DNA of 60,013 bases, counting the filler. It is 9 parts of 9 records of this genome, joined end to end, with 100 filler letters (N's around TTAATTAATTAA, not from the genome) between each part and the next. Parts side by side here need not be neighbours in the genome. Positions count along the whole stretch, not along the records: positions 8,542 to 13,674 come from SRR31147125_50586; 8 more parts are not named here. One strand, given 5' to 3'. The notes beneath the pieces were generated by a model. It was not told the origin of the DNA and ran no database searches. It was given only the letters and a program-made list of their open reading frames with translations. This document shows positions 1-60,013 of the stretch, piece after piece; positions within the stretch are counted from its first letter, which is position 1, and every line of letters begins with the position of its first letter. A program made the position numbers and the translations under genes.

Positions 1-13
1 CATAGCAAAAGGT

Positions 14-1267
14 ATGACAGAACAATCTGTAGTTGAGCTTGCAAGGATGCTGTTCTTTCATTCCTCGGAAGTTGTCAGAGCCGCAGTCTACCAAGGAAAC
101 ACATGGCAATTGGCCAAAGCAAGCAAAAAGGGGTGGGAAGGAAAAGTCAGATTCACATCCAATATTCCTGTTGGATATTTAAATCGAATCTCGTTTCGGA
201 AGTTCTTTTCCTGGTTGCTTTTCGATAGAAATGTTGAAGAGAGTTTTACCTCTATTTTTGAGAACATAATCACAAGCTCTACAGCAAATGGTGTGCATGA
301 GCGTTGGACATTCGACTTCAAGCCACCGGAATTGACCTCATGTGAGATTTCGTGGTCTGGATTCACCGGTAGTGAGGCTGTTGGAGAAGGAAACCATTGC
401 TATATCCGGGAGATTAGATCTATAGCCGGAGTTCCTGCTCCACAAGTAATGACGGTTGATTTCTCTCATCCTGATGATACGCACTACTTTGCCAACGAGA
501 ACGAAACAAAAGAAGATGGTGATGGAGAAAATACTAAGACTATAGTCTCTCCGCATAGAATTGATCCATTTGTTACGCCCAATGCAAACCGAAGGCGCTA
601 TTTGCTTCACGTTAGCCCTTCAGGTCTCCATTTCGACGCTGAAATAGACTTGCGAAAAGAGTCGAGATCGATTCGGCAGTTACCCAATATAATGAGAACC
701 GATAGCCCCCCCAAGATGGAAGAGACTGTAGGTTTTTTAGAATCCAGTGATGATGGGACAATTCCTCGGGCTGATTTTGACAACCTTGATGAACCTGACT
801 ATCTGGACTCTTCCGAGAAGTTCTTCCTATTTCAGTCCATGCTTGAACGTCTCAGAGAATCTGAAGGATGGGATATCAGAATAGAATTTGGCAATGTCCC
901 TAGACAGCAATGTAGGTCTCTGCATCTCTTGGACAATCGCCCTCGTAAATACTTACATGCTTCTCTTCTTTTAGATGAATCGACAGAAATACAATGTTTG
1001 GAAATTGAATTAGCGAAGGGAGAATGCCTGTCGACTCTCTGCTATCGGTCTACAAAAGGAAGAGATGTACGAGTAGATATCCTGAAGGCACTGATGACGA
1101 ACGATACATCAAAAAAACAAAAAGCGATGCAATGGGATCGGTCAAAAAATGCTCACCTGACATCGTCTCGATACTATCTTGAGCATCCCGAGCAGAGAGT
1201 GTTGGCAGCGGGAGAGTCTTTAGACTCTTGGATTGAGAGAGCCGTTGACAAGTTTATGACTCTATAG
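14..1267 (+). CDS. tnsE: Tn7-family target selector TnsE (5'-truncated by contig edge)
   Basis: Collinear blocks match Tn7 TnsE as I recall it: ELARMLFF (ELARSLFL), SWLLFD..VEESFTSIF (VWLFSD..VMDSYESIF), NGVHERWTFDFKPP (NGVESWCFSFDPP), SLHLLDNRPR (RLHLCKDGSPR), HP...SWIERAV (HP...GWAERVV). Frame is open back to position 2. Confidence 0.85.
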   Translation: MTEQSVVELARMLFFHSSEVVRAAVYQGNTWQLAKASKKGWEGKVRFTSNIPVGYLNRISFRKFFSWLLFDRNVEESFTSIFENIITSSTANGVHERWTFDFKPPELTSCEISWSGFTGSEAVGEGNHCYIREIRSIAGVPAPQVMTVDFSHPDDTHYFANENETKEDGDGENTKTIVSPHRIDPFVTPNANRRRYLLHVSPSGLHFDAEIDLRKESRSIRQLPNIMRTDSPPKMEETVGFLESSDDGTIPRADFDNLDEPDYLDSSEKFFLFQSMLERLRESEGWDIRIEFGNVPRQQCRSLHLLDNRPRKYLHASLLLDESTEIQCLEIELAKGECLSTLCYRSTKGRDVRVDILKALMTNDTSKKQKAMQWDRSKNAHLTSSRYYLEHPEQRVLAAGESLDSWIERAVDKFMTL

Positions 1268-1290
1268 GATTGGATCAAAGGAAGCCGCTA

Positions 1291-1392
1291 TCTGGTGCAT
1301 TAACTACAGCTGCACTGATGATCATGACAGGAGAGAGTATTGAAGACGTTCTGGCTGACCTTGATACTTTCTGGAACGAGGGCATTAATCAG
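1291..1392 (+). pseudogene. C-terminal remnant of a sugar ABC substrate-binding protein
   Basis: Translates SGALTTAALMIMTGESIEDVLADLDTFWNEGINQ, aligning without gaps to the C-terminus of 3351..4622 (GGAFTSAAQTILTGGSVEEALEELDSFWDDGISQ). Confidence 0.85.
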
Positions 1393-1514
1393 CATTTTCC
1401 ATACTTGATGTATCAATTCTCTATCCAGAGTCGTCCTGTTGTATCGTAGCATATGCGAAGTGCGACTTTATCAGATGATTCTGATCTGGTTTGACGAATA
1501 CTCAGGAGTCTTAA

Positions 1515-2915
1515 ATGAGCAAAAAGAACATTATTGTTATCTTGACTGATCAGCTACGATCCCATGCTCTGGGTTGCTATGGGAATCAGGAAATAAAAAC
1601 TCCCCATATCGACAATCTGGCAGGTGAGGGGTTTCTCTTTGATCATATGGTCAGCAACTGCCCTGTCTGCATGCCGGCACGGTCAGCTCTATTATCAGGA
1701 CAATACACCCGGCGCTGTACGGGAAATCTTAATAACCATCATCTGCTGGATGAGAAGGGACGGTGGTACTTCCCGGATCCGCCGGAGCGCACTAGAACTC
1801 AGCTGCCTGACAAGACCTTACCTGAGTTGTTGAAAGAGAGTGGGTACTACAACAAGCTGATCGGGAAATGGCACATACACCCTGAGCCACGACTGGTTGA
1901 TTTCGATTCATGGTGCTACCCACTGGCTTATCATCGATATTACCAGCAGTGCTTCTTCGAAGACGATGCGGCGTATACGGTGGATCAGTTTGCCCCATTC
2001 TTTGAAGCTTACAAAGTCGAAGAGTTTCTGTCTGGATATAACCGTGATGACCCCTTCTTTCTGTTCTATAACATATCTTTACCCCACATGCCTCTTGGAC
2101 AGATTCCCGAAGAGTATGAGAATCTTTATGATCCCGAAGAATTGAGCCTCCGTGGTAATGTACGCTCCGGTGGCGAGGAGTTCGACAAGCAATGGTTGGA
2201 GAACTACATCCAGTTCTACTATCGCGACCAAAAAATACAGGTCTCTGATCGATTTACAAGAGATATGGATCTTCGGAGCGTTACAGCACTCTATCGTGCC
2301 TTTGTGACAATAACTGATGAACTGGTCGGCCGCCTCATGGAGAATCTGGATAAATCTGGATTCTCAGATGACACACTGGTACTGTTCACCAGTGATCATG
2401 GCGATATGCTCGGGTCCCATGGACTCTACAACAAGTCTCAGCTATACGATGAGGCCATTCGGGTACCTCTCATTCTGAACGGTCCCGGTATAGAACCGGG
2501 ACGAAATTCTAAGCAGGTCGGCCAGACAATTGATATACTCCCGACAATACTGGATCATTGCGGTCTCCCGGCTGCAGACCATTCTGATGGACAGTCTCTG
2601 GTTCCGGTAATCAAAGCAGATACAGATACACTTGAAGTGAATCATGCTTTTATCGAGTGTACCAACTACAAAATCGGTATCCGAACGCCTGAATATACCT
2701 ACGGTGTTCAAGTGGATCCTGAGTCTCTGAGTGTAGAAGATGATGCCCTTCAATTCTATGACTGTGAAAATGACCCTTTACAAGAGCGAAATTTGGCGAA
2801 AGATCCTCCGACGAATCTGTCTGGTGTTGCCTCAAAACTCAGGCAACAAGTGATCCGATGGCATAATGAGACACCGTGGTTGGAGAATCCCGACCGATAC
2901 TTAGGAATCGAATAG
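1515..2915 (+). CDS. Formylglycine-dependent (S1) sulfatase
   Basis: NIIVILTDQ, CMPAR (CxPxR), GKWH and SDHG motifs; RBS AGGAG. Confidence 0.95.
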   Translation: MSKKNIIVILTDQLRSHALGCYGNQEIKTPHIDNLAGEGFLFDHMVSNCPVCMPARSALLSGQYTRRCTGNLNNHHLLDEKGRWYFPDPPERTRTQLPDKTLPELLKESGYYNKLIGKWHIHPEPRLVDFDSWCYPLAYHRYYQQCFFEDDAAYTVDQFAPFFEAYKVEEFLSGYNRDDPFFLFYNISLPHMPLGQIPEEYENLYDPEELSLRGNVRSGGEEFDKQWLENYIQFYYRDQKIQVSDRFTRDMDLRSVTALYRAFVTITDELVGRLMENLDKSGFSDDTLVLFTSDHGDMLGSHGLYNKSQLYDEAIRVPLILNGPGIEPGRNSKQVGQTIDILPTILDHCGLPAADHSDGQSLVPVIKADTDTLEVNHAFIECTNYKIGIRTPEYTYGVQVDPESLSVEDDALQFYDCENDPLQERNLAKDPPTNLSGVASKLRQQVIRWHNETPWLENPDRYLGIE

Positions 2916-2916
2916 C

Positions 2917-2946
2917 ATGAATCCTCCCAATGTCATAGTGATCTGA
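2917..2946 (+). pseudogene. N-terminal stub of a second sulfatase
   Basis: ATG 1 nt after the sulfatase stop reads MNPPNVIVI*, the typical sulfatase PNVIVI start. Confidence 0.5.
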
Positions 2947-3022
2947 TCTCATTGTGTAGCCTGATATAGTCTTTGACATGCCCCTCCTTTATTCTACTTC
3001 TAATCAGTTTGCTCTTGATCAT
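2933..3022 (-). pseudogene. N-terminal stub of an L-rhamnose mutarotase-like gene
   Basis: RBS AAGGAG then MIKSKLIRSRIKEGHVKDYIRLHNEI; resembles the RhaM YxRxHxxIW motif, truncated before W. Confidence 0.45.
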
Positions 3023-3350
3023 TCGCGGTTCTCCTTTTAATGCCTTTTCAGGCTCATCATACTCAATTATCTGGAATATACAGATACTCGATCAGGATGT
3101 TCTATGCCGATAATCTGCAATGTCCATCTGATGCAAGATTGCAGCTTCATTTTACGGAGCCATCAACGAGATAAAGCTTTGACCTTGTTTCAATCAGTCA
3201 TCCCCTAAGAATGGGACCCAGAGATATATATCAGGATTGTCCATATTCTCTATTTGTTTGCTCCATTTTTCGCTGCTGAATCACATAGCAACATCATCGT
3301 GGGTGCTGGTCAGACGCAGGTTCTGAGATTAGCATTCAGAAGGAGTTTTC

Positions 3351-4622
3351 ATGAAAAAGCGGATAATTCTGATTTCGGTTTTGTTCCTGGCAGCGGCCTC
3401 ATTGATGGCCAATGGTGGTTCTGATGCTGCTGAGACGGACAAGGTCTCTATCGAACTGCAGACCTGGGTTACGCCAAATCTCACAGTAGAGTATTGGGAA
3501 GGCCTTGTAGCAGAGTTCAACAAAATGTACCCGGATGTAGAAGTTGTAATGAATCAGGCAACCACCGGTGATTCCAACGCTTCTGGTTATCTGAGGACCC
3601 GCCTTGCGGCTGGTGATATGCCGGATGTCATGACCAATTTCACAAGGGAACCGTTCATTGAAGCTGAAGCTTTGATGGCTCTGCCTATCGATGAAGAGGT
3701 AAAACGCCTCAAGAGCCTGAACGGCATGCTTGTTGACGGTAAACTGTATAACTATGACGCCATCGGCAATGTCCACGGTCTTATCTATTTCAATAAAACA
3801 ATGTTTGCCGAAGCCGGTATTGATTCTCTCCCGAAGACCTATGCCGACATGGATGAAGCCTGTGCTAAACTAGCAGCAGCCGGATTCGTTCCTTTCATGA
3901 TGGCTGGTGCTGACTGGGCTGCCGGTTTCAATCTGTCTATCTGGTCAGCTCCTGAAGTTTTCTATGAAAACCAAGTTTGGTATAAAGACAGAAATGAGGG
4001 AAAAGTATCTTTTGCAGAAGACTTCCTGAATCCTCTGACCCGCTTTAAGGAATATGTCGACAAAGGTTACATTTTCAAAGGTGCATTGGGTACCGACTAT
4101 ACCACAGGACAGCAGCTATTCCTTGATGGTGAAGCGGCTATGTATCCCATGGGTGCTTGGTTCTCTGGAGCTCCTGAAGCCATGACTGCAGGTTTCGAAG
4201 TTGGAGTATTTGCTCCGGTAACTGAAGACGGTGGTGCATACTTGGCCGCACCGGCAAACCGAAGTGGTTTTGCTGTAAGCGCCACTACAGAGTTCCCTAA
4301 TGAGTCTATAGCACTTGCGAAATTCCTCGGCTTAAGTCCCTATGCTGTCACTCTGCGGATGAAGACTGATGGTGGTTTCCCAGATATGGAGAATAGTGAA
4401 GATTATCAGTATGAGATGAATCCTATCCAGAAAGAGATTGCCATTCTTTATGATGCCGCTGAGGTGATCACTAACAACCTGAACCATCCCGTGGGCGCAG
4501 CACCGCCGGCAGGTATTGGAGGTGCATTCACTTCGGCTGCACAGACGATTCTGACCGGTGGAAGTGTTGAAGAAGCACTTGAAGAACTAGATTCATTCTG
4601 GGACGACGGTATCAGTCAGTAG
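3351..4622 (+). CDS. Sugar ABC transporter substrate-binding protein (CUT1)
   Basis: Signal peptide ending ANGGSD, AAGDMPDV, YFNKTMFAEAGI, FLDGEAAMY; followed by two permeases. Confidence 0.93.
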   Translation: MKKRIILISVLFLAAASLMANGGSDAAETDKVSIELQTWVTPNLTVEYWEGLVAEFNKMYPDVEVVMNQATTGDSNASGYLRTRLAAGDMPDVMTNFTREPFIEAEALMALPIDEEVKRLKSLNGMLVDGKLYNYDAIGNVHGLIYFNKTMFAEAGIDSLPKTYADMDEACAKLAAAGFVPFMMAGADWAAGFNLSIWSAPEVFYENQVWYKDRNEGKVSFAEDFLNPLTRFKEYVDKGYIFKGALGTDYTTGQQLFLDGEAAMYPMGAWFSGAPEAMTAGFEVGVFAPVTEDGGAYLAAPANRSGFAVSATTEFPNESIALAKFLGLSPYAVTLRMKTDGGFPDMENSEDYQYEMNPIQKEIAILYDAAEVITNNLNHPVGAAPPAGIGGAFTSAAQTILTGGSVEEALEELDSFWDDGISQ

Positions 4623-4645
4623 TCGGGACAGATCTATTTACAATC

Positions 4646-4689
4646 GTACAGCCGGATGCCGGACGATTCAGTCCCACATTCGGCTGTAC
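4646..4689 (+). other. Intercistronic stem-loop after the binding-protein gene
   Basis: GTACAGCCGGATG...CATTCGGCTGTAC, 13-bp stem with one G-U pair. Confidence 0.65.
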
Positions 4690-4706
4690 TTATGACAGGA
4701 GGGAGT

Positions 4707-5591
4707 GTGAACTTCTTGCGTAACAAAGGGAGCCTGATGAAGGCCGGTATGCTGACACCAGGTGTCGCCCTCTACCTGGTTTTCATGATCCTTCCCATCT
4801 TCTTATCGACCTACTATTCGTTTACCAATTGGAACGGATTTAACCCGAGTTGGGATATTGTTGGATTTCGAAACTATCTGAAATCATTCTCTGATTCCAA
4901 ATTTCTCTATTCATTACGATTTACTTTCGGGTATACGGTGGTTATCACCATTGTCAGTAATGTCATGGGTGTGACCTTCGCAGTGTTGCTGAACAGTAGT
5001 GGAAAGATAACGAACTTCTATCGTTCGGTCTTTTTTCTGCCGCTTCTTATCAGTCCTATAGCAGCTGGTTTTGTGTGGAAAGTCCTGTTCAACTATACCG
5101 GTATCATCAACTCCCAACTCGAAGCGTTATTCGGTATTCAACCGATTTTGTTTCTGGGTGATGCTATCTGGACGATACCAATTCTTGGATTCTTTCAGCT
5201 CTGGCAAAGTACAGGATTCTGTATGATTATCTATCTGGCAGGGCTACAGTCCATTTCGCATGACTTGTATGACTCTGCAGACATAGATGGAGCCGGATCA
5301 TGGAAAAAATTCATATATGTGACATTTCCTTCGCTTGCACCAGCAACCACATCCTGTGTCACCTTCATGTTTACTGCGGGGATGAGAGCATATCCACGTA
5401 TTCTGGTCCTTACTGCAGGTGGTCCGGCAGGAGCTACTGAGACTATTGCTTACCGGGTTGTCGACTTGGGTTTCGGCCAGAATAAATTAGGTCTCGCCTC
5501 GTCTCAGGCTGTCATTGCACTGGTTCTGACAGCCACCGTTTCTATCATACTCTCCCGAGTGCTCAGGAAGAGAGAGGAGTATCTCCATTGA
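4707..5591 (+). CDS. Carbohydrate ABC transporter permease
   Basis: TM helices and EAA loop (LYDSADIDGA); GTG start after AGGAGG. Confidence 0.93.
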   Translation: MNFLRNKGSLMKAGMLTPGVALYLVFMILPIFLSTYYSFTNWNGFNPSWDIVGFRNYLKSFSDSKFLYSLRFTFGYTVVITIVSNVMGVTFAVLLNSSGKITNFYRSVFFLPLLISPIAAGFVWKVLFNYTGIINSQLEALFGIQPILFLGDAIWTIPILGFFQLWQSTGFCMIIYLAGLQSISHDLYDSADIDGAGSWKKFIYVTFPSLAPATTSCVTFMFTAGMRAYPRILVLTAGGPAGATETIAYRVVDLGFGQNKLGLASSQAVIALVLTATVSIILSRVLRKREEYLH

Positions 5592-6421
5592 AAAAGACTA
5601 AAAAGGCCTTGTTGCACACCTCTTTGTCTGTAGCATCAGTTCTTTATCTAATCCCGATATATATTGCTCTGGTCAACGCTTTCAAACTTGAAGCTGACAT
5701 AATGAAGAATCCTCTGGCCATACCTTTCGGACGTCTCGCCTTCGGTAAGTTCCTGGAAAATGCCTTTCTTCCTTCATTCAACGTTATCAGTGCCTATATC
5801 ACAACCATTGCAATTGTGGTCGGTTCAGTGATCGGGATTATCCTATGCTCGGCAATGATGTCCTATATCATGTCCCGATACCCGAGAATGAAGTCTATTG
5901 GATTGATCAACGTTCTTCTGCTGGCAGGTTTGATTATTCCACCGCAGATCATTCTTCTTTCCATTGTTCAGATTCTCAGAGAGCTCGGGCTTATGTTCAC
6001 ATGGGCTGGTCTAATTGTCCGGAATATCGGATGGTATATTCCATTCAGTTGTTTCGTGTTTATTGGCTATATCAAGACCATCCCGAAGGAACTTGATGAG
6101 TCGGCCTTCATAGACGGAGCGAGTGTGTTCCGGATCTTTCGATCCATCGTTTTTCCTCTTCTTAAGCCCGCCAGTGCTTCTATCATTATCTTCTGCTTCT
6201 TATGGATCTGGAATGACTTCTTGAATCCTCAGGTCATCCTTGGCTCCACCGGAGGATATACTGTTACGACAGGTATATTCAGAGCAGTCGGTCAGTATAA
6301 TACCGACTGGAATCAGATCTTCTCTCTTGTGATCTGGGCCTCGTTCCCCGTACTACTGTTCTACTTGTTCATGCAGCGATATTTCATTTCCGGGCTGACT
6401 TCCGGATCTGTAAAGGGATGA
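5588..6421 (+). CDS. Carbohydrate ABC transporter permease
   Basis: ELDESAFIDGA EAA motif; ends QRYFISGLTSGSVKG. Confidence 0.95.
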   Translation: MKKTKKALLHTSLSVASVLYLIPIYIALVNAFKLEADIMKNPLAIPFGRLAFGKFLENAFLPSFNVISAYITTIAIVVGSVIGIILCSAMMSYIMSRYPRMKSIGLINVLLLAGLIIPPQIILLSIVQILRELGLMFTWAGLIVRNIGWYIPFSCFVFIGYIKTIPKELDESAFIDGASVFRIFRSIVFPLLKPASASIIIFCFLWIWNDFLNPQVILGSTGGYTVTTGIFRAVGQYNTDWNQIFSLVIWASFPVLLFYLFMQRYFISGLTSGSVKG

Positions 6422-6601
6422 TCAATTTCATGCCGGTGTAGAGCTGGCTTTTCTTTGTGATACCTCAATCAGTATTGTCCATGTCTCTCATTTTGTTTGT
6501 GCATAGCGAAATCAGACCTTGTCGGACATTCTGTTTTTGACGATGGGAGAACCCGTCCAGGGCTCCCCGTCAGACAACCGAATACCTGGAAGGTTTAAGA
6601 C

Positions 6602-7816
6602 ATGTATAAATACGACGCCATAGTCGCCGGTCATATCTGCTTCGATGTTATCCCCGGATTTCCTGATATGAACGGCGCAACCATTGCCGACATTCTGGCA
6701 CCGGGAAAGCTGATCAATATGAATAAGGTCCAGGTTTCAACCGGGGGACCGGTATCCAACACCGGTATTGCTCTTTCCATGTTGGGTATGAACACCGGCC
6801 TAATGGGTAAGATCGGCAACGATTATTTCGGACAGGGAGTACTGGACTTTCTGGAGAAGTATGGCGCCCGTGACGGCATGGTTGTCGCCGACGGTGTAGA
6901 GACTTCCTACACTGTCGTTATTGTTCCTCCGGGATACGACCGCATATTCCTTCATAATCCGGGTGCTAATGATTCGTTCGGCGCTGATGATATTGACTAC
7001 AACCTTGTGGCCCAGAGTCGTCTTTTCCATCTTGGATATCCGCCGCTGATGAAGCGAATGTACAGTGACGGCGGCAAAGAGCTGATTGAGATTTTCCGAC
7101 GGGTTAAAGAACTCGGCGTAACCACGTCACTGGATATGTCCATACCTGATGTGAAGTCGGATTCAGGTCAGGTCGATTGGGATGCTACGCTCCGGGAACT
7201 TCTTCCCTTTGTCGATATCTACCTACCCAGTGTTGAAGAGACAATGTTCATGATATGGCGCGAGGAGTTCGACAAGCTGAATGCCAATGCCGACGGACAC
7301 GATATGCTCTCGTCTCTGGATATTAATTCACTTCAGCTGATCGGTGAGAAGCTGCTTTCCTATGGAGCCGGGATTGTTGTACAGAAGTGCGGTGTGAAGG
7401 GCTATTACATACGCACCGCCGGCCGGGATGTTCTTGCCGGGATGGGACATGCCGCGGTCAGTGATCTGGAGAATTGGGCTGATCGGGAACTTCACGAAGA
7501 CAGCTTTCATGTCCCTGAAGTAGCCGCCGCAACGGGATCCGGAGACAGCAGTATCGCCGGTTTCTTGACATCGTTCCTACGTGGATTGAGTATCGAGGAA
7601 TCAATCAAAATCGCTTGTGCGGTCGGCGGGCAGAATGTCCAGGTCTTTGATGCTCTAAGCGGGATTCATTCCTGGGATGAAACGCTGGAGATGATCCCCA
7701 AATGGAACAAGAACCGCAAAGAAATTCCCGGCGATTACTGGGAGTACCACGAAAACCTCCAGGTATGGTCCGGAAAACAGGACAGTCGCCTTCGCAGGGT
7801 GGAGTCTACCGTATGA
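6602..7816 (+). CDS. PfkB-family carbohydrate kinase
   Basis: GGPVSNTG, GKIGNDYFG and ATGSGDSSIAGF signatures. Confidence 0.92.
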   Translation: MYKYDAIVAGHICFDVIPGFPDMNGATIADILAPGKLINMNKVQVSTGGPVSNTGIALSMLGMNTGLMGKIGNDYFGQGVLDFLEKYGARDGMVVADGVETSYTVVIVPPGYDRIFLHNPGANDSFGADDIDYNLVAQSRLFHLGYPPLMKRMYSDGGKELIEIFRRVKELGVTTSLDMSIPDVKSDSGQVDWDATLRELLPFVDIYLPSVEETMFMIWREEFDKLNANADGHDMLSSLDINSLQLIGEKLLSYGAGIVVQKCGVKGYYIRTAGRDVLAGMGHAAVSDLENWADRELHEDSFHVPEVAAATGSGDSSIAGFLTSFLRGLSIEESIKIACAVGGQNVQVFDALSGIHSWDETLEMIPKWNKNRKEIPGDYWEYHENLQVWSGKQDSRLRRVESTV

Positions 7817-8441
7817 GTCAAATCGGCTATGTGGTATCCCATACCCACTGGGACAGGGAGTGGCGGTACCCTATATGGCGTAATCGGCTTCTTCTCATCG
7901 AGTTCATGGAAACCCTCATGGCCACCCTCGAGGAAGATCCCGAATATGCAGCTTTCCTGACTGATGGCCAGTGCGTACTGATTGATGACTATCTGGAAAT
8001 CCATCCGGAGCATGAAGATCGTCTGGCGAAGCTAATTGCCGATGGCCGCATATCCATCGGGCCTTGGTACACACTGCCGGATCTATACCCGATCTCAGGT
8101 GAGAGTATCATCCGCAACCTGCTTACCGGAACCCGTAAAGCGGCTTCCTATGGACGTTGTCTGCAAGTGGGTTACAACTCCTTCGGTTGGGGGCAGACTG
8201 CTCAGTTCCCTCAAATCTATGCGGGATTCGGGATCGATTTCGTCATTGCAGCAAAAAATGTATCCAAAACAAGAGCACCTAAGAGTGAGTTTCTCTGGGA
8301 ATCTCCGGACGGGACTCGTATTCTGACGTCCAGGTTAGGTCAGCATAAGCGGGCCAATTTCTTCATGAATGCCTATGTACCCATCATGTACGGAAAATCG
8401 CTTGCCGACTCCAACGGTTTCCGTTTTGAGTGGGGGGCGAC
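7813..8441 (+). CDS. GH38 alpha-mannosidase (3'-truncated)
   Basis: SHTHWDREW, LTDGQ, IGPWYTLPD, EFLWESPDG; ATGA overlap with the kinase stop. Confidence 0.92.
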
Positions 8442-8541
8442 NNNNNNNNNNNNNNNNNNNNNNNNNNNNNNNNNNNNNNNNNNNNTTAATTAATTAANNN
8501 NNNNNNNNNNNNNNNNNNNNNNNNNNNNNNNNNNNNNNNNN
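8442..8541. other. Artificial contig spacer
   Basis: N44-TTAATTAATTAA-N44, giving stops in all six frames. Confidence 0.99.
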
Positions 8542-8562
8542 AAAAGAAAGTTAATCGTTTTT

Positions 8563-8856
8563 TTAAGGCAAACTTGCTATGATATTACGGTATTCCGCCT
8601 CTGGAAAGGCGCGAAGAGTTTCCGTGCGAATATTACCCGCCGAAGCAATCGAAAGAGCTAATTTAGCAACTGTTTCATCATCTGGAGCTTCAATAACAAC
8701 TACAGCATCGTATTGACCCGTTACAAGGTAGTACTCTTTCACCTCAGCACCCATTGCCTGAAATGCTTGTTTGGCTTTATCAAGTCGGTCAGGACCTTCT
8801 TTGATGTTTTCAATACCTTGTTGTGTCATGCGAAGCAGAGAAATATATGTAGCCAT
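8563..8856 (-). CDS. GYD domain protein
   Basis: MATYISLLRMTQQG...TGQYDAVV...GNIRTETLRAF; RBS AGGAGGTG. Confidence 0.9.
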   Translation of the reverse strand: MATYISLLRMTQQGIENIKEGPDRLDKAKQAFQAMGAEVKEYYLVTGQYDAVVVIEAPDDETVAKLALSIASAGNIRTETLRAFPEAEYRNIIASLP

Positions 8857-9744
8857 AATATCACCTCCTTTCATATTTTATCTATCCCTAATGCGTTCCC
8901 TAAAACGCCATTTCTGGGCAACAATGTCCAATTCACCATCGCCGGATTTTACTGGAATATGGTATTTGAATACGGTTCTACTAGTTATATTTTATAATCT
9001 CTGTAATTATCTATTGTAGTATAATCAAAATTATCAAGTGTGAATAGTACCTTTATTTATCCGTGGTTGGCGATACGTCAATTTTTTTATCGATAGGCAG
9101 CTCAATCGATAATTCAATCAGGCGTAGAGTTTGGACTTCTTCGGAAACGAGCTCGTTTGTCTTTTATATTCTATTGCGCCAGGATGACGTTTGTTGGGAA
9201 ACATAACACATCTGTTAAACTAACGATTTAACTTTCGTAAATATGGAGACTATTACAATTGGCGTGATTGCAAAACCGAGCCTGGTCGAGAACTCTTGGT
9301 TTGTATTGGTTATCGGAATATTCGCTTGTAAACGAATTAACGATACAATGCAAATGATAGGTATAAAAACAGCATGAGCTTGATTAGAATGTGGTAAAGC
9401 GTGGTTAGTTTACTGATGTAAATGAATATGATTCGGTGAGATATAAGAATTGAAAACAATATGACATTCTCGTAGTTTTTTGGTATCGATCTTGAATACA
9501 CTTATTTATTTTACCATTGTGTAATCCCCTTACTATATAGGCTAATGTCATAGTCCACTTAAAGTGCTGAATTCGTATTCCCAGAAAATAATCATCTTAC
9601 AAAGTAACATTGGAGCAGGTTCGACTATTCCTATTTAGTGTAGAAAAACATTTACTATGACGAATTCAACAAAAGCTAATAACAACGGTTTTTCGAAAAT
9701 AAAATCTAAATGCAGATGCACAGCCTGAAAGACCAACAATTAAA

Positions 9745-9846
9745 TCAACCGGCGCGAAACATTCTGGATGCCCTGATTCGTATCGAATTAATGCTTTAGA
9801 TAAAAACAATCAAACGAATTCTTCAGGCCGTTTCGCGCCCGGCTGA
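9745..9846. repeat. Long imperfect inverted repeat / stem-loop
   Basis: TCAACCGGCGCGAAAC pairs with GTTTCGCGCCCGGCTGA; nested CCTGA-TTCGT pairs with ACGAA..TCAGG. Confidence 0.6.
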
Positions 9847-9904
9847 ATATAGATCCTGGCGATTTTACATTGATAATCTTTTTTAAAATATGAATTCAAA
9901 AAAA

Positions 9905-10697
9905 TTATTTTAATGCCATACCTTCGCCTGGCATGTGTGATAAATCCGGACGAATGAATCCACTTTTGCGTTCAAACCTTCGAATCACTGTCCAGGTTTT
10001 TTGCATCAGCGCTTGTCCTTCATTGCCAAATGATTTCATATTTTCCATGGATCTTTTTTGAATATCTATAGCATCCTTACCTGATTGCGCTACTAAAAAA
10101 AGCGGAAAATCTGTGCCTATGTCTCCCATGTAAAGACGGAATCCTTCATTGATATTGTTCTTTTCATAAAGTGCTTTCCACTCTTGAGCGATGTTTTTTG
10201 CTGCCTCTTCTTTTCCAGGATGAATATAGTAAAAGTCCCAATGGCGGAAATTTAAACCCGCCGAGATATCCCGACCATATTCCGGGTTGTGGGAAAGTTG
10301 CTCCTGATAACGTAACATAAAATTACGATGCGTATTATACGTCCCATCAAATTTTTTCATAGCGGCCTGAAATACATCAGCACCAGCCTTTTTTTGTAAC
10401 TCTCCAAAGGCGGATTCAAAAAAAGCAGCGCCGGAATAATCTTTCACAGGTGTGAAATAGAAATAGGTGAAATCCATCGCAGACGCACCTGTGAATGTAG
10501 ATGTCAAATTATGCTCTTTAAAAAGTGCTACAACACCCTTGGCTGCCTTTTCATACTGGCCAACCATGCTGGGTATGACCAAATCCTCATGAACAAAAGG
10601 AGCTGTCCCTTGGATTTTTCGTCCTGTGCCTGTGCTGGTAGAAAAGAAAAAAGCAAAAAATCGTGAAAAGTAATAAAGAAAATAATGTATGTTTCAT
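9905..10697 (-). CDS. Secreted hypothetical protein with two apparent frameshifts
   Basis: RBS AAGGAG and signal peptide MKHTLFSLLL; continues LPAQAQDEKSKGQL then VHEDLVIPSMV in other frames, with shifts at T runs. Confidence 0.7.
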
Positions 10698-11490
10698 GAT
10701 ATTTCTCCTTGAAAAAAATAACATTTTGTGGATAGTAAAGGTCCGGAATAATCGATTTAAAGAATTCGATACCTTTTCTGAAAAGTTCAAATTGCAACAT
10801 TAATTATTTTTCATAAAGGAATTTTGACTGATAATAGAGGCGCAGTATCTTATAGATGAGACAATGTGGCAGAGGAAATGTGTAAGGTGAGGAAAAACAG
10901 AATTGGCCATGTATTCGAAAAATTCAGAAGAAAGCTCAAATGATGTCCAGTGATAGTCAAAAAGCCTGGATCACTTTATCATTTTTACATATTTTAATCC
11001 TCCTGGTATAGATTCTTTTTTTTTAGATTTTATTGTGAAATATAAATGCTGTATGGCCCTTTTAAATCTGCTAAATCGTACCGGATTTTTCTACTATTAA
11101 TACAAATCTTTGATTTTCGAACGGTAAAGTCCTTTAAAAGACTCAGGAAGGGAAAAACAGTCAAATGAGGCATTCTATTCCTTGGTGGAAGAGAAAAACG
11201 TAAATTATGGTGAATTCAATACAATTTAAGTTACATTCCAGTCAAGGATGAGTTCGATAAAAAACGTAGATTGATAATATGACTAAAATCAATTTTTAGT
11301 TCATTTTTTAATGACATGATATTTTCTGAGCGAAACTGGTTTACTTATCGTTTCTACCCGATCCCAATAATCAGAACTGGAAAAATTAATAGAATCCAAA
11401 TCAACTTTATAATATCCCGCCTACTGTTGCTTTGGTTTCAGTATAGTTGAAACTGCTATATTTTCTCAAACGCCTTCCTAAAAAGTGACT

Positions 11491-11665
11491 GATTCCACTT
11501 GATCCAGTTACATAGACATCGACTGAGCTATCAACGGTGGTGGCAGTTGCCTCGTCCGAATTCAGCGGCCCATGATAGCGAGCCACCAACTGATCAACTC
11601 TGAAAATATTGTATTTGATGGTGGCGTAATCATAACATATGTCGGAATTATTAGCTAAATCCAGC
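11491..11665 (-). pseudogene. SBBP beta-propeller repeat relic
   Basis: YDYATIKYN...QLVARYHGPLNSDEA..TVDSSVDVYVTGSSG matches the SBBP repeat pattern; no start and degenerate ends. Confidence 0.8.
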
Positions 11666-11802
11666 TATCTTTTGAAGATTAATCAGATTAGAAGGATTCT
11701 ACCATGGCAGTAATAGAAAATTATTAATTTTACTCTTCAATATAATTAACAAAGACAAAACTCCGACTCCCAATCTTTCCTTATTGTAAGTTTAGTGCAT
11801 AT

Positions 11803-11868
11803 GACCATAGGAATGCATAAATTTAATTAGGTTATTAACTTAAATCAAAAAGGAGCATTCCTATGGTC
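11803..11868 (+). promoter_or_regulatory. Hairpin sequestering the RBS edge and start codon of the first DUF1670 gene
   Basis: Perfect 14-bp IR GACCATAGGAATGC (11803-11816) / GCATTCCTATGGTC (11855-11868), covering ATG 11863 and the last G of AGGAG. Confidence 0.75.
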
Positions 11869-12696
11869 GATGTAAAACATAACTATGGCCTAAAACGGCT
11901 AACCTCAAAGACCGCTCGTAATGCGATCATTCAACGGTTAGCTCAAGATTTCAATCTTACTCCAATCATTGCTGAGGCCTACTATCAGCAATTCGATCAA
12001 TACTATCGTGAACACACCAATATTTCTTTATCAAGCGGCGAGATCGCTTATGAAGCAGTCGCTGCTAATGAACCCGCTGGAAAACATATTCGACTGACTC
12101 GAAAAATTACAGTTCGACTGCGTCTTATCGATCTTAATTCCGATCTTGAAGTACTCGCCAATTATGGCCTCGCAGGACTCAGACGTCACCGCATTGCTCG
12201 ACTCACTCGACAGGCTTATGATCAAAACGCTCTACTCAGCTATGAAGACCTGGCCTTGATTTTAACATCCAGTCCCGGAACTGTGAAAAGGGATATCGCT
12301 CATCTCAGGCACCAAGGCATGTTCATCATAACCCGAGGTATGAAACATGATATGGGGCCAGGCTTGTCTCACAAAACCATCATCATTGATCTTTATCTGA
12401 AAAACTATACCTTTTCCGAAATTGAATTAGAAACCAATCATTCTGAATCTTGTGTCAAACGATATCTTGCTGATTTTATCCAGGTCGCGACACTATATGA
12501 ACAAAATTTTTCATTCAATCAGATTCGCCTCATCGCTAAAAAATCGGACCGTTTGGTTCGCGAATACATTCAACTTTACCAAACCTACAAAAAGCAAAAG
12601 AATCAACACCTCCAACAAATCATGCATCCTGCCGAACCTGGTGAGGATGCTAAAAAAATCCATTCCTTAACGGTTATAAGGAGGTCAGCGTCATGA
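11863..12696 (+). CDS. DUF1670 domain protein (multi-HTH)
   Basis: QAYDQNALLSYEDLA, TRGMKHDMGPGLSHK, HSESCVKRYLADF; RBS AGGAG. Confidence 0.85.
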   Translation: MVDVKHNYGLKRLTSKTARNAIIQRLAQDFNLTPIIAEAYYQQFDQYYREHTNISLSSGEIAYEAVAANEPAGKHIRLTRKITVRLRLIDLNSDLEVLANYGLAGLRRHRIARLTRQAYDQNALLSYEDLALILTSSPGTVKRDIAHLRHQGMFIITRGMKHDMGPGLSHKTIIIDLYLKNYTFSEIELETNHSESCVKRYLADFIQVATLYEQNFSFNQIRLIAKKSDRLVREYIQLYQTYKKQKNQHLQQIMHPAEPGEDAKKIHSLTVIRRSAS

Positions 12697-13580
12697 GCAA
12701 GCCATTGACCAAAGAACAAATTCAGCTTAAAAAAATAAGACGTCTTAAAGATAAAAATATCAAACAATTACTGCTTTATCGCTTCCTCAACCATTATGGC
12801 TATGATAAAGGCCAGATCACCGCTCGTGCTATTATTGACGATATTTTAAAACTCATCGAGGACTATTTTCTCGTTACAACCATCGATACGGATCTGCATC
12901 ACATCCATTACGGACAACTTGTCTATATGGCTGTGGATATTGAGGATTATCCCAAAAGAGGTCAGTGCATCGCATCAACACGGCTCAAACCTGTCGTACT
13001 TTCCTTTATGACTGATGATGATGTCTCTCATATCGCACACGGCTTTCAATCTTCCGCTTTGAGAAAAAAGCGTATTAAACGATGGTGCAATGAAGCATTT
13101 GACCAGGGAGGCTTGCTCTCACAGTTAGACCTGAGCATGCTACTTGGTGTCTGTGATGCCGTCGTAAGCAAATATGTCAATGAAATACAAAAAGAAGGAC
13201 ATCTATTGCCAACCAGAGGCAATATACATGATCTCTCTGGAGCAATCACTCATAAAAGGGAAATTATCACTTTGTATCTCGAAGGGTACTTGACACCTGA
13301 AATTGCTGTCAAAACAAAACACAGCCACGAGTCCGTTGATCGTTACATCAAAGATTACCACCGCGTCGAAATGCTCTGGCAAAACAACATCACCGATCTC
13401 GATCAAATCAGCCAACTTGCACGATTATCTAAGAAAGTCGTGCAGCAGTATATTGATCTCTTGCCTGATAAATATAAAATAAATTCAAAGAACAAAAATA
13501 TTGACTCTGGTGAAAAATCTAATAACTTAAATGTGTCCGGTGAAACGGAGGTGGGCTCTGCTGAGGAGCAACCCGCTTAG
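12693..13580 (+). CDS. DUF1670 domain protein (paralog, translationally coupled)
   Basis: EAFDQGGLLSQLDL, PTRGNIHDLSGAITHK, HSHESVDRYIKDY; ATGA overlap and RBS AAGGAGGT. Confidence 0.85.
   Translation: MSKPLTKEQIQLKKIRRLKDKNIKQLLLYRFLNHYGYDKGQITARAIIDDILKLIEDYFLVTTIDTDLHHIHYGQLVYMAVDIEDYPKRGQCIASTRLKPVVLSFMTDDDVSHIAHGFQSSALRKKRIKRWCNEAFDQGGLLSQLDLSMLLGVCDAVVSKYVNEIQKEGHLLPTRGNIHDLSGAITHKREIITLYLEGYLTPEIAVKTKHSHESVDRYIKDYHRVEMLWQNNITDLDQISQLARLSKKVVQQYIDLLPDKYKINSKNKNIDSGEKSNNLNVSGETEVGSAEEQPA
13501..13528 (+). promoter_or_regulatory. Candidate sigma70 promoter inside the 3' end of the second DUF1670 gene
   Basis: TTGACT-N16-TAACTT; a start about 7 nt downstream falls on the first base of the hairpin (G13535). 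Confidence 0.35.
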
Positions 13581-13651
13581 GGATAACCGGACCGAAAGAA
13601 ATGTTCGGGAGGATAATCTATATTCTCCCGACTTTTATATTTTTTCTTTCG
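13535..13651 (+). ncRNA. Candidate structured ncRNA or element end (two adjacent hairpins)
   Basis: Hairpin 1: GTCCGGT/ACCGGAC, 7x7 purine-rich internal loop, AGGTGGG/CCCGCTT. Hairpin 2: CGAAAGAAA/TTTCTTTCG enclosing TCGGGAGGATA/TATTCTCCCGA plus a T tract. Confidence 0.45.
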
Positions 13652-13674
13652 ATATGCCTTTAAAACCTTTCTTT

Positions 13675-13774
13675 NNNNNNNNNNNNNNNNNNNNNNNNNN
13701 NNNNNNNNNNNNNNNNNNTTAATTAATTAANNNNNNNNNNNNNNNNNNNNNNNNNNNNNNNNNNNNNNNNNNNN
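13675..13774. other. Artificial contig spacer
   Basis: N run with TTAATTAATTAA. Confidence 0.99.
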
Positions 13775-14359
13775 CCCCAATTGCTTGAAAGTTTGATCTT
13801 GGAGGGGAGGGCGTTATTCAAACAAAAGATTCAGCAGGATTTCCCGGATGCCTTTCTCTTCTACGATGTGGATCAATACATCGTGTCTCAAAGTATTTTG
13901 AACAACATCTTTTTTGGTCGCTCCACAACCCATCTCCCTAAAGATCATGAGCGGATCCATAAAAGTGTTGTTCGCCTGCTGGTGGAGGAAGACCTGCTGG
14001 AGACCATCCTCGAGATCGGGTATCAGTTTCAGGTGGGAGCCAAAGGAGATAATCTTTCCGGTGGTCAGAAGCAAAAGCTGGCCATCGCACGGGTGCTGTT
14101 GAAAAATCCGGGCATTCTGATTCTGGACGAAGCCACATCCGCACTGGACAACAACTCCCAGACCCGGATTCAGCAGCTGTTGGAGAAATCATGGCGGGGC
14201 AGATGCACCATCATCTCTGTGGTCCATCGGTTGGACACGATTAAAAACTATGATACCATAGCCGTATTGAAGGCGGGAGAGATCGTTGAAATGGGATCAT
14301 ATGACGAATTAATCCGCAATAAAGGAGTGTTTTATGAGCTCGAATACGGACAAAACTGA
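13775..14359 (+). CDS. ABC transporter ATP-binding protein, C-terminal part (5'-truncated)
   Basis: LSGGQKQKLAIAR, ILILDEATSALD, VHRL. Confidence 0.92.
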   Translation, partial: PQLLESLILEGRALFKQKIQQDFPDAFLFYDVDQYIVSQSILNNIFFGRSTTHLPKDHERIHKSVVRLLVEEDLLETILEIGYQFQVGAKGDNLSGGQKQKLAIARVLLKNPGILILDEATSALDNNSQTRIQQLLEKSWRGRCTIISVVHRLDTIKNYDTIAVLKAGEIVEMGSYDELIRNKGVFYELEYGQN

Positions 14360-14372
14360 TTCGGCAGGGATA

Positions 14373-14918
14373 ATGGCAAAAGACTCAAAAAGAGATCTCA
14401 GTGCTCTGACCGGCTCATCAAGCGGATCCAGCGAATTCCAGGAAAACTTGGATGCGTTGCGAAAGACCCCCTTCTTTTCCGAACTTCCCATGGAGAAGTT
14501 GAAGCTCTGGGCATATCTGACATACCGCAGCCGTTACCGGCCGGGTGAATATCTTTTCAAACAGGGAGATGACGACGGGTGTGCCTTTTATATCATTGAA
14601 GGCAGTGCCGTATTGACCCATACCGACGGCTCCCGTGAACGGGTACTGCGAGACTATCAAAAGGGAACTTTCCTGGGAGGGTTGACGATATTGGGCAACC
14701 AAAGCAGACTTTACTCATTGAAGGCTGTGAAACATGTTCAATGTCTGGTGACGGAGCGGGAGAAGTTCAAACGCCTGTTGGAGCATTTTCCCGATTTGTT
14801 TATCCCCATTATTCAGGGAAATATCGATAAAATATATAATTGGGAGCGCTGTTTTCTCAATCAACATGCCAAAAATTGTGAGGCGTGTGCGCCTTTTCTG
14901 GGAGTTAGTGTGCTGTGA
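14373..14918 (+). CDS. Cyclic nucleotide-binding domain protein
   Basis: LRKTPFFSEL, YRPGEYLFKQGDD, FYIIEGSA, RLYSLKA. Confidence 0.88.
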   Translation: MAKDSKRDLSALTGSSSGSSEFQENLDALRKTPFFSELPMEKLKLWAYLTYRSRYRPGEYLFKQGDDDGCAFYIIEGSAVLTHTDGSRERVLRDYQKGTFLGGLTILGNQSRLYSLKAVKHVQCLVTEREKFKRLLEHFPDLFIPIIQGNIDKIYNWERCFLNQHAKNCEACAPFLGVSVL

Positions 14919-15409
14919 TGTTTTGTAAAACGCCACCTTCAACAAAGTTGAGATTGACACGGGACCTGGATGAGATCGATACGCTTTGGGCGGGTATTGA
15001 GGCGCACCTCAATGGATATTTCGTCGATCCGAGGGAGCGGTTTCAGATCAACCTGGTTGTGGATGAACTGTTCACCAACATTGTCACCCATGCCTTTGAA
15101 GATGATGGGGATTACCCCATCGATGCGACTATTGCAATCGATAAAAGACAGCTTTTTATTGTGCTGGAAGATGGCGGTATTCCTTTCAATCCTTTGGAAT
15201 TTGATTCCCCGGATTTTGAAAAACCACTGTCGGAACGTGCCGAGGGGGGCTTAGGCGTCCATCTATGCAAAATGCTGCTCCCCAAGTTGTCCTACGAGCG
15301 GATTGAAGATAAAAATCGTGTGATCATTAAAAAGAGAGTCAGAAAATACGGACTGATAAGCAAACTGATGGCCGGATTCTGTTGTTATAGGAGGCATAAT
15401 GGTAATTAA
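14918..15409 (+). CDS. Anti-sigma factor Ser/Thr kinase (RsbW/HATPase_c_2)
   Basis: LVVDELFTNIVTHA, DGGIPFNP, GGLGVHL. Confidence 0.92.
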   Translation: MFCKTPPSTKLRLTRDLDEIDTLWAGIEAHLNGYFVDPRERFQINLVVDELFTNIVTHAFEDDGDYPIDATIAIDKRQLFIVLEDGGIPFNPLEFDSPDFEKPLSERAEGGLGVHLCKMLLPKLSYERIEDKNRVIIKKRVRKYGLISKLMAGFCCYRRHNGN

Positions 15410-15737
15410 AGAGAAGATTGACGGCAATATCCATATTTTTGAGCTGATCGGGCGGTTGGACTCCAGAACATCACCGGAATTCGATCGGAAAATTTTTGAA
15501 GCCATGGATGGCGGCAGCACCCGATTTGTCATCGACTTTCAGGCATTGGAATATATCTCCAGCGCCGGATTACGCGTGTTGAATCGTGCCCATAAAAAGC
15601 TGAAACCGTCCGATGGCAAGGTCATGGTCTGTAATATGGTGGACTACATTAAAGAGGTGTTCGAGATTGCCGGATTCGATACCTTCATTCCCATTGCATC
15701 TGATCGGCAATCTGCATTGGATTCGCTTCTTGGCTGA
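15399..15737 (+). CDS. STAS anti-sigma factor antagonist (RsbV-like)
   Basis: GRLDS, LEYISSAGLRVL, EVFEIAGF. Confidence 0.94.
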   Translation: MVIKEKIDGNIHIFELIGRLDSRTSPEFDRKIFEAMDGGSTRFVIDFQALEYISSAGLRVLNRAHKKLKPSDGKVMVCNMVDYIKEVFEIAGFDTFIPIASDRQSALDSLLG

Positions 15738-15810
15738 TTCTCATTTGGAAGCTTATACCAGGAACAACAGCATCAAAAAATTCAATTAGTGTTTTGGATG
15801 ACCAATCTCC

Positions 15811-15850
15811 GCCCCCTGTTGATACGGCAAATATCAACAGGGGGTTTGTT
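15811..15850 (+). terminator. Rho-independent terminator
   Basis: CCCCCTGTTGATA/TATCAACAGGGGG 13-bp stem followed by a T-rich tract. Confidence 0.85.
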
Positions 15851-16064
15851 GTTTTAAGTATCAATGCGTCTACTTCAAAAACCTCTCAGAACAATAATTT
15901 GATTTTTTTTAATTATGCTATACAATCTCTTGAGACTTTTTGTCTGAAAAAAACGATTGAGAAGGTGGATACATTTGTGGTGTAGTGAAAAACTCCCCAA
16001 GTCACTGAGGGTATATTCCGGCTTTGGTGGGGGGCACACTTACAACAATTGGGAGGTTGGAACC

Positions 16065-18799
16065 ATGAAACAAGTTTCTTTTCTTATAAAACAGGCGGTA
16101 ATGGTCCTCTTTGCAATACAGCTTCTGATTTTTCCAAAGATCTGTTTCTCTTCAGAATCAACCTTGCCCTATTGGGAAGAGGCCACCACGGTTTTCGATT
16201 ACGTGGAGAGCCAATTACCCGACTATTTCAATCCATCCGGCATGGAGACCCGGATATTGGGCCCCTATGCGGCCAGATATTATACCGGTTCCGATACCTG
16301 GATCGCCACGGACGGAGAGACGCTTCTGGTATACGGTACCCTGTTTGATGAAATTCCGCCATTGGGTCTCAATATCAAAACCGTTGGATATTTAAGAGAA
16401 TATCTGATTTTAGCCAATGAGACGACATCCCTTTCCGAGGAGGAGGCGTTTGTAGAGGGACTTGAGAATGCGGCAGCCATGGAATCGACGCTTCTTGATT
16501 TGCTCAATAGTGATGTGGTTTGGGAAGATGCTGTCGATGCGCTCATTTTATCTCTGGAAAACAGAGAGGATATGATTGGCGGAGCCATGGATGAAAGTAC
16601 CGGAAATCTGATTCTTTTTTTAAAACCGGCTTAAAATACATGATATCACCGCCTGAGAGTCTTATTCTTGAAGAGGATGCCGAAAGAGCCGTAGGTCAAA
16701 ATGGCACTGAAATCCATTTGAGCCGGGAGCAAGAGCGGTATATTCAACAACTGACGTTTTACAGGGACGGCACCGACGGTTCCTTGGATATCTCTGGATA
16801 TGCCCCCGGTACCCTGACGGATATTCCCGGTGTTGAGATTCCCTCCCTGCCGGAGATACCGGAGGTGGATTTTTCCGATCTGTACAATCTTGACGTCACA
16901 CTTCTCGGACTTCCCCATAAGCTGCCGGGGAATAACCGGGCGCTGCTGGTCAAAGGAAACAGTACCTGCTACGGCGATAACGATGATGTGACCCCTGCGA
17001 TCAAGTCCATGCTGGAAGAAATCGGTTATCAGGTCGACGTGTTGGATGCCGATATGGAGGTGTTCAGCAAATTGCCCGATTACAGTGTTGTATTCCTCGA
17101 TGTATTGGGCGGCTTTGCAACCGGTATCGGAAACGACAAGCTCATTGAGTTTGCCAAAAAAGATTTTGACCTCAATGCCTTGTATGAAGCCTACGGCGTC
17201 AATTCATCAACAGAACTGGAGCAGCACCCCTCAGCCTATTATGGTCTCTTTGATGCGTATGGTCCCTTTTTTCAAACCACTACGCCCGCCACAAAGAAGA
17301 ATATTTTGAAATACAGGGAGGATATTCGAATGAATCGCATTTACATTCGAAATGCCGTCCGACTGGAAAATAACACGCAGATGTTTTCTCTATGCCCTCC
17401 CATGCTGGCCGTATCAAATCCCTATCTTGGAAAAATCACCCATGGCAAGACCTTTCAGGAAGGCGCCGTTTTTGTGTTCAATTTTCGAAATGTGTGGCTC
17501 AATTTTCCTTCCTCACCCTCTCCATACAGCCCTTGGCTGAAGTATTTGAAGGATCGAGGCAATTTCAGACTGTATGGATGGATGCACGAGAGCATGGGGG
17601 AAAAGACCCCGGATCCCGATCCCAAGGCAAAGGAGCGGGCCATTACCAACTTTTTCAGTCTTGCAACCGGAGCAGACTATCTTCTGGAGGGGTTTGACAA
17701 TACACCTAAACTCATGGCACCTTCCCTTCCCAACATGGGCTTCAATCAGGTACACGGTATCATGATCCATAACGCATACAATCTGGATCTCGTCACCGGT
17801 TCATTTTTCTGCGGACCGGGGTTATATTTATCGATAATGCCGGATGAGGATCTGTCGCTGGCACCCATCATCAACAATCTGGGTGTTGACAGAAAAGGGA
17901 TGGCCTACTTGGTCTCCCTTTCGTCGATTTCCCCCTATGACAATGCCCAGCTCTTCTTCATGGATGCGCCGGATGGGGAACAAGATTATTATTTATTGGG
18001 GCCATATAGCGAAAAACTGATCCTGGGTGAGGCGGGTTTCACAATTGGCGGAAACTGGAAATTCAAGCTGCCTTATAATGTAACCGGCAGGTTCCAGCTG
18101 CTGCTTGAAGATGGTCGAAAAAGTCGTCCGGCCACGCTTTTTACGTGGAAGCCCTCCTTTACCATTTCAAAAAAGGGAAGTTATGGGGAGACCATCACCG
18201 CATCGGTTCACCTTCTTTTCCGGTCAATGGTCAATAGGAATGCATTGGGTTCCTTCGGAATGACCGATATTCTGCAAGATATGCTCGGTCATCCCCATAG
18301 TCACTTTATATACGCCAAAGCTGAAGAAGAGGGAAGTTCCGTAACATGGGATGTTAGCGGCAGTAACGGTGCTCTGCAGACCGGCAATGATGGGGATACC
18401 GTCATTGTTGCTGAAGGCGGAGGCAGGTTCACCCCGGAATTTGATATCTACTCCAACAGTTTTTGGCATAACTCCGTATTTACTTTACTTGACGGATTGG
18501 CGGATTCAGACATGAATCTCTCCGATGATTCCAATGAGCTGTCGGACGCTTCATTGACACTCAGCTTTGATCAAAATCCTCTTACCTATACAGTGGCGAT
18601 AAAAGATGCCGGTTCCGGTGAATTGCTGTCGATGGAGAAGGTAGAGTCATATCTGGATGCCCTGGATATTCAAATGGAGCTGGATTACGCCATGCGCATG
18701 CTTGGGGGAAATCATGGTACAGAGGATCAGATACTAGATACATCATGGTTAACATCGTCACCCATGCCGGAATTTAACGAAGAATTCACGCGCCATTGA
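16065..18799 (+). CDS. Large secreted hypothetical protein (two ORFs, probably one gene split at a T7 run)
   Basis: RBS GGAGG and signal peptide MKQVSF; adding one T at 16615-16621 reads ILFFKTGLKYMISPP into 16640..18799. Confidence 0.65.
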
Positions 18800-18888
18800 A
18801 AATCGGATCTGATTTGTTCTGTCACTGATCGGAACATCCGGCAAAACGGTATACTGCCCAACAGGCCTCCTCAATTACCGGGTGTTTT

Positions 18889-19422
18889 TTACAGGTGCTG
18901 GGCACAATTTTCTCTAATCATACCGGTTTCCACGAAAAAGTCATAGTAGCACCCTCGGACCTGGCAGTTATCGGAAATGCGTTGCTGCCAAATTGTAAAA
19001 TCAAAATCCGCAAGGCGCCTGTAGAAAGATTCGAACACCGGGCATCGGGTCTCCAGACAGATGGGGCAGTCACAGTGAATATCGAAAAGGGCGGCGGCAT
19101 GGTGCATCATAAGAAAAAAACAGGTTGCCGACATGTATCTTGGAAATGCCTCTTTGTAAATTTCCGGGTAAAACTTGGATACATTGATGGCATTGGAAAA
19201 CAGATCATGTGAAATGATGAGCTCCGTAGAGATCTCCTGTTGCTTCTCTTTGCTATAGAGGGAATACTCGATACATTGATCCTCTTTTACGTATGAGAGT
19301 GAAAACCGTTCCATAAAAAGTGGAATTTGTCTCTCCATAAATGGGGAGAGATGATGATGGTCGAGGGGGACTTCCAAAATGAGGGGGGCAGCGTGTTCCG
19401 TGGGATGTGATTGCCTGATCAT
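18889..19422 (-). CDS. Hypothetical protein
   Basis: 177-aa ORF with GGAG upstream; no motif recognised. Confidence 0.6.
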   Translation of the reverse strand: MIRQSHPTEHAAPLILEVPLDHHHLSPFMERQIPLFMERFSLSYVKEDQCIEYSLYSKEKQQEISTELIISHDLFSNAINVSKFYPEIYKEAFPRYMSATCFFLMMHHAAALFDIHCDCPICLETRCPVFESFYRRLADFDFTIWQQRISDNCQVRGCYYDFFVETGMIRENCAQHL

Positions 19423-19666
19423 TGCTTATTTCTCCATTATATCCCTGTATGGCAGAGAAAGGTCCACATGAATATCAAAAATGCGGAGAAATCAGAGCAT
19501 ACAAACGATGACTTGAGCGCTGAAAATCTATGGGTGTTTTTTTACGCTTCTCTATACATCAGCAGCACTAAGAAAACAATAACAATGCGCATTTGCTCAT
19601 AGATGGTGAAAGGTGGGAAAAAATGACGGTAGTGGGATAGGACACAATTTCCAATGATAAAATTGG

Positions 19667-19698
19667 AAAGGGCAGACAGTTTGATCTGTCTGCCCTTT
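19667..19698 (-). terminator. Terminator hairpin after ribB
   Basis: AAAGGGCAGACAG/CTGTCTGCCCTTT 13-bp stem directly after the stop. Confidence 0.8.
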
Positions 19699-19703
19699 GG
19701 GGA

Positions 19704-20444
19704 CTACTTCATATGAGAGGCATCAAGGGATTTTTTTCTATAGGCAATTAAATCTTCAATGGTGACCACCGGAAAGTGATGCGTTTTCGAAAAGTTCACC
19801 ACTTGGGGGAGCCTTGCCATGGTGCCGTCGGGATTGGTCAATTCGCACAAGACTCCTGAAGGCGAAAGGCCTGCCAGTTTCATAAGATCGATGGTGGCTT
19901 CCGTATGCCCTTCCCGCTCCAGCACACCGCCTGATTTTGCTCGCAGGGGAAACACATGGCCGGGACTGTTTACCGATCCGGGCCCTGCATCGGATGCCGT
20001 GGCTGCTCTGACCGTAGAGACCCGGTCCGCTGCGGAAACGCCTGTGGTCACCCCCTGAGCCGCTTCAATGGAGACGGTAAATGCCGTCTGATATTGGCTG
20101 GTGTTCTTTTCCACCATCATGGGAAGACCCAGCGCTTCAACTTTGTCATCGGTCAGACAGAGACAGACAATTCCGCTACACTCCCGAATCAGCAGTGCCA
20201 TCTGCTCTTCATTCAACGTTTGTGATGAGAAAATCAAATCTCCTTCATTTTCCCTGTTTTCATCATCGGTCACTAAGACGCCCCTTCCTTGCTGAAGTGA
20301 TGAAACGGCTTTTTCCACCCGTTGCTTGGGCGTTCCGAATTGATGCAATAAATCGGGTCTTGATATCGCCGGGTCTTGTGGTTTTTTTACTTTGGGTTCC
20401 AATGAATTTAAATTGGATCGCGTGCGTGTGTGAGTCTGATTCAT
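19704..20444 (-). CDS. ribB: 3,4-dihydroxy-2-butanone-4-phosphate synthase
   Basis: [46 protein letters not shown]. Confidence 0.97.
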
Positions 20445-20487
20445 GAGACTTCTCCTTGAAAATAATGATTAAACAGTCATGAATCAG
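20436..20487 (-). promoter_or_regulatory. Start-codon-sequestering stem (riboswitch expression platform)
   Basis: CTGATTCATGA / TCATGAATCAG 11-bp IR covering the ribB ATG, like the E. coli ribB leader. Confidence 0.75.
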
Positions 20488-20732
20488 GGCATGGGAATGG
20501 AGTATGACCGGGATAACGGCAACATCACGACAGAGCGGATGAAATTCAATCGTCGCTATGTTGGGACACGTGGCATATACCCCACGAAAATCCGAAAACC
20601 ATCAATGACAAGGATCTTCATGGAAGCTGCCGTGACTGTGCATCCGGCCGACAACGACAATGCATGAAAATACTCAATGGACTTTGAGTTCTATCATGAC
20701 AATGGTCTGCCGGACATCGGCGTACCCGGGAT

Positions 20733-20747
20733 ATTCTCTTCCATCCG
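20733..20747 (-). promoter_or_regulatory. FMN riboswitch, 3' end only (cut by contig edge)
   Basis: CGGAUGGAAGAGAAU is the conserved RFN 3' end and lies upstream of ribB. Confidence 0.75.
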
Positions 20748-20847
20748 NNNNNNNNNNNNNNNNNNNNNNNNNNNNNNNNNNNNNNNNNNNNTTAATTAAT
20801 TAANNNNNNNNNNNNNNNNNNNNNNNNNNNNNNNNNNNNNNNNNNNN
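20748..20847. other. Artificial contig spacer
   Basis: N run with TTAATTAATTAA. Confidence 0.99.
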
Positions 20848-21017
20848 CCCTCACCGTCGGGAGCGGGTTCGATGTAGGCATCGCCGTCGTCACCGAGGAG
20901 AATCTCCAGACTGTCGGCCCTGAGTTCGGGAACGACGAACAGGAAGAGAGCCAGGATAAGGAGCGCCGAAAATCTGATACGGCTGATCAGCCGGACGTGA
21001 TTGGCTGTATTCATCAC
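20848..21017 (-). CDS. Secreted hypothetical protein (3'-truncated)
   Basis: Signal-peptide-like N-terminus running into the gap. Confidence 0.55.
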
Positions 21018-21192
21018 ACTCAGATTATCGGCGTCGGTGACTGCGGCACTAAGAGCGAGTTGGTTCGGGCCGATAGTGAAGAGTTCCTGTATTTGATATG
21101 AATTGCGGCTGAAACGAGTGTTTTCGCTGAAGAATTCCTTATTCTTGTTTCATCAGCCCGGCAGCAACACCAGCCGGCCCCGGAGATCCGTT

Positions 21193-22608
21193 TTGCAGAA
21201 AACACGAACGAAAATCGTCGCCACCATCGGCAGGTACAACGACACAGCATTCATCCGCAGCCTGATAGATGCCGGTGCCGTCACTTTCAGACTCAACACC
21301 GCCCACCAGGAGCCGGAGGAGTCCCTGGCCATCATCGGCAGGATCAGGGAAGTCACCGACAAAGCGGCCATTCTACTGGACACCAAGGGACCCGAGATAC
21401 GAACGGTGGACATCGACGATGCCATCAAGGTGAAAGAAGGAGATGAAGTATTCGTCGTTCCAAGGGGAACGGAACTGAGGGTTCCGCATTTCTCGGTCAG
21501 TTACGATAAGTTCTGCACCAGTACGAAACCGGGAACCGAGATACTTATCGACGACGGAGAGCTGTCCCTTACTGTCACGGATCGGAAAGAAAAGAAGCTG
21601 GCCTGCCGGGTGAACAACGATGGTTTCATCAGAAACCGGAAAAGCATCAATATCCCGAACATCTCCGTCCCCCTGCCACCGCTGACGGAAAAAGATGAAC
21701 GCTACATCCGCTTCGGCGCAGAAAACGGGATCGATTTCATCGCCCATTCCTTCGTGCGGAACAAAGACGATGTCATCGCGGTGCAGAACATTCTGGACGG
21801 ATACGACAGCCCGATCAAAATCATCGCCAAGATAGAGAACAAGGAAGGCATCAGGAATCTGAACGAGATTCTCGATCACTGTCATGGAATCATGATCGCC
21901 CGAGGAGACCTGGGTATCGAGCTTCCGGCCGAAGAAGTGCCTCTTGCCCAGAAGAAAATGATCCGCCAGTGTGTCAAACGCCGGAAGGTGGTGATCACCG
22001 CCACCCAGATGCTGCACAGCATGATCAGCAATCCCCGGCCTACCAGAGCCGAAGTAAGCGATGTGGCCAATGCCGTGATGGACGGTACGGATGCCATGAT
22101 GCTCTCAGGCGAGACGGCTTACGGCGACTACGCCAGAGAAGCAGTGGATACCATGGTAGCCATCGCTAAAAAGGCGGAAAGCCAGATGAAGCCCATCGTC
22201 AAAGAAAGAAAAGTGGTGAAGATGCATGCTATCCGGTACCAGCTCATCAAGTCCGCCGTGGACATCGCCAAAACCCTCAAGGCGAAGGCTATTGTCGTCC
22301 AGACCGACAGCGGAAGGTCCGCCCACCTGCTGTCCGCCTACCGCGGGAAGATACCGGTGATGGCCCTGACCCCGGATCGGACGGTCATGCGTCAGCTTGC
22401 CCTGAACTTCGGAGTTTTCGCATTCCACCTGAAGAGCCAGGAGACCCTGGACGAAATGGTGAGCGAATCCGTACAGGCGCTGCTGTCCGCCGACGTGATT
22501 ACCGACAAGGACCTGGTGGTACTGGTTGGTTCATCTCCAAAAATGTCCCAGGTGACGAATTTCCTGGAAGTCGGCAGCGCCGCCCAGTTCCTGGAAGGAA
22601 GAGAATAG
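21193..22608 (+). CDS. pyk: Pyruvate kinase
   Basis: TKIVATIG, LLDTKGPEIRT, IIAKIEN, MIARGDLG, TATQML, MLSGETA; TTG start after GGAG. Confidence 0.97.
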   Translation: MQKTRTKIVATIGRYNDTAFIRSLIDAGAVTFRLNTAHQEPEESLAIIGRIREVTDKAAILLDTKGPEIRTVDIDDAIKVKEGDEVFVVPRGTELRVPHFSVSYDKFCTSTKPGTEILIDDGELSLTVTDRKEKKLACRVNNDGFIRNRKSINIPNISVPLPPLTEKDERYIRFGAENGIDFIAHSFVRNKDDVIAVQNILDGYDSPIKIIAKIENKEGIRNLNEILDHCHGIMIARGDLGIELPAEEVPLAQKKMIRQCVKRRKVVITATQMLHSMISNPRPTRAEVSDVANAVMDGTDAMMLSGETAYGDYAREAVDTMVAIAKKAESQMKPIVKERKVVKMHAIRYQLIKSAVDIAKTLKAKAIVVQTDSGRSAHLLSAYRGKIPVMALTPDRTVMRQLALNFGVFAFHLKSQETLDEMVSESVQALLSADVITDKDLVVLVGSSPKMSQVTNFLEVGSAAQFLEGRE

Positions 22609-22669
22609 CAACCGGCACTCCATACCGGGAAAAGTTTACAATTCGCCTGTTCGGCCGTAGTATGGGTCC

Positions 22670-23683
22670 ATGCTCAAAGCCCTGAAGGTACTCCTTCCCG
22701 TTTTCGCCATTCTCTTCCTGTTCTTCCTCGTCCTGTCCATATTGAGCATTTTCAGGAACCAGATCAGCGCCGACGGAGGTGTGGGTGGAGGGAAGAAGTT
22801 CCATTACGCGATTTTCCTGCCGAACTCGGATCATCACTTCTTCACAGAACTGAAGGAAGGCGCCGAAAGCGGCGCTGAAAACCTGGACTGCGCTGTTTCT
22901 TTCCACGACATGAGCGTCGATCCCGACAGTCTCCGTATGGCCGAATACGCCGGCTATGACGGAATCGCCGTCTACCTGTACGAACAGAATAGCACCCACC
23001 GGGAAGCGCTGGAAAATCTCCACGCACGGGGAATACCGGTGGTCTACATCGAGAATGCCCCGGCGGAACGGCCTGATGCCTTCCTCATCGGTACCAACAG
23101 TTTCGATTCGGGAAAGGGCATCGGAAGGGTCGCTGCCAATTCCGACAGCAGCCAGCTGGACCTGACGCTGGTCTACAGCGAGAGAAACCCCGGACTGCTG
23201 ACCGACTCGAATCTACTGGAGATGGGAATCAAGGAGATACTCGGCGACAGGCTCCACTCTCTCCAGAGCACAGAAACCGGCCTGAACCCCCTTGACGCCG
23301 AGGCCCTCGCCTACGAAATCATGCAGGGCGGCATCGAACCGGAACAGGCCGATTCCGGCCGGCGCAATATCGTTGTCCTCACCGACCTGGACGATACTCT
23401 GGTAACGCTTCAGGCCATCACCGACATGAACCTGGTTGGACAGGTCGGGGTGATCGGCTTCGGTGACAATGAGTCGATCCAGGAGTATATCGGCAAGGAC
23501 CTCCTGATGGGCAGCATCGTCAGGAACCCCTACAGGATAGGCTATTCCTCCATCATGGCCCTGGAGGAGATATCCGAAATAGGCTACACCTCCGCCTACG
23601 TGGATACGGGAATCAGTATTCTGTTCAATGAGGAAGACAGCAGTGATTCCTACATAGGACGGGGAACGGGAGGCGCAGATTGA
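22670..23683 (+). CDS. Membrane-anchored sugar-binding sensor protein (Peripla_BP)
   Basis: N-terminal TM, FFTELKEGA, GIPVVYIE, IGTNSFDSGK, PYRIGY, VDTG. Confidence 0.85.
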   Translation: MLKALKVLLPVFAILFLFFLVLSILSIFRNQISADGGVGGGKKFHYAIFLPNSDHHFFTELKEGAESGAENLDCAVSFHDMSVDPDSLRMAEYAGYDGIAVYLYEQNSTHREALENLHARGIPVVYIENAPAERPDAFLIGTNSFDSGKGIGRVAANSDSSQLDLTLVYSERNPGLLTDSNLLEMGIKEILGDRLHSLQSTETGLNPLDAEALAYEIMQGGIEPEQADSGRRNIVVLTDLDDTLVTLQAITDMNLVGQVGVIGFGDNESIQEYIGKDLLMGSIVRNPYRIGYSSIMALEEISEIGYTSAYVDTGISILFNEEDSSDSYIGRGTGGAD

Positions 23684-25158
23684 ATCGCTCCCTTCGTTTC
23701 CGCCTGATGCTGTTCTTCTCCATCAGTATCCTCATCAGTGTCGTCGCCCTGGGATTCGTTTTCTGGAACACGCTGAAACTCCAGGACATCGCCGACCGGA
23801 GATTTTCCGAAGAACAGTACCTCCGGGACATCCAGCAGCATCTCGATGCCGTGCAGCCGGCCCTGCAGGAATACCTGAGCAGCTGGTCATCCTCGGCACT
23901 TTCAATACTGCTGTTCAACACTGAGTCCCTGCGGGATCTCGTTCCCCAGGACAGAACCATCTACGACGATGAACGGGAACTGGCCAAAAGGGAGATTTAC
24001 TTCCTGATCGATACCTATCTGGCCAGTGTCACCGAAGCGATCGACATGAAACGCGGAAGGAAGGTGGATGAGTACAGCCTGGTGTTCGAGGATCTCATTT
24101 CTCTGCATCGCTACATCTCCAACCGGCTGGACGCTGCCAGCCTTCTGGGATTCAGGATTCAGCTGGAGGAATACAACCGCTTCCTGGACGTATTCAGGAA
24201 GGTGCAACTCTACAGCCTGCTGCAGATTCTGATCGCAACGGTATTCGCCTACACGCTCCTGCTCCAGTCGGTGAACACCATCACCAATCCGCTACTCCAG
24301 CTCTCGGACCTGGCCGGCGCGCTGTCGGGGGGCAACTTCGACGTTCCGGATACCCATTTCTCCGGGATCCGGGAAGTGAGTGATGTGGCGGAAGCCTTCA
24401 ACGACATGAAGCACAGCATCCGCCATTACGTGGAGGAGCTGAAGAACCATCAGGAGATGGAACAGCAGATGATGAACACCAGGCTCCGGAATATGCAGAT
24501 GGAGCAGCTTCTCAAACGGATGGAGCTCTACACGATGCAGGCCCAGATGAATCCCCATTTTCTGTTCAACACGCTGAACACCGGAGTCCAGCTGGCTATC
24601 GTGGAGGACGCGGACCGTACCGCCGAGTTCATGGAGAAGCTGGCCAAGCTCTTCCGCTACAATATCCGTGGCCGGTCCTTCTTTGTTCCCTTGAGTTATG
24701 AGATCGAAGGTCTGCGAACCTACTTCGACATCCTGAGAATCCGATTCCCGAAAACCCTCACGCTGAACATGGAGGTGCGGGAGGATCTCCTGGACCGCTA
24801 TGAATGCCCGGCGATGGTGATTCAGCCGCTGGTGGAGAACTCGGTTCTCCATGCCTTCAAGGGCATGGAGAACGGTGAGATTAACGTGTTCGTCGGATTC
24901 GAGGATCCCATGCTCATCATCAGCGTGAAGGACAACGGGGTCGGGATTCCCGAGAAGACAACGAAAGCCCTGCTGGTCCCCCATACCCACGACTACCAGC
25001 TCTCCTCGAAGGTGATGGGTCTGGAGAACGTGATTCAACGCTGCTACTTCTACTACCCGGACCAGCAGGATGTCATTGATATCCAGAGTGGACCTGAGGA
25101 AGGCACGGAAATCATCATCCGGATCAATACAAAGGTGGAACCATGTATCGAGTCCTGA
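23680..25158 (+). CDS. YesM/LytS-like sensor histidine kinase
   Basis: Two TMs, HAMP, QAQMNPHFLFNTLN, QPLVENSVLHA, DNGVGI. Confidence 0.94.
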   Translation: MNRSLRFRLMLFFSISILISVVALGFVFWNTLKLQDIADRRFSEEQYLRDIQQHLDAVQPALQEYLSSWSSSALSILLFNTESLRDLVPQDRTIYDDERELAKREIYFLIDTYLASVTEAIDMKRGRKVDEYSLVFEDLISLHRYISNRLDAASLLGFRIQLEEYNRFLDVFRKVQLYSLLQILIATVFAYTLLLQSVNTITNPLLQLSDLAGALSGGNFDVPDTHFSGIREVSDVAEAFNDMKHSIRHYVEELKNHQEMEQQMMNTRLRNMQMEQLLKRMELYTMQAQMNPHFLFNTLNTGVQLAIVEDADRTAEFMEKLAKLFRYNIRGRSFFVPLSYEIEGLRTYFDILRIRFPKTLTLNMEVREDLLDRYECPAMVIQPLVENSVLHAFKGMENGEINVFVGFEDPMLIISVKDNGVGIPEKTTKALLVPHTHDYQLSSKVMGLENVIQRCYFYYPDQQDVIDIQSGPEEGTEIIIRINTKVEPCIES

Positions 25159-26143
25159 TTGTTGATGACGAAGAACCGGTACTGGAGAGCTTCTCGTTCA
25201 TCATCGGGCAGGAGGCCGGCTCCTTCGAAGTCTGCGGGCAGGCGCGGTCCGGAGAGGAAGCGATAGCGGTTATCGTCCGGGAGGAACCGGACCTGGTGTT
25301 CATGGACGTGCAGATGGGGGGCATCGACGGGATTGAGGCGATCCGGCAGGTGCGGTCCCGCTATCCCGATATGGTGTTCATCCTGGCCACCGCCTACGAA
25401 CGATTCGATATCGCCAGGAAGGTGATTCCCCTGAATGTCTTCTCTTATCTGGTGAAGCCGATCAGCAAGAAAAGCCTCCTGGAGGAGCTGGAGAAGGTGA
25501 AGCTGCATCTGGACGGCATCCGTGAGAAAGGCCGTATGCTGGAGAAACAGAAAGCTCTGATGCAGGAGTCCCGGGGAGAGGAAATCGGTTCATTCATTTC
25601 CCGGCTGATGCTCCGGAATCCCACCGAAGATGAGTGGAATCGTTTCCGGGATATAACGGCGATGCCCGGCGATACAGCACAGGTAGCCATCTACCGGCTG
25701 AAGGACAGCACCCAGGATGCTTCCGGAACGCTGAAGGAAATTGCGAAGCAGGTGAAATTCAAGTGCAGCTGCCGCTACTCACTGCAGGCGGGCATGATGA
25801 TCCTGCTCGTCTCCACCGGAGAAGCGGGTGTCACGCATGCCGATGTTCTCCGGCAGTCCGCCGAAGAGCAGAACGCTACCGTATCCATCGGAGAACCCCA
25901 CCACTATTCGGAACTGATGGACTCCTTCCTGGGGGCCTTCGAGGAGATACAGGAAACCGCCGGTCCGGAAGTCCACAGGGAAACGCGGACGCTGACGGAA
26001 CTGGCCGACCGGATCGTCAGGGCCGGCACCGGCGGCGACGATGCCCGCATCATCTTCGACGACGCCTGGCCGGCGGTATTCGCCGGATTTCCCTTTGAAG
26101 TAGCCAAAGGCAAGATGGTAGCTCTGTTCAGCCTGCTGCTGGC
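25143..26143 (+). CDS. YesN-like response regulator (3'-truncated)
   Basis: VLIVDDE, PDLVFMDVQM, YLVKP receiver domain. Confidence 0.92.
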
Positions 26144-26243
26144 NNNNNNNNNNNNNNNNNNNNNNNNNNNNNNNNNNNNNNNNNNNNTTAATTAATTAAN
26201 NNNNNNNNNNNNNNNNNNNNNNNNNNNNNNNNNNNNNNNNNNN
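26144..26243. other. Artificial contig spacer
   Basis: N run with TTAATTAATTAA. Confidence 0.99.
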
Positions 26244-27261
26244 ATCGGATGGCACAACGCCGACCATATCTGAGGTTGTGCAGGAGATCAATGGTGAATA
26301 CACCGGTACGATTACACAAATTATTTCGGATGCGGGTGAAGTGGATGAAGTGATTGTTGAAGGTGAATCCGCAAGTAACGACTTCCATGTCGGCAATTGG
26401 ATTGATGTCCTCGCAGTATTCAGCGTAAAATCGACCGTGACCACCAATGATGAAGAATTCGTACCCGTTGCGTTTATGGAAGAACGGCAAGTCAATGACC
26501 TGAAAGATGTGTTCTGGAACATGAACACCATATCGCATGAAATCATCGAAGAGGTAATAGAACCTGAGCCGACACCTGCACCAAGAGCCGCTCCCTCACC
26601 AAACCCAAGTGCATCTGCAAGCCCTACACCCGAACCAACGCCCGAGATCATCCGGACGCTGGTGATTTCTGTTGAGAGCATGACGTTTCAGGATGGCGCA
26701 GAAATGTATCATTTCTCGGAAGATCAAGTCGCTGTTCTTGACGATCTGATGACTCCATCCTACTTCCCAATGTTTATGGAAATCTGCGGGATGGATTCGT
26801 ATATTGGGCTGACACCGGAACAAATGGCGCAGCTTATCAACGATTTGCCGGATGGTGAATTAGGCAGTGAGATTGTGGAATATGCGATATCGCGTTTGGG
26901 GCATCCATATTCGAAAACGTTGCGTGGTCAAGGCAACTATGTAGACTGCTCATACCTTGCGCGTTGGTGTTATCAACAAGCCGGAGTATCGCATTACACA
27001 GCAAGTACAGCGGCGGAGCAAGCGCGATACTGCGTGAATAACAGCCTTTGTATTGCGTTTGAGGATTTGATACCGGGAGATCTAATTTTCTGGTCGTTCA
27101 AAACAAATGGGCGGTTTATGAATATCAGTCATGTTGGGATTTATGCAGGTGACGGCTATGTGATCGATGCCTCGAGCAGCCGCGGTATGGTGGTCTATCG
27201 CCCTGTGTTCGGTGAAAGCAGCATTGTTACGTGTGCCAGACCGCATGTGCTAAACGAATGA
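26244..27261 (+). CDS. NlpC/P60 (C40) cell-wall peptidase, ICE-type (5'-truncated)
   Basis: LGHPYS, DCS, PGDLIFW, HVGIYAGDG; Pro/Thr-rich linker. Confidence 0.9.
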
Positions 27262-27272
27262 GAGGAAATATC

Positions 27273-27953
27273 ATGACATTGAAAATAAAATGTTTGATAA
27301 CGGTTGGCTGTATGCTGACCGTTATCATCCTATTGTGCTTGTTTTATTGTACAGATACGTGTGGCTACGAAAACGAATTGACAGCACAAACAACATTAGC
27401 GAATCAATCGGATATTACTGGAAGTCAATCTTCAAATAGCACGGAAGTGTTTTCAGAAGCAACAATATCGCATAACTCACAACCTGAATTCACCTCGGTC
27501 GTTGAGCCAGCCTATACTAACAAGCCCGAACCCGTTGATGATGACATATCCGATGCTTTCCAATCGAATATGTCCATTTCGATTGAAACATCAAGAAAGA
27601 CACGAACGTATGATGTGATGTTAGATGTTAATGAAGACACGCTGAAAACTCATCTAGGACACCTGCCATCATCCGTAATGCCTGGTGAAGACGGATTATG
27701 TGTAATTATGGGACATCGAGACACTGATTTCAGGATACTTCGTCATTTAAAAATTGGAGATATAATAGTTGTTACCCGTGAGAGTAATGACTTCGTATAT
27801 TTGGTTTATCAAATTGAAATAGTGAATAGTGATAGTGAGTTGAGATTTGATGCAACATCTGATGCAAGTCTAGTGTTAGTTACATGTTATCCTTTCAGAT
27901 ATACAGGACATGCTCCGCGGAAATTTGTTGTTTATGCGAGTAGATGTGAATGA
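27273..27953 (+). CDS. Sortase (class D-like)
   Basis: N-terminal TM, GHRDT, LVTCYPF and downstream R. Confidence 0.88.
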   Translation: MTLKIKCLITVGCMLTVIILLCLFYCTDTCGYENELTAQTTLANQSDITGSQSSNSTEVFSEATISHNSQPEFTSVVEPAYTNKPEPVDDDISDAFQSNMSISIETSRKTRTYDVMLDVNEDTLKTHLGHLPSSVMPGEDGLCVIMGHRDTDFRILRHLKIGDIIVVTRESNDFVYLVYQIEIVNSDSELRFDATSDASLVLVTCYPFRYTGHAPRKFVVYASRCE

Positions 27954-28064
27954 AAAGGTCCAATTATGATCGCATTCAAATAATATACAACTTATTTTTT
28001 GCAAGATGGATCATTCTAATTTTATACATTTTATGATAAGATGTTATAGGCATAATTCGACAAT

Positions 28065-30866
28065 ATGGAGATTGAGATGAGCGTAGAATCAGAATTTACT
28101 TTAGAGAGTAGAATGATAGAGCGGTTTGTGAAGGCTGGCTATAGTTATGTGAAAATCCGTGACGAGGTGGCTATGCATGAAAACCTCAAAGCGCAGTTAG
28201 AGAAACATAATGACAAAATATTTTCTGATCAAGAATTTCAGAGAATCTTAATACATCTTAATTCGTCCGGTGTTTTCGAAAGCGCTAAGAAACTTAGAGA
28301 TAAATACGAACTGCAACGAGATGATAATACTTATGAATATATAGAGTTCTTTGATAGCAATGCTTGGTGCAAAAACGAGTATCAGGTAACAAATCAAGTG
28401 ACAATGGTAGGGAAACGTAAGAATAGGTATGATGTTACTATTTTAATAAACGGCCTTCCACTTGTTCAGATTGAATTGAAAAAACGTGGGGTTGAACTTA
28501 AGCAGGCGTTTCATCAAATAGATAGATATCATAGAGACTCTTATGGCGGTCTTTTTACATATACGCAGATATTTGTGATCTCAAATGGTGTTAATACAAA
28601 ATATTTCTCAAACTCAAAAGGGCAACCATATTCAAACACGTTTACGTGGACTGATGACAAAAATGTTAAGGTTAATGAACTAGAGGAATTCACTGAGATA
28701 TTCCTTGAAAAGTGCCATATCTCTAAGATGATAGCAAAGTATACGGTGTTACACGAGACAACTAAGAAAATAATGGTCATGAGACCATATCAATATTATG
28801 CTACCGAAAAAATCATTGCTCAGGTTGTGAATAGCCCGACAAAGAACGGGTACATATGGCATACTACTGGCAGCGGTAAAACGCTAACTTCTTTTAAAAC
28901 TAGCCAGATACTTAGCACCATGGATAAGATTGATAAAATCCTATTTGTTGTAGATAGAAAAGACCTAGACTATCAAACAATAAAAGAGTTCAAGTCGTTT
29001 TCAAAAGATAGTGTAGAAAATACTAAGAATACAAGAAATCTAGAGCATCAGTTATCAGATGATAAAATCTCGCTTATAGTTACTACTATTCAAAAGCTCA
29101 ATAATGCGATAACGAAAGAACGCTATCAGAAAAAGATGCAACGGCTTAGAGATAAACGATTTGTAATTATATTTGATGAATGCCATAGAACTCAGTTCGG
29201 AGATACGCATAAAAGAATTGATGAGTTTTTTACTAACAAACAATTCTTCGGATTTACTGGGACACCAATCTTTAAAGATAACAACATCAAGGGTAGAACT
29301 ACAAAGGAGTTGTTCGGAGAATGTTTGCATAGATATCTTATAAAAGATGCGATTGATGACGAGAATGTTTTAGATTTCTCAGTCGAATACATTTCAACAT
29401 TTAAATCCAATAGTTTGTTAACAGATGGAGAAGATATTGATGTTGATGATTTTGATAAGATTGTAGGCATTGATAAAAAAGAAGTATTTGAAAGTCAGGA
29501 TAGACTTGATCTAGTGGCTGGGCATATCATTGATATACATTCAAGAAAGACATATCAAAATGAATATACCGCATTATTTGCTGTTAGTAGTGTAAAAACT
29601 GCAATTCGATATTATGATATCTTCAAGGAAAAGAACGTTGGACTTAAGATAGCGACCATATTCACGTATAACCCAAATGAAGTACAAGAATATACGGGAG
29701 ACATGGATGAAGATGAAGCAATATCACAAGACACCCGCAGCAAACTTGAGAGCATAGTTGACGATTTTAATTGTAATTTTGGAACAAACCATGACTTGAA
29801 CAAGGACAATGGGTTTAACGCATATTATGTGGATGTCTCAAAAAAGGTTAAAGAAAAGAAAATTGATCTTCTAATCGTAGTTAATATGTTTTTGACCGGA
29901 TTTGATAGTAAACCTTTAAATACGTTGTATGTGGATAAAAACCTTAAATATCATGGTCTGATACAGGCATACTCAAGAACAAACCGTATATACGATGATA
30001 AGAAAAAACATGGGAATATCGTTTGTTTCAGAAATCTGAAGAAAAGAACGGATGAAGCAATCACGCTTTTCTCAGATGAAGATGCTATAGAAACGGTTTT
30101 AAAGAAATCTTATGGCTTCTATGTTGAGTTATTGAATAATCTCATTTATGAACTTCTTAGGCAAGCGCCACGTGTTCAGGATGTTGATAGATTGCAGGGC
30201 GATGAAGAAGTTGAATTTGTAAAATCATTTAGGGAGATTCTTCGCACTCTAAATATTATCGAAACATTTAGAGAGTTTAACTATGATGACTTAGATTTAG
30301 ACGAGCAAACTCTTGAAGATTATAAAGGTAAGTACTTGGATCTTTACGAGAAAGTCAAGAATAACCGCCTAGATCCTGAAATAGAATCAATACTCGATGA
30401 TATTTCTTTTGAGATCGAGCTTATACGACGAGACCATATTAATGTCCAATATATTATCGAGTTGCTATCACACCTTGATAAGGATAGTGTAAGTTATGAA
30501 TCTGATAAAAAGCATATCTACAAGATTATTGATGCTAATGAACGTTTGCGCAGTAAGAAGGAGCTTATTAAGAAGTTTATTGAAGAGAACTTAATAGAAG
30601 CCAACGATACTATCGATGTTGAGGCAGAACTTCATTCATTTATGGAGCTGGAAAAGGCAAAGGAAATACACGAATTTGCTGATAAAGAGAATCTGTATCC
30701 TGAGAAGATAGCAGGGGTTTTAACATACTATGAGTTTACAAATAGAATTGATCACAGTAAAATCAAAGACTTATCAAAAGAACCGCTGAAGTTTTTAGAA
30801 CGCAATAAAAAAATCCCGGCATGGGAAGCGTTTGTTGAAAATGTAATCGAAAAATATGCATGGTAG
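28065..30866 (+). CDS. hsdR: Type I restriction endonuclease subunit R
   Basis: RYDVTILINGLPLVQIELK, HTTGSGKT, DECHR, FTGTP, MFLTGFD, QAYSRTNR. Confidence 0.97.
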   Translation: MEIEMSVESEFTLESRMIERFVKAGYSYVKIRDEVAMHENLKAQLEKHNDKIFSDQEFQRILIHLNSSGVFESAKKLRDKYELQRDDNTYEYIEFFDSNAWCKNEYQVTNQVTMVGKRKNRYDVTILINGLPLVQIELKKRGVELKQAFHQIDRYHRDSYGGLFTYTQIFVISNGVNTKYFSNSKGQPYSNTFTWTDDKNVKVNELEEFTEIFLEKCHISKMIAKYTVLHETTKKIMVMRPYQYYATEKIIAQVVNSPTKNGYIWHTTGSGKTLTSFKTSQILSTMDKIDKILFVVDRKDLDYQTIKEFKSFSKDSVENTKNTRNLEHQLSDDKISLIVTTIQKLNNAITKERYQKKMQRLRDKRFVIIFDECHRTQFGDTHKRIDEFFTNKQFFGFTGTPIFKDNNIKGRTTKELFGECLHRYLIKDAIDDENVLDFSVEYISTFKSNSLLTDGEDIDVDDFDKIVGIDKKEVFESQDRLDLVAGHIIDIHSRKTYQNEYTALFAVSSVKTAIRYYDIFKEKNVGLKIATIFTYNPNEVQEYTGDMDEDEAISQDTRSKLESIVDDFNCNFGTNHDLNKDNGFNAYYVDVSKKVKEKKIDLLIVVNMFLTGFDSKPLNTLYVDKNLKYHGLIQAYSRTNRIYDDKKKHGNIVCFRNLKKRTDEAITLFSDEDAIETVLKKSYGFYVELLNNLIYELLRQAPRVQDVDRLQGDEEVEFVKSFREILRTLNIIETFREFNYDDLDLDEQTLEDYKGKYLDLYEKVKNNRLDPEIESILDDISFEIELIRRDHINVQYIIELLSHLDKDSVSYESDKKHIYKIIDANERLRSKKELIKKFIEENLIEANDTIDVEAELHSFMELEKAKEIHEFADKENLYPEKIAGVLTYYEFTNRIDHSKIKDLSKEPLKFLERNKKIPAWEAFVENVIEKYAW

Positions 30867-30878
30867 AGGAGACTAAAG

Positions 30879-31954
30879 ATGGCATCTGAAAAACAAGTAT
30901 TAGAGCAAAAACTATGGAACATAGCTAACGCCTTGAGGGGTAACATGAATGCGAATGAGTTTCGGGATTATATTCTGGGATTTATATTCTATAAATATCT
31001 ATCTGAAAAACTTGAGAATCTTGCAACTAAGGAATTGGAACAAGATGGTTTATCGTTTGCCGAGGCATATGAAATTGAAGAATATAAAGAGCCGCTTCGT
31101 GAAGAATTTCTACAGTCATTGGGCTATTTCATAGAACCTAAATATCTTCTTCATAATATCGCTGAACAAGGTCGTAAAGGCGAGTTCATATTGGATGACT
31201 TAGGTAATGCCTTCAATCTCGTAGAACAATCAGCATTAGGTAAAGCTAGCGAAGAGGATTTTTCGGGTCTATTTGAAGACGTGGATTTAACATCATCGAA
31301 ACTAGGTAAGACTGTTAATGATAAGAATAAGCTTATAATTGATGTTGTTAAGAATGTTGATGAAATTGATTTTAATTATGACGATACTGACATGGATATC
31401 CTCGGTGACGCATACGAGTATTTGATTAGCCAGTTTGCAGCAGGTGCTGGAAAGAAAGCGGGAGAGTTCTACACGCCGCAGCAGGTGTCGAAAATTCTAG
31501 CTAAAATAGTAACGTCCGGAAAGAAAAAATAAGAGACGTATATGATCCGACGTGCGGATCTGGTTCTCTGTTGCTTCGTGTAAAAAGAGAAGTTGAAGTC
31601 GGAAATATATATGGGCAAGAAAGCAACCCGACAACTCACAACTTAGCTAGAATGAATATGCTATTACACGATGTGCCGTTCAGCCATTTTGAAATTGTAC
31701 AAGGTGATACGCTTGAATATCCGGGTCACACGGATAAGAGATTTGAAGCAGTGGTAGCTAATCCACCGTTTTCCGCTAACTGGTCAGCAGATCAAACCTT
31801 CTTATCTGATGAACGCTTCAGTCAATATGGTAAACTAGCGCCGAAATCGAAAGCTGATTTTGCTTTCGTACAACACATGATATATCAGCTCGATGAAAAC
31901 GGAACATTGGCTGTGGTTCTACCTCATGGAGTATTATTTAGAGGCGCTGCAGAA
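30879..31954 (+). CDS. hsdM: Type I R-M methyltransferase subunit M (frameshift at A run about 31524-31529; 3'-truncated)
   Basis: GKKAGEFYTP, then YDPTCGSGSLL and ANPPF in a shifted frame; one added A restores GKKKIRDVYDP. Confidence 0.93.
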
Positions 31955-32054
31955 NNNNNNNNNNNNNNNNNNNNNNNNNNNNNNNNNNNNNNNNNNNNTT
32001 AATTAATTAANNNNNNNNNNNNNNNNNNNNNNNNNNNNNNNNNNNNNNNNNNNN
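31955..32054. other. Artificial contig spacer
   Basis: N run with TTAATTAATTAA. Confidence 0.99.
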
Positions 32055-32104
32055 AAGTAGAGATTCATCTCTACTTTTTTATTTGGGGGTAAATTTTTGC
32101 TAAT

Positions 32105-32132
32105 GTAGAGACGCAAGATTTTGCGTCTCTAT
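32105..32132. repeat. GTAG-family REP-like palindrome
   Basis: GTAGAGACGCAAGATTTTGCGTCTCTAT. Confidence 0.7.
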
Positions 32133-32143
32133 ATATTCATAAA

Positions 32144-32896
32144 TTATTTAATCATGAATTTCGCCACGATAGGGCGATGGTCCGAAGCAACTTTTTCAGG
32201 AATCACTTTTAATCCCATATCCTTTATTCCTCTTTCTTCTGAATAATATATATGGTCAATGATCCAATATGGTTCATCCGCCGGATATGTTAATTCTTGG
32301 GATGGACATCTTTTGAGAACTTTGTCGAGCATCGCGATGGGTTCACTGTCGAGTTGACAATTCAGATCGCCAGCAAGAATGACTTTGTGTTTATCATGTT
32401 CGATAACATCTACTATTTTTTTCATCTGAACGGCTCTATCAGAGTCCTGTCTGTGGTGATCCAAATGTGTGGCATAGAAATTCAAGGTATCTCCATTTTC
32501 CAACTGAACTGAAACCTTCATTAACAAACGCGGTTCATATTCTTCTCTTGAAGGAAGAGGGATTAGCTCTTGGTCAATAATTGGGAGTTTGCTTAAAATA
32601 GCATTCCCGAATTCGCCCCCTTGATAATCAAAAGTTCTCATGAATACACCTTGCATACCTGTTTCTTTCTCAAGAACAGCCATGGCGTCCATTTTACCGC
32701 TGCGCTCGGTGAACATATCCACTTCCTGCAATGCAACCAGATCGGGTTCTTGTTCATTGATCACTTTAGCAATGCGAACGGCATCCAGTTTCTTATCCAT
32801 ACCGCGCATAGCATGAATATTATAGCTCATAACGGTGATCTTATTGCAACCCGTCAAGACAATGAGCAGAAGTAAAGCGATGATGATCTTTTTCAT
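32144..32896 (-). CDS. Endonuclease/exonuclease/phosphatase family lipoprotein
   Basis: Lipobox LTGC, MSYNIH, LQEVD, THLD, AGDLN, IDHI, SDHRP. Confidence 0.93.
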   Translation of the reverse strand: MKKIIIALLLLIVLTGCNKITVMSYNIHAMRGMDKKLDAVRIAKVINEQEPDLVALQEVDMFTERSGKMDAMAVLEKETGMQGVFMRTFDYQGGEFGNAILSKLPIIDQELIPLPSREEYEPRLLMKVSVQLENGDTLNFYATHLDHHRQDSDRAVQMKKIVDVIEHDKHKVILAGDLNCQLDSEPIAMLDKVLKRCPSQELTYPADEPYWIIDHIYYSEERGIKDMGLKVIPEKVASDHRPIVAKFMIK

Positions 32897-32974
32897 AATG
32901 TATCCCTTGATTATGCCATAATTTAGTTTATTACTTCTACATTTACAATATACCACATTCCAAAACCCTGTCAT

Positions 32975-33023
32975 TCCGCCTTCCGGCTTCTGGCTTCTGG
33001 TTTCTGGCTCCTGGTTTCTGACT
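32975..33023. repeat. Heptamer tandem repeat, 7 degenerate TCTGGCT units
   Basis: tccgcct tccggct tctggct tctggtt tctggct cctggtt tctgact. Confidence 0.85.
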
Positions 33024-33031
33024 ACAATGGA

Positions 33032-33055
33032 AAAAGCCTCCCGGAGGAGGCTTTT
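33032..33055 (-). terminator. Rho-independent terminator
   Basis: AAAAGCCTCC-CGGA-GGAGGCTTTT. Confidence 0.85.
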
Positions 33056-33084
33056 AGGGGATATGAATATAGTATAAGTGTGTG

Positions 33085-34671
33085 TTATTTTACCATGAGC
33101 ATTTTGCGGCTGTCACTGTATTCTCCTGCTATAAGACGAGATATATACATACCGGAATTCACTGATAAACCGGCATTGTTTTTACCATCCCACACAACTT
33201 CATGATAGCCTGCGGATGTATTTTCGTTAACTAGGGTTCTTACTAATTTTCCGTTCATATCATAAATATTAAGTATGACTAACTCTTCACTTGAGAGTTC
33301 ATAAGGTATTATAGTTGTAGGGTTAAACGGATTGGGATAATTCGCATTAAGGGCAAATGCTTGAGGTGTGTCGTTCTCACTGATCATAACACTTACGCTA
33401 TGGTCTTCATGAACAACCAATTCATTTGCATATGATAAATCTCCCAATTTGTAGATATATGTCATGCCCGGAACTACATCCTCATCTATATATGAATAAT
33501 TTTGTGTTTCTGTTGTTGTGCCCGCACCATCTATCATAGCGATCACTTCATCATTACGATAGATAAGAAAACTGGCATTATTCTCTTCACTCTCTGTGGC
33601 CCAAGTGATTTCTACTTTGCCTTTTATATATTCAGCAGTAAATTTTTCAAGAGTAATTGGAAGTGATTCCTCGCTAATATTTTGTAAAATAGGATAACCA
33701 TCATTAGTGGTACCTTCTATCGACCATGTGCTAGTAAAATCCCACGCGGTGTAGGTACTTTGAGTTTTCATTTGTGCTGTTGTTCTAATATCTCCCAGGG
33801 CAGACATGAATTGACCGGAAGCTTCGTAATCAAAATGAGTAAAATATGCCGCACTTCCACCTTCTCCACTGGCATCGCTTCCACCTACCATACCACCACC
33901 GTTCGTAACCGAACTTGCAGAATAACAATACGCCAAGGTTGACTCTCCAACATAACCGATCATACCACCATTATTTGAATTCATTAATCCGATCATTGCA
34001 CCTTTAGCAAAGCAATTTGACATTGTAGATTTTTGTATTTGACCAAACAATACGCCCGAATTCTGGTAGCTGGTAACATATGCACTAGAAGCGCTCTCTT
34101 CAATGTTAATATCTGTGCCAAACTCACCCTGCGCTCTACCGGCAATACCGCCAACATTTGTAATACCGCTTATCTCACCATGCACCGAACAATCACTGAT
34201 ATCATATTTGGTTATTATTCCAACAATACCGCCAACGTCCTGTGATCCCGTAATATCAACATGCTTAAGTCTTATGCCACTAAGAGTAGCCTTATTGCCG
34301 ACGCCAACGGGTCCGTACAAAGTTCCAAATAAACCCACGTTATTTTCACTTGATCTGTTGATATACAAATTTTCGATCACATATCCCTGACCGTCATAAT
34401 GACCTGAACCACCAGTATTATCAATTGGATCCCAACCATAATATCCACCGGATCCGTCACTGTTCCATGTTGATGTTTCAGAGGCATCAATGTCTGCAGT
34501 CTGAATACAATAACCCGGGAAACCCATAACCTTTAGCCAATATAAATTTTCGATCGAAGCGATCTGATATGGATTACCAACAGACCCATCTCCGCTTGGT
34601 GAAACCGGTGTCTGAGCGGCAAATACAATTGCCGTAAGCAATACAACGATTATTAATACTGTTCTTTTCAT
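33085..34671 (-). CDS. Secreted GLUG-repeat protein with FlgD-Ig/T9SS type A-like C-terminal domain
   Basis: Signal peptide, GDGSVGNPYQI, VGGIVG repeats, LPITL, NYPNPFNP...KMLMVK. Confidence 0.88.
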   Translation of the reverse strand: MKRTVLIIVVLLTAIVFAAQTPVSPSGDGSVGNPYQIASIENLYWLKVMGFPGYCIQTADIDASETSTWNSDGSGGYYGWDPIDNTGGSGHYDGQGYVIENLYINRSSENNVGLFGTLYGPVGVGNKATLSGIRLKHVDITGSQDVGGIVGIITKYDISDCSVHGEISGITNVGGIAGRAQGEFGTDINIEESASSAYVTSYQNSGVLFGQIQKSTMSNCFAKGAMIGLMNSNNGGMIGYVGESTLAYCYSASSVTNGGGMVGGSDASGEGGSAAYFTHFDYEASGQFMSALGDIRTTAQMKTQSTYTAWDFTSTWSIEGTTNDGYPILQNISEESLPITLEKFTAEYIKGKVEITWATESEENNASFLIYRNDEVIAMIDGAGTTTETQNYSYIDEDVVPGMTYIYKLGDLSYANELVVHEDHSVSVMISENDTPQAFALNANYPNPFNPTTIIPYELSSEELVILNIYDMNGKLVRTLVNENTSAGYHEVVWDGKNNAGLSVNSGMYISRLIAGEYSDSRKMLMVK

Positions 34672-34738
34672 GATCTTATCCCCTAAGCTCATTTAAAAAT
34701 TGCCTGTTTTCAGGCGGTTCTTGTTTTTCAATCGAGTG

Positions 34739-34767
34739 ATAATAAGTTCTTAGTTATGAATTGACAA
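34739..34767 (-). promoter_or_regulatory. Sigma70-type promoter
   Basis: TTGTCA-N17-TATTAT; conserved upstream of the paralog. Confidence 0.65.
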
Positions 34768-34834
34768 GAGTATTATATCGATTAATTATTATTTAATCAG
34801 GTGCTGATAATATTAATTAAAACCTAAAATAAAA

Positions 34835-34856
34835 GAAGCAGACTTATGTCTGCTTC
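34835..34856 (-). terminator. Rho-independent terminator
   Basis: GAAGCAGAC-TTAT-GTCTGCTTC with a U tract on the minus strand. Confidence 0.8.
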
Positions 34857-34895
34857 AATTTATTTTTAAAAATATATTAAGGTTTCCTTAAGAGC

Positions 34896-36470
34896 TTATT
34901 TCACTAAAAGCATCTTTTTTGATGCGGAATAATCACCTGCGGTGATCCTTGAAATGTACATACCTGATTCAACATCTAGCCCCATGTCGTTTTTACCGTT
35001 CCATAAAGCTGTGTGATAACCCGCCGACTTTATCTCGCTCACCAAAGATCTGACCATCTTTCCGCTGATGTCGTAAATACTAAGAGTCACTTCTTGTTCT
35101 TCACTAATGGAATATGGGATGCTGGTGTTCGGGTTGAAAGGATTAGGATAATTTGCATCCAAAGCATATGTCATATCAGCAATGTTTTCCCCGACCGTAA
35201 CAGTAACAGCAAAATCTTCATATATCACTATATCGTTAGAGTATGAGACATCCGCCAATTTATAAACATAGCTTCCTCCCGGAACTACATTGGGATCACA
35301 GTATGAATAGTAATGGGTTTCGCTTGTTGTGCCGGCACCCTCAAGAGATCCTATGACCTCATCGTTTCGGTAGATCAAGAAGTAAGCATTATTGGTTTCA
35401 GAAGCTGTTTTCCACTCAAGCCGGATCATACCTTTGTCAAACATTGCATCAAATTCTGCAAGCTCGATTGGAGTTGCTCCTTCGGGAAGATTCGTTTGTA
35501 AATAAGGGTAGCCATCATTTAATGAACCATTAATTGACCAGGTGCTGGTAAAATCCCAACCTGAAAATGTAGATTGTGTTTGCATTTGTACTGTTGATTT
35601 TGGAGTACCATGTGGTGAGCTTATCTGTCCTACTGTTTGATAATCCCAGTAACATGAAAAATCAGTACTGCCACCTTCGCCTCCTGAGTCAGAGCCTCCA
35701 ACCAATCCGCCACCACTTGTAACAGCTCCGGTTGCGTAAGAAAGCATGAGAGATGATTTTGTAACGCTACCGATCAAACCACCACCTGAATTAACAGATC
35801 CCTTGGCATAACAATTATATACTGTAGCAGCTCCATTGGTCGCTCCTATTGTTGTCCCGGCTAGCCCCCCGCCTGTAGAGGTGGCAGTTACAGAAGCTGT
35901 ACTATAGCAATTTTGCAGTGTATCCGGTATTGTGAAAGCTGCTCTAAAACTTCCGATCAAACCACCAACTCCACTAACACCTTCTACTGTTCCGCTTGAT
36001 GAGCAATTGCTGATATTAAACTTTGTTGATAAACCCACAAGAGCACCGACTTGCTCATTACCTGTAATATCAACATTTGTTAATTTTAAATTTTTGATTT
36101 CATATAAACCTGATACGGGTCCTGAAGCATATCCAAATAAGCTTGCATAGTTCGTACTTGATCTATTGATATACAGGCTGTCGATAGTATACCCTTGTCC
36201 ATCATAATTACCATCACAAGTTCCTACCGGCCAACCATAATAACCGCCTTCTCCATCTGTAAACCAGTTTGCGGTTTCAGCGGCATTAATATCAGCGGTT
36301 TGAACGGCAAAATTTGTAAACCCCTGGGTCTGCAACCAATACAGGTTTTCAAGGGTCGCTATTTGATACGGTTGTTCTTCCGAACCTTCACCGGAAGGCT
36401 CAGTTGCTGTTTGAGCGCTTATGCTAACTGCCATAGCGATCATCAAAACAAGTAACAAGATCTTTTTCAT
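34896..36470 (-). CDS. Secreted GLUG-repeat protein with T9SS-like CTD (paralog)
   Basis: Same architecture as 33085..34671; NYPNPFNP...KMLLVK. Confidence 0.88.
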   Translation of the reverse strand: MKKILLLVLMIAMAVSISAQTATEPSGEGSEEQPYQIATLENLYWLQTQGFTNFAVQTADINAAETANWFTDGEGGYYGWPVGTCDGNYDGQGYTIDSLYINRSSTNYASLFGYASGPVSGLYEIKNLKLTNVDITGNEQVGALVGLSTKFNISNCSSSGTVEGVSGVGGLIGSFRAAFTIPDTLQNCYSTASVTATSTGGGLAGTTIGATNGAATVYNCYAKGSVNSGGGLIGSVTKSSLMLSYATGAVTSGGGLVGGSDSGGEGGSTDFSCYWDYQTVGQISSPHGTPKSTVQMQTQSTFSGWDFTSTWSINGSLNDGYPYLQTNLPEGATPIELAEFDAMFDKGMIRLEWKTASETNNAYFLIYRNDEVIGSLEGAGTTSETHYYSYCDPNVVPGGSYVYKLADVSYSNDIVIYEDFAVTVTVGENIADMTYALDANYPNPFNPNTSIPYSISEEQEVTLSIYDISGKMVRSLVSEIKSAGYHTALWNGKNDMGLDVESGMYISRITAGDYSASKKMLLVK

Positions 36471-36565
36471 TTTTTCCCCTTTAATATGACTTCTTTGATC
36501 TGTTAAGATCCCGATCCGGGATCTGATTTTCATTTCAAACAAATTTGCTTAACAAATAAGAGGAA

Positions 36566-36594
36566 AAACTACTTTCTTATTTATGAAAAGACAA
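36566..36594 (-). promoter_or_regulatory. Sigma70-type promoter (paralogous copy)
   Basis: TTGTCT-N17-TAGTTT with a spacer similar to 34739-34767. Confidence 0.55.
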
Positions 36595-36655
36595 GAATAT
36601 TTTAGTTATTAAATAATTATTAATAATATCTTTATTTTTTAAGGATATAATAAAA

Positions 36656-36687
36656 AAATTAAAGCAGTCTGTAGACTGCTTTAATTT
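36656..36687 (-). terminator. Terminator after trpB
   Basis: AAATTAAAGCAGTC-TGTA-GACTGCTTTAATTT. Confidence 0.8.
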
Positions 36688-36709
36688 ATATTTTATTTTA
36701 ACTTAAGAT

Positions 36710-37259
36710 TTATTCTACGCCGTATTCTTTGCCGTATTTATCTGCAACAAAGTCAATGTCTTTATCACCGCGGCCGGAAAGATTAACCAGAATGGTGTGA
36801 TCTTTAGAAAGTGTCGGCGCCAGTTTCATAACGTATGCAATAGCATGTGCAGATTCAAGAGCGGGGATAATACCCTCTACTCGTGATATTTCAAAGAAAG
36901 CATCAATGGCTTCTTTGTCATTAGCTGTGACATATTTTACACGTTCAATGTCTTTCAGATATGAATGCTGGGGTCCAACTCCGGGATAATCCAATCCGGA
37001 TGCTACTGAATAGACTGGAGCAGGCTCGCCTTTTTCATCCTGTATGAGATGACACTTGAATCCATGAATGACACCGGGTTTACCGACCGTCATAGTCGCG
37101 GCATGTTCTCCGTCTTTAAAACTAAGACCTGAAGGTTCAACACCATAGATCTCAACATCGTCTTCAAGAAATTCTGTAAACAGGCCGATAGCGTTTGATC
37201 CGCCACCAACACAAGCCATTAGCGTATCAGGAAGTTTGCCCGTCATTTGCTGGAATTGT
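36710..37259 (-). CDS. trpB: Tryptophan synthase beta chain, C-terminal part (5'-truncated)
   Basis: [42 protein letters not shown]. Confidence 0.96.
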
Positions 37260-37359
37260 NNNNNNNNNNNNNNNNNNNNNNNNNNNNNNNNNNNNNNNNN
37301 NNNTTAATTAATTAANNNNNNNNNNNNNNNNNNNNNNNNNNNNNNNNNNNNNNNNNNNN
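37260..37359. other. Artificial contig spacer
   Basis: N run with TTAATTAATTAA. Confidence 0.99.
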
Positions 37360-39164
37360 GGAGAGTTGGTTAAATTGTACATGTACGGAATATGGAAACT
37401 CGGTTCGTTACCCATTGAAAACTGACCAACAATACCTGTAAAATCTGGGAAGCGGGCATTTAATGCGTAAGTACTTCTACCCAAATCTTCGCGAAAAAGC
37501 TGGTCGAGGTGCTGTTCAAAGACATCCTTTCCTCCCATTAATTCCTGCAAGCCTCTTATATCTTGCTGAACATTCCAAAGGTAAGTCCAGCCGTTATTTT
37601 CGTCGTAATAATCACGACCGCCCATGCCACCATCAAATTTTGGGTCTATGTCAATCCAATTTCCATCTTTGTCTTTTGGCATAAAGAATCCTTTCTCTTG
37701 CCAATACAGGTTCTTGTAATTTTGGGCGTGTTTCGAAAACAATTCATAATCTTCTGTTTTACCCAATTCTTTTGCCATTTCAGCCAATGCCCAATCATCG
37801 TAACTATGCCCCAAGGTAACCGCTACCGATTGTCGTTTTTCAAAACCATCAACCTCCGGTACAGTTTCTTTTTCTCCGGGATAAAGAGCCGGGAAATATC
37901 CATTATCGTGATAGAATTCGTCTAATTCGCAACCAGCACCCACACGCCAGGGCACACGGGTTCCTTCGTAAAAATTTCGCTTCATTGCTTCGTAAGCCAC
38001 ATTCACATCAAAATCGCGAATTCCCTTTCGCCAGGCATCTAAAATCATAATGGTTGAATGAAATCCATTCATCGGACGGGTATCGCCAAAAACCTGCGGA
38101 AACTGCGGCAACCACCCCGACTGCTCGTACATTCTGATGTAGGAAGCAATCATATCCGCTTCCAACTCCGGTTGCAGAATGTAGCGCAGCGGATGTAGTG
38201 CCAAATAGGTATCCCAGCACCAATCGTCAACATAAAAATCCCTCTCTCCAATGTGTATGCTTTTGTCGTAATTGCTGTAATATTTGTCGCCCTCCGAAAT
38301 GTCTACCATTCGTTCGTACGAGCGATAAAGTGCAGTGTAAAATGTTCTTCGGTAGGCTTCTGTTCCACCCTCAACCTGAATTTGATTGATTACTTTCGAC
38401 CACTTTTTGCGTGCCGTTGTTTTTACTTTTTCAAAATCCCAGTCAGGTATTTCGCTCGCCAAATTGTTTTTTGCCTGTTCTGTACTGATATATGAAATTC
38501 CGTATTTGAAATTAACTTGGCCAGCTTCGTTTTGCCAGCTAATCCAACTGTTGTTACCTGCTTTTTCGTACCCTCCTTTTACATCAAACTCACCATAAGC
38601 AAAAGCTTTCATCCCCTCAAAAAATTCGGTTCCCGTAATTGAACCATCTTCATTTAGCTGCCAATCTATTCCGTTAATTTTCCTCAGAAACAATTTTTTG
38701 TCAGCTGGATTCCCGTAAGTAAATCGATAGAATCCGGCACGTTCCGTTGGTGTGTATTCAACCGTAATATCAAAATCCTGCAACCAGGTTGAGTAATAAA
38801 ATGGTGAAGCTTTTTCCAACTCATGGTCCCATGCAGAAACAGGGTGTTCATATTTATTTACTTCGCCAGAAACCGGTAAAATATTAAAAAGTGGGTCTGA
38901 ACGATGTTTCATCATATTCAAAGGAAACGAACGGATTTGGTCGTCGCGGTAATCTTTTCTTTCCGGGTATACACGTACCATAGAGTTGGGGATGTGCATC
39001 CGTGTTCGTGTTGGTTGCAGGAATGGTGCAACCCCTCCAATTTGAGGGTCGATGTATTTTAGAAAATCGGTTTCTTTTTCAATTTCAGACTGTTGCGTGC
39101 ATGAAAACAACAGGACTAAAGCAAACAAGCTAAATATTATTGGATTATGTTTTTGTCTGTTCAT
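37360..39164 (-). CDS. GH92 alpha-mannosidase lipoprotein (3'-truncated)
   Basis: Lipobox FSC, FYTALY, WDTYLALHPL, YDDW, MGNEPSFHIPY. Confidence 0.93.
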
Positions 39165-39219
39165 TTTGAATAAGTTTATTAACGTATCTTTTATGATTTT
39201 TAAATTTTATTCATTCAAT

Positions 39220-39277
39220 ACCCCTCTGCCATCCTCCCACTTGCCTTACGCTGGCATCTCCCCTAAATAAGGGGAGA
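39220..39277. repeat. REP-like element (CCCCTC...TCTCCCCT/AGGGGAGA type)
   Basis: ACCCCTCTGCCA...TGGCA-TCTCCCCT-AAATA-AGGGGAGA double hairpin. Confidence 0.55.
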
Positions 39278-39291
39278 CAAAGCGGTTATTT

Positions 39292-40679
39292 TTATTTTTT
39301 ACATGAAGCCTCAAACTTCTTGTATTCATTCATTAATTGTTCTACTACTTCGGGTTTATCTTTTGCTAAATCTTTTGATTCTGTTGGGTCTGTGCTGAGA
39401 TTAAACAATTGAATTTCATTTGCAGGTTTCGAGGGTACCAATCCCGGATAATCCTCCGGACCTGCCTGTCCTTCTATTGGAGCAAGTATCGTTTTCCCAT
39501 CCGGTCCGCGTGGGTCAATCCAATCGGACGGCAAACGTTTATACCTGGGTTCGCGAACAAAAAGTTTCCAATCGCCCTTTCGGATGCTTGAAATATGGTT
39601 GTTGTGCATACTAAAAACGGCTCCATGGGTCTTTTCATTTCCTTTTAGAATTGGGGTAATATTTTGTCCATCGATTGTGTTTTCTTTAGTTCGATTAATT
39701 CCAGTTAAAGCCAATAGTGTGGGGTAAATATCAACCGAAGCACAAGGCACTTCAACCTTTATATTTTGGGGGAATTCTTTAGGATAATTTATAATGAACG
39801 GCACACGAATTCCCCCTCCCAGGTTGTGGCTTTCATACCTTTAAAACCACCGGTGCTACCACCGTACCACGGACCATTGTCTGACATAAAAATTACAATG
39901 GTGTTATCGAGGATTTCCAATTCTTTTAAAGTACTAATTACTTCACCCACCGACCAGTCCAGTTCTTTAATTACGTCGGAGTACAAATCGTTTGGTGTTC
40001 CTGGGGTATAAAATTGTTCTGATGCTGCCAAAGGTTTATGTGGCATGGCATGGCAAAGGTGCATAAAGAAGGGGCGCTCTTTATTTCGTTTTATAAAATC
40101 TATCGCTTTTTCGGTATATCGTTTCGTCAATAAACTTTGGTCAACCGGGTATTCAACCGTGTCTTTATTTTCGATAAGTTGAACAGGGCGCATATCGTTT
40201 GAATACAAAATTCCAAAATACTCGTCGAAGCCATGGTTTACCGGAAAAAAATCTTCTTTGTGCCCCAAATGCCATTTCCCAATACACTTTGTGGCATACC
40301 CGTTTTCTTTAAAAACTTCGGCAAGGGTAATTTCATCTGCTCCAATACCAATATCGTTAATTCCGGCATCGGGTGTTGGATTTCGCACCAAGCCGTGTCT
40401 CAAGGGAAATCTTCCGGTTAGCAAGGTTGCTCTTGAGGGAGCACAATAAGGTGTTGGCACATAAAAATCGGTACATAGAACACCGTTTTCAGCCAGTTTG
40501 TCAATTTGTGGAGTTGGTGTTGATTTAGGATTATAACATGAAATATCGCCATAACCAAGATCGTCGGTTAAGATGATTAGTACGTTGGGTTTATCTACTT
40601 CAATTCTCTCTCCTTTTTTGCTTGAACATGCAAAACAAAAGAGTGTAAGAATAAGAAATATATTAAGTTTTAGGTTCAC
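39292..40679 (-). CDS. S1 sulfatase lipoprotein (frameshift at G run about 39812-39816)
   Basis: PNVLIILTDDLG, CAPSR, GKWHLG, SDNG; one added G restores WEGGIRVP. Confidence 0.92.
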
Positions 40680-40698
40680 GATATTGATTGAATTTGGC

Positions 40699-42009
40699 TT
40701 AGTTCTTAGAATATTCAGGCTGTGATTTACTAAGCGGAATTTCTTTTCGAAGCATTTTCCCAGCCTCGCCGGTTAGCCAGAGGTAATAATCCGATGGTAA
40801 TCCCTCGTAAGTTGCAAACGGGCTTTCTCCTATCGGTGGAGTGTTGGTACATTTAAAAATGCAGGTTCCTTCGTCCACCTCATCGAACATGGCGACATAA
40901 ATGGTTTCAGCACCCGAAAGAATTCCGTTGTAAAACTGCCACCATAAAAAATCGCCTTTTAAACGCGGAATTTGGTTTAAAGGAGTTTCGCCAAAACGCA
41001 GGTTGTGCCAGCTAAAACCCGGAAAAACTACAGGCATGTACAATAAATCATTTTTGTCGCACCACATTTTATCGGCTATCGTCCAGCTTGCTCTATGTTC
41101 ATCTGCACTTTGCAAAGAATTGTACCTTCCCGGTGTCCATGGATGAACAATATCAGCCATTTTAATTAGCTCGTGAATTTTTGGGTCGTTAATGCAATCG
41201 CGTTCCAACGTTCTCCATCCGGTTGGCACACCCAGCAAAACAGAACAACCGCCATACTCCGAGTCGTTTTTAAAGAATTCGATTAGTTCCTGAATATCAC
41301 TCATGGTATATTCTCGGTCAGAAAATCCAACGCCCCAAATAGCAACTACAGGTTTACCTTTGTAAGTTAAAATATTACTTTTTGAAACGTCATTAATTCC
41401 GTGTTTGTCAACCAAAAGTTTCCAGTCTTTTTTGGCATTTTCAACCACCTCGCTTTTGCTCCCCGACATGTCATACATTACGCTAATCAAACGATTATGA
41501 TTTACCGAAGCGTTGTAGCAATTATCGAAAACTTTGGTCATGTTGGCATGCAACTTTTCGTTACGCACATTGGAAACAAAACGTTGAACAAATACACCGT
41601 CGATGCCGTAATCTTTCATCCATTTAAAATGGCGGTCGACCGATTTTGGATGTGCCGAACTAAAAACTGTTGCGGTACTTCCATCAGCATTTTTGAAAGC
41701 TGTAGGAAATTTTTCATCCTTACCATATTCCATCATATCGGGCCAGAAATCGATGGAACACATACCTTATTCAAACTTACCTTGATTTTTGTAGTGTTTC
41801 CAACCAAGGTCCGTGCCATCGCCCTCAGCGTTAAACCAGCCCTGGTAACCACAAAGAATAGTTCCAACTATTGAATTCTCTAATTCTATTTGTTCAGATT
41901 CTTCATCCGTTTTTTCAGGTATTATTTCGTCACCCGAAGAACAAGCCAACACCGAAGTTGAAAGAAAAAGAATAAATATAAATTCGGAAATCCTGGATAT
42001 AATGTACAT
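40699..42009 (-). CDS. GH71/GH99-like glycoside hydrolase lipoprotein (in-frame TAA at 41767-41769)
   Basis: CGYQGWF in the upstream ORF, then FE*GMCSIDFWPD in the same frame; YGIDGVFVQRF, PGFSW, AMFDEVDEGT. Confidence 0.8.
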
Positions 42010-42030
42010 AATGAAATTTTATGAAAAGAT

Positions 42031-42075
42031 ATGGAACAGAATCAATCGGGATTCCTCCCGAAAGATTCTGTCCAT
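42031..42075. other. Intergenic stem-loop within the PUL
   Basis: ATGGA-A-CAGAATC..CGGGA-TTCC-TCCCG..GATTCTG-TCCAT. Confidence 0.65.
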
Positions 42076-42112
42076 GTAACTAACTAACCAAACTAATCTA
42101 TGCAAGAACGAA

Positions 42113-43188
42113 CTAATTTGTTTTAAACTCCTGGCGAAGAATATTTAAATAATTTTCGCCATAGCTTTCAGAGGCCTCCACTTGAGTATCACGATTCCAG
42201 TCGTTGAAAGAATCGACAAGAACAAGTTTATTGTCTCCTGCAACTTTCCTGGCAATGTTACAATTTCCCGAAAACCATGCTTCATCTTTTTCGATAATGA
42301 TATTGTTACTTCCAGGCGTATTGATTTTAGGGTTGAAAGATGGAGAAATGGTAGGAATATATTCAATACCAATTTCAGCAAATGTTTCTTGATGATAAGT
42401 CCATGCCTGGTCGATTAACTTGTGAAACTGATTATATCTGTCCCACCAGCTTATATTAATGTTGGCGTAAGTAGCATGGGTAACTGCATCAACTCCATCC
42501 TGAAACCTAAAATCGTAACGCAAAGTTGGAGTCCACTCGTTTTGATAACCAATTAGGTATAACTCAACTCCCAACGACGACATTTGGGTGCGTAATTGTT
42601 GATAGAGTGCAGCGTTATCGTTTGCATGCAGGTTATGACTGTTGGGTAAATACACCACTGCTTTTCCATCAACTTTCATGTAATTAGACATCTGAAAATA
42701 AGGCATCATCAACTCAAAATCTTCCAGAAATGCAGGCACTAGTCCAGCGTCTTCAATTCGATTATTGTCATTCAAATTCATTGAGCTAAAATTGTAAGAA
42801 AGGGCAAACTGCATTTCCGAAGCATTTGAAGCCATCAATAAAGTATCGATAAAGGTTGAGTCGGCTCTATACTGAGTCATATTGTATGTCGACCTTAATG
42901 TGAACAGGAAATAATCTATTCCTGCAGTTTGGGCTTGCTGCACATGTTGTGCATAAGCTTCAGGATCACCTTCTCAGGTTCTTTAACAGGAACTCTTGGA
43001 GTTTCGGTTACGGCATCCTTTATTTCAAGATTTGCATAATGCGCGCCAACAACATAATCGGTTTCCACAGGAACAATTTCAATGTCGTAGTCCATAAAAT
43101 GGTCGTCTACAACAATTGCGTCATCTTCAACACACGAAAATGCTGCTATTCCGATTAGAAGTAATAATATATAATTTTTAATCTTCAT
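42113..43188 (-). CDS. GH99-like domain lipoprotein (frameshift near 42970)
   Basis: Lipobox FSC, VVGAHY, AQTAGIDYF, SFNDWNRDTQVE, YGENYL. Confidence 0.7.
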
Positions 43189-43230
43189 TTCATTTGTTTT
43201 TTAACGTTATTTGAATTCATTCCTAAGCTG

Positions 43231-44976
43231 TTATTCAGAATCCAATTCTTCGATAATTTCATATTCAACACCGGCAGCAATTAAATCATCCACCGCGTTT
43301 CCATACCAATGCGAAACAAAATCCCAGTTATATTCCGCAGGTAAGGTTGTCAAGTCAACATCTTCCAATGGTTTATTCATTTGTAACGTGGAAGTCATAT
43401 TATTTCCTCCCAATGCAGTTACAGCAGCCTGGTAACCATCGTAATTTATAGCCTCTTCGGTAAGTGGATAAATCATTCTTTCGGGTAGAACCGTGTAGCT
43501 GTACGCTCCGGTCCAGTCTTCAGCTAAACGTGGAGCTAGTGGCAATAAACGTGTTCGCTTGCGTAAACAATAGGCATCGTGACCATGATGATAGCCGTTA
43601 ATCCAACGCTGGCGTACAATCTTATCCATTGGGTCAGCGGTAATTCCACTTGTATTAATACCCCACAAGTTACGGTCGCCCTCGCTTGTGGTTCCCCACT
43701 TAATACCATCTTGCGCTTTGTACTCTGTGGCACCTTGCACTCCAAAATGTTCGAACGAGGCGTCGATGCCCGCGTAGTAATATTCTTCTGCACTTTGCGA
43801 ACCTCCCCAGCCTTTTAATTGTGCTTCGGCTTTCATCAGGTTCATTTCGGCATTGGTAATAATGTAATACTTCATGTCCATTTCGAAAAACTGCTCCCCC
43901 GGACGAGAATAATCTTCATTAGAATAACCGTTTAAAGGATTATCATTTCCATCTAAATCCCACTCTGTTAAACCACCGCCGCCACCACGCAGGGTATTAC
44001 CTACGTAAGGAATGTTGTAACTAACAATTACTGTGTCGGTTGTTGATCCCTCCGCAAACATGGTATCAAGAATAAGAAACGGAGCAGTTGCTTCCTGAAC
44101 CAAAACGGGCAATCGAGGGTCGTTATAGGTTTTTAGGTTCAGCAAAAAATGATGATTAACCATTGGATAAGTTGACTGACCTATATCGCTAAAAATATAG
44201 CGGTAATAATTGAACGACCAATTATCCTGCTCGGTTCCCCACTGCATGTAGATATTTTCACCGTTGGAAGAAACCAAAGCACTTTCGTTCGACATAGCTG
44301 CAGTTCCGTGTTCTTGTGCCAATTGAGGAAAACCAGTAGAAATACGCAAGGCAATTTTTAGACGCAGCGAGTTGGCAAACTTAATCCACATAGTGTTATT
44401 GCCATCAAAGATTGGGTCGGCAGCAAGTTCATCGCCTGCAGGATCGATACCTTCACCTGCTTCTTTCAGCATAGTAAGTATAGCTGTGTAAATTTCCTCT
44501 TCGCTATCGTATTTCATGGTTGTAGCTTCAGCCAAAGCTTCGTTCATTGGTACTCCTCCGAAGGTTGAAACCATGATAGAGTACACATAACTTTTCCAAA
44601 TTTTTGCAATATGAACACGATTGGTATACTCAGGATTATCGCTATAATTGTCAATAATCTCTTGCGTATTCTTTAAAATGCTTACATAAAAAGAATTCCA
44701 ACGACTGGAAACTCCCGATTCGGTATAATAATACGTGGCAAACTGACCACCTTTACCTCCACCATAGCTGGCATATTGCAGGTACATGTCATCGTTCATG
44801 GTTCCGCCAACCAAATCAAGCGTGTTAATTACAATTCCTGCAAAAAGATTTTCCGGCGATGCCTCGTTGAAGCTATTCGGATCTTGATTTAATTCTTCAA
44901 AGTCTTTGGTACACGAAATCGCTCCAATCAACCCAAAGACAAGAATTAGCTTAGATATATTTTGTATTATTTTCAT
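43231..44976 (-). CDS. SusD/RagB-family outer membrane lipoprotein
   Basis: ISCTKDFEELNQDPN, WIKFANSLRLKIALR, DPRL, PERMIYP. Confidence 0.93.
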   Translation of the reverse strand: MKIIQNISKLILVFGLIGAISCTKDFEELNQDPNSFNEASPENLFAGIVINTLDLVGGTMNDDMYLQYASYGGGKGGQFATYYYTESGVSSRWNSFYVSILKNTQEIIDNYSDNPEYTNRVHIAKIWKSYVYSIMVSTFGGVPMNEALAEATTMKYDSEEEIYTAILTMLKEAGEGIDPAGDELAADPIFDGNNTMWIKFANSLRLKIALRISTGFPQLAQEHGTAAMSNESALVSSNGENIYMQWGTEQDNWSFNYYRYIFSDIGQSTYPMVNHHFLLNLKTYNDPRLPVLVQEATAPFLILDTMFAEGSTTDTVIVSYNIPYVGNTLRGGGGGLTEWDLDGNDNPLNGYSNEDYSRPGEQFFEMDMKYYIITNAEMNLMKAEAQLKGWGGSQSAEEYYYAGIDASFEHFGVQGATEYKAQDGIKWGTTSEGDRNLWGINTSGITADPMDKIVRQRWINGYHHGHDAYCLRKRTRLLPLAPRLAEDWTGAYSYTVLPERMIYPLTEEAINYDGYQAAVTALGGNNMTSTLQMNKPLEDVDLTTLPAEYNWDFVSHWYGNAVDDLIAAGVEYEIIEELDSE

Positions 44977-45015
44977 ATGATTAAAATTGTTTATTTATAA
45001 GGTATCATATGGAAC

Positions 45016-45115
45016 NNNNNNNNNNNNNNNNNNNNNNNNNNNNNNNNNNNNNNNNNNNNTTAATTAATTAANNNNNNNNNNNNNNNNNNNNNNNNNNNNN
45101 NNNNNNNNNNNNNNN
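45016..45115. other. Artificial contig spacer
   Basis: N run with TTAATTAATTAA. Confidence 0.99.
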
Positions 45116-45279
45116 TTTTTTTATCTGATCAACTTGACATGAACCTTTTTTAATACTCAAGATATGCCGGCATATCACACTATAATTGCTTTATAATATC
45201 ATGAAACTCTTTGGTTAGAACCTGTTTTTTCTTTTTAAAAAGATATTCCATTTTGCTTATATCACGCTGTTATAAAAAA

Positions 45280-45311
45280 GGTGTCATTACCTAAACTCCG
45301 GTAATGACACC
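45280..45311 (-). terminator. Rho-independent terminator
   Basis: GGTGTCATTACC/GGTAATGACACC 12-bp stem with a U tract on the minus strand. Confidence 0.85.
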
Positions 45312-45330
45312 CTTGATTCCATAAATACTT

Positions 45331-46044
45331 TTACACTTTTTCCTCATTTTTGACATTCAAGTCGGGTAGAGGTGTTAAATCATTTGTATGATATTTTTTG
45401 ACAATTTCGGCAGGCACAATGGCACCACCTGATATAACCAGCTTTAAAGCTTCTTCTACTGAAATTTCTAAAATGGTAACATCCCTTTTGGGGACAAATA
45501 GCAGGAATCCGGATGTTGGATTTGGTGTGGTTGGTAAAAAAATACTGTAAACATCATTTTTTAATTTAGTCTGTACAACGCCCCTCGTATCCTGGGTGAT
45601 GAATCCAATTGAATAAATTCCTTTTCTCGGGTATTCAAAAAGTGCCGCTTTTTTGAAAACCTCACTGCGGTCAACCAGAAATGCTTCGCTTATTTGCTGA
45701 AAGGTGGTATAGATATGACGCACGACAGGAATACGGCTGAGAAGCATCTCACTGGTTTTAATTAACTTTCGTCCAAAATAATTTCTCGCGATAAATCCTA
45801 CCAATATAATCAATAACAATAATGCGAGTAAGCCAAGACCGGGTATGGAACGAAACTTGGGTGGCATTCCCAAACTACGAAATATAAAGGTGGTGACAGG
45901 TTCATTAAGTAAACCGTCAATTCCAACAAATAGCTGCCAAACCACATAAACAGTAAGTGCCAGAGGTATCAAAACTAACAAGCCGGCAGCAAAATGGCCG
46001 CGTATCTTCCTGCCAAGTAACGATTTCGTTTTACGAGCATGCAT
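45331..46044 (-). CDS. DUF502 membrane protein
   Basis: FAAGLLVLIPLALT, RIPVVRHIY, EYPRKG, PTTPNPTSGFL. Confidence 0.93.
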   Translation of the reverse strand: MHARKTKSLLGRKIRGHFAAGLLVLIPLALTVYVVWQLFVGIDGLLNEPVTTFIFRSLGMPPKFRSIPGLGLLALLLLIILVGFIARNYFGRKLIKTSEMLLSRIPVVRHIYTTFQQISEAFLVDRSEVFKKAALFEYPRKGIYSIGFITQDTRGVVQTKLKNDVYSIFLPTTPNPTSGFLLFVPKRDVTILEISVEEALKLVISGGAIVPAEIVKKYHTNDLTPLPDLNVKNEEKV

Positions 46045-46116
46045 AATAAAAGCTAGTTTCCAGTTCCTTTAAAATTTGAAAAACCAAATAGATCCTGAAT
46101 TTCAATGAATCGACAG

Positions 46117-46442
46117 CTACTCCTTAACTTTGATGATTATTTCATCCTTTTTGCCCATCATATATTTTTCCCGCGCTTCCTTCTCTATGCGTGCGAGATC
46201 GTTCTCAAGCCTGTCCTCTTCCTCATTTAACCATTCCTGCTTTTTAGTCTGATATTGAATCTCCTTTTGAGATTGCGCCCCTCTTGCCATAACTTTACCT
46301 GAGCATAAAAACCGGAATGCCCTCCAACAAAAATATATAATAACACCAAACAGACACCAATCCAAAGCCACTTTCTTGAAATAGGTATATTATTAAGAAA
46401 CTTGAATGGCTTTATTCGCTTATTTACTGTCTGTCTCCCCAT
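46117..46442 (-). CDS. ftsB: Septum formation initiator FtsB/DivIC (frameshift at A run about 46265)
   Basis: Follows eno; TM, coiled coil and IEKEAREKYMMGKKDE; one added A joins the two ORFs. Confidence 0.82.
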
Positions 46443-46485
46443 ACAAAAGACCCTTTTATCTGGTTCGTTCTTAAATAAATTGAAA

Positions 46486-46518
46486 ATACCTCAAGGCTAT
46501 TTTTAAGCCTTGAGGTAT
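46486..46518 (-). terminator. Hairpin after eno
   Basis: ATACCTCAAGGCT/AGCCTTGAGGTAT 13-bp stem followed by UUUU on the minus strand. Confidence 0.8.
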
Positions 46519-46526
46519 AATAACAA

Positions 46527-47843
<1,317 letters not shown>

Positions 47844-48019
47844 TTACTGCATTCATTTGTATTAATCATTTTATGGACCCATCTGTTTACAGGTCATATA
47901 TAAAGTTACTTATAATTTATCTCTATAGAACCTTATATTTCTTTTTAATATCAAACAAGTGCTTTCACTTATATAATTCACAATATGTAATATAATAATT
48001 TTTTTAAATCTTTACAATA

Positions 48020-49524
48020 TTAGGAAATAAAATACCAGCCTAAAGCAGACAGTACAACACCGCTCAGAGCAGCAAAACCATTCACGACATCATTATTTAT
48101 CCAGTGATAGCCATGTATAAACTCGGTCGGTGCATCCTCACAATGGATTAATTTTTCAGTCAATTTCCCACATACTGTGCACCGGTATTGTGCCTGAATT
48201 GTTGCGCCCAAAAAACTATCTACAAGGCTGCCGACAAATCCTGCAAAAAGCACAATAATAAATTCAGAAACACCGATAATTCGTGGCGATGAATGCGGGC
48301 TAAACAGAACTCCGACACCCGCCAGAACAAGAGATCCCATTACAGAACCGATCGTGCCCGCTATGGATAAACCTCCGGAAGTTCCTACAGGCACGGATTG
48401 AAACGTTAAAATGGACCTGGGAGTCCCCTTTGATAATACACCAATCTCGGTGCCCCATGTATCTGCCGTCACAGCAGCTAACGCACCCAGATATAGAATA
48501 TACCAAACATCCAGGGGATAAAAATACCAGAGTAATACAAATATACCGGCAACACCTCCATTGGCCAAAACCTGCCAGACATCTCTGCAGCCTGTTTTTT
48601 CAATAACCGAAGCGAGTAGTCGCTTTTGTTTTTTCCCGATTTTAGACAACAAACTGGACAGCACAAAAAACATCAATATCGGAACACTGAAAGTCCATCC
48701 GCCAATCCCAAAAATTATAGACCCAAGTAAAAAAACAGACACAGCCCCACTGGCACTTAAAAACCGCAGCCGGAAAGAAACATATGCAACAAGAATAGCC
48801 AGAACCATTCCAACAGAAAAAAAGAGTCTATCCTGAAAAGGAGAATTTATCATATAATACATGACAAAGGCAACTCCCAAAGGAACCGTCAGATTATCAG
48901 ATCCCTTTATGGATAGAATCTCAAAACTGGTTGCAAATAGTGCAACAATGACAGCAATCCATAATATGGCGGTGACATCAAATTGGCTTGTATCTGTAAT
49001 GGTAAACAAAAAAATACATAACACAACAAGCGCAAAGGAAGCTAAAAACATGACAAGTGAGCCTTGCAAAGACTTTTTTCAAAACCCAGATTAATTAAAA
49101 CCGGACGTCTCGAACGCTCTCCTACAATAGCGGCAAAAGCATCAGCCAGCGCCATGATTAACATAGAAGTGACAAAAATCACATGATTATTATTCCAAAC
49201 GAACACAACCAGTAAGGTGAAAGATATTGGAAAAAATACGGTACCATATGACTGGCGTTCCTGACTATGCATTCCTTCTAATTTCCCACATCGCAGAGCA
49301 AAATAAACCAAAAGAGTAAAAATGATTCCAAGCCCAACCATAGGCCATATTGATTGAAATAAAAAAGGTGCAAATGCCGCTAACACGCCGACGCCGATAT
49401 GAACCAGCTTTCTACTGGTCTCAGCTGACAATTTTTCAAAACGACGTAGAATCTCTGCTGCCAGCACGGCTAAAGTTAATGCTGCAAAAAACAAAATAAA
49501 ACTAATAAAGTCAGAATGAATCAT
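48020..49524 (-). CDS. Phytol/dolichol kinase-like domain fused to DUF92 (TMEM19-like); frameshift at A run about 49074-49079
   Basis: RKLVHI, DAFAAIVG, KSLQGS, GSDNLTVP, then RDVWQVLANG, ADTWGTEIG, GTSGGLS, DSFLGATIQ, NDVVN. Confidence 0.85.
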
Positions 49525-49592
49525 CGATTCTCTACATAATAAGGGATATTCAATATATTGACATTTTTTATTATACTGCACCTATTCAGACA

Positions 49593-49905
49593 TTATCCCC
49601 AAGTTATCCACATTTTTCTTTAGCCTAAATTGTTGACAAAATCACTCCATTTATTTGGGATTTTATTTAGTTAAAGCTAAAAAATTGCACTTAGGGATTT
49701 TGAATTTCTATTCAATCGCCTCACAAAGCGGCAACAGCTTCTATTGTATTGTTTTTCCTATTCTTACGCTCTTCTTAAAAAACAACAATTTAACTTATTT
49801 TGAAACACGCTTTATCTACTCTTTTAGCACAACAACACTCTTTTCAGATCCAACACCACCAAGCTCAGAGAAAAAACTATTGAACTTTTTAACAAGTTAT
49901 CCACA
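49593..49905. promoter_or_regulatory. DnaA-box cluster (candidate oriC)
   Basis: TTATCCACA at 49604 and 49897, each preceded 2 nt upstream by a near-box (TTATCCCCA 49593, TTTTTAACA 49886); AT-rich intergenic region. Confidence 0.6.
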
Positions 49906-49948
49906 TATGATTTGAAAATCTGTGTACTACTTGCCACACCATATTACA

Positions 49949-50917
49949 TTAGGCGGACTGTTTTAAAAAATAGTCAATCACTTTTTGCAATATTTCATCA
50001 AGCTGAACCTGTGGTTCGTAACCAATCAGTTTTTTTGCTTTACTCAATTCAGGAACCCGGATCCGCATATCTTCAAAACCTTTTTCATAGGCTTCATTAT
50101 ATGGGACATAAATTATTTCAGATGATGATTTGGTCATTTCTATAATTTTTTCAGCCAGCTCCGCTATAGTAATGCCTTTATTATTTCCAATATTCACGAC
50201 CTCACCGACTGCTTCAGATGTATCCATGAGTTTTATGCAGGCGTTAACTACATCATCAACAAATGTAAAGCAACGAACCTGCTGCCCGTCTCCATATACG
50301 GTTAAGGATTCTCCGGCCAGCGCCTGCCGGACAAATCGGGGAATGACCATACCATAAGTTCCGGTCTGTCGTGGTCCAACAGTATTGAAAAGTCTCATGA
50401 TCACTGTTTCAAGTTTCTTTTCCTTATGATATGCCAGAGCCAGAAACTCATCGATTGCTTTTGAACTGGAATAGCTCCATCGACTTTTGGTCGTTGGACC
50501 TAAAACCCGGTCATCTTCCTCCCGAAATGGGATCGCTTCACTTTTCCCATAAATTTCAGAAGTCGACGTGATTAATACTTTTCGCAAATACCTGTTGGCC
50601 AGGCGTAATACCACATCCGTTCCGAGGATGTTGCGCTCAATCGTCTCCACCGGACTTTTAACAATTAATTCCACACCCACTGCTGCGGCAAGATGATATA
50701 TAACATCACATTCGCTAATTAAACGATCCATAACAGTTTCATTTAATATGGTCTCTACTGCCAGATGAAATCGGGAGTGGCCCTGCAAATGAGCAACATT
50801 TTGCAACTGGCCTGTTGATAAATCATCTATTACCCAAACTTCATCTCCACGTTCCAATAATCGTTCTGCAAGGTGAGATCCTATAAATCCGGCACCACCG
50901 GTTATTAATGCTTTCAA
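49949..50917 (-). CDS. NAD-dependent nucleotide-sugar epimerase/dehydratase
   Basis: TGGAGFIGSH, STSEIYG, YSSSK, RLFNTVGPRQ. Confidence 0.95.
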   Translation of the reverse strand: MKALITGGAGFIGSHLAERLLERGDEVWVIDDLSTGQLQNVAHLQGHSRFHLAVETILNETVMDRLISECDVIYHLAAAVGVELIVKSPVETIERNILGTDVVLRLANRYLRKVLITSTSEIYGKSEAIPFREEDDRVLGPTTKSRWSYSSSKAIDEFLALAYHKEKKLETVIMRLFNTVGPRQTGTYGMVIPRFVRQALAGESLTVYGDGQQVRCFTFVDDVVNACIKLMDTSEAVGEVVNIGNNKGITIAELAEKIIEMTKSSSEIIYVPYNEAYEKGFEDMRIRVPELSKAKKLIGYEPQVQLDEILQKVIDYFLKQSA

Positions 50918-50970
50918 AACTACCTCTTTATTTTATGAATTATAATTAAAAGCGTAAATGGTAAAATATA

Positions 50971-52065
50971 CTATTGTTTATTTTGACGTCCCACAATAAT
51001 TAATGTGGTTAACAGAGTGTAAATCGTTACTGCCTGTAAAAGAACTAAAAAACTTGCCTCCACAGACAAATAAGGAAGTAATACAGCCACAATACCAACA
51101 CAAAAACTGACAAGATATATAAAAACGACAGTGCTGCGATGGCTCATTCCAAGATCCAAAAGACGGTGTGAAAAATGCCTTTTATCACCTACGAACAATG
51201 GCCTTCCTTCCCGCCATCTAATGAACATAACAGAGAATGTATCATATAAAGGTATACTCAAGATCAGGATTGGCACTACAATCGGAATCATTGAGGCACT
51301 GTCTTGTACTACATAAGAGCCTGTTACAGTGAGTGTACCAAATATATATCCAAGAAACAAACTGCCACTATCCCCCATAAAAAGCCTGGAAGGATGAAAA
51401 TTGTAATATAAAAAACCTAAGCAGGCACCGGCTAATGCAGCAAGCATAAAAGCAAAAAAGACCTGCCCCTGTAATACGGCAAGGATAAAAAAGATTGCTG
51501 AAGAAATAATTGCAACACCGGATGTAAGTCCATCAAGATTATCCAGCAGGTTAAAACTATTTGTTATACCTACAATCCACAGCGTTGTCATAATAATATC
51601 CAGGCTCTTCCCGGGCATAAACTCGGTCCGGATCCCACACAGCGCAACAAGAAGAATAATGACAAACTGAGCGGTGAATTTCGATTTGTAGGTAAGTTTA
51701 TTTTTAAATATATCATCCACTAGCCCGACCATGTGAATGAGAAATCCGCCCCCTAATATCAAAGCCAGCTTTGGTAATACAGAATAAACAAGCGGGAAAA
51801 TCTGCACCATTCCCGGAAATGTTTCTTGTATCCAGGGCGTATTTTGTAACAGATGAAATCCAAACAAATTTCCGACAATCACGATAAAAAAACTTGAAAA
51901 AATAGCAACGCCACCCATTAAAGGTTTTACCACTTTATGAACTTTACGATGACCGGGCTTGTCGACGACATCAAATTTTAGCGCGATACGCATGACAATG
52001 GGCACCATAAGAAAAGACAATAGAGATGTTTCAAAAAAGACAAACAGATACAATAAATTTTTCAT
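50971..52065 (-). CDS. WecA/TagO-family undecaprenyl-phosphate GlcNAc-1-phosphate transferase
   Basis: DKPGHRKVH, GLVDD, NSFNLLDNLDG, FMGDSGS, DKRHFSHRL. Confidence 0.93.
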   Translation of the reverse strand: MKNLLYLFVFFETSLLSFLMVPIVMRIALKFDVVDKPGHRKVHKVVKPLMGGVAIFSSFFIVIVGNLFGFHLLQNTPWIQETFPGMVQIFPLVYSVLPKLALILGGGFLIHMVGLVDDIFKNKLTYKSKFTAQFVIILLVALCGIRTEFMPGKSLDIIMTTLWIVGITNSFNLLDNLDGLTSGVAIISSAIFFILAVLQGQVFFAFMLAALAGACLGFLYYNFHPSRLFMGDSGSLFLGYIFGTLTVTGSYVVQDSASMIPIVVPILILSIPLYDTFSVMFIRWREGRPLFVGDKRHFSHRLLDLGMSHRSTVVFIYLVSFCVGIVAVLLPYLSVEASFLVLLQAVTIYTLLTTLIIVGRQNKQ

Positions 52066-52147
52066 ATTTACAATCAGCTTTTTATTTAAATTACGTTAAC
52101 CACAAACCATACATTTCGATTCAACAACGGCCTGAACAAAACGTCTA

Positions 52148-53361
52148 TTACGAGACACATTCCTTTAAAACGCTTTCCAACTCCAGGGCGCCTTTCCTTC
52201 TGGAAAAGTGGTCTTTAACATATTCTCTTCCAGCTTTGCCCATCTTTATTTTCAAGTCATCGGACATCTTTAACCTTAAAATAGCTTCTTTCATTTGCCC
52301 GGTGTTTTCCGGTTCCACAAATATGCCCCCACCCGATTGCTCAAGTACGTTACGCGCTTCTCCATCAACACTGAGAATAACCGGTTTTTCACAAGCCATA
52401 CAATCAAACATCTTTGAAGGCAACGCACCTAAAAACAGTGGACTTTTTTCAAAGGCACCAGACAGCAATCCGCAATGGAAAGGTAATCCGCGATCTTTTC
52501 CCGAGGGATTTCATCGAGTATCGTTAAATTGGTTAAAGATTTATCCGTTTGTATCGATAGCACCTTTTCCTTGACAGGCCCTTCACCTATAAACACAAAA
52601 TGAATGTCCAAATCTTCTTTTAACGACTCAACCAATCCACATAATTGTTCCATACCTTGTGCAATACCGAAAATGCCGGCGTAGACAACGATAAATTTGT
52701 TACCAAGCCCCAGCTCCTTTTTTAATTCATCTCCTTTGTAATAAAAAAGATCGGTATTACTACCATTTCGGATAAGACAGACTTTATCACTATAGCCCCT
52801 TTGTTTCAATGTGTGATAAATACCATTTGTCACAGCGATGATTTTTTTGGCTCTACTATAATAAAGACGCTCAAGCTTTTCTGACCAGCGTATAAATCTC
52901 TTATTGTTTAATTCTCCTAGCTCCACAGCCGATTGTGGCCACAGATCCCGTACCTCAAAAACAAATTTTGCTCTTTTTAGTAAACTCAACCACAAGCCTG
53001 TCACACCGACAAAAAAAGGCGGTGACGTTGCATAAACAACATCAAAAGGTCCGCGCAGAAATGAGCCAATAAGGCTTGAACTGACCATAAAACTCAAATA
53101 AAATGCCATACGGGTAAAAAACGTCTTGTTCGGTGTCGCATACACCCACGTTCTGTAAATATCGATACCATCTCGTTTCTCATGCTCAAATAATCGACGA
53201 CGATACTTTTTCGGTAATATACCCTTGGGATGATTTGGAAACTCGGTCAACATGACAACCTCATGACCATTTCTGACGAGATTTTGAGCCATTTCATAAG
53301 CTCGAGTTTGAGTAGCTCCCACTTCTGGAGGAAAATACTGGCTGATATAGAGAATTCTCAT
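52148..53361 (-). CDS. GT4 glycosyltransferase (WbuB-like); frameshift at A run about 52444-52449
   Basis: QYFPPEVGA, ATSPP, FEVRDLWP; one added A restores PLKKSPLFLGALPSKMF. Confidence 0.92.
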
Positions 53362-53511
53362 AAAAATTATTTTATACTTTTTTTCGTTAACAACATCACT
53401 ACAACTTTAATTTACAAATATAATAAAATTTCAACCATATGCAAGGACAACGCTCAGCCACACCCAGCCACACTAAGCTAAACCTGTTTTCCACGCCACA
53501 TCAACATCCCC

Positions 53512-53611
53512 NNNNNNNNNNNNNNNNNNNNNNNNNNNNNNNNNNNNNNNNNNNNTTAATTAATTAANNNNNNNNNNNNNNNNNNNNNNNNNNNNNNNNN
53601 NNNNNNNNNNN
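53512..53611. other. Artificial contig spacer
   Basis: N run with TTAATTAATTAA. Confidence 0.99.
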
Positions 53612-53614
53612 AAA

Positions 53615-54304
53615 ATGAAAAAGATATTACTTATTGCGCTTGCCATTATTGTCAGCACAAGTCTTCTTTTTTCGCAAACGACGATGAACACCAGCTTAAG
53701 GTCAGCTAACTTTGATGGAAGCCAGACAGGTTATGGTGTTTTACCTTCAACGGATCCATATCTTGGAACCATTACCGTTAACGACGGATTACCTTCTAAC
53801 ATGGTTGACTGGGTACTTGTTGAACTGCGCGCTACAACTAGTGGTGCCACGGTTGCACAAGCAGTCGGTTGCCTTCTTTCAGATGGTACTGTAACGGATA
53901 CAACGGGAACAAGTGGACTTGCATTTACAGGCTTGGAGTCAAGTACTTCATATTATGTCGTCGTGAAACATAGAAACCATCTTGCTGTTATGAGCAATGC
54001 GGCTGTGTCGATTGATGAAGGTAATAGTTCTGTTGAACATGATTTTACAGTTAGCGGCGCCGCTTACGGTGGTAATACCCTGGCTGTGAAACAGGTCGGT
54101 TCTGATTATGCAATGATCGCAGGTGACGGTGATGGTAACGGTCAGGTTCAGACAACTGATAAGAGCAGTACCTGGGTCGGACAAACAGGTCAGTCAGGTT
54201 ACAAGGCCGCTGATTATGATATGAATGGCTTTGTTCAGACCAATGACAAGAGTGCTTTTTACCAAAATAATGTCGGTAAAGCATCACAAGTACCTTCACA
54301 GTAA
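53615..54304 (+). CDS. Secreted protein with Ig-like module and dockerin-like duplicated Ca-binding loops
   Basis: Signal peptide; VDWVLVELR, KHRNHL; repeats GDGDGNGQVQTTDK and ADYDMNGFVQTNDK. Confidence 0.75.
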   Translation: MKKILLIALAIIVSTSLLFSQTTMNTSLRSANFDGSQTGYGVLPSTDPYLGTITVNDGLPSNMVDWVLVELRATTSGATVAQAVGCLLSDGTVTDTTGTSGLAFTGLESSTSYYVVVKHRNHLAVMSNAAVSIDEGNSSVEHDFTVSGAAYGGNTLAVKQVGSDYAMIAGDGDGNGQVQTTDKSSTWVGQTGQSGYKAADYDMNGFVQTNDKSAFYQNNVGKASQVPSQ

Positions 54305-54334
54305 AGGTTAATTGATGTCCCGATTTTAAAAATT

Positions 54335-54358
54335 AAAAGCACTTATATGAGTGCTTTT
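54335..54358 (+). terminator. Hairpin / weak terminator
   Basis: AAAAGCACTT-ATAT-GAGTGCTTTT. Confidence 0.6.
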
Positions 54359-54410
54359 GGTGTATAAGAGAAGATAGGGAAACGAGAGAAGAGAGATGGA
54401 GAAAAATAAA

Positions 54411-55640
54411 ATGAAAAAGACATTGATACTGATAGTAGTGTTAATTGCGGGCCTGATGGCTGCCACCACACCCGGTGTCGTTCATTTCGTATATGATAAC
54501 GGTGAAGTAACCACATCCGGTGATGATACTTTTTATGAATTCGATATACAGGCATATGTTACAGGTACTGAAAATGCCGACGATCTTAAATTCGGTAGTG
54601 CCAATGTCTACGTAGAATATGATACTGAAATATTCGGATCTATGATCGCGGGAACCAGCAGTCTTGAATGCACAAAGATCGGCTTATTGGCGACAGAGGC
54701 GTTTGCCGGTTATGACGCTTATGAAGTTTATCAATCACAAAATACTTTCTCCGATGTTTTTGCTTTGACTTTTGAAGCCACCATCCCCGGTTTCCCTACA
54801 GGGTATGAATTGGTTTCTACAGATTCTAATAATCCCAGCGATTTCTTCCACATTAAAATGAAAGCTGTTGCTGCCGGAAGCGGAGAAGTTTCTTTTCCGA
54901 GTGCCAGAATTAATGGTGTAGATAATCTTTTTTGGACTCTAGCTGAATTGCAATATGCCGGACCACAGGATTTTTCTGATGCTACAGAGACCGTCTATAT
55001 TGAAGGTCCCGTCTCCGGTGAACCATATACATCAATCGAACTGGATTATTTTAAAGCAGATAACAAGGGCGGAAAAGTCAGATTACGTTGGAGAACACAA
55101 AGTGAAACTTCCAATCTTGGTTTTATCGTAAAGCGAGCTATAGTCTTCGGTGAAGATACATATGGTGTTTTTGAAGTAATAGATAATTATATTGATAATA
55201 ATGAATTAGAAGGTGCCGGTACTACCAACAAGAAAACAGATTACATGTACTGGGACAAATCAGTTAGACCAGGTGTAACGTACGCGTACGTACTTCAGGA
55301 TGTTGACGAAGGTGGTCATATCAGAGAATGTGAACCCGTGATAGTCAAAGTGAAGGAATCGAAAGTTATGTCGACAGATAATTTTGAATTCACTTCAAGT
55401 TATCCGAATCCTTTCAACCCCTCCTTTGTCGTACCGTTTGAACTATATAAATCTACTAATGTCAATATCAAACTTTATGACATTTCAGGACATATGGTTA
55501 AAGAGGTTGCCAACAGTAACTTTGCATCAGGCTCATACAAGCTTCTTGTAGAAGGAAACGATCTGAGTTCAGGAATGTACTTACTGAAAATAGTAGCTGA
55601 TGAACTTGTCAGCACTCAGAAGATGTTGCTGGTTAAATAA
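54411..55640 (+). CDS. Secreted protein with beta-sandwich (cohesin-like) domain and T9SS type A-like CTD
   Basis: Signal peptide, FYEFDI...VYVEYDTEIFGS, YPNPFNP...KMLLVK. Confidence 0.8.
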   Translation: MKKTLILIVVLIAGLMAATTPGVVHFVYDNGEVTTSGDDTFYEFDIQAYVTGTENADDLKFGSANVYVEYDTEIFGSMIAGTSSLECTKIGLLATEAFAGYDAYEVYQSQNTFSDVFALTFEATIPGFPTGYELVSTDSNNPSDFFHIKMKAVAAGSGEVSFPSARINGVDNLFWTLAELQYAGPQDFSDATETVYIEGPVSGEPYTSIELDYFKADNKGGKVRLRWRTQSETSNLGFIVKRAIVFGEDTYGVFEVIDNYIDNNELEGAGTTNKKTDYMYWDKSVRPGVTYAYVLQDVDEGGHIRECEPVIVKVKESKVMSTDNFEFTSSYPNPFNPSFVVPFELYKSTNVNIKLYDISGHMVKEVANSNFASGSYKLLVEGNDLSSGMYLLKIVADELVSTQKMLLVK

Positions 55641-55819
55641 GAAATTAAAGTTCATATACGAACGAATTGAAATATAGGGCCTTAGCCCATTAGATGATTG
55701 AAATCACCGATTGAAGGTGAATAATAGAACACAGTATGAGTACCTTTTTATAGATCATCAAAAGGTATATAAAAAGATACCCAACCCTGTGAGATATAGA
55801 GAATGGCTCTTGGAGAGTA

Positions 55820-57052
55820 ATGAAAAAGATATTAATGACATTGTTGTTAATCTTGATCACAGCGACTGGAATTTTTGCTGCAAGCGGTACCGTTACACTG
55901 TATTATGATAACGGTACGGTTTCTTATACTGAGACACAGACATTCTATGAATTTGATATTTTAGCTTATATTTCCGGCGGTACGGATACTGCTCGCTTCC
56001 AGGAAGGTCAGGTATACGTTGAATACGATACAACGATCTTTGGCTCGAGTGTCGTTGATAATGGAAAATTAACTTCAATTACCTTAAAAGGTCCCTTGGC
56101 TGTAATGGCCGGTCCGGTTGATCTATATGCTTTTGTCAATAATGGCGCTGATACATATGCGGATGCATTTTCACTTACCTTTGAAAATGAATTAACAGAT
56201 CATAGTTTTTATGGTTCTGATACCTATATTTCAAATTCATCGTCCGCACTTGATACCTTAATGACCATCAAAATGGAAGTTGCCGCGTCCGGTACGTCAA
56301 CAGTGGACTGGCCGAGTAGTGTAACCGGTATCAATAATTTATTTCGTGAACTGCATGACGGATCCACCTACGAGGCTTTGTCGATTACAAATGCAACTGA
56401 AACAACACAGATTACTTATTCGGATTCTGGAGATCCGGCATTGCCCATTACTTTGGATCGATTCGCAGTACAGTATAAAAACTCAAAGGTTGAAGTAAAA
56501 TGGACCACTGAGAGTGAGACTGAAAACTTGGGTTACGTGATCAAGCGAGCTGTTAAATACGGAGATAATGATTATTCTCCATATGAGATCATTTCGAGTT
56601 ATATTGATAATGATGAACTTCTGGGAGCAGGAACTGTTGTAGAAAGCAGATCTTACACCTATTACGATGATACGGTTAAACCCGGAGTTACTTATTCCTA
56701 TATTCTGGAAGATGTGGATTATAATGGTATCATCACTTCACACGGTGCTGTCAGCATCCTCATCCCCGAGAGTTATCTACTGGAAAGTACAGATTTTCGA
56801 CTGGGAAGAAATTATCCCAATCCCTTTAATCCGAGCTTTACAGTTCCTTTTGAATTAATGACTGCTATGGATGTCAACATTGCCATGTATGATATTACAG
56901 GCAAGAAAGTCATGACAATCGTTGACGGTCATTTTGAACCGCGTCAATATCAATTCAGAGTCAACGCTTCAGATCTGAATTCGGGTATTTACTTTGTCCG
57001 GACGATCATCGGAAATGAAGTTAATACTCAAAAAATGACTCTGTTAAAATAA
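55820..57052 (+). CDS. Paralogous secreted protein with T9SS type A-like CTD
   Basis: FYEFDI...VYVEYDTTIFGS, LPITL, NYPNPFNP...KMTLLK. Confidence 0.8.
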   Translation: MKKILMTLLLILITATGIFAASGTVTLYYDNGTVSYTETQTFYEFDILAYISGGTDTARFQEGQVYVEYDTTIFGSSVVDNGKLTSITLKGPLAVMAGPVDLYAFVNNGADTYADAFSLTFENELTDHSFYGSDTYISNSSSALDTLMTIKMEVAASGTSTVDWPSSVTGINNLFRELHDGSTYEALSITNATETTQITYSDSGDPALPITLDRFAVQYKNSKVEVKWTTESETENLGYVIKRAVKYGDNDYSPYEIISSYIDNDELLGAGTVVESRSYTYYDDTVKPGVTYSYILEDVDYNGIITSHGAVSILIPESYLLESTDFRLGRNYPNPFNPSFTVPFELMTAMDVNIAMYDITGKKVMTIVDGHFEPRQYQFRVNASDLNSGIYFVRTIIGNEVNTQKMTLLK

Positions 57053-57070
57053 AAAAATCATCTATCACAT

Positions 57071-57101
57071 AAAAAAGGCCCGCTCTCCGCGGGCTTTTTT
57101 T
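57071..57101. terminator. Bidirectional terminator
   Basis: AAAAAAG-GCCCGC-TCTCC-GCGGGC-TTTTTTT between convergent genes. Confidence 0.88.
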
Positions 57102-57121
57102 ACATTTGGTTCTAAATTAAT

Positions 57122-57787
57122 CTAGCGCAATAATTTGGAATTATTCAAGTATTCATTATCATTTGCATAAATAAAGAGCACTGTTCCATCCTTGATCTTT
57201 TGGATAATGTCTTGAGTTAGGTCGGGAGGAAGAGCGGGGCAACCCCAACTACGTCCCAATCGACCATTCTCTTCAATGAAGGAATCGGTAACATAATCGG
57301 CAGAGTGGATAACGATATAACGTTTTCTGGCTCTGTGATTGAATCCTCTTTCGAGTCCATCAAGTTTCAAAGATGTACCATGTTTGCCTTCGTAGGTTTC
57401 GGCTGTCAGATAAAATCCCAGACTGCTTTGCCTGCTTCCTTCTTTGTTTGAAAAAGATATTGCCATATCCTCACCCGTATTTACACCGTGAGAAGTATGA
57501 GTATTATAAAGCAGGGTTTTGTTTGCCAGGTCGATAAGATAGAATCTTTTATAAGTGGACGGTTTTGAGAAATCAATTATACTGATCAGAGCATTTTCTT
57601 TAGCTTTTATTCTGGAATGACCTGTCATGGCCAGGCGAAATACTTTTTGATCTAAAATTGATCCAAGTTCAGCATCTTTATAGATGGTATCTATCTCTTC
57701 GATCGGCATTGGCCTTTTGTTATAATTCATGGTTGAACACCCCAGAAAAACGGACATTATCAATATAAATAATATTGTTTTTCTCAT
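57122..57787 (-). CDS. Murein L,D-transpeptidase catalytic domain lipoprotein (YkuD_2)
   Basis: IIDFSKPS, SSLGFYLT, IVIHSADYV, GRSWGCPA. Confidence 0.92.
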   Translation of the reverse strand: MRKTILFILIMSVFLGCSTMNYNKRPMPIEEIDTIYKDAELGSILDQKVFRLAMTGHSRIKAKENALISIIDFSKPSTYKRFYLIDLANKTLLYNTHTSHGVNTGEDMAISFSNKEGSRQSSLGFYLTAETYEGKHGTSLKLDGLERGFNHRARKRYIVIHSADYVTDSFIEENGRLGRSWGCPALPPDLTQDIIQKIKDGTVLFIYANDNEYLNNSKLLR

Positions 57788-57797
57788 GATTTGTTCC

Positions 57798-59744
57798 TTA
57801 TGAGTTTCTGATCATTTGAAGTAATCCGTTCTCAATGATCAAACGTTGAGCGGCTTCACCCAGCGGATTAAAGCCATATATTTTATCACCGGCTGTTATT
57901 TTGGCATTTTTAAAATCAACGCTTATTTCAATACCGGTTACAATAGTCAGTTCTTCGTTATTGAACACAGCTTTCAGATCATGGACCAGATCAGCGCACT
58001 CGATCACGATGAAGCCGTTATTCAGCGCATTGCGTTTATAGGTCTCGCTGAAAGAACCGGCAATGACCATTTGAATACCTTTGAACTTGAAAGCTGTTGC
58101 AGCTTGCTCACGGGAAGAGCCTGTTCCGAAATTGAATCCACCTGAAAGAATATCACCTTTTCTGCTGATCTTCACAAATTCCGGATCATAATTTTCCATG
58201 ACAACTTCAGCCTGCTGTTCACCTGTCATGGTATCAATATAGGTATACTTACCGGGATATATTCCATCGGTATTCATATTATCCTGGGGACAAAAGATCA
58301 GTCTGCCGGAAACTGATTCCGGAAAACCGTCTAAGATGCTTGTTGATGCTGTTCTCTTAACTTTTTTGGCTTCAGTAATATCACAGATCGGAGCATGTTT
58401 TGTTTCATCGGCAAGGATATATCCGGCCACTGCAGACATTGCAACGGTTAAGGGCGACCCGAGATAGGCTTCAGAGCTTTTAGAGCCCATACGACCTTTA
58501 AAATTGCGATTTGTAGCCGATATAGCTACTTCATTATCTTTTAGAAGACCAGTTCCAAGTCCAATACACATACCGCAACCGGGAGGCAGTTCGATCGCAC
58601 CGGCATCTACTAAGGTTTTCCAGTAACCTTCTTCGCTAAGTTTGGATTGGATCTCTTTGGAAGCGCATCCGATATACAGTTCAACACCATCTGCAACTTT
58701 TTTATCTTTCAGGTATTCAGCAGCGATCTTCATGTCTTCATACCGGCCATTGACACAAGAAACCAGATAAGCTTTATTGACAGGGATCTTTTTATTATTC
58801 ATCTCAAATGCGGAATACATGAGTTTAACACCATGAGGACCAGAAACTATCGCTGAGATCGTACTGACATCCAAAGTAACTGTTTTTGCATAATAGGCAT
58901 CGCTATCTGCCGTTACAGGATTGTCTTTCAATTCTTTGATCGTATCGTCATTAATACGGGGGTGTGCAGATATTCCCTTGTCTGATTCAACGCCCATCAA
59001 ACCACGTGCTTTGATCGTTTCGTTTCTTTTGTCATACCATTCAATAGTTTTGTCATCTACAGGGAATAGACCCACCAGGGCACCCCATTCTGTTGTCATA
59101 TTGGCAATGGTCAATCTCTGTTCAATGCTGATATACTCCAGAGCATCACCTTCGAACTCAAGTGCATGGTTCAGAACTTCATCATTCGGGAAGAGTCCAC
59201 ATAAGGCAAGGGCAATATCTTTGCCTGAAACACCCGGTGCAGGTATTCCTGTTAAAACAACCTTGGCGATTGGCGGTATCTGCCACCAGGTTTCACCTGT
59301 TACCCATAAACCTGCCGCATCGGTACGAACGATGGGTGTGCCAAGACAACCCAGTCCGCCATACATGTTGGAATGACTGTCCGAAGCCACCGCTAAAGTG
59401 TTTGGGAAAGCATAACCTTCATCACACATGATCTGATGTCCAATACCGGTTTTTGCGGGATAAAAATCAATACCATATTTCTTTGCAAATGCTTCGATCT
59501 TGGCATATTTGGCAAGATTCTTTTCATCTGTGCTTTGGACATTATGATCCAGAGCATAAACAGGTTGACGAGGATCACTGACGCTCATTTTTCCGATCTC
59601 ATTGAATTTCGGGATCACTGCTCCGGTATTGTCATGAGTTAAGACGTGTTTCGGGCGGATCATGACATAATCGCCACTGTGAACGGGGACATCGTGCTTA
59701 ACGACAAAACGTTGCACGATCTTCTCGATACGGGTTTGTTGCAT
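57798..59744 (-). CDS. lysF: Homoaconitase, single-chain fungal LYS4/LysF type
   Basis: EKIVQ, THDN, LDHNVQ, SDSHSNMYGGLG, SCVNGR, CGMCIGLG, ATNRNFKGRMG, fused swivel domain NFGTGSSREQA. Confidence 0.85.
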   Translation of the reverse strand: MQQTRIEKIVQRFVVKHDVPVHSGDYVMIRPKHVLTHDNTGAVIPKFNEIGKMSVSDPRQPVYALDHNVQSTDEKNLAKYAKIEAFAKKYGIDFYPAKTGIGHQIMCDEGYAFPNTLAVASDSHSNMYGGLGCLGTPIVRTDAAGLWVTGETWWQIPPIAKVVLTGIPAPGVSGKDIALALCGLFPNDEVLNHALEFEGDALEYISIEQRLTIANMTTEWGALVGLFPVDDKTIEWYDKRNETIKARGLMGVESDKGISAHPRINDDTIKELKDNPVTADSDAYYAKTVTLDVSTISAIVSGPHGVKLMYSAFEMNNKKIPVNKAYLVSCVNGRYEDMKIAAEYLKDKKVADGVELYIGCASKEIQSKLSEEGYWKTLVDAGAIELPPGCGMCIGLGTGLLKDNEVAISATNRNFKGRMGSKSSEAYLGSPLTVAMSAVAGYILADETKHAPICDITEAKKVKRTASTSILDGFPESVSGRLIFCPQDNMNTDGIYPGKYTYIDTMTGEQQAEVVMENYDPEFVKISRKGDILSGGFNFGTGSSREQAATAFKFKGIQMVIAGSFSETYKRNALNNGFIVIECADLVHDLKAVFNNEELTIVTGIEISVDFKNAKITAGDKIYGFNPLGEAAQRLIIENGLLQMIRNS

Positions 59745-59860
59745 ATGCTTAGTCTCCATGTTTGACTTGAATGAAAATAGTAAAATCCCGCATGAATTTC
59801 CATATAAAAAAGTTGAGAAATCGATATGTAGATGAATCAATGAGAAAAAGTCAAGAAATA

Positions 59861-59883
59861 GTTAAATTCGACTCGAATTTAAC
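59861..59883. promoter_or_regulatory. Perfect palindromic operator candidate
   Basis: GTTAAATTCGA-C-TCGAATTTAAC. Confidence 0.55.
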
Positions 59884-59885
59884 AA

Positions 59886-59901
59886 TGTGACACAGGTCAC
59901 A
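59886..59901. promoter_or_regulatory. CRP/FNR-family box
   Basis: TGTGA-CACAGG-TCACA is the exact CRP core consensus. Confidence 0.6.
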
Positions 59902-59960
59902 AAAATTATGATATTATTGTGAAAGATAAATTGTGTTCTTGAGAATTTTAAGTGGAAAAT

Positions 59961-59982
59961 AAAAAACCCCGTTTCCGGGGTT
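59961..59982 (-). terminator. Terminator downstream of the tRNA
   Basis: AACCCCG-TTTC-CGGGGTT with a U6 tract on the minus strand. Confidence 0.85.
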
Positions 59983-59986
59983 CTTG

Positions 59987-60013
59987 TGAGTGTGGAAGGA
60001 TTCGAACCTTCGA
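59987..60013 (-). tRNA. tRNA 3' portion (isotype not determinable)
   Basis: Minus strand reads GAAGG-TTCGAAT-CCTTC (T arm), then CACACTC-A (acceptor strand); cut by the window edge. Confidence 0.85.

Follow-up and report, generated by a model that had tools for sequence, protein, structure and literature searches.

Paired DUF1670 genes as the sole genes of a probable insertion-sequence-like family found at the ends of type IX sorting-domain genes

Results

A DUF1670 gene pair and its flanking features

The window, the whole 60,013-nucleotide stretch of DNA that was analysed, is a chain of contigs, and the contig carrying the locus described here stops at 13674. The locus comprises two consecutive genes for DUF1670 proteins, bordered by folded segments and, on the left, by a repeat that recurs at many other loci. 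Its features, in window positions, are as follows.

11780-11786, minus strand: left flank CTTATTG, a putative target remnant whose minus-strand reading, CAA TAA, would be a last codon and stop (by analogy with 45 of 48 sites in relatives, and from the left-flank pattern)
11787-11811, plus strand: left terminus of the element, formed by the imperfect inverted repeat TAAGTTTAGTGCATATGACCATAGG, whose conserved core is ATGACCATAGG (from alignments, end motif and empty site)
11803-11868, plus strand: fold-back hairpin with its 5' arm (11803-11816) in the left end, its 3' arm at 11855-11868 and a 38-nt loop (from folding and from pairing in relatives)
11863-12696, plus strand: gene A, DUF1670 protein of 277 aa (PF07900, E 1.5e-57, 195 bits)
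12652-12658, plus strand: poly-A run, A7 here and A9 in most relatives and in a source-like contig; candidate transcriptional-slippage site (from the alignment of relatives)
12693-13580, plus strand: gene B, encoding a 295-aa DUF1670 protein and preceded by a strong Shine-Dalgarno sequence, AAGGAGG (PF07900, E 1.9e-60, 204.5 bits)
13536-13674, plus strand: conserved folded 3' module, cut off by the contig end (from covariation)
13536-13592, plus strand: 5' domain of the 3' module, with P1, P2 and P2b (from folds and alignment)
13593-13655, plus strand: long hairpin with inner stem 13605-13631, followed by the conserved tail ATGCCTTTAAAACC (from single-sequence folds)

Both proteins score above the PF07900 gathering score of 25 bits as full-length members and are 33% identical to each other over 196 aa (E 2e-29), which bears out the two DUF1670 paralogs seen in an earlier note on this DNA; together they span 11863-13580. 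The motifs that this note saw shared by A and B are real and conserved across 85 family members, in which H187, H210 and Y218 (B numbering) are invariant and R130, P173, G176, D180, G182 and K188 are at least 90% conserved. Relative to the closest relative of the window copy (L014), dN/dS is 0.047 for gene A and 0.032 for gene B; both genes are under strong purifying selection. DUF1670 carries no functional annotation in Pfam, and we found no paper for 'DUF1670' or 'PF07900' among about 8.4 million full texts; some sources label homologs 'biotin operon repressor' or 'transcriptional regulator'. The AlphaFold model of B (pLDDT 85) consists of helix-turn-helix (HTH) modules and one beta hairpin. 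Y218 and H210 fall within an HTH_23-like helix-turn-helix, with an equivalent tyrosine in the next repeat, and the invariant tyrosine and one invariant histidine may thus serve structure or DNA contact. Prediction of an A+B complex scored 0.33 against a mark of 0.34, a value that argues neither for binding nor against it.

The ATGA overlap of the two genes is present in the window as originally described; it depends, however, on the A7 run at 12652-12658, relatives having A9 and an 8-nt overlap, ATGAGTAA. Because of the A7 run, the C-terminal tail of the window's gene A is irregular, departing from the canonical sequence after about residue 262, and a contig from the run that is the probable source is longer by two A at this position. 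A run of A7 to A11 occurs here in 52 of 54 distinct elements, with the B frame open across it in 50 of 52, and this conservation suggests an A-B fusion made by slippage; PMC1088944 describes IS elements in which a conserved A9 run joins orfA to orfB. DUF1670 fusions of two and three domains occur naturally, the order A then B being clear in two of seven two-domain proteins. The proposed heteromeric action of A and B is plausible, given the conserved gene order, these fusions and an A-run that could join both proteins.

To the left, the 85-aa fragment at 11407-11664 (minus strand) has no Pfam match at E <= 0.01, so its reading as a broken SBBP gene reflects resemblance only and was not confirmed. 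A sigma-70 promoter scan found no excess of sites over shuffled sequence, and no site within the left end.

The gene pair lies within a mobile element

In one 6.5-Mb chromosome (G001), six dispersed copies of the element, in both orientations, are 99.7-100% identical over 1855-1881 bp, and a Melioribacteraceae genome (G002) holds three near-identical copies with sharp ends. Dispersed near-identical copies with common sharp boundaries, the general hallmark of insertion sequences, are therefore found in relatives of the window copy. An uninterrupted paralog of an occupied site (L010:503-950) fixes both junctions to the base and reveals no duplication. Together, the dispersed identical copies, the sharp ends and the exact empty site show that the DUF1670-pair element is mobile. 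The left and right end motifs are confined to the six copies in the complete chromosome G001, each found in 6 of 6 at <=3 mismatches, with no other bearer. A and B are the only long ORFs in a gene-orientation scan of 57 complete elements, a set that includes exact duplicates and one locus (L006) whose right end was mis-set by script.

In the window, the left end lies at 11787, since alignments to many loci begin at 11781-11790, and the position of the tip derives from the L010 empty site and from 58 loci having both ends. The left-end motif occurs once in the window, against 0.01 occurrences expected, and the right-end motif occurs nowhere in it; the window thus holds the left end only. Placed from the closest relative, the right end of this element of about 1.9 kb would lie some 45-50 nt past the contig break, and the target gene beyond it. 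We conclude that 11787 to beyond 13674 is probably one copy of an undescribed insertion-sequence-like family of 1.8-2.0 kb, whose only genes are two paralogous DUF1670 genes; this best explanation takes in mobility, targeting and an inferred DUF1670-driven mechanism.

The compact mobile element with a DUF1670 pair that the earlier note had put forward is accordingly upheld by the checks it had itself proposed, namely multicopy occurrence, sharp boundaries and an empty-site allele, and its start at 11790 falls within 3 nt of the true left end. In the window's own genome, the depth of the pair equals that of its 22.5-kb contig (34.6), so the pair is possibly present there once. No circle junctions or joints were seen in the assembled contigs matched to the region, a type of data that cannot show rare forms.

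Ends are inverted repeats with palindromic sites

The ends of the relatives are imperfect inverted repeats of about 25 bp, each with a palindromic putative protein-binding site. On the left, ...CATATGACCATAGG is the partner of CCT(C/A)TGGTCATATG... on the right, and both ends are present in 58 loci; the inverted-repeat core lies inside the palindromic site at each end. That no terminal inverted repeat had been visible is an artefact, because the contig stops about 45-50 nt short of the right end. A subfamily 43-50% identical keeps the same gene pair, target and right tip with a different end palindrome (GTATCAnnTGATAC), so that proteins and ends co-evolve.

Insertion falls at the final codon of type IX sorting-domain genes

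Of 48 distinct sites, 45 coincide with the final codon or the stop of a gene, and in 45 of 48 the stop keeps its codon position whether the site is filled or rebuilt as empty. Por_Secre_tail was detected in all ten right-flank ORFs tested, nine of them above the cut-off. Insertion thus has a single orientation, duplicates no target sequence and falls on the final codon or the stop of genes that end in a type IX secretion sorting domain. The right tip of the element rebuilds the target's last codon and a TAG stop, and therefore the target gene stays whole.

Tip and flank co-vary: TTT tips accompany TTT or CTT flanks at 34 of 36 sites, TCG tips TCG or GCG flanks at 5 of 5, and TTA tips TTA or CTA flanks at 5 of 5. 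One locus (L019) combines the tip AGA TAG with the flank CGG TAA, the same Arg-stop in different bases, which favours selection for harmless insertion over a homology-driven mechanism; the match between tip and target may have no part in the mechanism. Within a family the right tip does not vary, while the left flank does. We considered whether tip-target identity is a true target-site duplication and rejected this, as identical copies at L010, L005 and further loci have a left flank that differs from the right tip. The empty-site paralog leaves a duplication of 0 bp, with at most an ambiguous TT, confirming in a relative the absence of a target-site duplication noted from the window. By analogy with these sites, the gene ending CAA TAA at 11780-11786 would have its body beyond the missing right end. 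In addition, the A and B proteins would read the conserved DNA in which the secretion tail is encoded.

A conserved hairpin covers the start of gene A

The arms of the left hairpin form a perfect 14-bp inverted repeat, and the 3' arm covers the ATG of gene A and part of its Shine-Dalgarno sequence. Its fold of -32.5 kcal/mol (z -6.3) was matched by none of 200 shuffles, while a control stretch just upstream gave a z of 0.02. Across 40 relatives, 76.7% of cells pair, compared with 35-45% when the arms are slid, and 13 cells in the core are G-U pairs, which indicates an RNA-level role. The hairpin would silence gene A translation on transcripts reading in from outside, as in IS10 and IS200; a comparable stem sequestering the Shine-Dalgarno sequence in the IS200 5' UTR is described in PMC4513863. 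The earlier claim of a hairpin over the first start codon is therefore sound.

The 3' module is a conserved but optional RNA-like fold

The "double hairpin" described over the last stop codon is likewise real and forms part of the conserved folded 3' module, in which 98.4% of cells pair and both sides change in 7 of 14 pairs, a value reached by none of 500 shuffles. RNAalifold on the whole module yielded its 5' domain only, because the length of the 3' hairpin varies too much for an alignment; this hairpin was judged from single-sequence folds and was cut too short in six rows. The covariance model built for the module (R1) scores 80.3 bits at the window copy. Across 155 distinct genomes, R1 matched only DUF1670-element copies or a remnant right end beside a gene with a type IX-like tail, and in five whole genomes, including the two with the six- and three-copy families, its sole match was at one element (L007) in G003. 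Rfam gave no match at E <= 1 inside the elements of four loci (L014, L020, L001 and L010). Several complete elements have just 55-56 nt from the B stop to the right tip.

Since element families with six identical copies lack the module, it is not a required RNA cofactor, the role for which the hairpins had been suggested. The module may be an optional accessory, possibly a terminator or an insulator against the converging target gene. In run X1, a second locus, on a 12.9-kb contig, shares 13537-13573 and 13632-13674 with the window, at double depth.

No known recombination domain in A or B

Pfam gave only DUF1670 and weak HTH matches for A and B, and NCBIfam no transposase model. Foldseek against the PDB returned no match at E <= 0.001, its best matches being HTH modules; a transposase, topoisomerase or recombinase fold was not among them. 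The sole PDB sequence match was a designed HTH repeat protein, the ESM Atlas gave only HTH_23-type clusters at 0.82 or less, and PHROGs and PADLOC gave only marginal HTH-type matches (E >= 0.001). In agreement with the first reading of the locus, which saw no DDE, HUH, serine or tyrosine recombinase motif, neither protein matches a recognised transposase type (DDE, DEDD, HUH, Ser or Tyr) in Pfam, NCBIfam or Foldseek. The rve domain and 3-4 bp duplications of IS3, the Y1 HUH domain (PF01797) and subterminal hairpins at both ends of IS200/IS605, and the DEDD domain and required guide RNA of IS110/IS1111 are all lacking. The Phage_integrase fold with its R-K-H-R-H/W-Y residues was found in neither Pfam nor Foldseek; an NCBIfam hit to XerS reached 15 bits against a cut-off of 267 and fell on the non-catalytic N-terminus. 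The 'HS..RY' motif was tried as box II of a tyrosine recombinase, to which its spacing is similar, but was rejected because the segment aligns as an HTH_23-like repeat.

Alternative explanations and proposed mechanism

In A/B heteromers or a slippage-made A-B fusion, the multi-HTH DUF1670 proteins would bind the end palindromes and would themselves carry out conservative breakage and joining, integrase-like or otherwise. The best candidate for a functional centre is the conserved RGxxHD...THK...HS...RY region. We tentatively propose, as a possibility of somewhat less than even weight, that DUF1670 is a new class of transposase or site-specific recombinase built only of HTH modules, with an A/B heteromer or fusion whose centre is His/Lys/His (and Asp/Arg/Tyr) and which inserts conservatively at a motif in genes for type IX-secreted proteins.

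An unlikely alternative is that the element is mobile but non-autonomous, DUF1670 only binding (ends, target, repression) while a host enzyme, such as a Xer-type recombinase, or the transposase of another element cuts and joins. The proteins do look like pure multi-HTH DNA binders without a catalytic fold, duplication-free insertion at a short core resembles the work of conservative recombinases, which occur in every genome, and G002, the second multicopy genome, has a Y1 transposase gene (12 hits). However, the ends belong to no further element in the complete chromosome G001, where a single Y1_Tnp gene, interrupted by a stop, and one weak match were found. MAGs labelled Anaerolineaceae, Saprospiraceae and Melioribacteraceae contain elements whose proteins are 72-91% identical, which makes a host-specific helper less likely, and the invariance or near-invariance of H187, K188 and H210 at only 25% identity is unusual for mere operator contacts. 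That the genes are instead resident, paired transcription regulators might be read from the HTH-only proteins, the regulator-type names of some homologs and a pair that is possibly single-copy here; for the family this is refuted, to near certainty, by the dispersed identical copies, sharp ends and empty site, to which contig breaks at the ends and a patchy distribution can be added.

The analogy first drawn for this locus was a single-strand element of the IS200/IS605 or IS91 kind, using terminal hairpins as its ends. Insertion without duplication, immediately 3' of a short specific sequence, and the similar sequence forming the right tip agree with it, but HUH and Y1 domains are lacking, no hairpin forms at the right tip, and the true termini are inverted repeats whose palindromic sites are of the duplex type. 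In the left hairpin the loop measures 38 nt and the second arm falls on the start codon, about 50 nt into the element, and the 3' module is missing from actively multicopy families; this analogy is largely refuted and very improbable. Equally hard to sustain is a 3' RNA acting as a guide or bridge cofactor that programs the choice of target in the manner of IS110/IS1111. An RNA-like module with strong covariation does sit beside the right end, and target and right tip do co-vary, but elements with 55-56 nt between B stop and tip use the same target, inspection by eye found no complementarity to target or ends, and R1 missed both multicopy genomes among the five searched.

Comparison with known systems

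The element whose breakage and joining DUF1670 would drive has partial counterparts among known systems. Tn7, in its attTn7 (TnsD) pathway, inserts in a specific orientation at a fixed distance from conserved coding sequence at the 3' end of a gene that stays intact; it makes a 5-bp duplication, requires TnsABC+D and has one target per genome. The DUF1670 element shares the oriented insertion at the 3' end of an intact gene, but its target is a short motif in dozens of secretion-tail genes, and the last codon is rebuilt by the element. Tn554 (TnpA/TnpB) and XerC/XerD are paired paralogous tyrosine recombinases, likewise with two paralogs, no duplication, oriented integration and a short core at both junctions. 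Unlike in a symmetric overlap exchange, however, the right-junction core stays element-type in 9 of 9 copies of two families, and Pfam, NCBIfam and Foldseek show no tyrosine-recombinase catalytic domain.

Elements of the IS3/IS1 type are similarly small, with inverted-repeat ends, two consecutive overlapping ORFs and a slippery A-run for a one-base fusion (PMC1088944), and share a 5' structure hiding the start site. In contrast to them, the DUF1670 element has no DDE/RNase H domain, TG...CA tips or 3-4 bp duplication, its two ORFs are paralogs, and a strong ribosome-binding site belongs to B itself. IS200/IS605 elements likewise make no duplication, insert on the 3' side of a short specific sequence and have a 5' UTR stem sequestering the Shine-Dalgarno sequence (PMC4513863), but the DUF1670 element has no Y1 HUH transposase or right subterminal hairpin, and both its ends are inverted repeats.

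Significance and distribution

The element behaves unusually in that it finds the last codon of a gene class to the base and repairs the interruption; it thereby offers a naturally occurring 'safe-landing' insertion system and can mark genes that carry a type IX secretion tail. To our knowledge, all characterised prokaryotic transposable elements rely on a handful of catalytic folds; an abundant and widespread element whose only proteins show none of these folds implies either new breakage-and-joining chemistry or an undescribed borrowing of a host enzyme. DUF1670 gains its first functional context, and recurrent assembly breaks at these loci, including the one that ends this contig, are explained.

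We found 835 close homologs of A and, for B, 1022 family representatives at E <= 0.001, and a tblastn search with B gave no match in a plasmid collection. PF07900 is patchily distributed, occurring in 9 of 301 genomes of one phylum, and includes fragments and broken copies there. For 103 of the 120 best homologs, the longest contig is <= 3 kb, which is suggestive only, contigs of that collection being generally short. Head-to-tail tandems of the element are present at two loci, L025 and L064.

Gene content of the element locus

The window joins nine contigs, so features near the linkers are cut by assembly and not by biology; the element locus forms the right end of contig 8542–13674. Two paralogous genes, A and B, share 33% identity at the protein level (E = 2e-29).

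Features of the element locus and linkers in the window
11787, plus strand: left end of the element (end motif; register from the empty site at locus L010 and from 58 two-ended loci)
11863–12696, plus strand: ORF A, 277 aa, full-length DUF1670 (PF07900, E = 1.5e-57)
12693–13580, plus strand: ORF B, 295 aa, full-length DUF1670 (PF07900, E = 1.9e-60)
8442–8541, 13675–13774 and six further places, no strand: linkers, N44 + TTAATTAATTAA + N44

Together with the fold statistics reported below, the PF07900 matches show that the DUF1670 pair with terminal folds described in an earlier note is real. Against NCBIfam, whose models are used for naming IS transposases, ORF A gave no match and ORF B matched only XerS, at 15 bits against a cut-off of 267. 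The neighboring minus-strand fragment 11407–11664, previously read as an "SBBP" gene, had no match in Pfam, leaving that name unconfirmed. The 1.1 kb or so lying left of the element (10700–11860) lacks ORFs longer than 85 aa in every frame and is possibly decayed coding sequence. The same contig carries an intact GYD-domain protein at 8563–8877 on the minus strand (PF08734, E = 6e-32).

Relatives occur as dispersed, near-identical copies

At E ≤ 0.001, gene A had 835 homologs; identity was 72–91% among the best 120, of which 103 had a longest contig of at most 3 kb. Among species-representative genomes, close relatives are encoded at 13 loci, six of them in one complete 6.5-Mb chromosome (G001) and three in a Melioribacteraceae MAG. 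The six chromosomal copies have 1855–1881 bp in common at 99.7–100% identity and lie in both orientations, with flanks that are unrelated from the first base outside the element; the three Melioribacteraceae copies share 1855–1860 bp at 98–99% identity. L010, a locus with a relative, also holds a paralog of its insertion site that carries no element. Comparison of the empty site (...AAAATTACTT|GAGTAAC...) with the filled one (...AAAATTACTT|AAAGTTTAGG...CACTATTT|GAGTAAC...) shows that insertion was exact, with zero duplication or at most an ambiguous TT, as the absence of target duplication in the earlier note had it. Multicopy occurrence, sharp boundaries and an empty-site allele were thus all found in relatives, bearing out the proposal of a compact, undescribed mobile element. 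A search of the complete chromosome for the end motifs, allowing up to three mismatches, found none beyond the six copies.

The same chromosome also carries a second family of DUF1670 pairs, with seven members, two of which directly adjoin first-family copies; the other multicopy genome holds 3 + 4 copies.

Second-family copies in the complete chromosome (G001:C1)
508098–509547
987401–988850
1348442–1349891
four more copies

Of 301 genomes sampled within a single phylum, 9 contained PF07900, in many cases as contig-end fragments or broken copies. One 3.6-kb contig carries two adjacent DUF1670 pairs in opposite orientation (L079:188–1740 and 1805–3468).

Ends of the element

A metagenome scan yielded 80 loci, and both ends, spaced 1.76–1.96 kb apart, are present at 58 loci. 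The left end follows the consensus (A/T)AAGTTTAGnnCATATGACCATAGG and the right end CCT(C/A)TGGTCATATGA(T/C)ACTATTT, forming imperfect inverted repeats about 25 bp long whose invariant core, ATGACCATAGG, lies within a palindrome. In a subfamily at 43–50% protein identity, the A–B order, the target and the ACTATTT tip are kept and the end palindrome differs (GTATCAnnTGATAC), which argues that proteins and ends co-evolve. The window aligns with its closest relative, L014, over 11781–13670 at 79% DNA identity, and the right end of L014 lies about 45 nt beyond the point matching 13670. The window's contig stops short of the element's right end, and no right-end motif occurs anywhere in the window. 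The earlier note had seen no TIR and had taken the hairpins as ends or RNA cofactor; the actual ends are these imperfect inverted repeats, present in relatives, the right one lying past the end of the window's contig.

Insertion at the ends of type IX secretion genes

We reconstructed 48 distinct insertion sites by splicing their flanks together. For 45 (exceptions L002, L020 and L048), the opposite strand carries an open frame that stops at one and the same codon whether the site is empty or filled. The target C-terminal peptides resemble ...T-K-K-M-x-L-L-K-stop, and Por_Secre_tail, the type IX secretion sorting domain, sits at the very end of all 10 right-flank ORFs tested, nine scoring above the cut-off and L007 reaching 21.9 bits versus 27. 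The element is always antisense to the target gene, and on the target's strand its right tip provides the final codon followed by a TAG stop (AAA TAG, CGA TAG or TAA TAG). The left flank of the window copy, CTTATTG, reads CAA TAA on the minus strand and fits this pattern; its target gene lies beyond the contig end. Searching the literature for insertion sequences sited at the ends of type IX secretion genes gave no relevant paper.

The right tip also co-varies with the left flank. Tips TTT are paired with flanks TTT (27) or CTT (7), with 2 exceptions, tips TCG with TCG (3) or GCG (2), and tips TTA with TTA (3) or CTA (2); at 45 of the 48 sites, tip and flank are identical in their last two bases. 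We rejected a duplication as the source of this match, since the right tip is constant within a family while the left flank varies. The match could reflect a homology-requiring, integrase-like step, or it could reflect selection for harmless insertions; the latter gains from L019, where tip AGA TAG and flank CGG TAA encode the same residues with different bases. At L025:1536–1560 and L064:632–655, an element is inserted head-to-tail immediately after another copy's right tip, as would follow from a tip that mimics the target. In lacking a duplication, keeping to one orientation and sharing a short core, the mode of insertion resembles that of a site-specific integrating element, and the architecture and regulation resemble those of an insertion sequence.

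DUF1670 proteins

Both genes are under strong purifying selection (dN/dS against L014 of 0.047 for A and 0.032 for B). The AlphaFold model of B (pLDDT 85, pTM 0.58) comprises three N-terminal helices, a beta hairpin, a winged helix-turn-helix, the loop LPxRGxxHDxGxxxTHK and two HTH_23-like repeats. Foldseek returned no PDB match for this model at E ≤ 0.001, the best being MntR, the Pax paired domain, RcsB and sigma region 4, and the ESM Atlas gave HTH_23 clusters only (≤0.82). A profile search of PDB sequences matched solely 8vd6, probably a designed HTH repeat protein, judging by its repeat sequence and by a protein-design paper among those that name 8VD6. Residues H187, H210 and Y218 (B numbering) are invariant and R130, P173, G176, D180, G182 and K188 nearly so; an alignment led by A gave the same picture. 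Y218, which corresponds to Y253 of the following repeat, may be structural. The leading candidate for a functional center, possibly a catalytic one, is the His/Lys/Asp/Arg loop. No literature naming DUF1670 or PF07900 turned up among about 8.4 million full texts.

A hairpin over the start of gene A and a poly-A run before gene B

A perfect 14-bp inverted repeat (11803–11816 with 11855–11868) encloses the Shine–Dalgarno sequence and covers the ATG. Its fold (−32.5 kcal/mol, z = −6.3) was equaled by 0 of 200 shuffles, and a control just upstream gave z = 0.02. The hairpin is conserved. Among 40 elements, pairing holds in 76.7% of the cells at the 14 pairs, compared with 35–45% for a slid partner, and eight core pairs are kept in 26–36 of 37 rows. 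Changes on both sides affect 25 cells, a number reached by 2 of 500 shuffles; in L067, ATG to GTG is accompanied by T to C in the other arm. Thirteen G–U cells carry the G in the 5′ arm, a pairing that works only in plus-strand RNA. A scan for sigma-70-like promoters found none. The hairpin would act by fold-back inhibition, for which IS10 is a comparable case: a transcript from outside would carry both arms and hide the start site. For IS200, PMC4513863 describes repression of the transposase by a stem sequestering the Shine–Dalgarno sequence.

About 43 nt ahead of the B start, 52 of 54 distinct elements carry a run of A7–A11.

Lengths of the poly-A run
A9: 28 elements
A8: 11 elements
A7: 7 elements
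A10: 4 elements
A11: 2 elements

In 51 of the 52 the run precedes the A stop, in 50 the B frame reads through it without a stop, and in 49 B occupies the same relative frame; given this conserved position and frame, an mRNA losing one A would fuse A to B. Conserved runs of 8–10 A serve such fusion in IS elements, according to Baranov et al. (PMC1088944). Natural DUF1670 fusions have two domains (~505–545 aa) or three (~930–950 aa) and give DUF1670 and HTH signals alone; the A-then-B order is clear in two of seven two-domain proteins. The window has A7 at 12652–12658, and a contig of sequencing run X1 has two more A, reflecting an error of assembly or else genuine variation in length at a slippery run; L013 likewise has A10 and its sister copies A9. 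The ATGA overlap of the earlier note is thus present in the window but depends on the assembly, and relatives overlap by ATGAGTAA.

A conserved folded module at the 3′ end

The 3′ region of the window folds with z = −2.7, and the module at 13536–13674 was recovered at 30 places, namely 29 loci and the window. In its 5′ domain (P1, P2 and P2b), 98.4% of cells are paired, and 7 of 14 pairs (36 cells) have changed on both sides, which 0 of 500 shuffles equaled; slid controls reached 18–50%. The 3′ part, a long hairpin with an inner stem, keeps its shape with wholly different sequence among elements, and a conserved tail, ATGCCTnAAAAACC, comes next. Its conservation does not come from coding, as the module lies wholly beyond the B stop in several relatives. 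An Rfam search with the elements of L014, L020, L001 and L010 found no match, and our model of the module, R1, matched the window once, at 80.3 bits.

Contigs of run X1, which may be the source of the window, likewise end at 13674. There, the DUF1670 genes match their 22.5-kb contig in depth (34.6), 13537–13573 and 13632–13674 have about double depth, and a second contig of 12.9 kb ends in the same last 43 nt. The break therefore arises because the 3′ module and right end are repeated: another element of the window's genome shares both, and the gene pair may be single-copy.

The module is absent from the families with six and three identical copies and is thus not needed for movement. The "double hairpin" of the earlier note is real as part of a conserved module, which is optional and so no required RNA cofactor. 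The inner stem in the window is terminator-like. The module may serve as a terminator, or as an insulator where the target gene converges on the element. Among 151 genomes from a single phylum the module matched twice, once in a DUF1670 element. The other match (L095:1262–1676, in a high-GC genome) scores 40 bits, has a right-end-like tip, GGTACTACCG, and immediately follows a gene encoding a FlgD_ig/type IX-like tail; with DUF1670 genes absent from this locus, it looks like a decayed or miniature derivative, a gene-less right-end remnant.

What the first reader, a model, noticed from the sequence alone, without database searches (positions are those of the whole stretch)
13501..13651. Structured ~115-nt RNA candidate overlapping the 3' end of the second DUF1670 gene
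Seen: a GC-rich island in AT-rich DNA. Hairpin 1 (13535-13592) has a 7-bp basal stem, a symmetric 7x7 purine-rich loop (GAAACGG/AGGGAUA), a 7-bp upper stem with G-U pairs and a TGCT-GAGG-AGCA cap. Hairpin 2 (13593-13651) abuts it and contains a terminator-like stem with a T tract. TTGACT-N16-TAACTT would start transcription at the first paired base. CCGAA/TTCGG (13592-13608) is a mutually exclusive alternative pairing. I could not match it to a riboswitch or ribozyme I know. Inference: either an element-encoded ncRNA (analogous in position to TnpB omega/reRNA) or a novel attenuator for a gene beyond the contig end.
Basis: partly seen in the sequence, partly recalled or inferred. Interest (0 to 1): 0.72.

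Follow-up and report, generated by a model that had tools for sequence, protein, structure and literature searches.

The report
Portable folded RNA in jumping genes
The two hairpins are one copy of a conserved, apparently undescribed folded-RNA gene that many unrelated bacterial jumping genes and a tiny plasmid carry just inside one end, so it is not special to the DUF1670 genes and its job is still unknown.

Summary
Window 13535-13592 (P1) and 13593-13651 (P2) fold far better than shuffles (z -5.6) and best on the + strand.

The hairpins lie at the right end of a ~1.9-kb TIR-bounded insertion sequence (IS) whose only genes are two DUF1670 genes. The contig stops before the right inverted repeat.

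The module is not DUF1670-specific. It has a fixed -10 box, P1 with near-constant internal loops, a variable hairpin P2 (here a terminator-like hairpin) and an AUGCCU-N2-AAAA-W-CC tail.
- In those contigs it sits subterminally and points outward in IS3-, IS110-, ISL3-, IS21- and IS30-type elements, an AAA_22/AAA_25 two-gene element and a RepL mini-plasmid.
- P1 shows strong covariation: 12 of 16 pairs change on both sides. G-U pairs outnumber A-C (111 vs 28).
- The closest DUF1670 relatives lack it, including 6 identical copies in one genome.

No Rfam family matches, and seven paper searches found no description.

Best reading: a self-contained, promoter-driven small RNA gene carried as an exchangeable passenger. 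It is neither a guide for the DUF1670 proteins nor an attenuator, because relatives continue into the IS end and a convergent type IX secretion gene. No transcript has been seen and the function is open. A replication-priming role is the boldest reading still allowed.

The parts
11789..13674 (+). DUF1670 insertion sequence, cut short at its right side by the contig end. About 45-60 nt and the right inverted repeat are missing.
   Evidence: The left boundary comes from comparison with 6 identical copies in one genome and other loci. RNA-bearing relatives are 1920-1987 bp long and RNA-less ones 1731-1851 bp. The contig end is at 13674.
11791..11812 (+). Left terminal inverted repeat (GTTTAGTGCATATGACCATAGG).
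   Evidence: It matches the reverse complement of the conserved right end ...CCTATGGTCATATGATACTATTT seen in relatives.
11863..12696 (+). ORF1, DUF1670 protein, 277 aa.
   Evidence: PF07900, E 1.5e-57.
12693..13580 (+). ORF2, DUF1670 protein, 295 aa. Its last ~30 codons read through the RNA promoter and into P1.
   Evidence: PF07900, E 1.9e-60. RNA-less relatives match only residues 1-262/267. Upstream ORFs of other families enter P1 in all three frames.
13501..13506 (+). -35-like hexamer TTGACT.
   Evidence: The -35 is only weakly conserved in relatives, mostly 3 of 6 matches.
13523..13528 (+). -10 hexamer TAACTT, ending 6 nt before P1.
   Evidence: TANNNT is at this fixed offset in 75 of 109 loci, against about 5 of 109 in control windows.
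13535..13592 (+). P1: a 58-nt hairpin with conserved internal loops (GAAAC.GA / AGGGAUA), a CUC/A bulge and a 4-bp cap.
   Evidence: Fold. Covariance model R1 scores 79.2 bits, E 3e-18. 12 of 16 pairs change on both sides and 91.8% of cells are paired.
13593..13651 (+). P2: a long hairpin abutting P1. Inside it are a terminator-like hairpin (13605-13631) and a T tract (13632-13650).
   Evidence: Fold and terminator scan. One helix encloses the whole P2 segment in 90 of 98 relatives, against 168 of 980 shuffles.
13654..13667 (+). Conserved tail ATGCCTTTAAAACC (family form AUGCCU-N2-AAAA-W-CC).
   Evidence: A regex found it in 101 of 121 motif matches, mostly 115-150 nt after the start of the P1 loop. 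It is absent from RNA-less DUF1670 elements.

Best explanation
The finding is one copy of a portable module of about 190 bp, a self-contained small-RNA gene.

How it probably works in the window:
- RNA polymerase uses the -10 box at 13523-13528 and starts at, or 1-2 nt before, the first paired base of P1.
- The transcript folds into P1. Its stems drift freely, but its internal-loop nucleotides are almost fixed.
- The transcript then folds into P2, whose inner hairpin plus T tract ends most transcripts. The expected product is about 105-115 nt.
- The short tail after P2 belongs to the module. In G+C-rich relatives a G+C hairpin (P3) follows it, and tail plus P3 read as an intrinsic terminator on the opposite strand. 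That arrangement would insulate the module from inward transcription.

The module sits as a passenger between the last (or first) gene and the nearest inverted repeat. It always points outward, in many unrelated mobile elements, and is exchanged among them.

I infer that the RNA works through P1's conserved loops. They would be the binding surface for a partner common to the hosts, not for any one transposase and not for the DUF1670 proteins.

Shown:
- the structure, the covariation and the strand;
- the fixed -10 box;
- the position and orientation in the elements;
- the distribution across element families.

Inferred:
- that the RNA is made;
- its ends;
- that it acts in trans on a host factor.
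For: Fold in the window: z -5.6 on the + strand, -4.3 on the - strand.

P1 across 98 sequences, 94 of them distinct:
- 91.8% of cells are paired, against 77.2 +/- 0.7 in shuffles.
- 12 of 16 pairs change on both sides.
- 241 cells carry double changes, against 83 +/- 9 in shuffles.
- Slid registers pair in at most 46% of cells.

Strand:
- G-U/U-G pairs number 111, against 28 A-C/C-A.
- P1 is more stable on the + strand in 87 of 98 sequences.

Promoter: TANNNT lies at a fixed offset in 75 of 109 loci, against about 5 of 109 in control windows. In 55 of those 75 it ends exactly 6 nt before P1 (13 nt before the G of GAAAC).

P2:
- One helix encloses it in 90 of 98 sequences, against 168 of 980 shuffles. 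The median z is -5.0.
- In the window it is flagged as terminator-like.

Not coding: upstream ORFs of different families enter P1 in all three frames and stop at the UGA or UAA/UAG inside its loops.

Not DUF1670-specific:
- None of the 118 metagenome loci encodes a DUF1670 relative (best tblastn E 0.002, and only over the tail that overlaps the RNA region).
- By local tblastn, 48 of 120 loci have a mobile-element gene next to the module: 24 IS3-type rows, 10 ISL3, 3 IS110, 4 IstB-like, 4 AAA_22/25, 2 group II reverse transcriptase and 1 RepL. One IS3-type row (L137) is IS30-like by Pfam.
- Pfam confirms representatives of these families.
- In IS3-type elements the module lies inside the inverted repeats.
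- In 10 of 10 ISL3 loci the transposase is on the other strand, so the module points outward and not simply 'downstream of the gene'.
- RefSeq annotates an IS110 transposase directly upstream of a copy on Acidisarcina polymorpha plasmid pACPOL3.

Exchange between families: the IS110-borne unit L037 is 80% identical to the IS3-borne unit L136, while IS3-borne units fall to 45% identity among themselves.

Dispensable for DUF1670 elements:
- Model R1 hits 10 of 37 sources. These are the window and 9 of 36 DUF1670 loci.
- Six identical RNA-less copies sit in one complete genome.
Against: - No transcript has been seen. The one run search listed no RNA holder.
- The -35 is weak, mostly 3 of 6 matches.
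- In G+C-rich lineages P2 has no U tract, so the 3' end there is unknown.
- In low-G+C copies and in the RepL plasmid the conserved tail lies beyond a canonical terminator. A released ~110-nt RNA would therefore not contain the tail, so its conservation is unexplained by this reading.
- No partner has been identified.
- The columns GAAAC, GA, GGC, CUGC and GCAAC are constant in the 90 metagenome rows because the fetching pattern required them.
- All five named IS families that carry the module are on a published list of circle-forming families. A generic passenger RNA does not predict that.
- An earlier scan note (e1-2089257) reported a shared IS module in Acidobacteriota that pairs best on the strand opposite the transposase.
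Confidence: 0.5

Rival explanations
1. Replication-priming signal. The module would start DNA synthesis outward across the abutted ends of a circular copy of the element. It could do this as an RNA primer made from its own promoter, or as a folded single strand like the single-strand origins (sso) of rolling-circle plasmids and ICEs.
For: - All five named IS families that carry it (IS3, IS110, ISL3, IS21, IS30) are on a published list of families with circular intermediates and presumed copy-out-paste-in transposition (10.1101/2023.06.07.543989, Introduction passage).
- It directly follows a RepL-like replication gene in a ~2.2-kb tandemly assembled unit. L101 holds 4 copies and L102 one.
- It is about 200 bp, has several hairpins and keeps one orientation.
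- It is dispensable and is shared by unrelated elements. ICEBs1 sso1 and plasmid sso's are described in the same terms in passages of PMC4595007.
- It is kept next to IS3-type right ends that have no transposase beside them, for example an inverted repeat, a GNAT gene, the RNA and an inverted repeat in L073.
- It was found in 0 phage records and in only 2 viral contigs.
Against: - A canonical terminator inside P2 in the window, L101 and other low-G+C copies would release the RNA rather than leave it as a primer.
- A -10 box lying outside the hairpins is what a normal double-strand promoter looks like. It does not fit what I recall of sso-type promoters, which are formed within the folded single strand.
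- No single-stranded stage is known for most of these IS families.
- RepL context was seen in only 2 of 120 loci.
- No sequence comparison with known sso's was possible here.
Confidence: 0.2
2. Only a terminator and insulator cassette. P2 would end outward transcription. Tail plus P3 would end inward transcription. P1 would be a 3' stabiliser of the transposase mRNA.
For: - P2 is terminator-like in the window and in L101.
- Read on the opposite strand, tail plus P3 is a G+C hairpin followed by a U tract. The same arrangement occurs in the forward sense upstream of the module in L133 and L143.
- RNA-less DUF1670 elements have a plain hairpin in the same place.
Against: - This does not explain P1's near-constant loop nucleotides across very different G+C contents.
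- It does not explain the fixed -10 box.
- In ISL3 elements the module is upstream of the transposase and divergent from it, so it cannot be that gene's 3' end.
- Short variants keep P1 and the tail but lack P2: L041, L112, L127 and L137.
Confidence: 0.12
3. Decoy for a global RNA-binding regulator of the CsrA type, a special case of the main reading. The unpaired GGA triplets in P1's two internal loops and in its cap would titrate the regulator.
For: - GGA lies in both conserved internal loops, and in the cap of most of the 98 P1 rows by my reading of the alignment, not a count.
- Several more GGA triplets occur in P2 of many copies.
- A CsrA gene is present in 3 of 5 MAGs that carry the module.
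Against: - CsrA was not found in 2 of 5 carrier MAGs, although MAGs are incomplete.
- The cap lacks GGA in several lineages.
- No binding has been tested.
Confidence: 0.08
4. Guide or cofactor RNA for the two DUF1670 proteins, in the manner of omega/reRNA or bridge RNA.
For: The position at the 3' end of the last gene, overlapping its coding end, resembles the sense-overlapping RNAs of tnpB genes (PMC4615843, abstract seen in the listing).
Against: - The nearest DUF1670 relatives (82% identical ORF2) lack it, yet are present as 6 identical copies.
- The module occurs with unrelated transposases.
- The loops are constant although element ends and targets differ.
- No complementarity to the left ends beyond the inverted repeats was found in 8 elements.
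- The tail shows no consistent pairing with the left-end region. Of 12 elements, z is near 0 for most and -2.3 at best.
Confidence: 0.03
5. Riboswitch or attenuator for a downstream gene, or a self-cleaving ribozyme.
For: The layout is a hairpin with conserved internal loops followed by a terminator. Conserved loop nucleotides are typical of aptamers and ribozymes.
Against: - No co-oriented gene follows. In the relatives whose contig continues, the module is followed by the inverted repeat and then a convergent gene.
- The proposed alternative pairing is not conserved.
- No Rfam riboswitch or ribozyme matches.
- P2 is dispensable.
- Cleavage cannot be tested with these tools.
Confidence: 0.05

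Closest known systems
omega/reRNA ('sense overlapping transcripts') at the 3' end of tnpB genes in IS200/IS605 elements (PMC4615843, abstract seen in listing; PMC8612924, title and abstract in listing)
   Same: It is a structured non-coding RNA. It is encoded inside an insertion sequence, overlaps the 3' end of the last gene and lies near the right end.
   Different: - No TnpB or IscB gene is in any context examined.
- The RNA does not run to the element boundary.
- The loops are constant rather than programmable.
- It is shared by unrelated transposase families and is dispensable within the DUF1670 family.
Ssr9 of ISPpu9, an IS110-family element of Pseudomonas putida (PMC8450116, abstract read)
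   Same: It is a small RNA with its own promoter, encoded downstream of the transposase gene inside the IS.
   Different: - Ssr9 acts by pairing with the element's own antisense RNA Asr9.
- Here no similarity or complementarity to the element's left end was found beyond the inverted repeats.
- The same RNA serves many IS families.
Single-strand origins (sso) of rolling-circle plasmids and ICEBs1 sso1 (PMC4595007, passages read)
   Same: - It is about 200 bp and has several stem-loops.
- It is orientation-specific.
- It lies immediately after the last replication or transfer gene.
- It is similar between unrelated mobile elements.
- Structure matters more than sequence in the stems.
- It is dispensable.
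   Different: - Most carriers here are insertion sequences with no known single-stranded stage.
- A -10 box precedes the first hairpin.
- An intrinsic terminator lies inside the module.
- No similarity to a known sso was tested.
Bridge RNA of IS110 and seekRNA of IS1111 elements (recalled, no paper read here)
   Same: It is a structured RNA with internal loops in the non-coding end of an IS. Four copies here follow IS110-type transposases.
   Different: - As I recall them, bridge-RNA loops pair with the target and the donor ends and change with them.
- Here the loops are the same in elements with different ends and targets.

Membership tests
Any Rfam 15 family | Score at or above the family's gathering threshold | tested here: not met
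   There were 0 matches in the whole window. At E <= 10 on 13300-13674 the best hit scored 24.3 bits against a threshold of 80. Twelve related loci gave only group II intron hits elsewhere in L042. A full G+C-rich copy gave one 15-bit hit.
TnpB/IscB omega (re)RNA | Adjacent TnpB or IscB nuclease gene | tested here: not met
   The window genes are DUF1670 only. No TnpB or IscB family appeared in the context scans that were run (the two summary calls list only the 25 most frequent families).
TnpB/IscB omega (re)RNA | The RNA scaffold ends at the element boundary and reads into flanking DNA as the guide | tested here: not met
   45-75 nt of element sequence and the inverted repeat follow the tail. 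A terminator-like hairpin lies inside P2.
IS110 bridge RNA / IS1111 seekRNA | Internal loops complementary to the target and donor ends, varying with them | tested here: not met
   The loop sequences are near-constant across 98 copies from elements with different ends. Only the inverted repeats matched between the unit and the left ends in 8 elements.
Intrinsic terminator | G+C-rich hairpin followed by a T/U tract | tested here: met
   Window 13605-13631 plus CTTTTATATT was flagged. This holds for P2 only. It does not hold in G+C-rich lineages, whose 3' loops are A/C-rich, and it does not account for P1.
Riboswitch / transcription attenuator | A co-oriented downstream gene under its control | tested here: not met
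   In the related DUF1670 copies whose contig continues, the right inverted repeat follows the module. In 15 of 19 loci a convergent ORF ends at the element's last codon, and 8 of 8 tested are Por_Secre_tail.
Riboswitch / transcription attenuator | A conserved, mutually exclusive alternative pairing | tested here: not met
   The TTCGG partner is absent from all 8 related DUF1670-element copies aligned.
Single-strand origin (sso) | An orientation-specific, multi-hairpin segment of ~200 bp shared by unrelated mobile elements | tested here: met
   The sso properties come from passages of PMC4595007.
Single-strand origin (sso) | Promotes second-strand synthesis of a single-stranded intermediate | not testable with these tools
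   This needs a plasmid-stability or ssDNA assay. Only 2 of 120 loci (L101, L102) have a RepL-type replication gene beside the module.
ISPpu9-type IS sRNA (Ssr9) | Complementarity to an antisense RNA or 5' UTR of the same element | tested here: not met
   Searches found nothing beyond the inverted repeats.
CsrB/RsmZ-type decoy RNA | Several unpaired GGA sites, and a CsrA gene in the host | tested here: inconclusive
   GGA lies in both internal loops and in the cap of most of the 98 rows by my reading of the alignment. CsrA was found in 3 of 5 carrier MAGs.
DUF1670 two-gene insertion sequence (for the surrounding element) | Two overlapping PF07900 genes between the family's inverted repeats | tested here: met
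   Both genes match and the left repeat is present. The right repeat is not in the window because the contig ends at 13674.

The most novel reading that the evidence does not exclude
The module is a host-adapted replication-start cassette. It would be a small promoter-driven folded RNA, or the same strand folded as DNA, that lets the host's own enzymes begin DNA synthesis outward across the joined ends of a circular copy. Circle-forming insertion sequences, small plasmids and other mobile elements would then swap it among themselves much as rolling-circle plasmids swap single-strand origins. If so, many 'simple' insertion sequences carry an origin-like function that nobody has looked for.
Probability: 0.2. 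Interest if true: 0.9.

Novelty: new variant of a known kind. Interest (0 to 1): 0.72.

Why it matters
Insertion sequences are thought to carry only what their own transposase needs. The RNAs known from them (RNA-OUT, Ssr9, omega RNA, bridge RNA) are each tied to one element family.

Here one folded RNA gene has covarying stems and fixed loop nucleotides. It is shared by at least five classical IS families, the DUF1670 element, an AAA_22/AAA_25 element and a mini-plasmid. Its hosts include Acidobacteriota, Desulfobacterales, Cloacimonadota and KSB1.

That points to a common need of mobile DNA, or a common host target, that has not been described.

It also gives two practical leads:
- A concrete family for RNA databases: alignment A2 and model R1.
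- A testable link between the module and the circle-forming way of transposing.

For annotation, it explains the spurious 12-30-residue C-terminal 'GETEAGSA...' extensions on many transposase gene calls.

Tried and rejected
Rfam:
- Gathering thresholds on the whole window and on 12 related loci gave nothing for the module.
- Permissive E-values on the window copy and on a G+C-rich copy gave nothing usable either.

Expression:
- The run search on window 11790-13674 listed no RNA holder. It found 2 DNA holders, one of which may be the source sample.

Whole genome:
- None is held for the window.
- Model R1 hit 6 of 10 related MAGs reached by handle. That is 5 of 5 and 1 of 5. All six were the already known loci.
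- In the phylum of an Acidobacteriota-labelled MAG, R1 hit 1 of 151 genomes and the exact pattern hit 0 of 401.
- My guess is that MAGs rarely retain short repeat contigs. These blanks say little about distribution.

Other collections:
- Plasmids: 1 record, Acidisarcina polymorpha pACPOL3, with two of three queries.
- Phages: 0 records.
- Viral contigs: 2.

Pairing tests:
- Tail against the left-end region of 12 elements: z was near 0 for most and -2.3 at best. In that script the slice I used for the window's tail was offset, so the window row does not count.
- Unit against left ends in 8 elements: only the inverted repeats matched.

Other checks:
- The RNA-less 3' region of the L007-type DUF1670 element is not shared with other elements in its genome. 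It has 6 matches, all in its own copies.
- My first context table took the longest same-strand ORF upstream. For ISL3 loci this picked a spurious antisense frame. I corrected it.
- A search for left inverted repeats near 'solo' units with blastn-short was too insensitive to settle whether they are miniature elements or orphan right ends.
- CsrA presence was inconclusive.

Papers:
- 'DUF1670' returned 0 papers.
- Six further searches returned no description of this RNA by title or abstract.
- Supplementary files were not consulted.
Full report
**What is at the coordinates.** The window is nine short contigs joined by N spacers, and the finding lies at the right end of contig 8542-13674.
- The + strand of 13530-13660 folds into two abutting hairpins, P1 13535-13592 and P2 13593-13651, at -52.0 kcal/mol. 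Dinucleotide shuffles give -33.85 +/- 3.24 (z -5.6), and 0 of 200 fold as well.
- The - strand is weaker: -41.7 kcal/mol, z -4.3.
- P1 is 62% G+C in a 37.6% contig.
- The inner hairpin of P2 (13605-13631) plus its T tract is flagged as terminator-like.
- TTGACT-N16-TAACTT lies at 13501-13528 and ends 6 nt before P1.
- ORF2 (12693-13580, DUF1670, E 1.9e-60) runs through this promoter and stops inside P1. ORF1 (11863-12696) is also DUF1670.

**The surrounding element.** Relatives of ORF2 occur at 45-82% identity in MAGs labelled as many different phyla, often on contigs of about 2 kb. One complete genome holds at least six copies.
- All relatives share a right end ...CCTATGGTCATATGATACTATTT, and the window has the inverted copy at 11791-11812. 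The two genes are therefore the cargo of a TIR-bounded insertion sequence of 1.7-2.0 kb.
- The window contig stops about 45-60 nt before the right repeat.
- In 15 of 19 loci the element's last six bases supply the final codon and stop of a convergent gene. For 8 of 8 of these tested, the end of that gene is a type IX secretion sorting domain (Por_Secre_tail).
- This agrees with earlier notes of this scan (e1-3003129 and others).
- What lies beyond the contig end is therefore an inverted repeat and a convergent gene, not a gene that the hairpins could attenuate.

**The module within the DUF1670 family.**
- Nine of the 36 related loci carry homologous hairpins between ORF2 and the right repeat: L001-L006, L014, L015 and L021. 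Model R1 hits these nine and the window, and nothing else among 37 sources.
- The closest relatives of the window's ORF2 (82% identity, L007-L013) lack the module. Their ORF2 ends about 30 codons earlier, and they are present as six identical copies.
- A relative with only 53% identical ORF2 (L021) has the module, at 76% nucleotide identity to the window's.
- The module is thus dispensable for this element and is distributed patchily.

- Of 121 matches, 111 carry the expected 3' loop sequence by a regex test. I judged two of the others (L058, L140) to be chance matches.
- 96 of 119 testable matches show a basal stem of at least 6 of 7 pairs under a lenient test that 29 of 114 controls also pass.
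- None of these contigs encodes a DUF1670 protein.
- Local tblastn with Pfam-checked references finds a mobile-element gene beside the module in 48 of 120 loci (Pfam):
  - 24 IS3-type rows (HTH_21 + rve), of which L137 is IS30-like by Pfam (HTH_38 + rve);
  - 10 ISL3;
  - 3 IS110;
  - 4 IstB-like, of which L118 is a clear IS21 and 3 are weak matches on the other strand;
  - 4 of an AAA_22/AAA_25 pair;
  - 2 group II intron reverse transcriptases;
  - 1 RepL.
- Of the remaining 72 loci, 35 have under 800 nt of sequence upstream.
- Of 35 further loci scanned by Pfam, 3 have IstB and 2 have rve. The rest look like ordinary host genes.
- In IS3-type elements the module lies inside the inverted repeats, in elements of about 1.6 kb.
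- In all 10 ISL3 loci the transposase is on the other strand, starting 118-211 nt from P1. An ISL3-type end follows about 70 nt after the tail. One of these, L139, has an IS3-type end after the module and may be mere adjacency.
- The common rule is therefore 'subterminal and pointing outward', not 'after the last gene'.
- A named isolate also has it. On Acidisarcina polymorpha plasmid pACPOL3 the module starts 18 nt after an annotated IS110 transposase.
- In L101 the module follows a RepL-like replication gene in four tandem units of about 2.2 kb, and L102 has one more copy.

**Anatomy of the family.**
- *Promoter.* A TANNNT hexamer starts 18-20 nt before the G of GAAAC in 75 of 109 non-redundant loci. 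Control windows of equal width hold one in about 5 of 109. The -35 is weak.
- *P1.* On 98 sequences (94 distinct rows), 91.8% of cells pair, against 77.2% in shuffles. 12 of 16 pairs change on both sides. 241 cells carry double changes, against 83 +/- 9. Sliding the partner by 1-3 columns drops pairing to 46% or less.
- *Caveat on P1.* The columns required by the fetching pattern cannot vary in the 90 metagenome rows. The informative pairs are the seven basal pairs, four of the five middle pairs and the cap-closing pair.
- *Strand.* G-U/U-G cells number 111, against 28 A-C/C-A. P1 is more stable on the + strand in 87 of 98 sequences, and P2 in 62 of 98.
- *Coding.* Upstream ORFs enter P1 in all three frames and end at the UGA or UAA/UAG inside its loops. 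The 'GETE.GSA..QP' tails on ORF2 and on many transposases are therefore by-products.
- *P2.* It varies almost completely in sequence but keeps its plan.
  - It starts right after P1 and ends about 3 nt before the tail.
  - One helix encloses it in 90 of 98 sequences, against 168 of 980 shuffles (median z -5.0).
  - Its larger unpaired stretch is on the 3' side and is G-poor, 9% against 28% overall.
  - In low-G+C copies it reads as a terminator. In G+C-rich copies it does not.
  - Four copies (L041, L112, L127, L137) lack P2 altogether.
- *Tail.* AUGCCU-N2-AAAA-W-CC follows in 101 of 121 matches (it was found by regex, so the logo is partly circular).
- *P3.* In many G+C-rich copies a G+C hairpin comes next. 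Read on the other strand, P3 plus tail is a hairpin followed by a U tract.
- *Inverted tails.* In L083, L087, L116, L133, L143 and L149, and with one mismatch in L068, an inverted copy of the tail lies 60-100 nt upstream of P1. In L101 the tail pairs with such a copy in a stem of about 40 bp. I cannot explain the conserved AUGCC.

**What it is not.**
- No Rfam family matches.
- It is not a guide of the omega, bridge or seek type. The loops are constant although ends and targets differ. Element sequence follows the tail. Nothing in the unit matches or complements the left ends beyond the inverted repeats.
- It is not an attenuator. The CCGAA/TTCGG alternative pairing is not conserved.

**What it most likely is.** By anatomy, this is a small-RNA gene. 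It has a -10 box at the right distance, a 5' hairpin that begins at the start site, and a terminator, in the window and other low-G+C copies.
- Units cross family lines. The IS110-borne L037 is 80% identical to the IS3-borne L136, while IS3-borne units fall to 45% among themselves.
- Because the same loops serve unrelated transposases, I infer a partner common to the hosts.
- I put about 0.5 on this reading as a whole. I would put about 0.85 on 'a real, conserved, + strand structured module shared by unrelated mobile elements'.
- No transcript has been seen.

**The main rival.** All five named IS families that carry the module are on a published list of families with circular intermediates and presumed copy-out-paste-in transposition (preprint 10.1101/2023.06.07.543989, Introduction passage). 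The module also follows a plasmid replication gene.
- Its size, multi-hairpin build, fixed orientation, dispensability and sharing between unrelated elements match what is written about single-strand origins, including ICEBs1 sso1 (PMC4595007 passages).
- A replication-priming role is therefore possible, at about 0.2.
- Against it: a terminator that would release the RNA, a -10 box outside the hairpins, and the lack of a known single-stranded stage for these families.

**Relation to earlier notes of this scan.**
- e1-1926432 reported that an IS3 end shares a folded RNA with a DUF1670 element. I reach the same conclusion independently and extend it.
- e1-2089257 reported a shared module after the last gene of six or more IS families in Acidobacteriota, pairing best on the strand opposite the transposase.
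- My strand tests put P1 on the transposase strand in IS3, IS110 and DUF1670 elements, and on the opposite strand in ISL3. That may reconcile the two notes if they describe the same module, which I could not check.

**Novelty.**
- No paper holds 'DUF1670'.
- Six further searches found no description of such an RNA by title or abstract.
- The nearest precedents are family-specific IS RNAs: Ssr9, whose abstract I read, and the tnpB sense-overlapping RNAs, whose abstract I saw in the listing.

Noticed in passing
L002-L021, L035 right junctions; expected just beyond window 13674: The DUF1670 element inserts in one orientation at the last codon of type IX secretion (Por_Secre_tail) genes and supplies the final codon and stop itself. 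This holds in 15 of 19 loci by translation, and 8 of 8 tested by Pfam. A short TATTT-like repeat flanks the element.
   Followed up: partly
window 11806-11877: CCATAGGAATGC in the left inverted repeat is complementary to GCATTCCTATGG spanning the ribosome-binding site and the ATG of ORF1. A transcript entering from outside could hide the start codon, a classic IS safeguard. I saw this by eye only and did not fold it.
   Followed up: no
L101 1-7253; L102: L101 holds four tandem units of about 2.1-2.3 kb. Three hold a RepL-like gene by tblastn or Pfam. All four hold the RNA module, three of them with a ~300-nt P2 region, and they carry small reverse-strand ORFs. It is probably a tiny plasmid assembled as a concatemer. 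In it the tail pairs with an inverted copy of itself.
   Followed up: partly
L073 (oriented) about 300-1180; L057; L052; L056 and others: Many copies of the G+C-rich subtype have the IS3-type right end but no transposase beside them. Ordinary or passenger genes sit upstream (GNAT, beta-lactamase fold and others). L073 has an IS3-type left repeat, a GNAT gene, the RNA and a right repeat in about 870 bp. They may be miniature or cargo-carrying derivatives, or orphan right ends.
   Followed up: partly
L042 72-2531 (- strand); L108 about 1559-3420: Group II introns lie next to the module. In L108 the intron's 3' end abuts the module's -35 region.
   Followed up: no
L132, L114, L145, L071: A two-gene unit, an AAA_22 ATPase followed by an AAA_25 ATPase with a C-terminal winged-helix-like tail, precedes the module. 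I do not know what kind of element this is.
   Followed up: no
L083, L087, L116, L133, L143, L149, L068, 60-100 nt upstream of P1: An inverted copy of the tail, sometimes with part of the P2 arm, lies upstream of the promoter. In L133 and L143 it is the U tract of a forward terminator. The module is thus sometimes bracketed by inverted repeats.
   Followed up: partly
L059, L039, L089, L125 and other ISL3 loci: In high-G+C DNA the frame antisense to the ISL3 transposase stays open for over 300 codons and is conserved between loci. It could be mistaken for a gene.
   Followed up: yes
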